A stretch of 64,000 nucleotides of DNA from Raja brachyura (taxonomy: Eukaryota). The DNA is taken from positions 11,904,001 through 11,968,000 of the forward strand of contig OY740821.1 of assembly GCA_963514005.1 (NCBI GenBank), written 5' to 3'. The notes below the pieces were generated by a model. The model did no database searches and was not told where the DNA came from. It worked only from the letters and a program-made list of their open reading frames with translations. Position numbers and translations under genes: made by a program. Positions 1-64,000 of the stretch are shown here, piece after piece (the first letter of the stretch is position 1; every line of letters starts with the position of its first letter).

Positions 1-671
1 TTACTTTAAGTCCAAAAAAATGGATTCAACTGGTGAATAGAATGTTAATTTAAGGACATCTTAAATAAATTCGTAGTCCCTTGATGCTTAGAAGCATTAA
101 CAAGTAATCTGATTGAGCTGTTTAAAAAGTTAAAGGAGGCATATATAGTAGATACCTTGGAACTGTTTCTGCTGGTAAGGTAACCAAGAACAAAGGGACA
201 TTATGTTAAAGCCGTTTTTCCTTTCAGGATGGTAATCAGCCTTTCTCCAGAAATCAGAACTGTTCCTTAAACCTTTTGATACAGGGACAATTAGACCTCT
301 TGTAGGTTCTTTTTAAGAGAACAGAGATCTGGAACTAGGCAGGTAAATTGAGTTAAGATGAGTTAGAAGTGGCTTATTCTTCGTATGAATTACACAGCTG
401 GTTGTCATTCATCATCAACTGCAGACAGACATCTTCCCTTACCACCGTCACCCTTGCCAAGAACTGGTGACTCGACGATCGAGATGATGCATTCAGTTAT
501 CTCTGGCATCCCTTGATATTCCTCGCCTGTCTAAATACGATGATCTCTGCATGAGCCATGAAAGCATGAGCCTTGTTTGCTCTGCAAGCTCATTATGTTC
601 ATGTGGTTCACTTTCTACTCCTTGCGCATTTCTGGTAAACTATTGACCACCCAACAACTTCCATTGGCTTA

Positions 672-862
672 GGGGTACACAAAATGCTGGAGAAACTCAG
701 CGGGTGCAGCAGCATCTATGGAGCGAAGGAGATGGGCAACGTTTCGGGCCGAAACCCTTCTTCAGACCCTTCTTAAGGGTTTCGACCCTAAACGTTGCCT
801 ATCTCCCTCGCTCCATAGATGCTGCTGCACCCGCTGAGTTTCTCCAGCATTTTGTGTACCCT
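672..862. repeat. Inverted pair of Penelope-derived terminal repeats (hairpin) with a hammerhead motif
   Basis: GTACACAAAATGCTGGAGAAACTCAGCGGGTGCAGCAGCATCTATGGAGCGA and its exact reverse complement; minus strand 735-767 reads GTCTGAAGAAGGGTTTCGGCCCGAAACGTTGCC. Confidence 0.8.
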
Positions 863-3800
863 CGATTTTCCATCATCTGCAGTTCCTTCTTTAAAACTTC
901 CATTGGCTTCTTTGCTTTTTTTGGCAGTGGTTTGCTCTCCTGGTTTCATCTCGGTTCCTTTCTAACCTGCCAAGATCACCCCTCTCCTCTGAAATAAAAC
1001 AGCTTGTGACCATTCAGTCATTGTAAATTTAAACTCTACCGCTGACTTCTTCTCCAAAAAGCTTGATCATTTTCACCTCCCATATCCCTGCCTTTCTTTC
1101 CTATGTTTTGAACCTCTTTAATTTGTGCTTTGCCTCTGCTACTGCACAAAATAGTCTTGAACAAAGTCACAAATGATATGTTACGAATAATATCACCGTT
1201 TGGATCTAACCCTCATCTTTTGTACCCTTTATGAACCTTGTTACGGTTGATCGCACCATCCTCCAATATCTTGCAGTAATCCCGCCGAATAAGACTGCCT
1301 TTGCCCACTTCTGCAGTGACTCCACTATTTAAAAAGGCTAAGCAGTATGATGTTGGCCTTTTAGAATCCCGTATGGGTGGTGACAGCATTTGGATAAATG
1401 TGAACTGGTTTAAGGCTAGTGTGGGCTTTGTAACGGAATTTAAATCTAACAAATCATTTTTTTAAAATTAACGTGGTAGGTAACGCTATGTTACTTATCC
1501 TCTCTCAGTCATTCAAAGAAAAGTGGCAAATAAAGTAGATGGAATTGGAGGTAACATCAACTCGGGCAGGGAATTGGATATATGGCGATGGACAGATGTA
1601 GGGATAATAGTTATGTATTCCTATCCACAGGATTTGACTGGAGCTTCAATGTTTCATTAGTTTGTGAGCATAAAGCAATAAAGAGTTGCATATCTCTAAG
1701 TTTTCTGATGGTAATCAAGTGGCACTGTAAATTGTGTGGACAACAGTTACAAAGAGTCACCAACGAATGGACAAAAACATGGCGGGTGGAGCTCCGTGTG
1801 TGCCGTTACCGACTCTGAATCCACAGTCCTTTGTAAACTAGCATGCCAGGAATTTAATGAACAGATATTTGGGGTTTCCCCATTTGCAGAAATCACAAAT
1901 TACAGAAAAATTGAAAAGGCCGGTGAATTACTTGGATTCGGAATACAATCCAATGTAATATTACCTTGAATATAGGAGCTTAAAAGCCATTCACATGAGC
2001 GAAGGATTTAAAGGATTTGACAGGTACAGCAAGACTCTGTTAATGCAGTAAGCTTGGGAGTTAGTGCTGACAGGCCACTAGAGTTTCAGACTTCAACCTT
2101 TCAGACTATTACTGGTTTTCGGACTGCCCTTCACTCCACCCCCTTCCCCCAATTGATACTCCAATGCACTTTAAATTCACTTTTCTAAGAAGTTTCACAT
2201 TTTCCAATTAACCTGGTAAGTCTCAAGGCAGCAGTGGAAACAGAACCAGGTGAGTTTCAAGAGAGAGTGGGAACTGGGTGTGCTTGGGGTGGGGGTCAGT
2301 GTAGGGGGGTCTCGGTGTGCTCTGAGGTACTGGGGTAGGAGGAGGTCCCGGCGTTGTCTTCCGGGGGGGGGGGGGGTTCGCGTCCAGGAGCCCCCCAGTG
2401 AGTTAAGGGCCTAACTATCAGGATTTTCAAATGTTGGATTACAGGTTGTTTTACTATAGATAGAAACTTTCCTTTGGCCAGAGGGTCCAGAATAAGGGGT
2501 TGTAAAATGTAACAGCTTATCCTGTTTTAATGGTTGTGTTGGGGCTCATTACTTCATGCCAAGCTAATTGGAAATCTGGAACTCTTTCTTCCAAAAAGCT
2601 GTTGTGGCATTGTGCCAATGGGAAAACTTCAAATAATAAGTTGAAAGGTTTTTGTCACCTGTTGGAGTTCATGGTGAAAGAAACCCAAGATGGATAAATG
2701 GAGTCAAGGCATCTGCAATCGCTGGTCTCAGGATAAGAGATTGGCTCTGCTAAAATTGAATGCTGGATTGGCCTGGAAGTGATCAATTGCCTTCTCCTGT
2801 TACCTCTCCAGTTGAAGGCGGCTGAATGGCTTATTGCTATAGCACCTGAAGAACCCCCTGCAGATTTACATTTGTTTTTTAATTTAAAATCTGCATGCTG
2901 CCCTTTCACAAGACAGACATGGTGTTTGCTGTCACATGTTTGCTAATAAGCTTCAGCTTTGCCTTGCTGCCAACTCTCTCATCCCGTCTACTGGCTGATC
3001 TCGTTATCCAGAAGAATTGTCCTTCCATTAAACATTGGTAAGGCCAAAGACATCATCTTTGGAACGACTCCCTTAGCAACTAATTTCACACAACGCAACC
3101 GTATTCTGTCTCAGGCAGAAACAGACTGCAGTCACTGTGTTCTGTTTTACCCTGAGCCAAGTGTTGAGATGTATCTGATCTTTCACAAAATAAATCCACA
3201 TCAAACTCTGCAGCATCATCCTTCACAGTCACGCTCATCTGAGAACTTCAACCATGCCTTTTCCACTTCCATATTTTATTCTTCAAATTCTCTTATTCAG
3301 CGTCCATTTTCTGCCCTCTACGCCATCAAAATCACCGCAGTCCTTATCCTGTCATGCATCATTCCCCCCTCAACCCTGTGCTTGCTTGCCTGTCTTGGCT
3401 CCCTGTGTCTTTGAGCCTCAGACTTGGGTCCAAAGCCTTCTATTTCCTTCTGCTTTGCAATTCTCCCAACTTTCCTCTCAACTCTGGCTTTTAGATTCAA
3501 AACGCCCAGTTTCAGGTGACCAAGAACTTTCAGTGCAAATTTCTCAATATTACTGATTAAACAGATACAAGTTTTTATTTTGAATCATACTTGTGTTTCT
3601 CAGTAAAACTGTTGTCCTTTTTGATTGTACCGTGATGTTTGTACAGCCATGATCTGTTTGATACGGGAAAGCTTCTATGTCCATGAGCACAACAAAAAAA
3701 TTTTGATCATGACAACATCTGAACTTATCAGTGTTCTAAAACATTTCTGACTGGGATTTACTCTTGTCATAATTCTGTTTTAACATTTTCAAAGGCTTCA

Positions 3801-4399
3801 GTGGACCTAACCCTGACTTGTTCAAACCATCTTTGTTATGTGTTAACGTGTACATCTTGTTGACAGTCACACCGTGGTTTCAGGGACGAACACGTAGGTT
3901 AAATTGCAACTGCATCCTATTTACTTGGACAGGTTCATTTCTTCTCAACTCACGGCCTGTTTTAAATGTTCATTTCAGTCTTTCATGGTGTGCTGGGGTA
4001 GAAATTGCTGTCAATTTTTAATCCAGGGTTTTTTTAAAACCATGAGTTAAGGCAACTGCTGGTGGAAACTGCATTATTTGCAGTCAAAATGGAGTTGTTA
4101 AAAGTGGTCACGCACTCTACTCTTGTGGCCTCCTCTACACGAGACATCTAGAGTATTAAATACGGTAAGATAAAGTGAAGGATGCGCAATACGTTTGGGG
4201 CTCTGGGAGATGGAAGGAGAGAACGTTAAAAAGGTTTACATTTGCAATGGAAGGTCTTCTGGGAAGGAGAATAGGAGATCAGCAGACTGAGGGGTGTCAC
4301 AGGGAATCTTACCAATGGTTTCCAAGATGACATCCTTTTTTTTTTTAGGGTAAGAGTGGAATCAAGAGAAAGTGAATAGGCTGAACCAATAAATCTACC

Positions 4400-4492
4400 A
4401 GGGCTGAAGAAGGGTCCCAACCCAAAACGTCATCTATCTGTGTTCTCCAGAGATGCTGCCTGGCCCACTGTTACTCCAGCATTTTGTGTCCT
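4400..4492 (+). repeat. Penelope terminal-repeat copy, hammerhead core mutated (GAAA to AAAA)
   Basis: CTGAAGAAGGGTCCCAACCCAAAACGTCA...AGAGATGCTGCC...CTCCAGCATTTTGTGTC. Confidence 0.7.
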
Positions 4493-4939
4493 TTGATCTA
4501 CCACAGTGATTTTTGCCTGTGGATTTTGAGGAGGAGGTATAACTGAGCTGGGTATGAATCGGGGGTGATCAGTTTTGAATAAAATCGCCAAAGCAGCCCA
4601 GGTCAGTGATAGCTAGGAAAGGTAGCTTGAGGCTGAGTTGGATTATGGTCCAGAGGGAGTCCCCAGGATTTGTCAGAGTCAATGCTCAGCCTCTGCAGTG
4701 GAGAGAATTAGTCCTGTTCAATCAAACTGCAGGACAGTATGAATATAAAACGTAAAATTTTGGGTGGAACGATGCTAGTAGAAAAGATGGTTTCCAGTTG
4801 AGGCAAGAATAAATTGACGGATACATATTTAATTCTGAAACTAGGATTACAGGAAAATGGGAAACTTGTCTCGATGTAGTTTAGTCGTGGGATTTGCTCC
4901 CAGCGTTTGAGTTTAAAATGGCACTCAACTTTTCAAGTA

Positions 4940-5650
4940 AAAGCTAAAGATGCTGGAGATCTGAAATAAAAACACATTCTGGTAATGAGCAGCAGGTCAG
5001 ATAGCATCTGTGGAAAGAATATGTAAAAATGTCAGTTTCCATATACTTTGTCAGAATTGGGAAAGAAAACAGGTTGGCTTTAAGTGGCAGAGGGTGAAGG
5101 AGGGATGATAGGTCAAAGGAAGTATTTCAGAAAGGGCGAGTTCAGGATTGCCATGTGGATCAACTCTTGAAATAGTTTAGCTGATGCATTAATGAGAGAA
5201 AGTAGATATAAAATGAACTGAGAAAATTTTAAAAGATATGAGATGAGGGCACTTGGAGAACATAGAGGTATGTGGAGGTGTAGGGAATGTGAAGCAGACC
5301 AGGTGGTGCGAACAGAGAGTGGATAACAGCCATTATTGTAGTTGGATAACCTACAGCAGAACAGGGCAGTTATGATGTAAATAGAGAACAAGTTACCTGA
5401 AGTTTTCAAATTCAATATTGAGTGCAATGTGCCCATACGTGCTGTTCCCGAAGCTTGCGTTTTCTTATGTACCTCATATCAACAATGCAGGAGGTCACAG
5501 ATAGTTTAGAATGGGCAGGAGAATTGAACTGGCAGGCAAAAGGGAGCTTGGGGTCAGCCATGTTTGCTGAACACTGGTGCTCCACATAGCAGTCACTCAG
5601 TCAGTATTTGTTTTTAGTTTCCTTGAAAAGGGGGGGCACATTCTGAGTTC
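4940..5650 (-). mobile_element. Old Penelope-like element remnant
   Basis: Degenerate terminal repeat (AGATGCTGG...GCAGGTCAGATAGCATCTGTGG) followed by sequence resembling the GIY-YIG-coding end seen at 44340-44520. Confidence 0.5.
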
Positions 5651-8039
5651 TGTGGTCACAGTGACTGGCTGACCCAGTTGGTTTGTCATAATTTAAAAAT
5701 ACTGTTTGTTGGAGAAAATCAGGGAGCAGACATTTTGTGAAGTTACCCAGTGTCGTGTCACAAATATGTGATGTAACACTGGGTGACGACAGTGAGATGA
5801 GTGAATGATCACCGATCCCTTATCAGGCCCCTGCAGTAGAACGTTGACAGTAGATTTGGGGAGGCTTTGTACAATATCTACTCCCACAAATATTTGTAGT
5901 TGATGTTTTATATTTTTAAAAACGATTGCTGTATTATCTTTTGTAACATTTTATGTTGTTAATTCAATAGAATCCAAGTATAAGTGTAATCTTCTGCCAA
6001 ACTTTGTGCAACTTGTCCTTTTTAGCATCGAAGAAACAGTGAGCCTTGTTTTAATATGTTCCACAGATTCCTAGTACTAAACTTGAATGTAGGCTAAAGT
6101 TGAGCATGAGCTCAACAGTAAGATTACTCCAGCAGTCCAGCAGAATGAATGTTACTGCAGCTGGTGACCTGTTCCTAAAAGGCTGTGGAAGCAGTCTTTT
6201 AATTTTTTTTTTAAAGCAAGGGTACATTGATACTTGATAAGCATGAGGGTGAAAGATTGCATTGGTAGATCAGAATGCAGTGGGCTTATTAAATGGGTTG
6301 AGGGGCCAAGTAGCCTCCTGCTCCACTTTAAATTCATAAGTCGTGGTGCACTAATAATAAATGAATATAAAATGTGCGAATAATTCATAACATTGTTCTG
6401 TGGCAACATTGAAACAATTGTGATCAGTGAAATGATGCTGCCATCTGGATATCACCTTGGATTTGTGTATCTTGCTTGAGCATCCTGCAGCATTTATGCC
6501 AGTCCTTGCTGTTGTACAAGTTGCAACCTTTCATTCCTAACCATTGTTTTCTGTACACAATTACACACCACTTCCTCCAAAAAATATTGTGATGTCTTTA
6601 AGCCTTCAACTGTTAAGTGTGCAATATTTTTGTGGTTTTTGCTGTATTCAATTTAAGCATGGGAAGATCCCATTTATTCTATGCCACATGTTTATTGCAG
6701 TTTTCAGCTATTGGGCCATTCTTTGGAAAGTGAACCAAAATGTCACACATGTTACCAAATGGCATCACATAAAGTAATACATCAAAAAATTATTTTAAGA
6801 GATTAATCTTATTCATTGCTATTTTCCTACCTACAGAACTATAATGCATGTCTGCTAAAGAGATGAACATTCTAGCTTTTTAAAATTCACAAGAGTTTGT
6901 AAGATAAAACTGAGTTATGAAAGAAAATGCTTTTGTGTGATCTCACATACGTGACCAGTCATATTTGACCTCTGACCCTAAGCAAACATTGTCAGCATAA
7001 CAATTATTTCACTTGATAAACTTCGGGGGGGGGAGAAAATAGCATTAGTTATTCTTTAACTGATAGGATTGAACTAATTTGTGATTGTTTCAAAGAGCTG
7101 TATGTTGAACTGGGGCACCTTGACTAAACTACGAGCAGTTACGTTATTCAATACATTTGTGCTGGGAATCATTTCTGTAATGGCATTTTGTTAGCAAGAT
7201 AGTTGTTCGTTCCTTTCGAATTCAAGTCTTTCAAAAAAGTGTTATTTTTAACAATTAGAGAAGTATTTCTTTGCCGCATATTATTGGTAAAATGGTGGGT
7301 TTTGTATCTGGAGTGATGTGAAGACAAATATTGACGAGAGATGTTTGATTCCTAGCTAATTTCCCAACTAAAAAGCTGTTTAGGAATATCTATAATAATA
7401 ATAAAAATGCTGATTCCGTTGAATTCCCATTGTAACGTGCCCTTTTGTATCATGAGTGCTTCTTCCGGGGCAATTTCCAAAGTCAAAGCAAATAGGGAGC
7501 TCCAAGGGTAAAACTGTAGGGTGGCACTTTCTGTAAGGCTACTCAAAAATTGGAAAGCAAGTCGGAATTAATAAACTAGGTGATTTATGTAGAAGGGCCT
7601 GTTCCTGTGCTGTAGTGTTCTAAGCAGATTAAAGCAAATATATCTGTGGACTGTGGTTGAATGAATATGTACATAAATGTCTGCTGGTTCAGCAGAGCTT
7701 TACAATACTGTTTCCTCGTTAAATAAAATGCCACATTCTACTAATTTTGCAGCTTGATCTATTTTCTTTTTCATTTAAATTAGCAATTCACTGAAATGAA
7801 AGCTTGAAGATGTATAATGTGCAATAATAAATTTAATGGGCTAACAGGGTTTTTATGAAAGCAATGTCAGTGGGTTGAACCTAAAGAGCAACACCATGCC
7901 CCTACTTATGATTATGATTGTTGTAATATTTATTGCATGTGGATTGCACCTTCAATGTTAGAAAAGGGAAGACATGAGAGAGTTAAGAGTTTTGAAGTTT
8001 GTGCATTGGGTAAACTCGTCCAGATATGGGTTTTAATGT

Positions 8040-8310
8040 ACATTTTTCAAAAGAAACTTCCATTTATACAGTAGCTTTATGATCTCGAAGTTCCAATACA
8101 CCTTTCTAGCCAATTAAATACTTAACTGAAGTGTAGTCACTGTTGTAATAAGCATGATGCAGCAGCTAGTTTGCAGACAGCATGATCCTGCAACAGCTAA
8201 ACAATAATGGACCCCCCCCCCCTCTTTTATTGATGTTTATTAAGGGATAAATAGTGGCCTAGTCTCAATGGGGAAAATTCCCCTGCTGTTTTGAAATAAT
8301 GCAATGAGAC
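8040..8310 (-). mobile_element. Ancient DeuSINE (SacSINE1-like) fragment
   Basis: AAGTGTAGTCACTGTTGTAAT...AGGGATAAATA...CCCCTGCT...AAATAATGCAATG; similar to the copy at 59990-60362. Confidence 0.55.
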
Positions 8311-8319
8311 CCATAACAA

Positions 8320-9490
8320 GAGTCAAGAATGTTTTATTGTCGTATGAAATGAAATTCTTACTTGCTGCAGCACAACAGAATATGTGAATATGTAAACATA
8401 GTACATAACGGGAGAAGAGAAAAAAAGAAAAAGTTCAATAAATGACATATAGTGCAAATAACAAATAATAATATAGTCTTTTGCAGTTCAGAGTTCAGAG
8501 CTTATTCATTGTTTAATAGCCTGATGGCTGTAGGGAAGAAGCTGTTCCTGAACCTGGACATTACAGTTTTCAGGCTCCTGTACCTTCTTCCTGATGGCAA
8601 TGGTGAGATGAGTGTGTGGTCAGGATGGTGTGGGTACTTGATGATTTTGGCTGCCTTATTGAGGCAGCGACTACGATAGATCCCTTCGATGGTGGGGAGG
8701 TCAAAGCTGGTGATGGACTGGGCAGTGATCACAACTTTTTGTAGTCTTTTTCGCTCCTGAACGTTCAAGTTGCCGAACCAGGCCGTGATGCAACTAGTCA
8801 GTATGCTCTCCACCGTGCACCTGTAGAAGTTTAGGAGAATCCTCTTTGACATGCCGAATCTCCGTAATCTTCTCAGGAAGTAGAGGCGCTGATGTGCCTT
8901 CTTTATAATTGCATCGGTGTGCTGGGTCCAGGAAAGATCTTCGGAAATATGCATGCCCAGGAATTTGAGGTTATTGACCCTCTCCACCATCGTCCCACTG
9001 ATATGAACAGGATTGTGGGTCCTCATCCTTCCCTAACCAAAGTCCACAATCAGCTCCTTGGTCTTACAGATGTTGAGAGCCAGGTTGTGCTGGCACCATT
9101 GGGTCAGTCGATCGATCTCACTTCTATACTCTGACACGTCCCCATCTGTGGTTCGTACAACCACAGTGGTGTCGTAGACTAACTTGATGATGGAGTTTGC
9201 ATTATGTCCGGCCACGCAGTGATGGGTATAGAGCGAGTAAAGCAGGGGGCTGAGCACGCAGCCTTGCTCCCGTACTAATTGTTACTGAAGATGAAGTGGT
9301 TCCTCCAATTTGAACAGACTGTGGTCTGTGGATGAGGAAGTCGAGGATCCAATTGCAGAGGGATGCGCAGAGGCCCAGTTCCGTGAGCTTGGTAACCAGC
9401 TTGGAAGGGATGATGGTAGTAAACGCCTAGCTGTAGTCTATAAACAACAGCCTGACGTGGGTGTTTTATTGTCCAAGTGGTCCAGTGCGT
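8320..9490 (-). mobile_element. 5'-truncated Rex1/Babar-type LINE (decayed RT C-terminus)
   Basis: Broken ORFs [31 protein letters not shown] and RLYFLRRLRRFG..FYRCTVESILT..LPSGRRYRS..RFRNSFFPTAIRLLN. Confidence 0.9.
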
Positions 9491-9865
9491 AGTGGAGTCC
9501 AAAAACAATAGGAAAGAACAAGAGCATAATAATACTCCAATTATAAAGGGGAGAGAGAGAGAGAACCTCAAACTTTTTTTGTTTGAACCTGAAGCAGTAA
9601 ATTCTATACAAACTTTTCCTATTTGTAACTCCCCAAGAGTTGATTTGCAGTTTGTGGTGAATTGTTTTAAAACGTTACCGTAAGGGTCAGTGACCGCTTA
9701 CAGGAAATGAGACCCAGCAGGTTTTATTATCTGGCAGGCTGTGATCCCAGAAAGGACTGAGACATGGGGCACTGTGCAGTCCCAATGTGATTTATATTTG
9801 CCATCTCGTAACTTGCATTGTGTTCTTGAGTCTTGGTTTACTGTAACAGAGAATGCTTATTTACG

Positions 9866-11308
9866 AGGATATTTACGAGGATCTTCAACCTGTCTCTATC
9901 TCTGGCAACGGTCCCCAAGTGCCTGAAGACAGCTACCATAGTGCCGGTGCCGAAAAAGTGTAAAGTCACCAACCTGAATGACTACCGCCCGGTTGCCCTA
10001 ACTCCAATACCAATGAAGTGCTTTGAAAGGCTGGTCCTCTCCCACATCAAATCCAGCATCCCTGCATCATTGGACTCTCATCAATTTGCATACAGGGCAA
10101 ATAGATCCACAGAGGATGCCATCTCTGTGGCTCTTCACACTGTCCTGACCCACCTGGAAAGACAGGGCACCTATGTGAGGATGCTCTTCATTGAATATAG
10201 CTCTGCCTTCAATACGGTCATCCCACCAAGCTCACCACCAAACTCCACCAGCTAGGCCTCAGCTCACTGATATGCAATTGGATCCTGAATTTTCTGACGG
10301 AGCGACCGCAGGCAGTGAGACTGGGGCCGCACCTGTCCTCCACTATCACCCTGAGCACCGGCACACCACAGGGCTGTGTACTGAGCCCCATGCTCTACTC
10401 CCTCTTCACCCACGACTGTGTCCCTACATTTGACAACAACACCATTGTCAAGTTTGCAGACGACACAACGGTGATCGGGCTGATCACCAACGGTGATGAA
10501 ACAAACTATAGAGCGGAGGTGCAGAACCTGGCGGACTGGTGCTCACGGACCAACTTGTCGCTAAACGCCTCCAAGACTAAGGCGTTGATTATCGACTTCA
10601 GGAGGTCACAGAATGGGGAATACGCCCCAATCTCCATCTACGGAGCCAGTGTGGAGAGAGTGTCCAGCTTCAAGTTTCTGGACACTCACATCTCAGTGGA
10701 CCTCACATGGTCGACCAACACTGCTGCGCTGGTCAAAAAGGCACAGCACTTCCTAAGAACATTGAAACGGACTGGTGTGCCCCAACAGCTGCTGACGACC
10801 TTCTACCGCTGCACCACAGAGAGCATACTAACGTATGGCATCTCTGTGTGGTATCTCAGCTGCACGGAGAAGAGAGCTCTTCAGCGCGTTGTCCACAGAG
10901 CGCAACAGATTATTGGGACACGCTACCAGCCTTAGAGGGCACCTACTGCACATGGTGCCTTAGGAAGGCCGTCAGCATACGTAAAGACTCCTCTCACCCT
11001 TGTAATGGACTGTTCGAACTACTCCCTTCCGGCAGACGTTACAAGGCCTTCTACGCCCGCACTACCAGACTCAGGAACAGCTTCATTCCCAGAGCTATAG
11101 CGGCTCTGAACCGGCCCTGCTGAGTACCCCCACCCCCATGGACTGTCTCCCCCGGCCTCGCACTTTAGTCTGTGTTGATGTTACTGGTCAAATGTTCGTT
11201 TTTACAAACCTTGTTCTCGGGGGTTGCAAACCAAAATCTCGAAGTTGCAAACCAAATCTCGTTGCACTTATGTGTAATGACATTAAAATATTATTATTAT
11301 TATTATTA
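9866..11308 (+). mobile_element. 5'-truncated Rex1/Babar-type LINE with (TTA)n tail
   Basis: [58 protein letters not shown] across frameshifted ORFs; ends in (tta)n near 11290-11308. Confidence 0.92.
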
Positions 11309-13010
11309 CTGTGAGCAGTTGACCATAATGAGTGGCAAGGTTTTATAACTGCAGATAAATTGGTGGTTTAGGCCTACCCAAGCTACCATCTTTCACGAAA
11401 GAGTGATCTTGCGCGTCTGTTGCTCGATTTGGAACTGCAATTATTTGTTGTCTTGTGATACAGCCAGTTTAATAAACTTGTTTGAAAAGGTAGCATTGGT
11501 TGTGACATAATTAAAGCATATATGCATAGTCATTTGATTATAAGCATAAAATGTAATAATTTAGAATAATTGAAGTGAGCGCCTGTCGTCTTAAGAATTT
11601 TTTTCATCTTTAGTTTGACTTCCTCAGTTGCAAACTACTTGTACTTTGAGCTTTTTTTGCAGCAGCAGAACTGCTTTGGACCAGGATTGTTCATTCTTCA
11701 ATTCCTGCCCTTTATTTTTAAATGGAATACTTATTCAATCCTGAATCTATTTCCTGAACACTATTTCATTATGGTACACTGTCGTCTTTCATTTAATGTG
11801 AAGTTTGCATGTAAGCTGGATAAGTCTTGATGACTGAAATTCTCATTCTTAATCTCTATTAAAGTTTGGTTCTCTTTCAGTTTACCCATGCTTGCCTATA
11901 CATTGTCGTTTGACCCCCTCCTAACTCTGATATTTGAGATTCTGTTTTCCTACCAGAGAGTTTACATGTCCATCCTAGGTTACGGCAGGGTTCTGTGAAC
12001 TGTGAACTGTTCACAACCCGAATAGTTCATGAGTCAGAAATGCGTCTGCGAACCATGTTCCCACGCAGCAGAAGGTGCTTGCAGCCCCACAGCAGCTGTC
12101 AAATCCACCCCGCCGTGTCCCAAACGCTTGTTCATGTGTATGGGCTGGCTTAAGTTGGCCGTTCCTAAATTGGGGAGGAAGTGACCAAACTAGCACAAGG
12201 CATTGTGATTTTGGAAGAGCATATGATGGCAGTTTAAGATCCTACATATCAGAAGACCAAGTACCCAAAACAGATCACTGGAGCAAGTTACAGTGGGTCT
12301 GCTGATGCATGAAGGAGTTAAATTGACATAATGTATCTACAATTCATCTGTATATTCTCCAATGTGGTAGTGCAGCAAAGCATCAAGCTGTACACGTGTG
12401 CTCTGTAGACTCGGTATGTGCCATGCCAAGTTTTCATTGTTGGATCTTCCTGACTTGGGTCTTTTAGTTTCATGATGGCTTTATACTGAAGTCTCTTCAT
12501 CTTTAGAATCCTGCTTTAAACTGGCCTATATGAGCTCCCCCGCTGCTCCTCCTGTGAAATGGGGAGCAGGTGCGGAATTGATTCTTATGTTCTGAACTGC
12601 CTTTTGGTTATTTTTCATGGTTGCCTTTTCTAATGGAGACTGTTTACATTTTCTGTCTCTTGTTCTGCCACCTTTGCTGGTTCACCCGTTATCATTGTAG
12701 AAATTTGCAGTTCAGGAGCTCTGTAACGAAAAAAACCTGCCTGAAACCTCATTGGCAGAGAAATGTTATTTTCAAGGTAATGTCAGTTTGGTCAGTTATC
12801 CAAGGAGCAGTTCTTAAGGATTGAGAATTTCTGTGTAAACCTGCTCCAGGGAACGTGTGTACATCCAGTTGTGTTTTTTGGGAGTGGAGGAGGCAATCAA
12901 AATGTCAACCCAGGTATCCGAGCGGGAAAATAATGTTTCCTTGATGCCGCATATTAATGTTGCAAGTGAGTTTTCAATTTTTGTTTTGTAATTCTGTCTC
13001 CTGTTTCTAG

Positions 13011-13148
13011 GGAAGAAGAAGCAGAAAAAGGGAAAGACTTTGACCCTGACCGACTTTCTGGCAGAGGATGGCGGAGGGAATACCCCAGTCTACATTCCCT
13101 CGAAGCCAGTCAGCTGGGCAGATGAGACCGATGACATGGATAATGAAG
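13011..13148 (+). CDS. EIF4B: EIF4B coding exon 2 (138 nt; exon 1 not found in window)
   Basis: ttctag|GG...GAAG|gtaag; translates (G)KKKQKKGKTLTLTDFLAEDGGGNTPVYIPSKPVSWADETDDMDNE, matching the vertebrate eIF4B N-terminus (KKKNKKGKTISLTDFLAEDGG...KPVSWADETDD, from recall). Confidence 0.97.
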
Positions 13149-13369
13149 GTAAGATGATATGTTGGCGATTAACAGATTAATTGCATAAATTCTAGGAATA
13201 GAATTAGGCCACTCGGCCCATCATGTCTACTCCGCCATTCAGTCTGATCTATCTTTCCCTTCAAAACCATTCTTATGCCATCGCCCTATAACCCCTGACA
13301 CCCTTTGTGTTTGTAGCCTTTAATATACAATGCTTCCATCAATGAATTGCTCGCTCGAAACTGTTCACG

Positions 13370-13580
13370 AAAACCTTTGTCTCACGAATTTGAGTTTTTT
13401 GAAGCAACCAAGAAGGTCAACGAGGGTAGGGCAGTAGACATAGTCTATATCGACTTTTAACAAAACCTTTAAGGTTCTTCATGGTAGACTATTCTGGGAT
13501 GTTGGATGGGTCACATGGGATCCAGGGAGTGGCAGCTAATTGGATATGGAATTGGCTTGATGGTAGGATGCATGAATACA
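13370..13580 (+). mobile_element. CR1 LINE RT fragment
   Basis: Decayed match to the CR1 'CLTNL.EFFE..T..VDEG.AVD.VY.DF.KAF.KV.H.RL' region. Confidence 0.65.
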
Positions 13581-14179
13581 TATTGTAAACAGTCCCCACT
13601 GCTCACAGGTTGCCAATCTAAAAATGACCACCTTAACACAACGTGCTGCTGCTTGCTCATTAGTCAATCCTCTGTTTAACTTCTGCCTCCATAGGCTCTG
13701 GTGATGTAACATTTCACACGATACCTTGTCAAATATCCAAACACAAAGCATCTGTCTACTCTTGTCGACTCCCTGGGAAAAAAAAATCTGATAAATTAGT
13801 CGGACTCTGTTTCCCATTCATGGAGCTGTGCTGACTTTGTCTGATTAGTTTATGATCATTCAATTGTTTTACATTTAATTGATAATTGATTTAAATATTT
13901 TTCCAAGATGCAAGGCCAATCGGCCTACGTTTTTGTCTTGGTTTTTTTGAACAATGTCACATTATCATTTTTTTTCCATCCTCTGGCGCCTAAGGTTTTT
14001 TGCAACATTTTTACCAATGCTTCCGCTATCTCAGAAGCCGCTTCTTTTAGGATCTGAGGATGCCAGCTATCCGGGCCAGAAGACATCAGCATTTAGCCCA
14101 TTAGTTTGCCTGGCACCTAGTCTCTAATGATGGTATTTAATTCCTCCAGCTTTATTTAGTATTAATGGGAAGTTCATAG

Positions 14180-14314
14180 CTTCTTCTTGCTTATGGCGTG
14201 CACAGCCTAAAGTTGTAGGACGACTTGTTCTATTTGATCTTATTTGATTGTGCACGCCAGGTTCGCATTCGTCGAAACGGGGCAGACCACATGAAGGTTG
14301 CAATCTTCCACCCC
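14180..14314 (-). mobile_element. 135-bp non-autonomous retroposon with 12-bp TSD
   Basis: GGAAGTTCATAG at 14168-14179 and 14315-14326; the minus strand ends in AAGAAGAAG; 10-bp stem GGCGTGCACA/TGTGCACGCC (14195-14204 and 14249-14258). Confidence 0.85.
14261..14314 (-). ncRNA. HDV/CPEB3-like self-cleaving ribozyme motif (slightly decayed)
   Basis: Minus strand GGGGUGG-AA-GAUUGCA-ACC-UUCAUGU-GGU-CUGCCCC-G-UUUCGA-CGAA-UGCGAAC maps onto P1, P2, P3/L3, P1', P1.1, minimal P4, J4/2 (catalytic C) and P2'. Confidence 0.75.
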
Positions 14315-17300
14315 GGAAGTTCATAGTATCCCCTACCATTTTAAAATTGGTGCAAAGTATCCAAAAAAACTCCTCGATTGTTTGTTCCAGGAAACTCTTT
14401 CCCCACCCGTTCTCTGAGGAGAGAAATGTTTATGTACATTTCTGTCTTCCTTTATGTACTGAAAACATATTGTCTTTTTTTAAAAAAATAATCTTTACTC
14501 GTTTGTCCTCAATTTATTTTCCTTTTTTGGTCTTCCTTTGCTGGATCCAGAATTCAGTCTTAACGTCTACCGTTACCTTTTTGTTTTATCTCTTTTATTT
14601 TGATGCCCTGTCACTTCCTTGGTTAGCCATGGTTGCTGCATTGCTACCTTGGAAGCTTGCCTTTTTACTGGGATATTTTTTTGCTGGCTGTCAGGAGTGA
14701 CCTCACAATGTCTGCCACTGCATGCCTCTATTTAGCCAACCCCATCCTAATAACTCTCTAATTCCTTTCATAAGTTAACCTCAGTTGCTTCTTGCCCAAG
14801 TCTCTTTCCCCCACCCCGGTATGGAATACAACATCCATCATATTGTGATTACTACTTTCTTGGGTGATCTTGTAATCCTGAGATTCATTTAACCTGCATC
14901 ATTATGCTTTGCCAGATTCAGGAGAGCCTGTTTCCCCAGTTGGTTCTGTAACATATTGATCTAGGAAACAATCTTGCATGCATTCTGAATTCTCATAGTT
15001 ACAGTTTCCAAATTAATTAACCTAATCAGCAGGAAGATTAAAGTCTTCCATAATTATTTCCTATTTCTTTTGTACTTTTTCTTTCAATTGGCTACTGTTT
15101 GCGAATCTATGCACTGCTAATTTGTTGTTTCTAACCTTCAAAATGGACTCCTGAGCCTAGATTGTCTCTCACATCTCTACTCATTTTATCACTTATTAAC
15201 AGCGCTCCCCCACCACTTGCATTGATGACTGTGTTACAGAGGAAGCGGTGGAAGGATTAACTATCTACATCTCAGCATTTGGGATGCTCCACGGTGATTC
15301 CGTCTGCATCTCCAACTCTGACATGCTTAACCAGTAGCAGCAGCCGGCTGCACTTTATTCACATGTGGTTCCCATGGACCTCGAAGAGTCCCCTTCCATC
15401 GGTCTAAGTTCACCTGCCATGAATTACACTCCAAATTAAGCTCCTTGGTTCCTCCCCTTAAAAAAAACTAATTGAACTGGGGACCTTGTTTCACTCCAAA
15501 CACTACTTGGTATGATGTAAAGCCTTTGTACACTTCATTAGCTTACATGCAAGTGGCAAGTTACTATGTTTCATCCATTTTGCACGTTCATATCTGCAAT
15601 TTCTTTCTAATTAGGTGGCACCTAACTGGAGCAATTGCAACAAGGGTCCCATTTCGTAAACTGATTTTGGTGTTTACTGGGTTTGCAGGCAATCCAGGAA
15701 AAACTGTCTGAGCGGTAAACACGGGCAGATGGTCCGAGAACTCCCAGACGTTAATGCATATTCCATCAGTCTGGTTCATTGTTAATTAACTCTGCTGTTC
15801 TGTCAAATACCTTGACAGAGGGGAGCAAAGCACCCAGGCAAATTCCTTGTATGTATACATTCTTGGCTAATAAAATGTATTCAATTCACCCCATAAATGG
15901 CAGGTCCATTATTCCAGATGACTGCCAGAGCTGGTCAAGAGTTGTGCAGTCAGTGATGTGCACGTGGGTTTTGCGTGTTCTGTCGTTGGATTAATTTGGA
16001 GGCTGTAAAATGGAGCTCAGCCAACTGACAGAAGTATAGCATGTAATAGGTTGTGATTGTTTGAGAAACCTTTAGGTGCTTCTCTGAGCTGGAATATACG
16101 TCTTAGAAGCAGGTGTCGGTTCCTTAGCCCCTCATGTCTCCTCTGGCATTTAGGAAGTTAATTCCACATCATTTACCTCAGCATCACGTTCCTACACCAA
16201 CCACATATCCTTAAATTTCCATTGTGTCCAAATATCTATTGCTTTTGCTTTGAATATATGCAGCAGCTGAGTCTCCACGGACCTCTTGGGTAGAGAATTT
16301 CAACGTTTCACCATCTTCTGGGGTGAAGAAATTTATTCTCATCTCTGTCCTTAATGGACTATGCAGCTAGGGGAAGCATCACTCCTGCACTTGCCCAGCC
16401 AAGCTGCAGAAGAATTTGGCACATTTTGAGGAAATCACCCCTCATTGTACGTAACTCCAGAGCATCGGACGAGTCTGCATAATGCTCCAGTAAGACGGTT
16501 GTTTCCCTGTTGCAGGAATCTGTCTGGTGAATGGAATAAGCTACCATTTTGCCCGTTTAAATATCTAATTAATTTGTGAATAAAGGAATAACAATTTGCA
16601 AATTGCCAATTGCTTATTGCAAGTTTGTTGCAGGAAAACCATGCAAATTGGCTGCTGTCGGAGCACTGTGATGAAACAATTCAGGAGTCTATGCTGCACT
16701 TTGTCACAAATGACCATTGTTTCATATTGCTAAATTGAGTATCAGCAAAGCAAGCTGATACTCGCGTAGCAACTCCAAAGCAAAAAGAAAGGTCAGCAAG
16801 TCTTTTGTGCACGTGCATGGAAGGTGTGGTGAACATCATCCCACCAAAGAGTTAGAGAAGGTGAAATAAATGGCACCAATTATTTTGTTTCTGCAACTTC
16901 TTCCTCCGTGAGAAGTCATGGGCACATTGTCTATGCTTTCCTTGCATAGTAACCTAATGTCAGTTTGCCCACAAATACTGAGCAGACTCCCCACTTCTGG
17001 TTGGCAAAGACAGCATGGAGAATCTACTGATGTAGTTTGTGCATTAACCAGGTTTATGCATTCTTTAGCACTAGAGAGACCTGGATGTATCTACTATTTT
17101 ATTTTTGGAAGTGTTGAAACTAGAGACATTTTCTAATCTGATTTGCTTGTGGTTGTGCACGTTGATAATTGAAACATATTTGAACATAATTGGGTTCAGA
17201 TAATTCCCTTGCTTGGCATTAGTCTGAAGCAATTTGAAAAATGGTGCTTTCAAAAGTTGCGTGGACTCGTTCACCTGGAGAGCAATAATCACGCCCTGTT

Positions 17301-17363
17301 GAAGTGCCCATATCCTTTGAATTTCCTTTGTTTCAAAGGATGGTGGCAGTGCATATGCACGTG

Positions 17364-18925
17364 CAGTGCTTTCAGAAAGTATTCCCACCCCTTCGCTATA
17401 TCCACATTCCAGCCTTATTCTAAAATTGATTAAATTCTTTTTTTTTGCATCATTCTACACACAATACCCCATCATAAAAATGTTTGCAAAGTAATTTAAA
17501 AGAAATTACTGAAATATCACATTTACATAAGTATTCAGACCCTTTACTCAATACTTTGTTGAGGCACCTTTGGCAGCGATTACAGCCTCAAGTCTTGTGT
17601 ATGACTCTACAAGCTCGGCACACCTGTATTTGGGTAATTTCTCCCATTCTTCTCTGCAGATCCTCTCAAGCTCTGTCAAGTTGGATGGGGTGCGTCGATG
17701 CACAGCTATTTTCAGGCCCCTCCCTCCAGAGATGTTAGATCGGGTTCAAGTCCTGGCTCTGGCTGGGCCACTCAAGGACATTCGCAGACTTGTCACAAAG
17801 CCACTTCTGCATTGCCTTGGCTGTGTGCTTAGGGTTGTTGTCCTGTTGGAAGGTGAACCTCTGCCCCAGTCTGATGTCCAGAACGCTCTGGAGCAAGTTC
17901 TTATCGAGGATCTCTCTGTACATTGCTCCGTTCATCTTTCCCTCGATCCTGACTAGTCTCCCAGTTCTTGCCGCTGAAAAACATCCCCACAGCATGATGC
18001 TGTCACCACCATGCTTCACCGTAGTTATGGTATTGGCCAGGTGATGAGCGGTGCCTGGTTTCCTCCAGATGTGACGCTTGGAATTCAGGTCAAAGAGTTC
18101 AATCTTGGTTTCATCAGACCAGAGAATCTTGTTTCTCATGGTCTGAGAGTCTGTTAGGTACCTTTTGGCAAACTCCAAGCGGGTTGTCATGTGCCTTTTA
18201 CTGAGGAGTGGCTTCCATCTGGCCACTCTATCATAAAGGCCTGATTGATGGAATGCTGCAGATATAGTTGTCCTTCTGGAAGGTTCTCCACAGAGGAACT
18301 TTGGAGCTCTGTCAGAGTGACCATCGGGTTCTTGGTCACCTCCCTGACCAAGGCGCTTCTCCCCCGATTGCTCAGTTTGGCCAAGCAGCCAGCTCTATGA
18401 AGAGTCCTGGTGGTTCCAAAGTTCTTCCATTTAAGAGTGACGGAGACCACTGTGCTCTTCGGGACCTGCAATGCTGCAGAAACTGTTTTATACCCTTCCC
18501 CAGATCTGTGTCTCGACACAATCTTGTCTCGGAGGTCTACGAACAATTCCTTTGTCTTCATGGCTTGGTTTTTGCTCTGACATGCACTGTCAACTGTGGG
18601 GCCTTATATAGACAGTTGTGTGCCTTTCCAAATCATGTTCAATCAATTTAATTTACCACTGGTGGACTCCAATCAAGTTGTAGAAACATCGCATGGATAA
18701 TCAATGGAAACAGGATGAACCTAAGCTCAATTTTGAGTGTCAATTATTTATTTTTAATTACCTTGCAAAAATTTCTAAACGCCTGTTTTCACTTCTTCAT
18801 TCGGTGTTATTGTGTGTGGATTGATGATTTAAAAATAAAAGAATTTCATCCATTTTAAAATAAGGTTGTAACATAACAAAATATGGAAAAACGTGAGGGG
18901 GTCTGAATACTTTCTGAATGCACTG
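17364..18925 (-). mobile_element. Near full-length decayed Tc1-family (DD34E) DNA transposon
   Basis: TIRs start CAGTGCTTTCAGAAAGTATTC and end GAATACTTTCTGAATGCACTG; transposase [25 protein letters not shown]; frameshift, and the catalytic Glu codon reads TAA; TA TSDs eroded. Confidence 0.95.
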
Positions 18926-19293
18926 GATCGCTTGGCAACTGAATTTGTGGGTGGTAGAGCAAACCACGGTGGCTTCAGGCTGCAAGCAAATAACAGTCCC
19001 AGCTGTAGAAGCAGCTAGAGTCTGTTAAACTCTGCAATCTAAACCAATAAGGATTGTAGATAGAATTTGTTTTAACTTTCATAAAATGCTTTGGCAAATT
19101 ACAATTTAATGGTTAAGAACCACGACCATTCAAGAGATGCAATGTAGTCTTCTAAGATAGGTGGAATTGTCAAAACAGCATCTTGCTTCACCATCTGTTC
19201 TCCAATATAAAAAAAGAGAGCGTTTTAAAGAATTATGATTTGTAATGTATACATTTTCACGGTGTGATCAGAGCAGATGTTGGCAAAGTGTTA

Positions 19294-19481
19294 AGGGCCT
19301 GTCCCACTTTCACAACCTAATTCACAACCTTTTTTACTCGTGGACATTTTTCATCAGGCTAGAAAAAAACGCCGCGACCTACTTGATGCCACGAGTACCT
19401 ACGACCTCCTCGTGACGACCACGCTGCGAGGGCAAACTCGGCAGAGGTCGTGAATTAGGTTGTGGAAGTGGGACAGGCCCT
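19294..19481. mobile_element. PIF/Harbinger-type MITE copy A
   Basis: TIR AGGGCCTGTCCCACTT...AAGTGGGACAGGCCCT; flanks TTA/TAA. Confidence 0.8.
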
Positions 19482-20134
19482 TAAGAATGTGACTGCGGGA
19501 AATGTTCAGCCTTCATTCTTTGATCACCTCAGCCTGGAAAGTTGATCCTTCATCTGGTTGGCCTTGTCGTTAATAATCAAAAAGTGATAAGTGCAGACTA
19601 ATCTGTTAAAATAAAAGACTGGAGAGCGTAAAGATGAGAACTGATCAGGCAGGCAAGCAGCTAATGAAAATTAATATTCAGCCCAGAAAGACCGGAACAT
19701 CTTATCTATTAACATGAGGAAATATCCAATGAGCAAATCACTGGCTATATTCTTTCAAAATTGATCAAGGAAAGTAGTTGAAATAATTTTTTTTTAAAAC
19801 ATGACTTCTTGAAAGTATTTCAATTGTATCGTTAGCCCGGAAAGCGGAAATAAATAAATACATAAATAATTGCTCTTGATCTTTAATCTACATTGTTCCC
19901 CAAGTTTCTGTGGTGGTTATAATATTGCTCTTAATTGTGACTGCCACTGCTTACACCTTCCCCAGTCCATGTCCTCCATCTGAACCTATGGTGTTATGTT
20001 TTCTGTGCATTTTGATCCTGAGAAAAGTTTGATAATCAGAAATATTCCACCTGCAGTCCTTTTAAACATTTTTTAAAGTACTTTTGGAGGAACCTCTTAT
20101 TTTTAATCAATGTTTCCATTGTTCATTTTACTAG

Positions 20135-20340
20135 TTTCCACTGCCTGGCCTGGTATTGATGACGATGCTTACAAGCCTGCCATTAACCGGGCATTACTGC
20201 CAACTGCACCTCGAGCAGCTCGAGCACCAGATGTTGATATGAACCGTATTCCTAAGCAGCCACCGTACACAGCTTTTCTAGGCAATTTGCCTTATGAAGT
20301 ATCCGAGGAGTCTATCCGCAAGTTCTTTCATGGGATGAAT
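20135..20340 (+). CDS. EIF4B: EIF4B exon 3 (start of RRM, RNP2 AFLGNLPY)
   Basis: ctag|TT...AAT|gtaagt; VSTAWPGIDDDAYKPAINRALLPTAPRAARAPDVDMNRIPKQPPYTAFLGNLPYEVSEESIRKFFHGMN; phase 1 to 0. Confidence 0.97.
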
Positions 20341-21144
20341 GTAAGTTAAATGAGGGCAATGTGGCATTTACTGAATACTGAAGACAACACTCATAAACCG
20401 AGGGTTACTGCTCTCTGGCCTCATTGCAGTGCAGGACATTTGATAGACGACCTCCCCCTCACCCCCTGTTTTTTTTACTATTAATCTGCACGATAATTGT
20501 CATTTTGTCTTTCTATTCTGAGATTGTATGGAACAGATGAAAAGATCCTTCAAGATTTCTAGCAATGTGATTTTATTTTTAAACACTTAGAATAACTGGA
20601 GTCAGCTTGCATTACCAGAAAGAAAGTGTTTTGGGCCCATACCGTTTCCCAGTTCTGATGACAGGTTAATAGTAAACGAGGTTAGAGTAAGAGAAGGGGA
20701 GGAGAAAACAAAGGCGTGCAAGGGTGAAAAATGTGAATCTGACAAGAAAAAAAACAGAATATTGATCCACAGGATGTGTTGTGCTTCTTTGCAACAGGAG
20801 GCACTCAAAGGCACAGGGTGGCAGCAGGGCAGACAAGCAGAAATTTGGGATGGTGCTTGTGTCTAGTGTCTGTACCTTGTGTCTTTGTACTTTCTTAGTA
20901 TGAAGGGGAGTTATTGGCCTTTGTCCCAATCCTTGGAGAGAGCACACTTTCCAGTGGAAAGGACAAGGGCATATAGTTTGTAGACAAAAATGCTGGAGAA
21001 ACTCAGCGGGTGAGGCAGCATCTATGGAGGCATATAGTTTGATCGATTCATTCAATGAAGAGTATTCCATCTCATGAGATCTGCAGCTTTGTGTTGTGAA
21101 GTAAGATGGATGTCTAATTTTCTGATGTTTTGGGCTTTCTAAAG

Positions 21145-21261
21145 ATCAGCGCTGTGCGTTTGCCGAGGGAGTCCACCAACCAGGACAGATTGAAGGGATT
21201 TGGTTATGCCGAGTTTGATGATGTGGAATCGCTGATGAATGCTTTGAGTCTCAATGAGGAG
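21145..21261 (+). CDS. EIF4B: EIF4B exon 4 (RRM, RNP1 KGFGYAEF)
   Basis: aaag|ATC...GAG|gtagag; ISAVRLPRESTNQDRLKGFGYAEFDDVESLMNALSLNEE. Confidence 0.97.
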
Positions 21262-21384
21262 GTAGAGTAAATGTGTTCAACACTTTAATGTGTCATTTTT
21301 GTTACAATACCAAGCTGTTTTAAGAATCATTTTCTCTAAAGAATCCTGATAATATTAAATGCATTATCCTCCAAGTTTCTTGAT

Positions 21385-21992
21385 CGAGGGTGCCGATTGG
21401 ACGAGAGAGACGGCGGTCAGCAGGCAGTGGGGGTGGTGGGGGGGGGGGGGGAGGGAGGGTGCGGGACATGATGGTTCAGCGCGCCGATTGGAGGAGGGAG
21501 GCGTCGGTCAGAGGCGGAAGTAGGAGGTGGGACTGAGGATAGAGCGCGGTGATTGGAGGAGGGAGACATCCTGGTGGAGCAAAGATGATAGAGCGGAGCT
21601 TGAATCAGCCCGTTCGCTGGGCCTTTCAACGCCCGGCGCGGCTTAAAATCGGCCACAGGGTCTTCCATCGTCCCGCGGTCAAATTACTGCATCGAGGCTT
21701 CCGATGTTGAAGCCCCCGCCGGGCGATGGAAGATCCCACTGCCGGTTTTAAGCCGCGCGGGGCGATGAAAGGCCCCGCAAACGGGCCGATTGAAGCCACA
21801 CGATTCGGGGCGGACAAAGCTGCTGTTGCTGGAGTTCGGAGTCGGTCACCAACCAGGTCAGCTCCCAATGTTATCGTCCACAGGGCCCACGGGCGAAGCC
21901 TCGTGTGTGTGCATGTGCGGGTGGGCACCAAGAAAGTGTCTCTTCCCCCCCCCCCCCCCCCCCCAATGTTTTGATAGCGATTTGTGCCCCTG
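21385..21992. repeat. CpG-rich unclassified insertion with long internal inverted repeat and G/C runs
   Basis: Arms at about 21608-21680 and 21716-21787 are complementary; G-run near 21430-21460 and C-run at 21945-21964. Confidence 0.65.
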
Positions 21993-22069
21993 GAGTGGGG
22001 GATACTCGCTGTGATGCCTTGTAGTAGCTCTTGTCATACATTTTGTACTACTTTTCATTCTTGCTTTAG

Positions 22070-22124
22070 ATGTTGCAGAACCGAAGAGTCAGGGTGGATA
22101 TTGCCGATCAAGCTCAGGAAAAAG
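22070..22124 (+). CDS. EIF4B: EIF4B exon 5 (end of RRM)
   Basis: tttag|ATG...AAAG|gtgtgg; MLQNRRVRVDIADQAQEK. Confidence 0.95.
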
Positions 22125-22674
22125 GTGTGGTGTTTTTGTATTGTAATGGCTTGCTACCTGCTCCAATGTTCTGTGGGGAAATATGTGCTGAGTTGTATAA
22201 AAGTTGCAAGTACCTACAAGAGATTAATCGTACAATTTGTAGTTCAATTTAAAAACTGGATTTAACCAGCCTTCAGGTTGGTTATGTAGTTTTTTTTGTT
22301 GTTGCTGCCTTTGATGTATGCTTCATGATTTTTGTTTAGATTTTAAAGTAACTTTAATTATTCCAAAATAACTATCTTAAATTACTTGCCATTGATTTTT
22401 TATCCAGTATTTCCACAGAGCAGATCACATTTTCTATTGCATATTCTTTTGAACTAAAATTGTTTGGAAGTATGAAACCCAGCTTTGAGCAATCTCTTAA
22501 TTGAGCTTGGTAACTAGCCTGGATAATGTACTTTTCCTTTGACCTTGGCCAGTGAACTAAAGACTGACCTAGAAATGTTTGTACTTCACGGCTCATTGAA
22601 TCAGTGAATATTGAAATGTTGGTAAAGGTCTTCCTGAGGTGGCTTGATGTTTCCCGTCTCTGCTCTCAATTCAG

Positions 22675-22809
22675 AAAGGGAGTCGGGCAGGGGAGGCGAT
22701 CGGGACAGAGTTCGGGATGCTGAGATGGAGACTGACTGGAGGGCTCGGCCAACAAGTAATACTAACGATGATGTTCCGACAAGAAGGATGGAGGATTCGT
22801 TTGGGGACA
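22675..22809 (+). CDS. EIF4B: EIF4B exon 6
   Basis: ttcag|AA...GACA|gtgagt; ERESGRGGDRDRVRDAEMETDWRARPTSNTNDDVPTRRMEDSFGD (conserved TDWRARP and DSFGD). Confidence 0.95.
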
Positions 22810-23979
22810 GTGAGTCCATCCGATCATCAACATCACGAGCTAATGCAACATTTCAATAAGCTACCCTTTCATCTGTTGTTTTGTTGGGATTGAATCCATT
22901 TGCAGTAAAAAGGAATGGCAGATAGTGATTTATACCAAAGATAGACACAAAATGCTGAAGTAATTCAGCGGGTCAGGCAGCATCTCTGAAGAAAATGGAT
23001 AGGTGACGTTTTGGGTCGGGACCTTTCTTCTGGCTGTTTTCTAGCATTTTGTTTCGAACCATCCATATGCAGAATGGTCCCTCTTTCTACTCTTCCAGAA
23101 ACAAAGAACTGCAGATGCTGGTTAATACACAAAAGGAGGGGGTTTCACATGTGAGATTCCAACAAACCATAGTCCCATTGTGCACAATGCATTAGGAATT
23201 GACAATCCTGTTGGTCCACTCCAAGTTAGAACAGGCGCAGAGTAAAAGGTACATCACTCTGGGAGCATTTATTTGTGAATCGAGCTCTTCCTGTCTTCAT
23301 GGCAGGAACATCTCTTGTCTTGATTGATTAGTGTAATCACTTCCCCCAAGAAAATCAGTAAATATTTCTAAAAAAAAAGGTTGACAATATTTTGAAAAGT
23401 GTAGGCAATGTACATGCTTCACACAGCCAGATTAGTTGTTCCTTTTAAATCCACTAACCCTATTTGTTTATTGCATTTTTTATTGTTTGGTTATACCGTA
23501 CTTACAAAACTATGGTGCCCCTCATGACTGGGACAGCCCAGAGTACTTGACTTCTTTTCTCTCTCTGTTGTCACTAACATAGAACATAATATAGAACAGC
23601 ACAGGAATAGGCCCTTCAGCCCACAATGTCATGATGCCAAGGCCAACTCTTATCTGCCTGCACAGAATTCAAATCCTCCATTCCCTGCATATCCATGTGC
23701 TTATCCTCTTAAAGTCTCTTAAAGGCCACTATCACATCGTGGCATCGCTTCAATGCCACTATCATAACATTGGAGGCAGAGTAGAGATTACTTCTACTCA
23801 CTAACTATGTGTATGGTGCTTCCAGCTTTCTCTTGCATTTTGTGCCATTCAGTTAAGATAGCATGCATCATCTATAAAACTGCTCGGGCCCAATGATTGT
23901 ATTCAGATTTCATTGGTAAGCATTCTTTGGTGTTTGGCTTCTTGAAATGTTTTAATATTTGTGCCTTCTGGTTTTCCAG

Positions 23980-24078
23980 GAACTAGGGACCGCTACGAAA
24001 GCCGTGACCGGGATGGTCCCCGGCGGGATGGGGATAGATTCAGGGATGATAGCTTCAGGGACCGTGGTTTTGATAGAG
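23980..24078 (+). CDS. EIF4B: EIF4B exon 7 (DRYG-rich region)
   Basis: ttccag|GA...AGAG|gtgagc; RTRDRYESRDRDGPRRDGDRFRDDSFRDRGFDR. Confidence 0.93.
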
Positions 24079-24329
24079 GTGAGCCGACCTATAACTGCAT
24101 GGTTAACAGTAAAGCACCCACACATCTCTATTGTGAGCCATTGCATGTGTTACAATGCATTTGTTTTGAGAAAACAATCAGCTTTGATTTTGTGTCTCAA
24201 TAAAAGGTATTCAATTGAATTGATGGGAATGATACTGCTTACACTGTCACAAATAGAAAACTATTTGGAATATAGAGATAAAATTGGACCTCATATGCAC
24301 ACTAATCTACAACTGCTCATCCATTTAGC

Positions 24330-24830
24330 ACATATCAGAAATAATGATGCAATTCTGGTATAGAATCCCCCAGCTGTAGGAATGATGTTATAAAGTTGGT
24401 AAAGTGGCAGAAAAGATTCACTAGGCTGTTACTGGGACTGGCGGGCTTGAGTTGTGAAGTGGCTAGATCGGCTTGCACTTTTCCCCGGTATCATCGGAGG
24501 CTGATGGGCGACCGTATAGAGGTATATAACATGATGAGGGGTGTACATAAGGTGGATAGTCTTTTTTCCCAGGATAGGGCAGTCTAACTAGAGGGCATAA
24601 ATTTAAGGTGATGGGGAAAAGATTTAAAAGGGAGCTGAGGGGATTTTTTTTAAATATATATACAGGATGGTCTCCATCTGGAATGGGCAGCCTGGGGAAG
24701 CTGTTGAGCTGGTAGTGTTACAATGTTCAAAAGACATTTGGACAGGTAAATGGGTAGAAAAGATTTAGAGGGATATGAGCAAAACACAGACAATAGCTTG
24801 CTTAGACATTTTGGTCAGTATGGTTGTAGA
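24330..24830 (+). mobile_element. CR1/HER1 LINE 3' fragment
   Basis: Decayed 'Q.RFTR.LPG..GLS...RRL.GD.IEVY..M.G..KVD' and ACTAGAGGGCATAAATTTAAGGTG. Confidence 0.8.
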
Positions 24831-25049
24831 GCCTGTACAACTGGGTCAATTGTGTTTTCTGGGCTGCTTTATTTTACTGCAACCACAATAAACTAGTTTT
24901 TACATTTACTATGCCTTTAATTAAGAATAGAGGTGAATAATTGTTTTGAAAAATTGGCCAATAATATTGCACAAGTGAGGTAGATTGTGTGCATTTTGAT
25001 AGTTGTAAAAGTGCTTAAAAATTCACATAAAGAGCACGCTTGCATTCCC

Positions 25050-25318
25050 TTTCTCTCCGCCCCCCACCCTAGTTGTCTTGCTGGTTTCACTGTTCCTATC
25101 CTGTCGTTATCACCTCGCCCACAGCCAACAATGGACCATTGTGGGCTCCACCTTTCCTGAGTCATTGGCTGCTGGCTCTGATTTGGGAGTCAGGTGAGAG
25201 TTTCCCCCTCACCTGACTCCCAGTCTGAAGAGGGGTCTTGACCCAAAATGTCACCTAATCCTTTTCTCCAGAGATGATGCCTGACCCACTGAGTTACTCC
25301 AGCATTTGATGTCGATCT
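25050..25318 (+). repeat. Penelope 3' end/terminal repeat with mutated hammerhead and a 14-bp hairpin
   Basis: GGGAGTCAGGTGAG (25185-25198) / CTCACCTGACTCCC (25208-25221), then CTGAAGAGGGGTCTTGACCCAAAATGTCACC. Confidence 0.7.
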
Positions 25319-25364
25319 TCATTTTAAGGAAATATGTTTTAGTGGCGCAAATTGTCTTTTTTAG

Positions 25365-25550
25365 GCAGCCGGCGTGCATTTGGCACTGGATTTAGGAGAG
25401 ACAATTATGACGACAAGAGGAGTGATGATTATCGGGGTGGTGGTGATCGTTATAGCGACCGCTACAATGAAGGATTTGACCGCTTTGAGAGAAGAGATGA
25501 CAGGAGAAGTGATTTTGGCACAAGAGATGAACCGAGACAGGAAGATAGAG
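25365..25550 (+). CDS. EIF4B: EIF4B exon 8 (DRYG-rich region)
   Basis: ttttag|GC...AGAG|gtaaca; GSRRAFGTGFRRDNYDDKRSDDYRGGGDRYSDRY...EDR. Confidence 0.95.
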
Positions 25551-26271
25551 GTAACACACTTTTATTACCAAATAAATATCATCAAGAAAAAAATTGAGAC
25601 CATTGTAAAAGCTTGCATTGCATTTCAAGTGCCATTTTAATATTTGAGCTAACGTTAACATGAAATCTTTAACCTGTTTATATCTATTATAGTACAAATG
25701 CAAGTCTTTCCTCATTCATTTCTGCACCCTTCAATGCTGATTAAAATGAACTCATGAGTTTTGGATCTATGCTGAAGTAATTCCTACAGCCTGTTCTGCT
25801 GGGAGCGATGGTGTAGAATGTGTGGAAGAATATTTTGCACTTTCCATTTACTTTGGCAACTAGTCTATAACCATGGAGCACTAAATGGTCATTTCAGGAT
25901 CTTGGGAATTATGGTGAAGACACTATATTTCAAGGGCATCCTATGTGTAAGATTGTCACATTGCTGAAAGTCACTCTATGCTAAAGCGCTTTGCTGCCAC
26001 ACTGATTTTGTGCACACACAATAATCCCTTTTTGGTTTCCTGAAATAAACAACATACTGCTTTGTCCCCAGCAAGCAGATTCCCCAATCTCCTGATGTGT
26101 AGAAATTGCAAGTAAATCCTGACACTTTTGAATAAAGTTATTAGGCAGAAGATTTTTTGAAGAAATGGCAACAGTTCGGAAGCTCCTGATTTGGGGTCTG
26201 ATGCATCAATACTCTGAATAAGTTTGAGAACATGTGACATTTTTAAATGATTGCTGAAATTGTGCCCCTAG

Positions 26272-26515
26272 GATCTGTACAGAGACCTAAATTGAACCTG
26301 AAACCTCGCAGCATTCCAAAAGAAGAGGTTGTACGGGCTCCTCCTGCGGTGTCCTCTGGAAGATCGGCGTCCATTTTTGGTGCGGCCAAGCCAGTAGATA
26401 CAACAGCTAAAGAACGCGAGGTTGAAGAGAGATTGAAGAAGGAGCAGGAAAAGTATCAGAGGCAAATAGATGATCAAGAAAGAGGGATTAAAGGGGTTAA
26501 ACAACCACGAGAAAG
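26272..26515 (+). CDS. EIF4B: EIF4B exon 9
   Basis: cctag|GA...GAAAG|gtaagc; QRPKLNLKPRS...ASIFGAAKPVDTTAKEREVEERLKKEQEK. Confidence 0.97.
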
Positions 26516-26711
26516 GTAAGCTCTTTTCCCCCAGGGTAAAGGAAGGAAGCTGGTTAGATAATTGGATGGAAGAATGAATGTGTGGGGTTTAAATCAGAAA
26601 TGTTGAGGTCCAGAAGTGGCGGTACGGTTGGTTATAATGCTGAAATCCAACACTGCTGTCTACTTTGAGTAAAGCTGCTATATTCCACACAAAAAAATTG
26701 ATGCTCATCTT

Positions 26712-26978
26712 GGCGGCACGGTGGTGTAGCCGCCTTGCAGCACCAGTGACCCGGGTTCGATCCCAACTACGGGTGCTATCTGTACGGAGTTTGTATGTTC
26801 TCCCCGTGACCTGCGTGGGTTTTCTCCCACTCTCCAAAGACACGCAGGTTTGTAGGTTCATTGGCTTGGGTAAAATTGTAAATTGTCCCTAGTGTGTGCA
26901 GGATAGTGTTAATGTGCCGGGGTCGGTGCGGACTCGGGCCGAAGGGCCTGTTTCCGCGCTATATCTCCAAACTAAACT
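26712..26978 (+). mobile_element. tRNA-derived HE1/V-SINE
   Basis: GGCACGGTGG A-box-like and GGTTCGATCCC B-box; V-domain GGAGTTTGTATGTTCTCCCCGTG; CR1-type tail GGGCCGAAGGGCCTGTTTCC..(TAAAC)n. Confidence 0.85.
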
Positions 26979-28839
26979 CCCCACAAAGGATAAGCACATC
27001 GTTGAAATCACTTGATGTCACTTTGAAGGTGGTGTAGTGAAATCTTAACTGATGATGTTTACATCTTGCAGCATTTGTAGTTCAAGATGTTTGGAGTATT
27101 GGTGTTTTGGAACACAGCCTATGATTCACAAGCTCTTGATAACAATGCTTGCACATGTTCTTTTGTTATTGAGGCAACCACCTAATAAATATAGGTGATC
27201 ATTTGTGTTTTTTTTTCTTTAAATCTTCAGTGTGTTAAAACTACAGTGCTTCCCATCACTGACTTTGACTTATGCTATCTGTGGTGGCATGTACAGTAAC
27301 CTAATTTTATCCTTTTTTATTTTTGAATGATCCACATTGAGAAGGTGTAAATGGCAGGGCCCTCCTAGTGAAAAGTTACATCTGTAGGTTTTGCATATTG
27401 CTCCTTAGTAACTTGCACTGAATGTTGTATCTTGTATTCTGTATCTGTCTACTGTGGACAACTTGGTTATATCTGTGTATAGTCTTTCCTTTGACAGGGT
27501 AGCAAAGGCTTTTCACTGTACACGTATAATAATCAAATAAACTAAAAATGAACTAAACCTCTGAAATGAACTTGTACCGAACTTTACAAATTTCATTTTA
27601 GCGATACAAAGTTTCAATGTTCACATTGCATTTAGAAAAATGACATTTTGAGACATATACAATATTTCAGTGCCTTGTTCATGAGTTACTCTTCTTTGGC
27701 CTCATCAGCTATTGTTTTTTGAAGTTTATGCAATGAGAATTTTTTTTGTTTCTCCTATTTAAACTACGTAGTGCATCTGTCGGTTTATTGAGTCGCAGTC
27801 TTACAGACCCTTCAGCCCAACTTGTCCATGCTGACCAAGATGCCTCGTCTAAGTTAGTCCCACTTTTTCTGCGTTTGGCCCATATCCCTGCAAACCTTTA
27901 TCCACTAATTTGGCCCATATCCCATGTAAACATATATCCACAATTTATTTTTATTGATTAATTTCTTCAATGAAAAAATTGACTGGAAAGGATTTGCTAA
28001 ACAACATGTATATATTGGGGTGGTTTCAGAACAAGTATGTTTGGCAACGGTTGAATTTTTTAAAAGATGTCAATGATACAGGTCATAGATTGAATACAAC
28101 TGCTAAAAGGATTGGGCAGTTGTGGCAAAATGATTTCATGCAAAAGAAGTGCCTGATGACAAGCCAGTTGATGAATTATCTCACAAACCAGGAAGCATTC
28201 CTTAAATGTTTAGGTTAAATATCACTGTACCTTAATTGGTGCATGTGACAATGAATCTGAATCTAAACATTTGAATTTAAATACTAAATCATTGAACATG
28301 TGCTTAAACACAGCAAATGTACATTGCTGTAATATTGTTGCGTGTACTGAGATACAATGAAAATCCACCATTTGCTTGCTGTCGGTCAAATCGTACTCTA
28401 AGTGCACCAGGTAGTGCAAAAGAGAAAATAAACAGGAATATAGTGTTATGTCTACAGAGGAACTGCAGATTAAAACAAATGGGGTAGAAATGAAAGTAAC
28501 CATAAATTTAATGTCACCGTACATGTTATATATTTAAATATTCAAAAATTCATACTTTTATTCTTGGTTTTAAGAGCTGGAAGAGGTAGTTATGGCTTAA
28601 TACACTCGGGCTTGTATATTAAGGTTTTCAGGATCTTTTACAGTGAGACTAATTTATAAAAAGCTGAAATTCTCATCAAGTTAAGCAATTTCAACTTAAT
28701 TGTATGGAAAGCACTCAAGATTTCTGACCAAACTTGAATTTCATTCTGAAGCTATATACGTGTGTGCAAATGCCAAATAATTGAGGTGCGTCGGTGGTTT
28801 TGCCTGTATACGACCACAACATTATATACAACTGTGAGG

Positions 28840-29172
28840 CATAGGTAGGGTAGGCAGTCACAACCTATTTCCAAAGATGGAAAAATCAAATACTAGAGAG
28901 TACAGCTTTAAGGTGAGAGGGAGACGGTTTAAAGGAGATGTGCGGGGCAAGTTTTTAATTCTTTACAAAGAGGGTGGTGAGTGCCTGGAGCGCGCTACCG
29001 GGGGTGGTAATGGAGGCAGATATGGTAGTTGCATTTAAGATACTTTGGGATAGGTACGTGGATGTGGAGGGATATGGAGTATGTGCAGGCAGATAAGAAT
29101 TGGTCTTGGCATCATGTTCGGCACAGACATTGTGGGCAGAAGGGTCTATTCTTGTGCTGCACTGTTGTATAT
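28840..29172 (+). mobile_element. CR1/HER1 LINE 3' fragment
   Basis: ACTAGAGAG..TTTAAGGTGAGAGG..AGAGGGTGGTG..GCCTGG..GGGCAGAAGGGTCTATTCTTGTGCTG. Confidence 0.75.
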
Positions 29173-29304
29173 TGTAAAATTATCTAGACCATTGAGTTGC
29201 CTGACTTGAATATTAACCAATTTTTTTTTCTTGTATTTTTTTCTCTTAATTGGCACATTATTCATTTTGATGCCATTTAGTGATTATCCCTTGGTTCAAT
29301 GTAG

Positions 29305-29399
29305 GCATCCAAGCTGGCGCAGTGAGGATCAGGTGGAGCGTACAAGGCCTGCTAGCGACTCATCACAGCCAACTGAAACCAGTGCCCCTGCAGGTCGAG
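29305..29399 (+). CDS. EIF4B: EIF4B exon 10 (RxRxxS phospho-sites)
   Basis: gtag|G CAT...CGAG|gtaaca; RHPSWRSEDQVERTRPASDSSQPTETSAPAGR; RERHPS and RTRPAS correspond to the human Ser406 and Ser422 motifs. Confidence 0.95.
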
Positions 29400-29561
29400 G
29401 TAACATTTATTTTTTTTACGCTGCCCATTAAGATTTGATGGATAAACATTGTGAGAGTTATTGCTTTTTATAAGCTTTTTGAAGAGATATAAAGATTAGC
29501 AGATGTAAAGTGCTATGCGATTTTAAAAAAAAGTACAAGTATAAAAATACATATATAAATG

Positions 29562-29655
29562 TCAGAAGAAGGGTCTCGACCCGAAATGTCACCTATTCCT
29601 TCGCTCCATAGATGCTGCCTCACCCGCTGAATTTCTCCAGCATTTCTGCCTACCT
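29562..29655 (+). repeat. Penelope terminal-repeat copy (hammerhead CUGA changed to CAGA)
   Basis: GTCAGAAGAAGGGTCTCGACCCGAAATGTCACC...ATAGATGCTGCCTCACCCGCTGA. Confidence 0.75.
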
Positions 29656-29905
29656 TTTTTTAAAAAAATGTAAATTATTGGAAGGATAAATGGCCTGGTC
29701 CATTTGAAGTATGGTTGAGAGGAGTTTGTAAAACAAACAGGATCTTGGACAATTAGATGTGAAGTTAACTTGAATGTTTATAAATCTCTGCTTGGGCCAC
29801 AACTGGAATATTGAGTCCAGTTCCGATCACCGCACTGAAAGCCTGTCAAGGTCCTTGACACGGTGCAAAGGAGGGTTGCCAGTTATAATTCTTGGATAGG
29901 AATAA

Positions 29906-30389
29906 AGGGCCTGTCCCACTTGGGCGACCTAATCCGTGAGTTTGCCCTCGACCTCGCAGCATGGCCGACACGAGGTCCTAGGAGGTCTTTGTAACTCTCC
30001 TTCATGCTCGAGAGTAGTCCCCGTGTACTCTAGGTCACGGCGTATTTTTCAACATGTTGAAAAATGCCTGCAAGTAAAAAAAGGTCGCCATGAAAAAAAA
30101 TCGATACCATTTTTAGTCGTATGTTTAGTCGGAGTAGGTCGGCATGTTAGTCGTAGGTAATCAAGGGTAGTCGTAGATAGTCTTCATCATAGTTGAAGGG
30201 AGATCGAAGGAGGTCGTCTTCACTCTCCATTATTTGGTGTCCAATTTTCCCGAAATTAGTCGTAGCTAATCTTCAATATAGTCAAAGGAGGTTCAAGGAG
30301 GTCTTCTACATACTCGAAGGAGGTCTTCAACATGACATTTTTTCAAACTCTCAACTCGCCAATTAGGTCGCCCAAGTGGGACAGCCCCT
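29906..30389. mobile_element. PIF/Harbinger-type MITE copy B
   Basis: TAA|AGGGCCTGTCCCACTTGGGCGACCTAAT...ATTAGGTCGCCCAAGTGGGACAGCCCCT|TAA. Confidence 0.85.
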
Positions 30390-30664
30390 TAAAGGATCCC
30401 TGTTTGAAGGCGAATTGTCCGTGCTTAAGATCCCAAAGGAGAGTATCTGATCATTTAAATGTACTTACCAGAAATTTGTTTTCACACTTCAATTGTGCGA
30501 CGTCTGAGCCACGTTTCGGCTGATTCCCAATCAGATCCACGGCAAAATATTGCGTAATTGGTCGTAAAGATGTTTGCAACGTAATTAACACCCAGAACCA
30601 GGCCTTAAAATGGGACTTGCACAGTGCCCTACCAGACCAGGCTCCTGTTGAAGGCAGTTTCTAA

Positions 30665-30892
30665 AGGGCCTGTCCCACTTGGCGATTTTTTTCGGCGACT
30701 GGCGGCATCATTGACTGACGTATCAGGTCACTGAAAGAGTCGCGGTGCGATGACGTATTGACGCACGGTGTTTTTTCAAGTGTCTCAGCATTTTGTTTTG
30801 TCGCCGCAGGATTTTGAAATGTTCAAAATCTTTTGGCGACCCTGATATGACGCCGGCAGTCGGCGAAAAAACCGGCAAGTGGGACGGGCCCT
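30665..30892. mobile_element. PIF/Harbinger-type MITE copy C
   Basis: TAA|AGGGCCTGTCCCACTTG...CAAGTGGGACGGGCCCT|TAA. Confidence 0.85.
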
Positions 30893-32264
30893 TAACACTT
30901 TGCTGCATGCTGGTCTTAAAAAGAAAGGTGTTGGCTCTCCAAGGCACAATCTATTGCAGCCATTCACACACTGCGGCTACCACGAAGGAGTTAAGGGGGG
31001 CGGGGTCCATAAACGTACTGACCGAGAATGGAGGTCGTAATAAGTGCCACACAAGCAGGCGGGAGGTCCTTTGGACTGTGGGGGTAGGAGACCAACCTGC
31101 CTGTTCTAGCAAGAACCTGGCTGCAAGCGCTTTCAAATCTTCCAAGTGTGAGAATCACCACTTCTTCAAGTAATGCAGAATCGCACTGTTATCAAATTCC
31201 GCATTTGGCCCATATTTCCGACGACTCGTGTTATCTGTATTAGAACTGTACAGTTCCACCCCAGGTCATCTACATATATTAACTTTTTTTCCTCCTCTCT
31301 ACAGACACTGCCTCATCCGTTGACCTTGCATAGCTTTCTCCCTTTGGTTTCGATTCTGCCCCTCTGAACTGCATTTCACAGCATTTACATGTCTCTGTTT
31401 TATCTTTACCCGTTCTGACGAAGGGCCTTTGACCTTAAACGTTAAATCTGTTCCTCTTTCTACAGATGCCACCTGACCTGCTGAATGTTGCAGGTGTTAT
31501 TTTCATTTAAGGTTGTCGGTTTAACATTGAAAAAACCTGTTGAACTGTATTTGGAAATTTGGTTATTTTGCATGAATAGAAAGAGCCTTAAACCAATGAG
31601 TCTATTTTATTAAACAAATTTCTGGCACTTTGTTAAATGACGTGCGTGATCTACACAGGATAATTTACTTTAATGTAAACTAATGTCAGCATTGTGCTAT
31701 CTGAAGCTGAAACTGACCCTCTTGTTTTTTTGTCCATGCTTCCTAATTGTTTTGGGACTTCAAAGATAGAAGAATACAGTTGCAAAGCCACATAGGTAAA
31801 GCTTTGGCTGTTGTCACCATTTTAAGGAGAACCCATTCCAGCTACATATGAAGATTACCATGTGTTTTACTTGGCTAGAAATGTAAATAAAGCAGTTTGT
31901 TGCTGTCCATAAGATGGTGCCTGGAAGGTTCTTCCACAGGGTCATTGCAGCATAGATTTAATTGTCCATGATGTTGATAAGAAAGGAATAAATCATGTTT
32001 CTCCTGATGAGGAGGAATGGAGGGTTAGAGATGGGGGGTTTTTTCCTCATGGTCAAAGTTCTTAGTTAATTTCCTGGGCACTGGACAGAAATGGTGTATT
32101 TTTGGCAGAACGCAGTCTGATTTGTTGCTTACTTTTGTCACAACCATGCTCATTTAGTCACAATTCATATTGTGAGCCATATTGATTATCAATGGTTGTG
32201 GAATAATATGCAATTCCAGTAAATATGAAAAATGAATGGCATTCACGTGCAGCAACAATCGTGT

Positions 32265-32550
32265 TTTGTTTCGAGATACAGCAGGGAAAAATGCTCGTTG
32301 GCCCACCAAGTCCGCACCAACCAACGATCACCCGAACACTAGTTGTATCTTACACACTAGGGACAATTTACAAAAGCCAATTAACCTACAAAATCACACG
32401 TCTTTGGGATGTAGGAGGAAACCAGAGCACCCGGAGAGAACCCACATGGTCACGGGGGAAAGTACAAGCTACAGCACCCGTAGCCAGGATCGAACCCGGG
32501 TCACTGGCGCTGTAAGGCAGCAACTCTATTGTTGCACCACTGTGCCACCC
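32265..32550 (-). mobile_element. tRNA-derived HE1/V-SINE
   Basis: Reverse-complement match to the 26712 SINE (ACACTAGGGACAATTTACA..GGATCGAACCCGGGTC..CACCACTGTGCCACC). Confidence 0.8.
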
Positions 32551-32670
32551 TCTGCATAGTTCAAAAGTCTTATGTCCAGTTAATATTTGTTTTAAATGGG
32601 TTTTTTTTAAATCTGAAAGAGCTGCTTTTCCCCTCCTAGAGCAACTAATTTTCTATCTTCTCATCTCAAG

Positions 32671-32920
32671 CTACAGTGAGAAGAGAGAGTGAAAAATCCT
32701 TGGACAATGAAGTGTTCAGCAAAGAGGAGGAACCACAGTCACCGGTGTCCAAATCTGCAAAGCCAGACCAGCTCCGACTTAAGGTTGTACCGGCCCCTCC
32801 ACCTAAAGAAAATGCCTGGACGAAGCGAACGGCTGGAGGCTCCAGTAGTACCCAGAGCACGGAGTCAGAGGCCCCACTGCCTGTTTCCCCGACTAGTGCA
32901 TCATCAAATAAATCACTCAG
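32671..32920 (+). CDS. EIF4B: EIF4B exon 11
   Basis: ctcaag|CT...CTCAG|gtatag; ATVRRESEKSLDNE...LKVVPAPPPKENAWTKR...; an in-frame alternative acceptor lies 6 nt downstream (start 32677). Confidence 0.93.
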
Positions 32921-33509
32921 GTATAGGTTGCAATTTCTAGAACAAATCTAACTCCTGGATCTTGCATGCTAATTGAGATTCTCTAATTCACCCACTGGCT
33001 CACCAATTAAAGATGCCATTGTGTTTGCATATGAATAGTTGCTTAAGAGAGGAATGCACGTTGCTAGCAGCAATGGAATTGTATACCTTTAAATCTGTGA
33101 CTTCAGGAGAGAGAAACTGGACAAAATAATTTATTTTGTTTTCTATTGGCCATGAATATTGCAGTGCAACATGGTGGCATTTAGCATCATAAAGGATGAA
33201 GTTTCCTGAATAAACTGGTACCACTTTTAAAAAGAGTATGTTTTTGGAGTTGTCATCTAATTTTGCATGTCTCATGCTGAAAGTTGTCGTGGGGAGGGTG
33301 GATGTGGGTAGAGAAAAGGCCGCTGTGCCCAAAATGTTGTTCAGAAGCCTGATCAAATAACTGTGGTCCCAGTGAAGGAAGTGACATACATTTTGTAATT
33401 TCCATTCTAATTTGATCTTTACCCAGTAGCAAACGGTTCACTACTGATTTTGTGTTTGTTAAAACGAATGTGCAAATTTACAATGTACCATCCTCTGTCT
33501 TCTATACAG

Positions 33510-33547
33510 ATCACCAACTGGCAAAGCTGGACCAGTTTCTCCTCCAG
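33510..33547 (+). CDS. EIF4B: EIF4B exon 12 (38 nt)
   Basis: atacag|A TCA CCA...CCAG|gtatgg; RSPTGKAGPVSPP; supplies the phase 2 to 1 change needed between exons 11 and 13. Confidence 0.85.
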
Positions 33548-34926
33548 GTATGGAAACAAAGCAGCATTTAGCAGGGAATGGTAGAATTATAGTGTACCTG
33601 TCATCGCATCATGAGAACAGGTCTTTTGTTCCTAGTTTAAAAATTAGTTTCTTTCTAATAGATCGATTTGTATCATTATTTTGTGTGTTCCTGCCTCTTT
33701 GTCATGCAAATTCGCACTTTGGAGATTGTTTAATTATTCTTGTCGTAAATATGGGGAGTCCATGCAAAGAGCAAAAATTAGCAGCATGAATTAGTTTGGA
33801 TGGTATGATACTTCTGTCAGGAAACATTGTTTCTTTATACGCTTCAATACTGGGTGGGGGGGCGGGGGGAGAGACCATAGGTTCTCGGAGCAGAATTCGA
33901 TCTGGCCGATCTATCTTTCTCTCTCAACCACATTCTCCCCGTATCCTTTGATGCCCTTACTAATCAAAAACCTGTCAATCTCCACTTTAAAAATACCCAA
34001 TGTATTGGCCTCCACAACCATCTGTGGCAGTGAATTCCACAGATTCACCGCCCTCTGGCTGAAGAAGGCAGATATGAATGCCTAGTTTCTCAGTGGACTG
34101 CATAAATGAGGATTTCAAGCAATTCTTAGCTGACAATGATTCCTTAATATGCCCTTATTTAAAGGTTGCTCAGCTATTCCGGTTTCTAGAAACTATGAAT
34201 AACATGATGCCTAGGTGGTCATTACACCTAGTTTTGAGTTATTGGCAACTTCTAAATACTATGGATCATTTCTGAATACTTAGAATTATAAATACTTTAT
34301 ATTATATTATGGAATCTGAATCTTGAGTGTCTCTCGCCTACTGTGGGGTAAAGAACATGAGGGGGAAATCCATAATTGTGGTTCTGTTAAAACCAACTGT
34401 GCTTTTTGTTTGCAGGCAAGCACTGGGCAATCAGGCCGGGTGCGTTAATAAGTCCTGATAAATAGTAGCTGTGCCGAGACAGTGAAAACGGGTCTTGAAG
34501 CCATTTTGCTGCAATTTGAGGAGTAACAGTGACAACATGTGTTAGTGTAGTTAGTAAGTGTGATTTTATAAGGGGTACAGACAATGTGTTTCCACTAATG
34601 TAAAGATACTGGAGTAGCATTGGAATTCACAGCCTATTCTAACAGGCTGCATTGCCCTTGCATTGGAAAATAAAGTGAGTCGTTGATTTTATATATATGC
34701 GAAAGCACTTGCAAACATTTTCCAGTTCCACTCTGGATGGGGTGGATTTGCTTTTCAAAGATCTTGGCAAATGGACACCAGCTGCTAGAAAGCAAGACGT
34801 GTATGAATTTGGGTTTTGTGGGCTGAATGTTTAATGCAATCGTCTACGCTTTCAAATCACTTCTAAATTACTGATTAGACTGATGAAAAGGAACTGGATT
34901 TTTAAGAGGCATTTTTTAAATTTTAG

Positions 34927-35050
34927 ATGATAAATCAGAAAATGAAATACTAGAGAAAACTTCACCCAAAGAACGTGGTGGGGCCAACAGTGCTGTGAGC
35001 CGGGGACAGAATGATGGCATAAACAAGGACCGAAGGAAGGAACCAGACAG
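34927..35050 (+). CDS. EIF4B: EIF4B exon 13
   Basis: ttttag|AT...GACAG|gtctgt; DDKSENEILEKTSPKERGGANSAVSRGQNDGINKDRRKEPDR. Confidence 0.88.
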
Positions 35051-35509
35051 GTCTGTCCTTTCATAGCCTCTGTCTTTCCAATGTTCAGTTTCCATAGTTG
35101 GTATCTTCTCGCTGTCGAGTCAAAAGATCTCTCTCGTGTTTCCAGATATAGTTCTAACCAACCCATTTGCACCACATTTCCCCAGAGCTAAACATTTGAA
35201 GGAATTGTATTAGTTTGTGAAATTTGATATTGCTATTATCAAGATGTCGTGTAGTGTCTGTGCTTTAGTCTGTCATTATGATACCAGTGCGATTGGTGGT
35301 GGTCCTCATACGTACTCCCTGGCATCATATAACTGACTGGTAGAAATAAAGAACATTGCCAAATTCAAATCTGTACTCATGATGCCTCATGTCCACATGG
35401 TGCATCGGCAGGTCAGTTAATATTCTCGACATCAAATCATGTCTTTTGCAATGCACATTATGTTTTTCTAATGCAGGATCGATACATAATGTTTGCTTTT
35501 CTTGCACAG

Positions 35510-35579
35510 GAAAGACAAAAAGGGCCGTGATTCAAAACCTATAACTGAGCCAAAGAAATACGAAGAATTGCCCACTCCT
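35510..35579 (+). CDS. EIF4B: EIF4B exon 14
   Basis: gcacag|G AAA...CCT|gtaagt; KDKKGRDSKPITEPKKYEELPTP. Confidence 0.92.
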
Positions 35580-35884
35580 GTAAGTCGTAGAAGTGGTGTT
35601 TTCATTGCAAAAGCATTGTCTGCAGTGTAGAAACAAACTCTAGCATTGAACTTAAAAACTGAATAATTGTTATGGTTTAACCAAGTTATAGATAATTGTG
35701 TTTCATCTCAGCCCTTCAAACAACTGGATAAATAATTTGGGATTCAAAGTCCTATGGTTAATTATAAACCACAGTGATCAAAAGAATGCAACATCAACCT
35801 CCAGCTGTAAACTCAAACACCTCTAGATTATGGTGCAGCATTTTACAAACATCCAAGTCTAGCCGTTGACCAAGTCAGTTGGTA

Positions 35885-35982
35885 GATAGACACAAAATGC
35901 TGGAGTAACTCAGTGGGACAGGCAGCATCTCTGGAGAGAAGGAATGGGTAATGTTTCGGGTCGAGACCCTTCTTCAGACTGG
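35885..35982 (-). repeat. Penelope terminal-repeat copy with intact CUGAAGA/GAAA boxes
   Basis: Minus strand CAGTCTGAAGAAGGGTCTCGACCCGAAACATTACC. Confidence 0.75.
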
Positions 35983-36532
35983 TAGATAAGTTGCTGGGGA
36001 AGGTATTAAATGCCCTGGGGGCCACTATTGACCAGAAACTCAACTGACGACAGCCATATACATACCTGTAGCTACAAGAGCAGGTTGCAGGCAGGGTATC
36101 CCACGACAATCTAGTCATGGTTAAAATCCTGGAACACACCCCAGCAGCACTGTGGAAGCACATTCACCTGAGGAACTGCAGTGGTTCAAGAAGGTGGCGC
36201 ATCACCATCTTCTCCAGGGTAGTTGGAGATTGGCCATAAATGTTAGCCTTGCCAATGATGCAAGATTTTTTTTTAAGCCAATGTGAGGTCCCAAAACATA
36301 GGTGTATGTGCATGTGTATGTACGTACCTGAATGTGGCTTTTCTTTCCTCTGCAACAAAATATTGTCAATATTATGTTTAGTTCTCTCAATGGTCCAGAA
36401 TGTAGTGGATCACCCTAAGCACAAGTATGACATGGCACCTTCAGGACAGGTGTGGAAAGGATTTTAAATTTAAAAGTTGTGCATTGCGGCTTTATCATTA
36501 ATCCCGCGCTGGATATTTATGTTTTTCTGTAG

Positions 36533-36604
36533 AAATTCAGCTCTGCTAGCAAATACGCTGCTTTGATGATTGATGCTGAAGAAGAAGAAGACAGTACAGA
36601 ATAA
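36533..36604 (+). CDS. EIF4B: EIF4B last coding exon
   Basis: ctgtag|AAA TTC...GAA TAA; KFSSASKYAALMIDAEEEEDSTE*; joined exons give about 613 aa if exon 1 adds 13 nt as in human. Confidence 0.97.
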   Translation, partial: KFSSASKYAALMIDAEEEEDSTE

Positions 36605-39470
36605 AGTTCTGTTTGAGGAAAACGCTTCCACATCCCCTTTTCAGAGAACTGAAAGAATGAACTTCAATTAAAATGTGACTGTCAACAACCCATATGGCTT
36701 ACATCTCCCGGAACTTTTTCTTGCATGCTGCTGCAGCCATTGAATATGAAACCTATGGAGATTTCATCTACCACTTAAAATATGTCTGCCTCAGGCTTTT
36801 GAGAAAACATTGTGTGCAGTAGTTAGAATGGTATTTTACATTTGGATGTCCCTCTTTTTAAAAAAAACCTTGTAAGGAGGTAAGATTCGGCTAAAAGTGA
36901 ATAATGGAAACAGTGGTCCATAGAAATTGTAATTGTTGGTGCACTTTTTAAAATAAAATGGGCTAGTGCGATTGGTACAAATAGTTGTCACAATTTTGGT
37001 GCCCCTTCCAATATGTCAGATGGCATTTTAGAATTAAAAAACATTTATTTATTAAAAAAAAAAAAAGGGATTTGGACCACAGTCAGACACATTTCTTTCT
37101 GTCACCCCACCATAACCAAACTGGTCAACCTGCTACTGGGACTAACCTTGAAATTCTGCAACTGTCTGTTGATATTACTGAACTCTCAACAATTTGTTTC
37201 ATCCCCCATAAATTTGGAACGGCTCTTGCTGGACAGCTGATTGCTTGTACATCAGTTGAGACGATTGTTGGGGCCAAATGTGCTTGTGCTTTCATCTGTA
37301 AACAAATGTATACTGGAGTTCATGGCCAGTGGTTGTGGTTTGTTTGAGAATGTGACATTGAGTATCTGAAAGCAAAAAGCATTGCTCATGTGTAAAGCCT
37401 GTCTGCACAGCATACATTATACATTGCCACAAGGAAATGGCTCGTCTCCTTACACAGGTTAAGATCTGGTCATGCCATCGTTATTGATGTCAATTATCAC
37501 TCATACCCTAACTCAACACATTTTACCCTGCACATCTTTCATCTGATCCATTTTAATGTTCCTTTCCAGTAAACCTTGGAAACTGCTAACTCCAGGCTTA
37601 CTCGGTTGTGACATTGTTTTGATTGTGCATAAATATCTACATACAAGCTCAGATTTCCGAACGATTGAGAATATTTTGTGCCGATCAAAATTTCAATTCT
37701 GTTCAGAGAAGTGAATTTAACTTGCTTGCATGTCTGATGTTTGAATATACAGGATACGTTTTTTTTGTTTTCACTGCTGTCATTTAGATTTTTAATCACA
37801 TAAGGTTCTCTCATTTGTGAAGATCTATCTGACTGCAGGTTTTAATTCTAGATATTTGTAAGATTGCCACAAAGGAATTATTTTGACATTATAAGTGTCT
37901 GACACTGGAAGATCTGATTGCACCTGTTTCTCGGATCTCAACAGTATCGGTGGACGAGTACTTAGGATAAATTAATTCCAGTTTCCATTCAAGTCATTCA
38001 GAATAATCTCAATGTACTTCCCCAGCAAACACCAGGTCACTGAAAGTTGCCCTTCAGTATTTGTGAAGACTAAAAGCTGGTGCAATAGCAGATAAACATT
38101 GGAGGGATAGCTGAACAGTGTCTAACCTGCTGTGCTTGATCCTGATGCAACACAGTTCTCGCAAAACAATAATCCTTTGCAATTTAAAACCAGAAGTTAA
38201 TCTTGTTCATCTCAAGTTTTTAACTTTACTAACAATTACCTTAGAAGTCCTTGGGAGTTTAATAAACGTTACATTTTTTGTCTACCCAACTCGGTCTGGT
38301 TTACAACCAATCCCAATTCATGAAGGTTATGGCTTTTTTTTGCGTTTGACAGCATGTTCTAGCAGAGCTGAAAGGGCTGAAATATTTACAGCTCATTGGT
38401 GCAGCACAAGCATTAAATCAATTGCATTTTATTTTTAGGTAATCAGTTTTGGGACTTGGGGAAAGGCATTTGTATTGAAATGTTTGCTTTAACGATTGGC
38501 ATTTATTTGGGGCATAAACTTACATTTTAACAATTGATAGTATTTAAAATTATTAAGACGTAAAAACCAACAATTAGATCTTAAATTATATTTTCCTCAG
38601 TCATGGAGTCTGGATGGTGTTGGGAACATTGCTTTTCACTTTTATCACATTCACATGATATCCTGTTTTTGAAGGTTTGTTTAGTACCACAGCGGAGGTT
38701 GTGATCATATTTAAATGGGCATCCTTGGATAACGCCAGCTATCAAGACCATTTGATGAAAAGCAGGTGCAAAATGTGACTATGATAAAAAGATAGATTTT
38801 TTTTTTAATTTCAGAATCAAATTGATTTCCAATGTGCAGTGGTGATTTGCCTAGTCACTAGCAGTTTAGACTGGATTTTATTTTAAACAGTTAAATCAAG
38901 CCCCCTAATTCTGTCCACTTAACCCAGTGCCTCCCTCCCCACCAGTAGCAGACTGTGTTTTACTCTTTACCAGGTTGAGTGATTTTTACGCTGCAGTGGT
39001 TTGTACTGATAATAAAGCAGTTTCATTTGATAGACATAAATTTGCTGAGTTCATAGTATCTGCTGAACAATTTTGACGGGCAAAAATTGGACCTTGTATA
39101 GTAGTTATTAAAATTGGCTGAAAGTAATTACATTTGGAATTCTGGAGTTCAAGTTAAACAGTACAAGTCTGTGTTTTAAAAGAAATTCAGCTTTCGACAC
39201 AGGTATTTATTGGTGATTCTTGGAAATGAGCTCTTTCTCTCAATTCCTCTTCCCGCTCCACTGCCACTACCACCACTATCCCATTATAGAAAAAAAAAAT
39301 TAAAGAATTAGTTTACACATTACACACTGAGAGGACTTATGTAAAATTTGTATAATACCTTCTATTAAAAAGATTTGTACTCTATAGTCTGCTTTCCAGG
39401 AGATGTCTTTTATTATCATGTATAATGCCCCATCAGTTTTCCTTCGAATAAACTAATCTTTGGAATACCT
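36605..39470 (+). other. EIF4B: Probable long EIF4B 3' UTR with candidate polyadenylation signals
   Basis: About 2.8 kb of AT-rich sequence without recognisable repeats after the stop; AATAAA 39011-39016, ATTAAA 39364-39369, AATAAA 39447-39452; true end not determinable. Confidence 0.55.
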
Positions 39471-39906
39471 TCACTATTGCTGCTGCTTAATTTCTATAGT
39501 GTCCTTACTTTCGACTTGTATAAGTTTAGTGACTCAAATTGGTGGTGTTTATACGTATATTAAAATTGAAGGTTTCTACAGATTAAAGTGAGAGAATCTG
39601 GTTTCTTGTGTCTGAACAGTCAACTATCATAAGGCACAGATTTAAGATATTGATATAGTACTGAATTCTGTTCAGTGGGTGGGAATGCTGGGATGTGGAA
39701 TTCTCTGCTCAATTAAATTTTATTGGACATTCTTGGCAATAAAAATTTTAAACTAACAATGTTGGCTATAATTAGTTTTGGTTTATTATTCATGTGTACC
39801 AAGATACAGTTGAAAAATCTGTTTTGCATACTCAGCAATTCCTACCAGGCCTGAGTACAAGTGGCGCAAAAGAGAAAATAAACCATGCAGAATATAGTGT
39901 TAGTTA

Positions 39907-42353
39907 AAGTGATTCATAAATTAATACACCCCGATAAAACTAGCTTTATTCCAAAATGTTATTCATATTATAATCTGAGACGATTATTTAACATTATATA
40001 CTCAAATCGAATAGCTAATGTAGATTTAGCAGTCATTTCGCTAGATGCTGAGAAAGCATTCGATCAAGTTGAATGGCCCTATTTATTTTCGGTGATGGAA
40101 AAATTTCAATTAGGTGAGATGTTTTGGTCTTGGGTTAAGCTTCTATATACCAACCCAACAGCCAGAATGATGACAAATCAAATGTTATCAAAAAAATTTG
40201 ATTTATCTAAAGGTTGTAGACAAGGATGCCCGCCTACCCCATTACTATTCGCCCTTGCTATTGAACCACTAGCAGAAAGAGTTCGAGCACAATCCAGAAA
40301 TATATGGGTATAACACTAAAAATACAGTTAATAACATTTCTCTATATGCAGATGATTATATATTACTATATATTACAAATCCAGAAATTAGCATCTCTAA
40401 CCTGTTAAATCTTATAACTCAATTTGGTTTATTCTCGGGATACAGAATCAATTGGAATAAGAGTGTGATTATGCCAATAATGGAACCTAATTTATATATA
40501 TTGCAACAATCACCTTTTAAAATAGTGAATGAAAAATTAAAATACTTAGGAATTTATGTGACCAAGAAATATACTACTTTATTTAAATAAAATTTCGTAC
40601 CTTTACTTAATAAATTGCATAAGAATATTCAATATTGGAAAACACTCCCATTTTAATGCTCGGTAAAATTAATGCTATTAAAATGATTTTCCTTTCTCAA
40701 CTTCTATACCTCTTTCAATCAATTCCGATATATCTCCCTAAAGATTTATTTAAAAAAGTCGACTCTATTGTAACAAGTTTTATTTGGGATTATAAGAATC
40801 ACAGAATAAGTAAAAAACACTTATGTAAACCCAAGACGAATGGAGGATTAGTCTTACCAAATTTCTTATTTTATTTCTGGGCAGTCAATGTCAAAAACTT
40901 AAATTTCTGGTTGGAAGATATGGATCAACAACCAGACTGGTTAAAAATGGAAAAGGAGGATTGTCTGCCATTTGAAATTGGCCCGATTCTGTTAACTCCT
41001 ACAAAATTGAATGAAAAAATCTATAGTGAAAATCCAATAATACATAGTGGTATTCGAATTTGGAAACAAATAAAAAATACATTAAAATTGGATAATATAT
41101 CACTTTCGCTCCCTATTGTAAATAACCCTTCATTTAAGCCTTCAGTATTGGATAAAGGTTTTGCCCAATGGAAAAATTATGGAATTAAAAAGATGGGACA
41201 TCTTTATAGAAAAGGCGTGTTCCTCTCGTTTCAGGAGGTACAACAGAATTATGGATTACATTCAAATAACTTTTTTGGATATTTACAACTGAAAGATTAT
41301 GTTAAATCACTTACACAAGAATACAGAACTAGAGAGCCAGAGATTCTAGATGAATGTTTGAATAAACACCCCAATAGTCAAATTAATACTGTACATTTAT
41401 AATATTATTTTAGATAGTGAGAATCCATTGACGGAATTACATAGACAAGCATGGGGAAAATGAATTGGTTCAACCCATAACAAAAGATATTTGGGATGAA
41501 AGTCTACAACATATACATCAATGTTCGTTAAACGGCAGACATTCTTTAATACAATTTAAAATATTACATAGATTGCATTATTCTAAAACAAATTAAATAG
41601 AATTTTTCCTAATATTTCTCCTATCTGCGATGTCAATATTCTGAGGCTAATTTAACCCATACCTTTGTAAGTTGCATAAAAATTAAAACATTTTGGGTGG
41701 ATATTTTTTTAATTATTTCCGTAGTGGTTAATACTCAACTGGATCCCGATCCTAAATTAATAATATTGTGCATATCTGAACAATACCTAAAACTTACAAT
41801 AAACCAAAGAAATTTCCTTGATTATAGTATAATAACTGGGAAAAAATTAAAATTAAAATTTTGGAAAAACCCTGTATCCCGCACAATCAAAATGTGGATT
41901 ATGGAGATGTCGGAGACCTTAAATCTGGAAAAAATTAGACTTGTCTTAATTGATAAACCAGAATTATTTACTAGAATATGGTCTCCGTTCATAGATTATT
42001 TGAAGGGGTAGAATGGGCCGTCACTGAGAACTGACGGAAGCTTGAACCCAGGACTAGATGAATAGTTATGTTTTCTTACCTACGGACCTATTTCCTAAGT
42101 TGTATTATGGATAGTTTATTCTATTTTTCTAATTTTCTTTTCTTTTTCTTTTTTTTTCTATCTATTAAAAATAATAATAATAATAATTAGTCAATGTTAA
42201 TATGTAACCGATAAATGAAGACCCCAGCTACATTGGTAGTGGAGTCCCTGGAATCCTGGATATTTAATATGTAACCGTTTAGCAAAGTTTGTAGTGGTTC
42301 AGACTATGATATGTACATGCCTCTAATAAAAGTTAACTTAAAAAAGAAAAAAA
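39907..42353 (+). mobile_element. 5'-truncated L1-clade LINE (ORF2 RT and C-terminus) with A-rich tail and 18-bp TSD
   Basis: ISLDAEKAFDQVEW..GCRQGCP..LLFALAIEPLA..SLYADD..GGLVLPN; AATAAA then an A-rich tail; AGAATATAGTGTTAGTTA (39889-39906) vs AGAATGTAGTGTTAGTTA (42354-42371). Confidence 0.92.
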
Positions 42354-42917
42354 AGAATGTAGTGTTAGTTATAAGTGCACGTCCACAACGAGGCAGATTG
42401 GAAAATTGTGAATTTATTCATGACTCGTGAGAGGTCCGTTCAAGAGTCTGATAACAAGGGGGAAGTTGGTGATACATGCTTTCAAGCTTTAGTATCTTCT
42501 GCCTTAGGAGAGAGGGAGAAGAGAATGACCGAGGTTTGAGGTGTCCTTGATTACATTGGCTGCCTTCCTGAGGCACCAGGAAGTCCTACATTGGCGGGCA
42601 AGGGAGGGGAGAAAAGGCTGGTTTGCATGATGGATTGGGCTGGGTTCCCAACTTTGGACAGAGAAGGGCATTTCCTGAAGGAGCACCTCCATTGTCTGTG
42701 GGAGTTGTGATTGGAATATGCCCACAGTTAGGAGGAGTAGTAGTTTGGTCAACAAGTGTGGAATGTGAGTCAGATTAGTTGGATAGATGCCAAATTGGCA
42801 GCAGAGGCCCATTTGAACAGATAATAAATGAAGGTGATAGTTTTTAGAATGCTCCCTCGGTTCCAAGCAAGTGGCACCATCTTCTGGTAGAACCTACCAG
42901 GTTGCCATGCATTCATA

Positions 42918-43170
42918 CAGTGCCCTCCATAATGTTTTGGACAAAGACCCATCATTTATTTATTTGCCACAATTTGAGATTTGTAATAGAAAAAATTACA
43001 TGTGGTTAAAGTGCACATTGTCAGATTTTAATTAAGGAATTTTAATTAAGCCATTTTTATACATTTTGGTTTCATCATGTAGAAATTACAGCAGTGTTTA
43101 TACATAACCCCCCCCCCCCCATTCCAGGGCACCATAATGTTTGGGACACAGCAATGTCATGTAAATGTGG
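42918..43170 (+). mobile_element. Solo IR/DR-type Tc1 terminal repeat
   Basis: TA|CAGTGCCCTCCATAATGTTTTGGACA with the internal direct repeat CCATAATGTTTGGGACA about 200 bp downstream. Confidence 0.65.
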
Positions 43171-44109
43171 GAGCATCTTCATCAGAAGCACCATCATGGT
43201 TCAAGACGGCACTTTCTCAAGGGTAACTAGGGAAGGGCAGTAAGTGCTGGCCAGATCCTCATAAAATTATTCCAGTGCACATCTTGCACCCTCTATTAAT
43301 TTGAGGTTAACCTTACTTCTGGAGTCTTGTATCCCACCTCACACCAAGCCCGATTTACCCATCACTTCAACGAGTCCTGCAATGACTTGAATTTAACATT
43401 CTTATGTTCTAATCCGTCCATAGCTTACCCTCTCCCTATCTCTGAGGATAATATGGAGGCTGCACCACAAAGGTAAAGCATTCTCCCAATATGTCCAGTG
43501 CCATTGGTCGTACTCAACATGCCTCATCGCTCTTTACCAGCATTTCATTGTAACCTTGTGCTGCCCTGCAATCCTTGCATTCTACAAATGCGAAATGTGG
43601 ATAGTCAATGGTTGGCATGGATGTGATGGGCCGAAGGGCCTGTTTTTGTGCTCTGACCTTTCCTCTACCACTCTCCGCTTTAGAAATATCTTAAGAGCCA
43701 ATGGGATTGATTATGGTCATAATAATCCACAAAATGTTGGAGTAACTCAGAAGGACAAGCAGCATCTCTGAAGAGAAGGAATGGGTGATGTTTTGGGTCG
43801 AGACCCTTCTTCAGACATAAATTCTTTGGAATTCAATGTAAATTATTTTACATAGCATGGTGTTAAATAATGGTGATGCAATACTAATTGCATGAGAAGA
43901 TGTGCCATTTAGTTCCGCAAGCCTGTTTTACCACTGTTGGAGGGGGGGGGGGGGGGGGGAGGGAAGATTTAATATTTAATAAGAACTTGAGGGGCATCTT
44001 TTTTCACACAAAGCATGTTAGATATATGGAATGAGCTGGAGAAGGTAGTTGATGCAAGTAATATCACAATGTTTAAAAATATTTGGACATGGGCCAAACA
44101 CAGGCAGGT

Positions 44110-45012
44110 GGACAAAAATGCTGGAGAAACTCAGCGGGTGAGGCAGCATCTATGCAGTGAAGGAAATGTACAACATTTCGGGCCGAAACCCTTCAGACCA
44201 AAGATCCTATTACTATAGAATCTTTGCTTCAGACTGATTTGAGGGTGGGGGGGGTGGGAAGAAGAAAGGAAGAGGAAAGGAGGAGGAGCTAGAGGGAGAG
44301 CTGAGAAGGGGGGGAGGCAGTAAGGACTACCCGAAATTAGAGAAGTCTATGTTCATACTGCTGGGGTACAAACTGCCCAAGTGGAATATGAGGTGCTGCT
44401 CCTCCAATTTCCGGTGGGCCTCACTCTGACCATGGAGGAGGCCCAGGACAGAAAGGTCGGATTCGGAATGGAGGGGGAGTTGAAGTGCTGAGCCACCGGG
44501 AGATCAGTGGTTATTGCGAGCCGAGTGGAGGTGTTCAGCGAAGCGATCGCCAAGCCTACGCTTGGTCTCACCGATGTAGATCAGCTGACATCTAGAGCAG
44601 TGGATGCAATAGATGAGGTTGGAGGAGGTGCAGGTGAACCTCTGTTGCACCTGGAAACACTGCTTGGGTCCTTGAATGGAGTCAAGGGGGGAGGTAAAGC
44701 GACAAGTGTAGCATTTCTTGCGGTTGCAAGGGAAAGTGCCCGGAGTAGGGTGGTTCGGGTGGGAAGGGACGAATGGTCCAGGGAGTTACGGAGGGAGCGG
44801 TCTCTGCGGAAAGCAGACGGGAGGAGATGGGAAGATGTGGCAAGTGGTGGGGTCACGTTGGAGGCGGCGAAACTGGCGGAGGATTATTTGTTGTACGTGA
44901 CGGGTGGAAGGCGAGGACTAGGGGGACTCTGCCCTTGTTACGAGTGGGGGGGATGGGGAGAGAGAGCATTATCACAGGGTATCGATGAAACCCTGGTGAG
45001 AGCCTCATCTAT
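44110..45012 (-). mobile_element. Penelope-like element fragment (GIY-YIG endonuclease plus terminal repeat) nested in a CR1 3' fragment
   Basis: Minus strand FTCTSSNLIYCIHCSRCQLIYIGETKRRLGDRFAEHLHS; same terminal repeat as the dispersed 90-bp units; the CR1 tail is interrupted at GGTGG(G)ACAA on both sides. Confidence 0.9.
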
Positions 45013-45337
45013 GGTGGGACAAGTGTAGATGGGACGCAGGGCCTGTTTCCATGCTCTATGACACTGCTGATCTGTGAGACCCGCACACCACGTTTTCCCC
45101 AGATCTCATCTCTAGCCAGAAGGATCTGTTCAAATTTAAATTAAAATACAAAAACAGGGATGTTAACACAGTCTGTAATCTGGAATTCACTGCCTGCAAG
45201 AGCAGTGAAAACAGCATCTTCCAAAAGGGTTAAAAACAGGAAATACTCGGGTCAGGCACCATCCGTGGAGAGAAAAGCAGTATGAGGCCATTCAACCGTG
45301 GCTGATCTGATTGATAGGAGATTCATTGCAGCATTAA

Positions 45338-45447
45338 AGGAGGACGTTCAGCCCATAGAGTTTGCACTTCATGGTAAATTGTCCCATCGAAAGTGATCAA
45401 AGGTCATTGACCATGAAGTGCAAACGCTATGGGCTGAACGTCCTCCT
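45338..45447. mobile_element. Palindromic MITE with TTAA flanks and AGG termini (Kolobok/T2-like)
   Basis: TTAA|AGGAGGACGTTCAGCCCATAG...CTATGGGCTGAACGTCCTCCT|TTAA. Confidence 0.65.
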
Positions 45448-45756
45448 TTAATGCCACGGATGAATGGCCTCATACTGCTCCTGTACCTAATAATTCACCT
45501 GGCGTTACTTGGATTGAGATACAATATGACTGTGTAAATGCGGGGTTTTGCTTCCTTGTGCAAATACTGGAAATAAAAGGATGTGATTGTCTGCACTTTT
45601 CCTGCGCCTTGGGAGGGGTTGCTAGGTTTGTTGTGCGGAGATGCTGGTTCTTGCCCTGCAGCAGGCGGCCACACCCGCTGACACACACTCGCACTCCCAC
45701 CCTGCTGGTTCAATTGGGATCGTCACTCCACAGTCAGACAGACAGACAGAGCCGCC

Positions 45757-45784
45757 ATGGAGGCCGTTCCCGCTGCCGATTCTG
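45757..45784 (+). CDS. PYM1: PYM1 alternative first coding exon A (MEAVPAADS-G)
   Basis: Perfect Kozak gccgccATGG; donor TCTG|gtaggg; phase 1, compatible with the exon at 49059; resembles the MEAAGSPAATETG N-terminus of human PYM1 (recall). Confidence 0.75.
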
Positions 45785-46213
45785 GTAGGGGGCTCGCTCT
45801 TAGCGCGCGCGCGTGTGTGAGAGAGGAACCAATTCGAACAAATCTCGACATTGTTGGCTTTTGTGTGCGCGCGTTAAGGTTAAGTGAAGCTACGAATTGC
45901 GTTTTGCGTGGGGGGAGGTCGGTTTTTACCGAGTTAAAACCGTGAGGGGTTTAGCGGGGCCTTTGGCGGGAGCCTGCCTGCGGGCGGGAGAGAGGGAGAC
46001 GGGTGAGGTGATTTTTCTGCCGCTGTGGGAGAGCGGGGCCCGCTTCGCTGCCCTCCTCCCCCCCCGCCCGGCGGTTCGAGGAAACTCGAGGCGCGTTTAT
46101 TCGCGGGGCCTCTCGTTGTTGTCGTCGTCCCCCCTCCCAATGCTGCGCCGCCGTCGTCGTCCTCCTCCTGTCCGCCATGGGAGACGAGCGGCGCAACTTC
46201 CGGCGCGCTCATC

Positions 46214-46244
46214 ATGGCGGCTCCTTATGTGACGGATGAGACGG
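46214..46244 (+). CDS. PYM1: PYM1 alternative first coding exon B (MAAPYVTDET-G)
   Basis: atcATGG start; donor ACGG|gtgagt; phase 1; matches the MATPYVTDETG N-terminus of mammalian PYM1 (recall). Confidence 0.92.
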
Positions 46245-47149
46245 GTGAGTGGGTTCTTTCGCCGCCGCCGCCGCTCTCTTTCTTTCTTTCTTCCCCCTCC
46301 CCGGCTCCATAACAGCTCGGCTTCCAGAAGACTGTGCGGCGTGTGGCCTGCGCCTTCCGCGTTTGAACCCACCATTGCGCTTCGGGCCGGGTCTCCAGCC
46401 CGCAGGCCGCCTCAGCTGGCCGGCTAAGAGAGATACGAAAGTCCGAGGCTTCGCTTGCGGCCTAGGGCCAAAAAAATGCCAATCAATCAGTGTCTTGCCC
46501 AGCATCCGAAATTGTAAATCTTTTTTCCCAAGCGCATTGATTAGTTCGAACTTAAATGTTTTTTTAACCGAGATTTATAATGAACTATTGGTCTAATTTC
46601 GAGGGTTTGGTCTGATGCAGGGTTATTAACCCTAAAATGCCCTCACTCCACTCCATTTTGATCATTTAAATCCTTTGTTTGAAATGTGGTCGTTTTAAAT
46701 GTTAGTATTTTTGAAGCTTGGTACGTCGGAGATTCACGATCCAAAATCCAATTAACTTTGCAAGTGAGTTTTGTTTCCATTACACTTTTTTTGAAATTGT
46801 GATTTTGAACTTTCAGTGAAAATTACACAATTGGAAAGGTTTTGGGATTTATTTTTAGTTACATCAACAGTAAATCAATTGTAGTGGGTGGGCTTTTTCT
46901 TTCATTCATTCTGAATGAAAGCCATGTACTTTTCTTGAAGGGAGGCAAAATTGATGCATCAACGCTCTTGTTTTTGTACATTTTGGAGAGAGGCCCTGGT
47001 AGAGACTTGGAACCAAGCTTGTCTCTTCAATCAGGAAGGATGCTTGTGAGTGTTAATAGCCAAACGGTGGGTTTTGAGGGGAAAAAAGGTTATGACAAGA
47101 AAGACTGTAAAACACAACAGCCTCTGTCGATTTGTGTTTTTTGAACAAA

Positions 47150-47866
47150 GTCTAACAAGGGCAGGACCTACACAGTGAATGGTAGGACTCTGGGGAGTGT
47201 TGTCTAGCAGAGGGATCTAGGAGTACAGGTATGTAGTTCCTTGAAAGTGGTATCACTGGTAGATAGGGTGGCCAAAAAGGCCTTTGACCGTCATCAGTCA
47301 GAGTATTGAGTATAGAAGTTGGGAGGTCGTGTTACAGTTGTATAAGGCATTAGCGAGGCCACATTTACTGAGTATTGTGTTCAGTTTTGGTCACCGTGTT
47401 ACAGGAAAGATGTTGTCAAGGTGGAAAGGGTGCAGCGAAGATTTATGAGGCTGTCGCCAGAGCTCAATGGGCCTGAACTATAGGGTGAGGTTGAGCAGCC
47501 TAGGACTTAATTCCTTGGTGTGCAGGAGAATGATGGGTGATCTTATGGAGGCGTTAGAAACCACGAGAGGAATAGGTCATGGAATGGACAGTCTTTTGAC
47601 CAGAGGACATAGGTTTAGGGTGGGGTGGGGGGGGGGGGGGTGATTTTTAATAGGAACCTGAGTGGAAAAGGGGTACAGAGAGATGGTGGGTGGATGGAAC
47701 GAGCTGCCAAAGGAGGTATTTGAGGCAGGTACAGTCACAACATTTATGAAACATTTTGACAGGTACTTGAATAAGGACTAGTGCAGATGGGCCATCTTGG
47801 TTGGCATAGGCAAGTTGGGTCGAAGGACCCGTTTCCATGCAGTATAACTTTCTCTCTATGACTCTA
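47150..47866 (+). mobile_element. CR1/HER1 LINE 3' fragment
   Basis: CAGAGGGATCTAGGAGT..GAGTATTGTGTTCAGTTTTGGTCACC..GTGCAGCGAAGATTTA..tail (CTCTATGA). Confidence 0.85.
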
Positions 47867-49058
47867 AAAATCTAGTTGCACTTTGGTTGCCATTGAATTG
47901 CCATTTCTTTGGCTAATGCACAAAACAGTTATATTGGCATTTGTGAATTACTGCTTCCTTTGGAATTGGAATCCTGCATTTGTATTTACTTTTCAAGAGA
48001 GAGTTAGATTTAGCTCTTAGAGCTAAAGGAATCAAGGGATATGGGGGAAAAAGCAGGAATGGGGGTATTGATTTTAGATGATCAGCCTTGATCGTGTTGA
48101 ATGGCAGTGCTGGCTCGAAGGGCCGACTGGCCTTCTGCACCTATTTATTTCTACTTATCACAAGGACATCTTGTATGACTGCTACTTCAGTTAAAAGTGT
48201 TGCCTTTGTTTCTGGGAACATGTGCTTGAAAGTGGAGATCTGATATTGTACCCACTTCATTGACAACAATGGAACCCAAGGCAGGCTATTGGCTTCTGCC
48301 TTGAGGCACAAAAGAGAGAGCTATGTTGAATCTATAACGTAACGGTTCAGTAGCAACTAGGAAAGTTTGTTAGTACATCTGAAAAAAACTGGAGAGGGTG
48401 CACATCGGATGGTCTTGTGGATGAGCGGCTTCTCCTTGCATAGATGGAGAAGCTGGGGTTGTTAATCTGAGCGTGAAAGGTTTAGAGGAGACTTGATAGA
48501 TTCATGCTTGCAATCATGAATTATCCAGCAGGCAAGGGGGTAAAGATAAAGTGTTTCGATTTGCAGAAAGTTGAGAATCAGTGCGTGCAAGTTAAAAGAG
48601 ATCAGATACCATGCAACAGAACTCTCACACAGTGAGTAGGTGTTTGACTTTGCTGTGTAAAAGCATGTTAGAAGTAGATTCAATTGTGGCTTTTCAAATG
48701 AAATCGGATAAGTACTTTAAAGTATTTGCAGTGGTAGAGAGAGAGCCAAGAATGAAAATAATTGTATTGATCTTATTTAAAAAAAAACCAGGACATTAGT
48801 TCAATAGGCCAAATATGCTATCACAATCCTGATTGTAACCCTCCCCCACCACTTATTTTAGACATGACAGTACACCAAATGTTAATTGTTCTGAAGTTTA
48901 CTTCTGTGCCAGTTGCTGGATGAGAAGACAATTGTGATTTTGCATGCGGTATTCCTTTGAGTATGTTGAATATTTCACAATGAATAGAGTCCCCTCTTAA
49001 ATCACAGCAGACTAAACAATGTATGGATTCAAAACTTATTTTTCCTCAACATTTGTAG

Positions 49059-49152
49059 GAAAATATATTCCAGCATCACAGCGCCCTGATGGGACTTGGC
49101 GTAAACCAAGGCGTGTGAGGGAAGGATATGTGCCTCCAGAAGAAGTGCCAGT
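49059..49152 (+). CDS. PYM1: PYM1 exon 2 (Mago-Y14 binding domain)
   Basis: ttgtag|GA...GT|gtaagt; [32 protein letters not shown]. Confidence 0.97.
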
Positions 49153-52100
49153 GTAAGTAACATTTTAAGTGAATTAAATATTTTTCTGCAATATGTTATG
49201 GTGGGGTTGGGGTAGGGTATCCACCTTTTATCTCATTGTATGTTTGTCTGTTCCCCCATAGTTCACACCTACTGTCTCTAAGCACCTGCTGTCATCCACA
49301 ACAGTGGCACCAATTGTCACATCACAGACTGTTATCCTGTTGAGGTACCAAAGTATTTCAGCTATCTAAAATTTGGCTTTTCTTTTACTTTCCATCATAT
49401 GTGACTATAATTTTACCGTTCTTGTAGTTGGTGAAGATACTAGCTTTGAGTTGGGAAGTGACTGGGTGATCAGAGAGAATGACTTCTTGGTGAGCCTGTT
49501 AAACGATCATGGTCCTCAACCACACACCTGCAAGTGTGGTTGTGGTGGTTTCACTTTCACTATTCCAACAACTGTCTTTGAGAAGGCTTGTTTGTTGCAA
49601 AGGTGACAGTGGATAAGCTGCAATGCGACCGTCCAGCTTGTGTCCCCAATTGTGTTTTGGCATCTTAATCAAGTGTAACATGCTGACCATATTAAGTGTG
49701 TAACAAGGGGAAGAAATGTAGTCGGCATTCGACTATCTGGTTCCATTTTCAAAATGGCCGTTTGTGTTAAATTCCAAGGATGTCTTCCAACACATTTTAC
49801 CTGTAGTTCACAGGTGTCTAAATTAATTGGATTTGCAGTACCAATCTATAGTGAGCTTGGCATACCAGCCTGCGATCTTTAGTACCCCAGGATGAAACGG
49901 AGGAAAGTAAAATTAAGTTGTTTCCTGTAAATTCCCAACACCTAGATCCCTTGTTGCAAGACTTTTAAGGTGTGGCTAGCTCTGGGGTTTTAAAAAAGGT
50001 CAAGTCCAGAAACCTCAGTGAATTTTGTAAAGCCATTGTCCTTTGTTCTATTTGGCAAAACTGCCTAATTTGACACATTTAATTTCCACATCTAGGTTAT
50101 GTTAACTAAACTTAGTGGTAGAAGCAATGTGGGTGCTGCAGGTAATCTGCATGCCAGGGCTAAGAAGGGCAAGGTTGGCCAGCATTCCTAGCAATTGCCA
50201 ACGAGTAACTGAGGTTGGGGGGAAATAAATTGATACGGAGCCAAAGCAAATACTGTATATTCAACATTTTGAAGCCCGAGGCAACTTTTCTTCAACTTCT
50301 ACAGCCATGACACTTCAAAGAGCTGGTGTGGCCAGTTGATTTTTAAGAAGAATAGAAGGTTACCCTCTTGGCCATTCCTCATGACAAGCTCCAGAATAGC
50401 ACTGAAAGCTTGCAGGCAGATTGCTTGCGGTTTTTTTTTTGGTCTTGCGGCAACCAAGCATAGAATGGGAAAACCTCTCCTTTATCTCCCTCTTAATTTT
50501 CCCAGCTTCCGAGATAACTAACTTGCTGAGGTTCTCCGCCCAGAACTAACTGTGACATTCAGCACAAGCCCATATGGACTCTGCCTGCTGCTGCTAGTTT
50601 CCCCTATTCCTGTTCTTGCTACAGTCGAACCTGGAATGTAGTGTGACTAATTTCCACAAATTGTGCCTATATCCTCAAGTCATTCAGGAGCTCCAAAAAA
50701 TATGCTTGGCAAACATTTGTAATTGGACACACATGTTAATTATTATAAACTATGGCTAATTTTTATTTTGCAATGTACAAAAGTAAAGGGATAAAACGGT
50801 TATTATTTTAAGCCTACTTCATTAGGGGAGGCATAATTTTGAAATGTGCATTACATGTATTGTCCAATCTTTGTGCAAAATCGCTACGCTGAATTTCTAA
50901 GCATGTATCTACTGCATTATAAAAGGAGTCAGTTGAGTGTTTATTATTTTCTCTTGAGAAATAATGCACTCCTGATTCCACGCTTGTTCACTGCGCAAAG
51001 TAGGTTTATTGTGCAAAAAAATTAAGGCTCATTCTTATAGGAATAATGACATATTTCCATCCAATGCAAGCCGACCTTTCCATCGGTGCACCACGCTCCC
51101 CCCTCTGTTCTCATCTGGAGACCTTCATAAGTGCACATATTCATTGTGCACCACTCGTAATAGTGTGCAAATGCGTTATGTGTGAAGCTGTTATTAAAAA
51201 TATTTCACACAAAAAATAGCATTGGACTAATACTTCCATCGTGAAGCCATGAGATTTGAATTCTAGTAAAATCACTTGGCACTGTGGATATCAAAGCCAG
51301 CAAAAACTGCAGGGCTTCATTGCAAATTGCAGCAAAGAAATGGTGTGAAGAAAGCACAAGAAAATGGGTGGCGTTTAGTGGAATGGTTCTCTGCTTCAAA
51401 GTTCTCAATGCAGAGTTTTAGATGTCAGTCTGCCAATGATGGGGAAGTTTTAACTGGTGGGTGACGATAGTGGACAAGGAAACTTCAGCTTGTTGGATTT
51501 TGGGCTGCAGTTGGAGAGGATGCTTGTGTGGCTACGAAAGATGGCGGTTGAGCGCAGAACTGCAAATGGGGTCATGAAGCTAGAGTTAGACTGTGGGATA
51601 GGTTTAGCAGCCAGCAAGTGGGATGAAATGGAATTGGAGAAGAGATGGCTTTGGGAGGGGAAGTGCAAGGTTTTTTTGGGGGTAGAGGAGTGATCCTTTG
51701 GCAGAATTGGTGGGTTTTTTAAAAATGTAGACAGGATTCTGGCCCTTTGTCCTGCCATTTTCCCTAGGTGATTTGCAGTGCAAAGTGTATGTGATGTTTA
51801 ATGTAATAAATGCAGCATGTTTGAAGTCCTGAGACCATGTATTTAATTTCATAGCTGGAGGTTTGTATTTGCCTCCTTTGATTTTAATTAATATATCTGC
51901 CCCATGTGTCACTGCATACTTATACTGGCTTTCGCCATGACCTGAATCTCAGTGCTGCATATGGTATATTTGTCTCTAGTGTGAGTAGGATAGTGTTGTT
52001 ATGCGGGGATTGCTGGTCGGTGTGGATTCAGTGGGCTGAAGAGCCTGTTTCTGAACTGTTTCTCTAAACCAGCACCATGACTACTGCCAGCAGCCTTTCA

Positions 52101-52990
52101 TGAGGGAAACATCTTACCAGAGCTATCTTGGTAAGATGTTTGTACCATTTATCCCAGTAAAGCCCTATTCATTTCCAAATGATTTTAACAATAAGTTTAA
52201 TTATAAATATTTTTTCCAATGTGCTCTCGCTCCTTTTCCATCAGTAGTTTTGGAAGACGCCTCTTCCGCAGCAGGGTGCATGCAGAAACTATTGTCTGAT
52301 ATGCATTAACATTTTCCCCATGACTTCCACCTTGGAGCAGAAGCTACCTTTTACATATTACCAAAAGTTGGATTTACATACCAATAGATACAGCCCCTTT
52401 GTTCCAGGAAAAATCCCATCTTTTTATTTTCCCAATTGTAGGATCTGATCTATAAGGGAACAATCTGCCCTTGTGACAACTCATTCAAGTGGTCATGGTT
52501 CCTGTTAATAATTGATGTTATTCAGTTGAGAGGCATCACTGTCAAACCCGATCCTGTATTCATTTTGGTGAGGCAGCAAAACGGAGCAAATGGGAGATGT
52601 GATTTATCAGGTCCCATTCAGTAGTATGCCAAGGGCTCGTTGGGGAAGATAGTTTTTAATACATTGAATGGCTTTGAGTCTTTTCTTCCCAACCCTACAT
52701 TTATTGGAGAAATGGAGTTGTCACTCTTTAGAGGATGACATGTGCTGCAAAGGTTCTGGGTTGTGCACAGGATCAGCTTGGGTTAGAGTTGTTCCCAGTT
52801 GGTTTGTTGACTAGGTCAGACACGGAACATGGGTCACTTCAATTCAGTGGGTTAGTGCCAGTGAAACAGTTGTTGGGCAAGAGTTGGGAGAGAAAGGGAG
52901 CAAGTCTGGGGAAATAGAACTTTGTTGTAACATAATCTGATTGTATCCCAGTTCGCATGGCCTGTTATTATCTGTATTTGTTGTGTGCAG

Positions 52991-53465
52991 GTACGAGAAC
53001 AAGTTTGTGAAGTTTTTCAAAAGCAAACCAGACCTGCCGCCAGGCCTTAACGCAGATGAATCCGACAAAAGCAAGCAGCAACAGTCCAAGCAGGACGGAG
53101 AGCTAGCTGGGTTGTCCAAGTCAGCTAAACGCAACCTCAAGCGCAAAGAGAAGCGCAAACAGCAGCAGGAATGTGACGGCACCGCCGAGGCCGATGAGCT
53201 GAGCCAAACATTGCAGAAAACCACCATTGCTGGTGGCAGTGGCAATCCAAGCCCGCTGGCGGCTGCTGCACTGCAGGGGGACCACGAGGGAGCAGAGAAG
53301 GCAAAAAAGGTAAAAAATCTCAAAAAAAAGCTGCGCCAAATCGATGAACTACAGCAAAAGCTAGACTCTGGTGAGATTAAGCAGGCAACCAAGGAGCAGC
53401 TGGAAAAGCTGAGCCGCCGAAAACAGCTGATGGAGGAGCTGGAGGATTTGGAACTGGGTTTATAG
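52991..53465 (+). CDS. PYM1: PYM1 exon 3 (C-terminal coiled-coil/ribosome-binding region)
   Basis: gtgcag|G TAC; [19 protein letters not shown]...[15 protein letters not shown]...[16 protein letters not shown]...[10 protein letters not shown]. Confidence 0.97.
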
Positions 53466-55814
53466 GGGAAATGTGTACGCTTCCAAGGATGCGGGGAGTG
53501 TCATGATTCCATATCCATGCCAAGTAACTGTCAGACAATAAATGGGTATGCATCCGACTGAGATCAAGGATCACTCAATGGGACGTCAATGCCCATGCTG
53601 GTCCCTGTAATTGTGCGGCCTTTCAAGTTAGTTTTAACAGAACTGATGGAACTATTTTTTAAACACTCCTTCGTACGTGCAAGAAAGTGATATGGGATTA
53701 ATGTACTGTACAGACTGTCAATAGACTGAATTTGGTCTTCGCTGTTACACTACGTGACTTTGTGCTGCACCTCTCGCTGTGTGCTCGTCCTGAACCAGGG
53801 GCTCGCCATGCTGAGAAGTCTGGAAATCATCTCGGGTGCTTTCCACGTAATGGAGGAAAAACCAATCCAGTGTTTAATTCGCCAGCAATGGTTCTGGCAC
53901 TTTCTTTTCCCCCACCTCCTTTCCAAGTTTCTCGTCTTTTGTGCATTGAATTTGGATTGACAAGCAAATTTAATGATGGGGAATAAGATGTATCATCAAA
54001 TGGGAACATTGAAATCAAAATGACCCTCTTTGGGATGCTATTGCACTAAATGATATCTGCTGGTTATCTTTCGAATTGTGCTTGCTCCCATTGTTGGGGG
54101 ATAATTAATTGATATTTGTATGACTCCCATGCGGTGAACTCTTGTCTAAAGGTTTTAATAAAATCATTTTTCTGTGTGCCCTTAAGTTGCGGAGTGAGCA
54201 TGATCAAAGATATTTCTTCTGTATACAAGTGGCAGCTATGCTTCACTGGCATAACTAACTATACAATGCATTAGTGATTTGAGCTAAATGAATTCAATGC
54301 TACTGTTAGCTTGTTTTCTTATTTTTGATTTTCTGTTTGTGTAATTGGTATCATTTCATAGTCGTGCCATTTTCTTCGTGGACCACAAGCTGTTCCGAGT
54401 AATTGAAGCTCGACCGACACTCCAGCTTCTGCACTAATTCATTCCACAGTGAAGTTCTTTGCCACACATCTTGGGGACAAGGCGCAAAGTGAATGCAAAT
54501 CTCCCAAGTTGCTCATCTGCATTGAATGCAGATGTGCATGGAGTTAGGCTGGTACCTGCACACTTACTACCGTGTGGCACTCGCGTGGGAACGAAACATT
54601 TCTCCGCTGACAATGATGTGATGTAAAACTTTTCTTTTCACACCAATAATACATGCATGTTACATATATTCATACCTTCTGAATTTGTAGTCGGCAGGGC
54701 AGTACTCTGCATGCCACCATAGATAGTAAGGCCTCTGTAAAGACAGTTGAGATTAGAGGAATGGTGGCATAGCACTTTTCTGGATTCATTGCCAATCAGC
54801 GCAATGTATTGGCTGCAGATGGGTACAGGCGTTGGTGTGGTATTGGCAGTCTTGCGGCTGAATGGCAACACGATGAGATTGGCAAAAGAGACCTGAACTG
54901 GTAGAGTTGGTTCACTTTGGAGTGGATGTCCACTCAATGATATATGCAGGTAATGTATCTTGTCAGCGCACGGCGTCGGTACTGTAATACAAGCAGAGGT
55001 CAAGGATGGCTTTTATAATGGTTTGTATTCAGCGAAAATGTCCATGTATTGGCTAATGCTTAATAGCCATATGTTCATGTTAATTCTGCCCATTGTAATG
55101 GGAATACCAAAATCAGCACCCAGTGTTTTTTTTAATATACTTTAATAGATAATTTATTTTGACGGTTTTTAAATTGAAACTTAGGAAAACTGCCAATTCT
55201 GTTTGGGAATTGCCATTGACTTTTTAACATGTGCTGTACATTTTCGATACACGTTTAGGAAATAACGCATAGTTATGTGAAGGAAATAGTTAGCCTAGAA
55301 TGATTAAGGGAGGTAGCAGCTGATGGTCAGTATATATTTGAAGGTGTGTTTGTCTAAGTTGGAATCTTGTTTAACTATGACTCGGTGGTCCAGTTGAATA
55401 ATCAAGGATTTGACGTTCAGAATGAAGGTTTGAAGTGCCCGGTACATTAGTTCATTTTTAACAAGGGTCTCTACCGGGGGCACAAGAACTGTTGCCATTA
55501 CAAATTCTCGTATTCCATGTGGTTCTTTTCTAGTTTCTTGCACAGTCATGCTGCCATAGTGTCTGCGGTAGTTCAGTCGGCTGGTATTAGCTCACCTCTG
55601 CGACCAACAGAATGGGAATTTGTGGAGTACAAGGCATCACTTAAATGTTGTTAGAAAATTTATATCGGAACTTGTGTGATAGAAACCTGCTTTGGTTACT
55701 GTGAACTTTGGACCAAATCAGTCAGAAATGCGTGAACTTGGAACAATGTGCTGCTATAATATGAAGTGATGCGAAGTTCATGCCGTCAATTCCTTGTAGC
55801 TCAGGTGAATGACA

Positions 55815-56025
55815 ATAGACAATAGGTGCGGGAGTAGGCCATTCGGCCCTTCGAGACAGCACCGCCATTCAATGTGATCATGGCTGATCATCCCCAAACA
55901 GTACCCCGTTCCTGCCTTCTCCCCATATCCCCTGACTCCGCTATTTTTAAGAGCCCTATCTAGCTAACTCTTGAAAGCATCCAGAGAATCTGCCTCCACC
56001 CTCTGAGGCAGAGAATTCCACAGAA
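55815..56025 (-). mobile_element. CR1/HER1 LINE 3' end
   Basis: GGAGTAGGCCATTCGGCCCTTCGAG..CATGGCTGATCATCC..GAATTCCACAGA. Confidence 0.8.
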
Positions 56026-57104
56026 TGGGAGATTGTTTTTCTCCTGAGGAAGACTGGGTATATTAAAAGATGCTGTAACTTTGGTTTAGGTACCAGAGAA
56101 ACACCCAGAGTTCTTGACCTGAATTTGAATCCTGTCGTGGCAGCTGGGAAACTTAGATTGGAGTGATGAATAAATCGAGTATTTAAGGAAAGCGCTAGCC
56201 TTGGTAATTGTAACCATGAAGCTACTGGATTGTTGTAAAAGACCCACCTGGTTCGCTAAAGTCCCTCGGGGAAAGAAATCTGTCATACTTACCTGGTCTG
56301 GTAATACTCCAATTGACCATCCAAAATCGACGCCTCAGCAGGGCCAATCAGGAATGGATGATGAATATTGGCATTGCAGTGATGTCCACATTCCATGAAT
56401 GAAATGTTAAACAAATTCTGAGAATCAGTTTTCCCATCTAAGAGGCATATAGAGTAGAATCAAGGAACTACAGATGCTGGTTTGCACAAAAGGACATGGA
56501 GTGCTAGAGTAACTAAGCAGGTCAAGCGGCATCTCTGGAGAACATGGACACACTAGCAGAAGCCTTGTTGCAGCACAGCAGTAGAGTTACTGCTATAGAC
56601 TCTGGTTTGATCCTGACTACCAGTGCTGTCGATACAGAGTTCTCCCCGAGACCTGCGTGGGTTTTCACCGGGATCTCTGGTTTCCTCCCGCACTCCAAAG
56701 GCGTACAGGTTTGTATGTGAATTGGCTTGGACATTGAAAATGAATGAATGATACTTTATTTTGACTGTGGCTAAAACTGAGCCCGCAAATGTGTTTCTAA
56801 AAATTGTATCAGGATGAGATGAGCAAATCAAAAATACTCAGTTTTAGATCCCGTGATCTTCTTTCCCCCCCCCCCCCCTCAAGCCTTCAGGTCGAGTTTG
56901 CTGCTTAGTTTCTCCTCAGACAATCTTGATGCTCATTTACTTTGAGCACGAGTGATTGGGAGAAAAGCTCTATGCTGCCGTTTTCCTTTTCTAGCTGAGG
57001 CCGTTGATGTCCATTTGTGGTCGCTCTGTAGATGACTTGGCAGAGAGTAGTTAGCTCAGCCCACTTCAAAAAGTGACTCTGATATTTTCTGCTTGCTACA
57101 GTTA

Positions 57105-57416
57105 AGAGCCTGTCCCACTTTCCCGAGTTATTCACAAATTCTCCCGACTTTTCAAACTCGCAGAATGTTCGTAACAAGTCTGTAGGAGTACATGGATATA
57201 TCGTAGCGGCTCGTTATGCCAGCCGTAGGTACTTGGGGCTATTTTTTTTAAACTTGTGGACATTTTTCATCGTGCTGAAAAAACGTCCCGATTTACCTGA
57301 TGCCCCGCCTACCTACGGCTGGCATAACGAGCCGCTACGACATATCCACAGACTCGTTACGAGCATTCTGCGAGTTTGAGAATTCAGGAATAACTCGGGA
57401 AAGTGGGACAGGCCCT
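57105..57416. mobile_element. PIF/Harbinger-type MITE copy D
   Basis: TTA|AGAGCCTGTCCCACTTTCCCGAGTTATTC...GAATAACTCGGGAAAGTGGGACAGGCCCT|TTA. Confidence 0.85.
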
Positions 57417-58597
57417 TTAAGCATACACAGAGCTATGTCTGTGGTACTTCATAGACGGCATCAGGGTTTGATCCCAGCAGAGGCAGAATTGTTTGTATCT
57501 TTGTACCGCCCATTGTGGAACTAAACCTGAATCTGGTTCAAGGCAGTTGGGACTTCTAGTGGTCATCCCGTGGTTCTTGGCACTGGAGTATTAACTTTTA
57601 ACAGGATTTTAATTTCAAAGAAAAATGGAAATGATTTTACTGTAAGTAACTATCAGAAATGTGTTGCTTGCTGTGTGTGATGTGTGGACTATTGGTGACT
57701 GGTTAAAAACACTTCCAAAACTAGTGAATAAAAGTTGAAACGTTATCAATCAAAGCTTGTGGTTGCTTGCTTTTAATTGGTTTTGTTTTCATAAAGTGGT
57801 TGGATGGGTTGGTACTTTGTGCCATCTTAATGGAGAACCAGCCAGAAAAATATTAGTCCCACTTTGATACATTATAAGATGGCTGGCTTAAAGAATCAAA
57901 GGTGCAATACGAGTCATCTTGGACCACCAAGTGCCTGGATATGGTGTCAAATTCAAATTCTATATGATACGACCAATACTTAACACTGCAAATGTCAGCT
58001 TTGATCCAGTGGTCTGAGTCTGTCACTTTAAACTCATGCACTGGGCATGGAATTTTGTTCACTACTCCACAGTATTGAGTATTGTGCATCGAAGCAATGT
58101 CTTGTCTCCTTCTCCACTGATCGCAAATCATGCATTGGTACTATTTGAAAGGGGGTTTCTTGGCCGGGGGGGGGAATTATTAATCCCTTGATCAACATCT
58201 CAATAGATCAATTTGTTATCACTGGGAGATTGTTCTGTGAAAATTGCCTCTCTCATTTCCTACAGTACAATACCTCAAATTAACTTTTGCTGCAAAACAC
58301 TCATGTTCAGAAGAAGCAGAGGGTTGTACGGAGACACATAACTTTCTTGTGGAAGATCATCCTGAAATTGTATGACTTAAATGGCCGCTTGAATATCTTT
58401 CGTTCTAAAGTAAGAGATTCCATTCTGCAAGTAGGTAGTCGGGGAGGTAGAAAGATCTTGTGTCCCATTTCTCATGTCTGAGTAAATTGATCTTGGCCAA
58501 AAGGCCGATGCAAGGTAAAGACTAAAGGACTTTGACTGAAATCTGAAATTTAAACAGAAACCGTAAGAATCAAAGTCCGTAACATGTGTGGATAAAA

Positions 58598-58877
58598 AGG
58601 GCCTGTCCCATGATGCGAGTTTACCCAAGAGCTCTCCCGAGTTAAAAAAAAAAGAACTTGTGGTAAGTACGTAGAATGTACGTCTGAGCCTGTGGATGTC
58701 TCGTAGCAGCTCGTAATGCTAACGGCAGGTACTCGGGGAAACGCGATAACTTGTGAAGTTTTTTCAACACTGAAAAAGGTCCAAGAGTAAAAAAATACCT
58801 GTGATCAAGTACCATAAGTTTGATTTTTTTTAACTCGGGAGAGCTCTTGGGTAAACTCACCTCGTGGGACAGGCCCT
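58598..58877. mobile_element. PIF/Harbinger-type MITE copy E
   Basis: AGGGCCTGTCCCA..GAGTTTACCCAAGAGCTCTCCCGAGTTAAAAAAA with a complementary right arm ending GGGACAGGCCCT; TSD not intact. Confidence 0.8.
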
Positions 58878-59429
58878 TGAGTCTCTAATAATATAAGGTT
58901 CTGCAATTGGATTGTGCCTTATCACGGAAAGGAAAACCTTCTCTTGGATGGTGAAGGCCAGACCCAAGTAGCATCGACTCTGGGTGATCTACCAGAGAAT
59001 GGCAGCATCCAATTGATTAACTACATCAATAAGAAGTTGGTTATCTGATAGAAAATGTAAAAACGGTTATCCATAAGCATACATTTCAATACAGTTTAAG
59101 TTAAAGCTTTACATTGTGCTATTAGTACAAACATTAAATTCTGGTATTAGTGGAATGCATCTACCACAGGTTTCTGTGTGGCCACTGACAAGTTGTGATG
59201 TCTTGTAAAATGTCTGACTCATCCTAGTGCGCCAACAGGTTGTTCAATGCTTATTGCCTTATCAGATGTAGCAGACGTAAGGTGCAAATTCACTTCTGTA
59301 AACCGTCATGATCAGCAGTGAGTCAGAGGAAAGGCAATTTTAAAATGGAGGATGGATTTGAGAGAGTGCGGGGACATTTTTCCTTCCACGATGGGTATGA
59401 AGTTGGTTTTGTGGGTAACAAGGAAGGTG

Positions 59430-59885
59430 AAGTTCACGAGAGGGATGGCGGGACTGTCATATGAGGAAAGATTGAAAAGACTAGGCTTGTATTCACTGGA
59501 GTTTAGAAGGATGAGGGGGATCTTATTAGAAACATATACATTATAAAAGGACTGGACAAGCTAGGTGCAGGAAAAATGTTCCCAATGTTGGGCGAGTCCA
59601 GAACCAGGGGCCACAGTCTTAGAATAAAGAGGAGATCATTTAAGACTGAGGTGAGAAAAAACTTTTTCACCCAGAGAGTTGTGAATTTGTGGAATTCCCT
59701 GCCACAGAGGACAGTGGAGGCCAAGTCACTGGATGGATTTAAGAGAGAGTTAGATAGAGCTCTAGGGGCAAGTGGAGTCAAGGGATTTGGGGGGGGAAGG
59801 CAGGCACGGGTTATTGATAGGGAATGATCACAATGAATGGCGGTGCTGGCTCGAAGAGCCTCCTCCTGCACCTATTTTCTATGTT
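59430..59885 (+). mobile_element. CR1/HER1 LINE 3' fragment
   Basis: GMAGLSYEERLKRLGLYSLEFRRMRG and SRTRGHSLRI..RKNFFTQRVVNLWNSLPQ..FKRELD. Confidence 0.9.
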
Positions 59886-59989
59886 TAGTGAATGGAGATC
59901 TCGGGGAAGAGGTGGTCATGAGAGATGATGCAGCCAAGGAAATTGAAAACTAAACGCTGATATTTCTATACAATCATTTACAACATTGG

Positions 59990-60362
59990 AACTTCCTAAA
60001 ATACTATCCAACTTTAAAATGGAGTCACCGTTGTCACATGGGAAGCACATCAAAAGCTTATTGTGTGCAACTAACTCCAGTAAATGGGAATATCATAACT
60101 TTATTCGAGACATTGGGGATAGGTATTGGCAAAGACATGGGAGAACTCCCTTGCTCTTAAATAGTGCTGCAGCATATTTACCCCTCACCTGAGGGAGAAG
60201 ATAAGACCTTTGTTTCTCATCTCATTCACAAAGCAGTATTTCAGATGATGCGTTGTTTTATCAGGGTTACACTGATGTGTCAGCCCAGATCTCTCGAGTC
60301 TCTGGAGTTGGTCTTGAACCCACGACCTGCTGACTCTGGTAAGAGTGTTACCCGTGGAGCAC
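59990..60362 (-). mobile_element. DeuSINE (SacSINE1-like)
   Basis: CACCTGAGGG..TCTCAT..TGTCAGCCCAGAT..AGTCTCTGGAGTTGGTCTTGAACCCACGACC..TGACTCTGG..AGAGTGTTACC..GAGC (tRNA-like head on the minus strand). Confidence 0.65.
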
Positions 60363-61816
60363 ATTCACAAAATAGACGGGAGATCTTCACGCAGAATCCA
60401 TTCTAAAGGATTCCTTGCTTTTTAAACCATGCCTGTTTTGTATTTACACTTGTAAGCAAATCCATTGCAAGTGTAGCACTGGGTATTTTATATGTTAAGT
60501 ATCTGCGGCAGCAGACTTCTTGAAATGCTGTAGCCTTTGCATTCACTCTGCTTTTTAAGTACTGCCATCTGCATTCAGTCGATGGAGAAGGCATCATGGA
60601 TCTGTTAAAGTTGACTCAGTCGTCCTATGGGTTGTCCATGTGAAAAGTTTCACCCAAAATAACTAGATATGCAAAAGGACCGTTTGGTTTAGAGATATAG
60701 CGTGGAAACAGGCCCTTTGGCCCACCGAGTCCGCACAAGCTCCTTTGGGTCGTGGAAGGGGCTATTGGTGGCGTTGCTGGTGGGTGACTATTTCGGGGAG
60801 CAGTCAGTTTCTGGGCCGCTTGATGCAAGTCGACTTTGAATAACTGGGTGTTTGGCAAGGTGAATAGTTCTGACAGTTGAGAGCATAAACGAAATGGAAC
60901 AAATCCAATATTGAGAGGATAGAACGAAGTAAAAATAGAAAGGAAATTAATCGAGGAAGAATCATTGTATAGTTTGTCACTGCTAGTGATGCTAGGCTTG
61001 GCCTTGATTGCTTCTCATCAATATTCACGTCTTGTCAATATTCACTTCTGAGGCTCATGAAGTAAAGCCTTTTAGTGGGAGAAGCCGAGCGTTGCATACC
61101 CATAAGCTTGCAGATGGCCAGTCCATTTTAGTACTGTTGAAGTCAAAACACTTTGACTTGCAGTGTAAGAAATATATCGGGCAGATTGCAAAGAAGTTCC
61201 CAGAAGCAGCTCCAATATCAATTTGAAATTTAAACTATCAGTTTAGAATAATTGACATGAGGACAAATGGCAAAGCTTGGCAGCAAGTCGATGATGTACA
61301 GGTGCAATTAACATCTTACTTGCAGCAGCATCACCAGCCCATAGACGCAGACACTCGACAGCATAAGCCGAAAATGGTGTCTGCATTACCAGCTGCTGCT
61401 TTTGACTCTTCCTTTGCTAGCAGGGCAACTCTCAATCAGCTCTTTGACTCGAACCCATTGGTTTGGTTGCTGTCATTTGATTTGTCTCTTCTGCACATTT
61501 GTTCTTGTTGATCGTTGGTTAGGATAGAAATGTTGATGTGGCAGCACGTCCCAGTTTTCTCGATTTAAAATTTGAAAAATGCCGGATATGAATAATAATG
61601 AATAGCGCAGAGGATCTTGAATTCTGTCCACTTTAACCTAATGATTTGACGGGGATATTCAATCCAGGATGCAATTGGATTACAACTCGGGGAATATCCA
61701 TGGTGTCAGTATTTCCATAACTCTTCTGTAGTTTACTACAACACCACCAGTTATATTTGTAAAGCATTTTCAACAGCATAATGGCAGTGACATTAATACT
61801 AACTCCATAGACAATG

Positions 61817-62053
61817 GGTGGCACAGCATAACAGTAGAGCTACTGCCTTTCGACGTCAGAGACCCGGGTTGGTGCTGCCTGTGCGGCGCTTGTATGTTCT
61901 CCCGCACTCCAAAGATGCACAGGTTTGTAGGTTAATTGGCTTGGTATAAATGTAAAAAATCGTCCCTAGTGTGTAGGATAGTGTTGATGTGCGGGGATCG
62001 CTGGTCGGTGCGGACACGGTGGGTTGTTTTTGCGCTGTATCTCTAAATTAAAC
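61817..62053 (+). mobile_element. HE1/V-SINE (internally deleted)
   Basis: GGTGGCACAG..GACCCGGGTT..CCGCACTCCAAAGA..GTCCCTAGTGTGTAGGATAGTG..GCGCTGTATCTCTAAA. Confidence 0.75.
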
Positions 62054-64000
62054 TTATATGTAATTAAGAGCCTGGATGGTGTTATCTAGGCAGGAAGATG
62101 AAGAAGCAGCCAGAGTAAGGACAACAAGTAATTATATCATAAATGTTTAACATTTTACAATGTTCCAAGGCACTTCACAGAACTATGAGCACCAAGGCAA
62201 CCAATGAATCTGCCTAGATTTAACAAGTGATTGAAAGTATGGTTTACACAGAGACAGGACATTCTCCAATAACCCAACACACAGTTTGGGCATCACCAGG
62301 ACCACACAGCTCCCACCCTCATCGCAGCGCGTGTCTAACTATGGAGGGAATGGACCTCAAGAGAAGAGCACTCTCAATAGTTGGGGTCACTGTGCACACA
62401 AAGATAGATGCTCACAATCTTACTTGGTGTCGGATAACAAAGCACTTGACTCGCCTTCCAGTGGGCAGTAAGGTCGATATATAACACTGACGCCCTCTAT
62501 TAGAAATTGATGTTCTTCAATGAAAACGGTTATTCTTCCCTCTTCACCTTTATAGTTGCAATAATAAATCTTTATCTTCGACAATTCATTGCTGTTTGAC
62601 TGAAAGGTTTTTGTGTAAAATGTTTGGTGGAAAAAAAATGTAAGTGCGCTAAATATTTACCCCTCGGGCGTCTTAAGTTTCCCAAATTCACAATGCATTG
62701 TGAAAGTTAACCAGGTTATTATGTATCCTAGCTGAACGCATCTGTCAGAGTGTCCATTGTCCACATTGATGGCGGGTCTGTTCATGTGGCAACGTCGAGG
62801 AAAAATGTAACCCCAAATTAGAGGTTGAAGCTCAGCCGCAAGACTCATCCAGCAAGGACCCGCTCCGTTCTGTTGCTCTCTTCCATTTTAACGACCTTAT
62901 CAAGGCAAACAACAGCAATACCTATTCCCCTGCCCCAAGATGAATAAGAACTTCAGCCACGATTGGGTGGGGTTGGGAGGAGGGAGGGGGGGAGAGGAGA
63001 GAAGCCCTCGCAAGTAGGTGTTTGAACGTCCTTTCCCTGTGGCAGTGCCGAGAGGAGGAAGGGGTGCAGGTTGAAGCTCATTTCGGCTGCCTCGACCTCC
63101 TCCCACTGTTCTGACCTGCAGGGTCCAATCACCCAGCTGCCAGCAGCCCACCCATCCTGACAATCACCCGATGGTCAACTCTGCACGATGCAAACTTTGG
63201 TGGTGACTATTGACAGGAGAATGGCCGACAGCGCACATCGTCTGGCCGGGCCCGACCCTTGCAACTCTGGCCCAGTGCCACCAGCAGGACAACGGGCGCT
63301 ATGGCCAAGTTAAGACTCTATGTTTTTAACAAATTTGATCTTGAAGGGTGCAAGATGGTGCTGGAAACATGGCGACTGTTGTATACTGCCTCAGTGTAAT
63401 ATGCTATCCTTGTACTTAAGACTTAAGTATGTTTATGCCAATGTATATTAAGTTTTTTACTGAACTCTATGCAAGCAAGGCGTTTCACTATACCTTGGTA
63501 CATGTGACAATAACGTACATTGAATTTGGGCATTCATCACTGAGACACAAGCTGTTTCTGCCCAACATGCGCAAACCCCAGGCAGATTTCACCAAATAGC
63601 TGCACTATCACAGGAAATGAGACTCTACCTCGCTGTACCACTGTGTCTCTGGGGTACGAGAAGCTGAGAGTCACTGGGTGCAGCAGCATCTATGGAGCGA
63701 AGGAGATGGGCAACGTTTTGGGCCGAACCCCGTCAGTCACTGTTTGCCATCTGGTGATGTTTATTAAAGGATAACTGAACTAACTGGATCTCATAAAGTC
63801 GTGCTGATCTGCGCTAAATATTTGCACCTTCAGCCTTGTGATGTTCGAGACCTTGGCTCAACTCCTGCCCTCTCTGCCGCTGCCATGCTCCTGAAGTGAC
63901 GGGGCAAGAGGATGTTTTTTGTGCTTTTTAGATTGCTTCTCTGCATTTGCTTTCACCTTTCCCATCAGCGGTGCGGGGCGCAGGTGCCGCACTGTCTGCA

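Follow-up and report, generated by a model that had tools for sequence, protein, structure and literature searches.

The window, by which we mean the whole 64,000-nucleotide stretch of DNA that was analysed, contains on its plus strand exons near 13046–13115 and 20281 that we take, from their motifs, to be of EIF4B type. Because these exons lie on either side of it, the element described here, which reads on the minus strand, is intronic and antisense to that gene, as had been proposed. It is a 135-bp insert between two exact copies of a 12-bp target-site duplication (TSD), GGAAGTTCATAG, which cannot be lengthened; checking the sequence thus confirmed the TSD-flanked insertion on which the original prediction was built. 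The parts of the element are collected in Table 1.

Table 1. Coordinates of the TSD-flanked element and its parts within the window.
Feature	Positions	Strand	Basis and remarks
TSD copy, 3′ side of element	14168..14179	.	Sequence; TSD mode of family 11–12 bp, 57/72 copies
TSD copy adjoining G1	14315..14326	.	Sequence; exact contact with G1 in 48/57 family TSDs
Complete non-autonomous element of the CGAA subfamily, 135 bp (138 bp in the family)	14180..14314	-	Sequence
Minimal P4-less HDV-like ribozyme fold, degenerate copy; predicted cut 5′ of G1 = 14314, predicted catalytic C = 14271	14261..14314	-	Putative activity
Part matching LINE 5′ ends	14241..14314	-	83–91% identity, 16/20 fetched loci; in the LINE, the APE start comes next
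Linker, ~22 nt, in part a tandem duplication	14219..14240	-	Sequence
Part common with LINE 3′ end (last codons, stop, 3′ UTR, AAG tail)	14180..14218	-	87–97% identity over 32–40 nt, 29/30 LINE 3′ loci
10-bp stem, 5′ arm, from LINE 5′ UTR	14249..14258	-	Folding and family alignment
10-bp stem, 3′ arm, from LINE 3′ UTR	14195..14204	-	As for the 5′ arm
(AAG)n tail	14180..14188	-	Sequence

The family tail has 16,792 matches in the genome, which puts the family at about 16,000 copies or more. When copies were selected by this tail, 24 of 30 started within 5 nt of G1, the first nucleotide of the predicted cleavage product, and 20 started exactly there. TSDs were recognised in 57 of 72 copies and touched G1 in 48, compared with 10 of 354 in a mismatched-flank control. 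Two expectations were thereby borne out: that the insert belongs to a multi-copy family with a common 5′ end and variable TSDs, and that the predicted product begins at the element boundary. Dispersal, TSDs and a LINE-type tail are what characterise SIDE-type elements. Copies of the short element and of its partner LINE show similar divergence, and the family appears old. In an element of 138 nt, an internal promoter would also be expected to give a uniform 5′ end.

On the minus strand, the head of the window copy pairs as P1 (14314–14308 with 14285–14279) and P2 (14305–14299 with 14267–14261), and it also shows P3, L3, a G for P1.1 (14278), the C at 14271 and a J4/2 of CGAA. The HDV fold originally proposed stood in all of these parts; its supposed miniature P4, U-UUCG-A, is better read as the absence of P4, because a sister short family has UUCCA at that place. 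We infer catalysis for this P4-less HDV-like fold; P4-less HDV-like ribozymes and an Ingi-clade head cut in vitro, according to the cited passages (PMC10879173, PMC6326823, PMC3185411). An HDV descriptor identified exactly one site on the two strands of the 64-kb window, which was the element itself. A stricter descriptor matched 70 times in 2.57 Mb of fetched loci, which are enriched for these elements, and not once when the same loci were read backwards. The published descriptor of HDV-like ribozymes (PMC6326823) specifies a G1–Y pair, conserved U, C and G in L3, and a catalytic C first in J4/2. The family majority has all of these residues (G1 paired in 68/72 copies, U20 in 72/72, C24 in 59/72, G25 in 69/72 and C44 in 67/72), together with a G1·U pair, the L3 sequence UUCACGU and a perfect 7-bp P2. 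Relative to this majority, the window copy differs in L3 by a C-to-U change of the CpG type, just as had been surmised from its UUCAUGU loop, so that it lacks C24, and it carries a 3-nt deletion that spoils P2. Its minimum free energy (MFE) fold is a rival hairpin, in which the 5′ strand of P2 pairs with the 3′ strand of P3/P1. The window copy is degenerate and probably impaired as a predicted ribozyme, and the core is intact in only 27 of 72 family copies. The Rfam HDV/CPEB3-type models, originally suggested as a check, did not recognise the element; a scan of the element and its LINE returned no match to any Rfam ribozyme model, and the gathering cut-off of RF00622 (35 bits) was not reached by the window element or by the intact natural copies L004 and L248.

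Support for the fold comes from comparison between lineages. When six lineages are aligned, pairing holds in 177 of 180 cells, and both sides have changed in 12 of 18 pairs, including all seven of P2; nine of the ten rows were chosen by our own pairing scan, and the shuffles ignore relatedness. G1–G4, the U, C, G and U of L3, the G of P1.1 and the C, A and A of J4/2 are invariant. Within the family, change is one-sided only, and no two-sided covariation was seen. Differences in the head between subfamilies, or between LINE and short element, either preserve pairing (G-C/G·U, U-A/U·G, G·U/G-C) or sit in J1/2 or at a free position of J4/2. Matches of an Rfam model that is blind to the P2 pairs nonetheless have a complementary P2, and two families in this genome combine a shortened linker with an intact core. 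The covarying P1, P2 and P3 that the original prediction called for were therefore found at the level of lineages. With the caveat on the choice of rows, covariation supports a nested double pseudoknot (P1, P2, P3, P1.1), as in HDV-like ribozymes, and by this measure shows the HDV-like fold of the head to be real.

The first ~77 nt and the last 39 nt of the element are common to a LINE of ~3.1 kb with one ORF, encoding APE, RT and CCHC and without a match to RNase H; in an Ingi-type control, an RNase H-like domain was detected, weakly. A compact single ORF with APE and RT and no RNase H is the architecture described for the Vingi clade in part of a review (PMC13708176). The LINE protein has a 1019-aa homologue with 75% identity. 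Its RT is sister to Ingi and stands apart from RTE and from an RNase-H-bearing Ingi-type element (local support 0.97) in a rough FastTree of 320 RT columns with one RTE outgroup. Published Vingi 5′ ends match the heads of LINEs from the partner's RT group, which links it indirectly to Vingi. We call the LINE Vingi-type, a label derived from its architecture, the rough tree and the published 5′ ends of other Vingi families. Inspection of 20 of the 39 5′ loci revealed no intact LINE ORF; 9 of 20 loci were inverted copies of the twin-priming type, which end at or within the head with no upstream flank. No Vingi relatives were found among viral contigs.

The element has no ORF, and its 5′ and 3′ ends come from one autonomous LINE, the composition of bipartite non-autonomous (SIDE-type) elements. 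Because a Vingi-type LINE has both of its ends, the element is, judged by its sequence, a bipartite non-autonomous LINE like the trypanosome NARTc/RIME. The predicted ribozyme head is, by the same alignments, the LINE's own 5′ UTR and no invention of the short element. The 10-bp stem noticed at the outset is likewise real, and joins LINE 5′-UTR sequence to LINE 3′-end sequence. Local alignments with four LINE copies yielded no convincing source for the linker.

These data make it likely, in our judgement, that the element arose from a Vingi-type LINE by internal deletion, is headed by a ribozyme and is mobilised by the LINE. It would consist of the 5′ 77 nt and the 3′ 39 nt of that LINE joined by a short linker, as the alignments show, and its first 54 nt would be the LINE's P4-less HDV-like ribozyme, with a fold based on covariation and a predicted catalytic activity. 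In master copies, the predicted ribozyme would cut just 5′ of G1 and so release RNA of unit length out of a longer one, most likely a host read-through transcript. The LINE protein would then bind the 3′ end of this RNA, possibly at the stem between the two retained ends, and target-primed reverse transcription would insert it, leaving the 11–12-bp TSDs observed. Shared ends and similar divergence suggest that the partner protein acts in trans. Since the whole ribozyme would stay on the 3′ product of the cut, every full-length copy would inherit it.

One possible alternative, to which we give appreciably less credence, leaves the LINE origin unchanged but makes the head dual, like Pr77/L1TcRz: the first ~77 nt would also be an internal pol II promoter, the element would drive its own transcription, and the ribozyme would do no more than trim or protect the 5′ end. 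Sections of PMC3383444 and PMC4035085 describe the initial 77 nt of both L1Tc and NARTc, in the Ingi clade, as promoter and ribozyme at once; for this reason, the description of the family as promoterless calls for caution. The stretch common to LINE and short element here has the same length of ~77 nt, which exceeds what the fold requires by 23 nt, and Kojima, in the portion cited, expects bipartite LINEs to be transcribed by pol II (PMC5786205). However, the passages cited document Pr77 activity in trypanosomes only, and the end-to-end stem, through its 5′ arm, also accounts for the extra 23 nt.

It is unlikely that the fold is real but, lacking P4, a poor catalyst that is retained as a 5′ structure for protection or protein binding, with the uniform 5′ end set by transcription start or RT run-off. 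The rival MFE hairpin of the window head would fit such a role, as would the cap-like protection afforded by the R2 ribozyme fold according to part of a review (PMC13708176). Yet the catalytic C, the two A residues of J4/2, the U and G of L3 and G1 are invariant over six lineages in which the helices vary, the element boundary lies exactly at the predicted cut site, and the shortened linker occurs with an intact core in two families of the genome.

Of the LINE dependence first proposed, the dependence itself stood, with the Vingi-type LINE matching both element ends, whereas its suggested RTE clade fell; that the element is an RTE-dependent SINE is highly improbable. A candidate RTE partner, reached via DUF6451, does have an (AAG)n end as well as an HDV-like 5′ end of its own, in which the P2–P3–L3 stretch is similar. 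We rejected it because only the AAG run and the similar core are common to both: in the 50 loci checked of 150 scored, all of one family, no 3′ sequence is shared past the AAG run, as it would be had the 3′ end come from an RTE LINE, and the RTE head is set apart by its P1, by a P1.1 in reversed orientation and by its long P4. No better are the prospects of a pol III SINE with an HDV fold by chance, since the element contains no tRNA, no A box within two mismatches and no small-RNA-derived head with A and B boxes as in tRNA/5S/7SL SINEs, its head being a LINE 5′ UTR with cross-family covariation; only a presumed B-box-like 10-mer with one mismatch (element positions 37–46) speaks for it, and qualifies the original statement that pol III boxes are missing.

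The fold of the Vingi-type head also bears on the mammalian CPEB3 ribozyme. In this genome, 32 loci score above the Rfam cut-off for that ribozyme (RF00622, 35 bits), and 30 of them, on examination, could be assigned to four more repeat families, of which two are tied to Vingi ORFs and one is a second short ribozyme-headed element. These sister families reach up to 65.8 bits on RF00622, and one matches the P4 stem too. The CPEB3-ribozyme consensus agrees with published Vingi 5′ ends almost letter by letter. From the families tied to Vingi and from these published ends, we conclude that the CPEB3 ribozyme is probably a fossil Vingi 5′ end. A 19-nt CPEB3-type pattern gave four matches in 596 Gb of prokaryote genomes, near the estimated chance level. 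Webb (2009) and Ruminski (2011) reportedly assayed HDV-like ribozymes linked to retrotransposons, including amphioxus and sea-urchin examples, which may be Vingi 5′ ends under other names. The CPEB3 ribozyme has reportedly not been found outside mammals, and its tree was left unrooted for want of outgroups (Bendixsen 2021). A search of titles and abstract openings found neither a description of the element family nor a link between CPEB3 and Vingi. Overall, we lean, by a small margin of belief, towards a joint reading: that Vingi 5′ ends carry a clade-wide, unrecognised HDV-like ribozyme, that P4-less forms of it head two short families with many thousands of copies in this vertebrate, and that the CPEB3 ribozyme was domesticated from the 5′ end of an ancient Vingi element of amniotes or of a Vingi-derived short element, a link that would be new to the literature.

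If this is correct, the family would be a vertebrate counterpart of NARTc/RIME, and a P4-less HDV-like ribozyme would have a biological role outside phages. The origin of the CPEB3 ribozyme would become directly testable, with Vingi 5′ ends as the outgroups that Bendixsen 2021 lacked. According to the cited part of Kojima's study, RTE, Ingi, Vingi and R2 are the only clades yielding bipartite ORF-less LINEs, and NARTc, RIME, the R2 SIDEs and non-autonomous Vingi-1_EE derivatives are known elements of this kind (PMC5786205). The family would bear on the question of why only these clades make such parasites, since here the two retained ends can pair together and bring with them a 5′ end that defines itself. 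Vingi-1 UTRs are used, as excerpts describe, in RNA gene-writing platforms, and a self-cutting 5′ UTR with an end-to-end stem would bear on template design. With thousands of ribozymes that look intact, a measurable shortage of sense-strand copies in introns is also to be expected.

Among known systems, the CPEB3 ribozyme (RF00622) resembles the head in its G-run P1 with G1·U, 2-nt J1/2, L3 of UUCACGU, single C-G P1.1 and CGAA; the window family differs in its helix sequences, absence of P4 and lack of an Rfam match, and the CPEB3 ribozyme exists as one conserved copy in an intron. Minimal HDV-like/theta ribozymes, in the sections cited, also have no P4, a short linker before the catalytic C and ~51–55 nt, but are ~99% confined to phages, many beside tRNAs, whereas here the fold occurs in a vertebrate LINE and two short families (PMC10879173). 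The R2 SIDEs of Eickbush are, in the passages cited, ribozyme-headed, internally deleted and trans-mobilised, but rDNA-specific and low in copy number, in contrast to a dispersed family with an APE-type LINE (PMC6765202). Hedgehog Vingi-1_EE derivatives, as outlined by Kojima (2018, PMC5786205), have Vingi 5′ and 3′ ends joined by internal deletion, like the family described here. NARTc and RIME, the trypanosome partners of L1Tc and ingi with a Pr77/L1TcRz head, likewise keep the first ~77 and last ~30–40 nt of an Ingi-group LINE, with an HDV-like ribozyme, a 1-bp P1.1, a cut at +1 and 11–12-bp TSDs, according to parts of PMC3383444 and PMC3185411. The window family differs from them in its vertebrate host, a partner without RNase H, a length of 138 rather than 263 nt, no P4, a G1·U start, (AAG)n in place of poly(A) and ~16,000 copies or more; its ribozyme activity is predicted and a promoter in its head possible.

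The short element in the window is derived from both ends of one LINE, and its boundary coincides with the predicted cut site of its HDV-like head, with TSDs and a tail present. The original prediction had placed the insert between 12-bp TSDs, which the sequence bore out exactly. Every HDV-fold helix named for this copy could be drawn, and an HDV-fold descriptor matched the element alone on both strands of the 64-kb window; Rfam models, proposed as a check, gave zero matches to it. The copy is intronic and antisense to a gene that we take, from its motifs, to be EIF4B-type. Its putative ribozyme is probably impaired, because the conserved L3 C is gone and P2 carries a 3-nt deletion.

A DNA search with the element returned 1,490 candidates; in all 40 that were scored, the self-match aside, nearly the whole element was covered at 91–93% identity. 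Exact matches to a 28-nt head pattern numbered 6,514; with up to one mismatch allowed, a 23-nt pattern from the tail matched 16,792 times (reversed controls, 0 for each). Among the first 30 tail-selected copies, the 5′ start lay within 5 nt of G1, the first nucleotide of the element, in 24 and exactly at G1 in 20; the other six comprised one LINE, one 5′-truncated copy with a short TSD and four copies adjoining other repeats, two of which were duplicates of one locus. TSDs were present in 57 of 72 full-length copies taken from 250 loci of the same genome, a set skewed by the choice of queries; they measured 11–12 bp in 38 of the 57 and abutted G1 exactly in 48 (mismatched-flank control, 10/354). 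The expected multi-copy family with a shared G1 start was thus found. It comprises two subfamilies distinguished by J4/2, CUAA and CGAA, with 92.8% and 94.8% identity to their own majority letters. Near-full-length pieces in contigs of four organisms, aligned to one copy, indicate that the family is common to related hosts. In one own-genome stretch the head pattern recurs ten times in identical form, always on the same strand and at intervals of 7–36 kb, probably because a segment with a single copy was tandemly repeated.

The family majority head has a P1 with a G1·U pair, a perfect 7-bp P2, an L3 of UUCACGU and a P1.1 of a single C-G pair; the 6 nt between the P1.1 G and the catalytic C form no real P4. 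MFE folding of the window copy's head gave a competing hairpin. Common head variants, and differences between the LINE and the short element, keep pairing or fall in free positions, and the core is intact in 27/72 full-length copies. No two-sided covariation was found within these 72 copies, as expected because copies decay after insertion. The proposed check on P1, P2 and P3 succeeded across lineages: a MAFFT alignment of ten rows from six lineages paired in 177/180 cells (slid controls, 40–50%), with both sides changed in 12 of 18 pairs, including all of P2, although nine of the ten rows had been chosen by a pairing scan, which overstates the case for covariation. A seven-row set was also tested. 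A less biased check comes from matches to RF00622, the Rfam model of the mammalian CPEB3 ribozyme: P2 was complementary in four families, though the model is without P2 pairs. Activity in vitro is known for HDV-like ribozymes that lack P4 (available text of PMC10879173 and PMC6326823), which in the available text of a published survey were nearly confined to phages (PMC10879173). In a metagenome Ingi-type element (2A peptide, PHD, APE, RT, RNase H-like), a minimal HDV-like fold whose linker measures 6 nt lies immediately before the 2A motif.

The LINE dependence guessed in the original prediction is supported by a LINE that shares both ends of the element; the suggestion of an RTE partner is not. 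The one RTE family compared (50 loci) ends in (AAG)n but beyond that run has no 3′ sequence in common with the element. It has an HDV-like 5′ end of its own, with a P1 beginning with C, a long P4 (∼90 nt) and a reversed P1.1 (its G lies in L3 and its C follows P1), and the start point is common to most copies. Beside an RTE tail sits another inserted HDV-like head, whose helices differ. The route to the true partner was a tail-selected locus (L164), a LINE 3′ end coding for a CCHC knuckle; 29 of 30 such 3′ loci matched the element's last 32–40 nt at 87–97%. This LINE opens with the first ∼77 nt of the element; a short UTR and the start of APE come next. The LINE is ∼3.1 kb with a single ORF, and candidates for its 3′ end, middle and 5′ end numbered 661, 94 and 39, respectively; none of 20 5′ loci examined held an intact ORF. 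A 1019-aa homologue (75% identity) contains APE and RT, and a search of it for RNase H gave no match. In a rough RT tree the LINE grouped with RNase-H-less elements (local support 0.97), separate from RTE and from an Ingi-type element that carries 2A, PHD and RNase H-like domains. It matches the description of Vingi (available text of PMC13708176).

We propose that predicted cleavage 5′ of G1 would free a unit-length RNA, whose 3′ end the LINE protein would bind and which would be inserted by TPRT. In 9 of 20 loci the LINE body and its 5′ segment have opposite orientations, as in twin priming. Most inverted pieces end about 240–370 nt into the LINE; the junctions end at or within the head with no upstream flank, which fits an RNA that started at G1. 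The chief alternative is the Pr77 model of Ingi-clade elements, in which the same 77 nt is also an internal promoter (available text of PMC3383444, PMC3185411 and PMC4035085). In the proposed LINE-dependent insertion, the protein may recognize the 10-bp stem, in which LINE 5′-UTR sequence pairs with LINE 3′-end sequence; its duplex energy was better than that of shuffled sequence in two of the three LINE copies compared (5/300, 3/300 and 27/300).

The CPEB3-like loop of the original prediction was also upheld, and is explained by Vingi 5′ ends that match RF00622 (cut-off, 35 bits). A Vingi-type LINE 5′ UTR from a metagenome contig scored 55.6 bits and another 29.8. In the own genome 32 of 58 matches exceeded the cut-off (best, 65.8 bits); 14 control genomes had none above it. 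Thirty loci examined fell into four families: V2 (12), V3 (5), V4 (5) and S2 (8). At least two are tied to Vingi-type ORFs: V2 has one downstream in L339, and an inverted Vingi-type body adjoins V3 in L338 and L348; no ORF link was found for V4 in its five loci. S2, 144–172 bp long (1,113 pattern matches), is another short element with a ribozyme-type head that lacks P4; it ends in an (AAG)n tail between TSDs of 10–12 bp, and has a mostly 6-bp P1 and an end-to-end stem that beat shuffles in three of four copies (0/300, 0/300, 0/300 and 17/300); a search for its partner LINE found none. Kojima's supplement gives the 5′ ends of Vingi-2_Gav, Vingi-4_Crp, Vingi-2_SPur and Vingi-1_BF, and the word "ribozyme" is absent from it. 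Compared by eye with the Rfam consensus, Vingi-2_Gav is identical at 38 of the first 40 positions and throughout the last 14, and alligator SINE2-1_AMi matches the P4 stem. V3 agrees with the CPEB3 consensus even in that stem. The helices could vary freely in sequence, so their identity argues for descent over convergence. The comparison suggests that the CPEB3 ribozyme came from Vingi, the direction being our inference; the human genome holds traces of Vingi (available text of PMC5753468).

Features and loci (L, loci fetched for comparison; G000, own genome; C, its contigs)
Feature	Location	Remark
Element	window 14180-14314 (-)	135 bp
Other LINE fragments (RT-like) and Tc1/mariner-like transposase piece	window 8502-9032, 9830-10935, 17735-18603, 39882-42011	family names assigned by eye from translations
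Exon coding for basic coiled-coil C-terminus	window 52941-53465 (+)	presumably PYM1-like
Head-match array	G000:C1:14.79-14.95 Mb	
CPEB3-type heads above cut-off	L335-L355, L357	G000 C31, C11, C14, C4, C15, others
CPEB3-type heads above cut-off	L276:2188-2271; L295:2737-2820	
S2	L356, L358-L364; also L064, L153	
Inverted partner LINE 5′ regions	L233, L235-L238, L241, L245, L246, L248; also L192, L198, L205, L217	
RTE family	L111-L140	
Head beside RTE tail	L089:779-845 (+)	
Metagenome Ingi-type element	L324:1882 onward	

The concept of a bipartite ribozyme-headed non-autonomous LINE is already known. Our literature search and a 2026 ribozyme survey, in their available text, revealed no Vingi ribozyme, no P4-less ribozyme at the head of a high-copy vertebrate retroposon and no CPEB3–Vingi link; part of this may already be contained in Webb 2009, Ruminski 2011, Kojima 2011 or Repbase/Dfam. 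The element is of the same kind as the bipartite non-autonomous LINEs recorded by Kojima for RTE, Ingi, Vingi and R2 (available text of PMC5786205; reviews PMC6765202 and PMC7761336), and it would work like the trypanosome NARTc/RIME elements and the R2 SIDEs.
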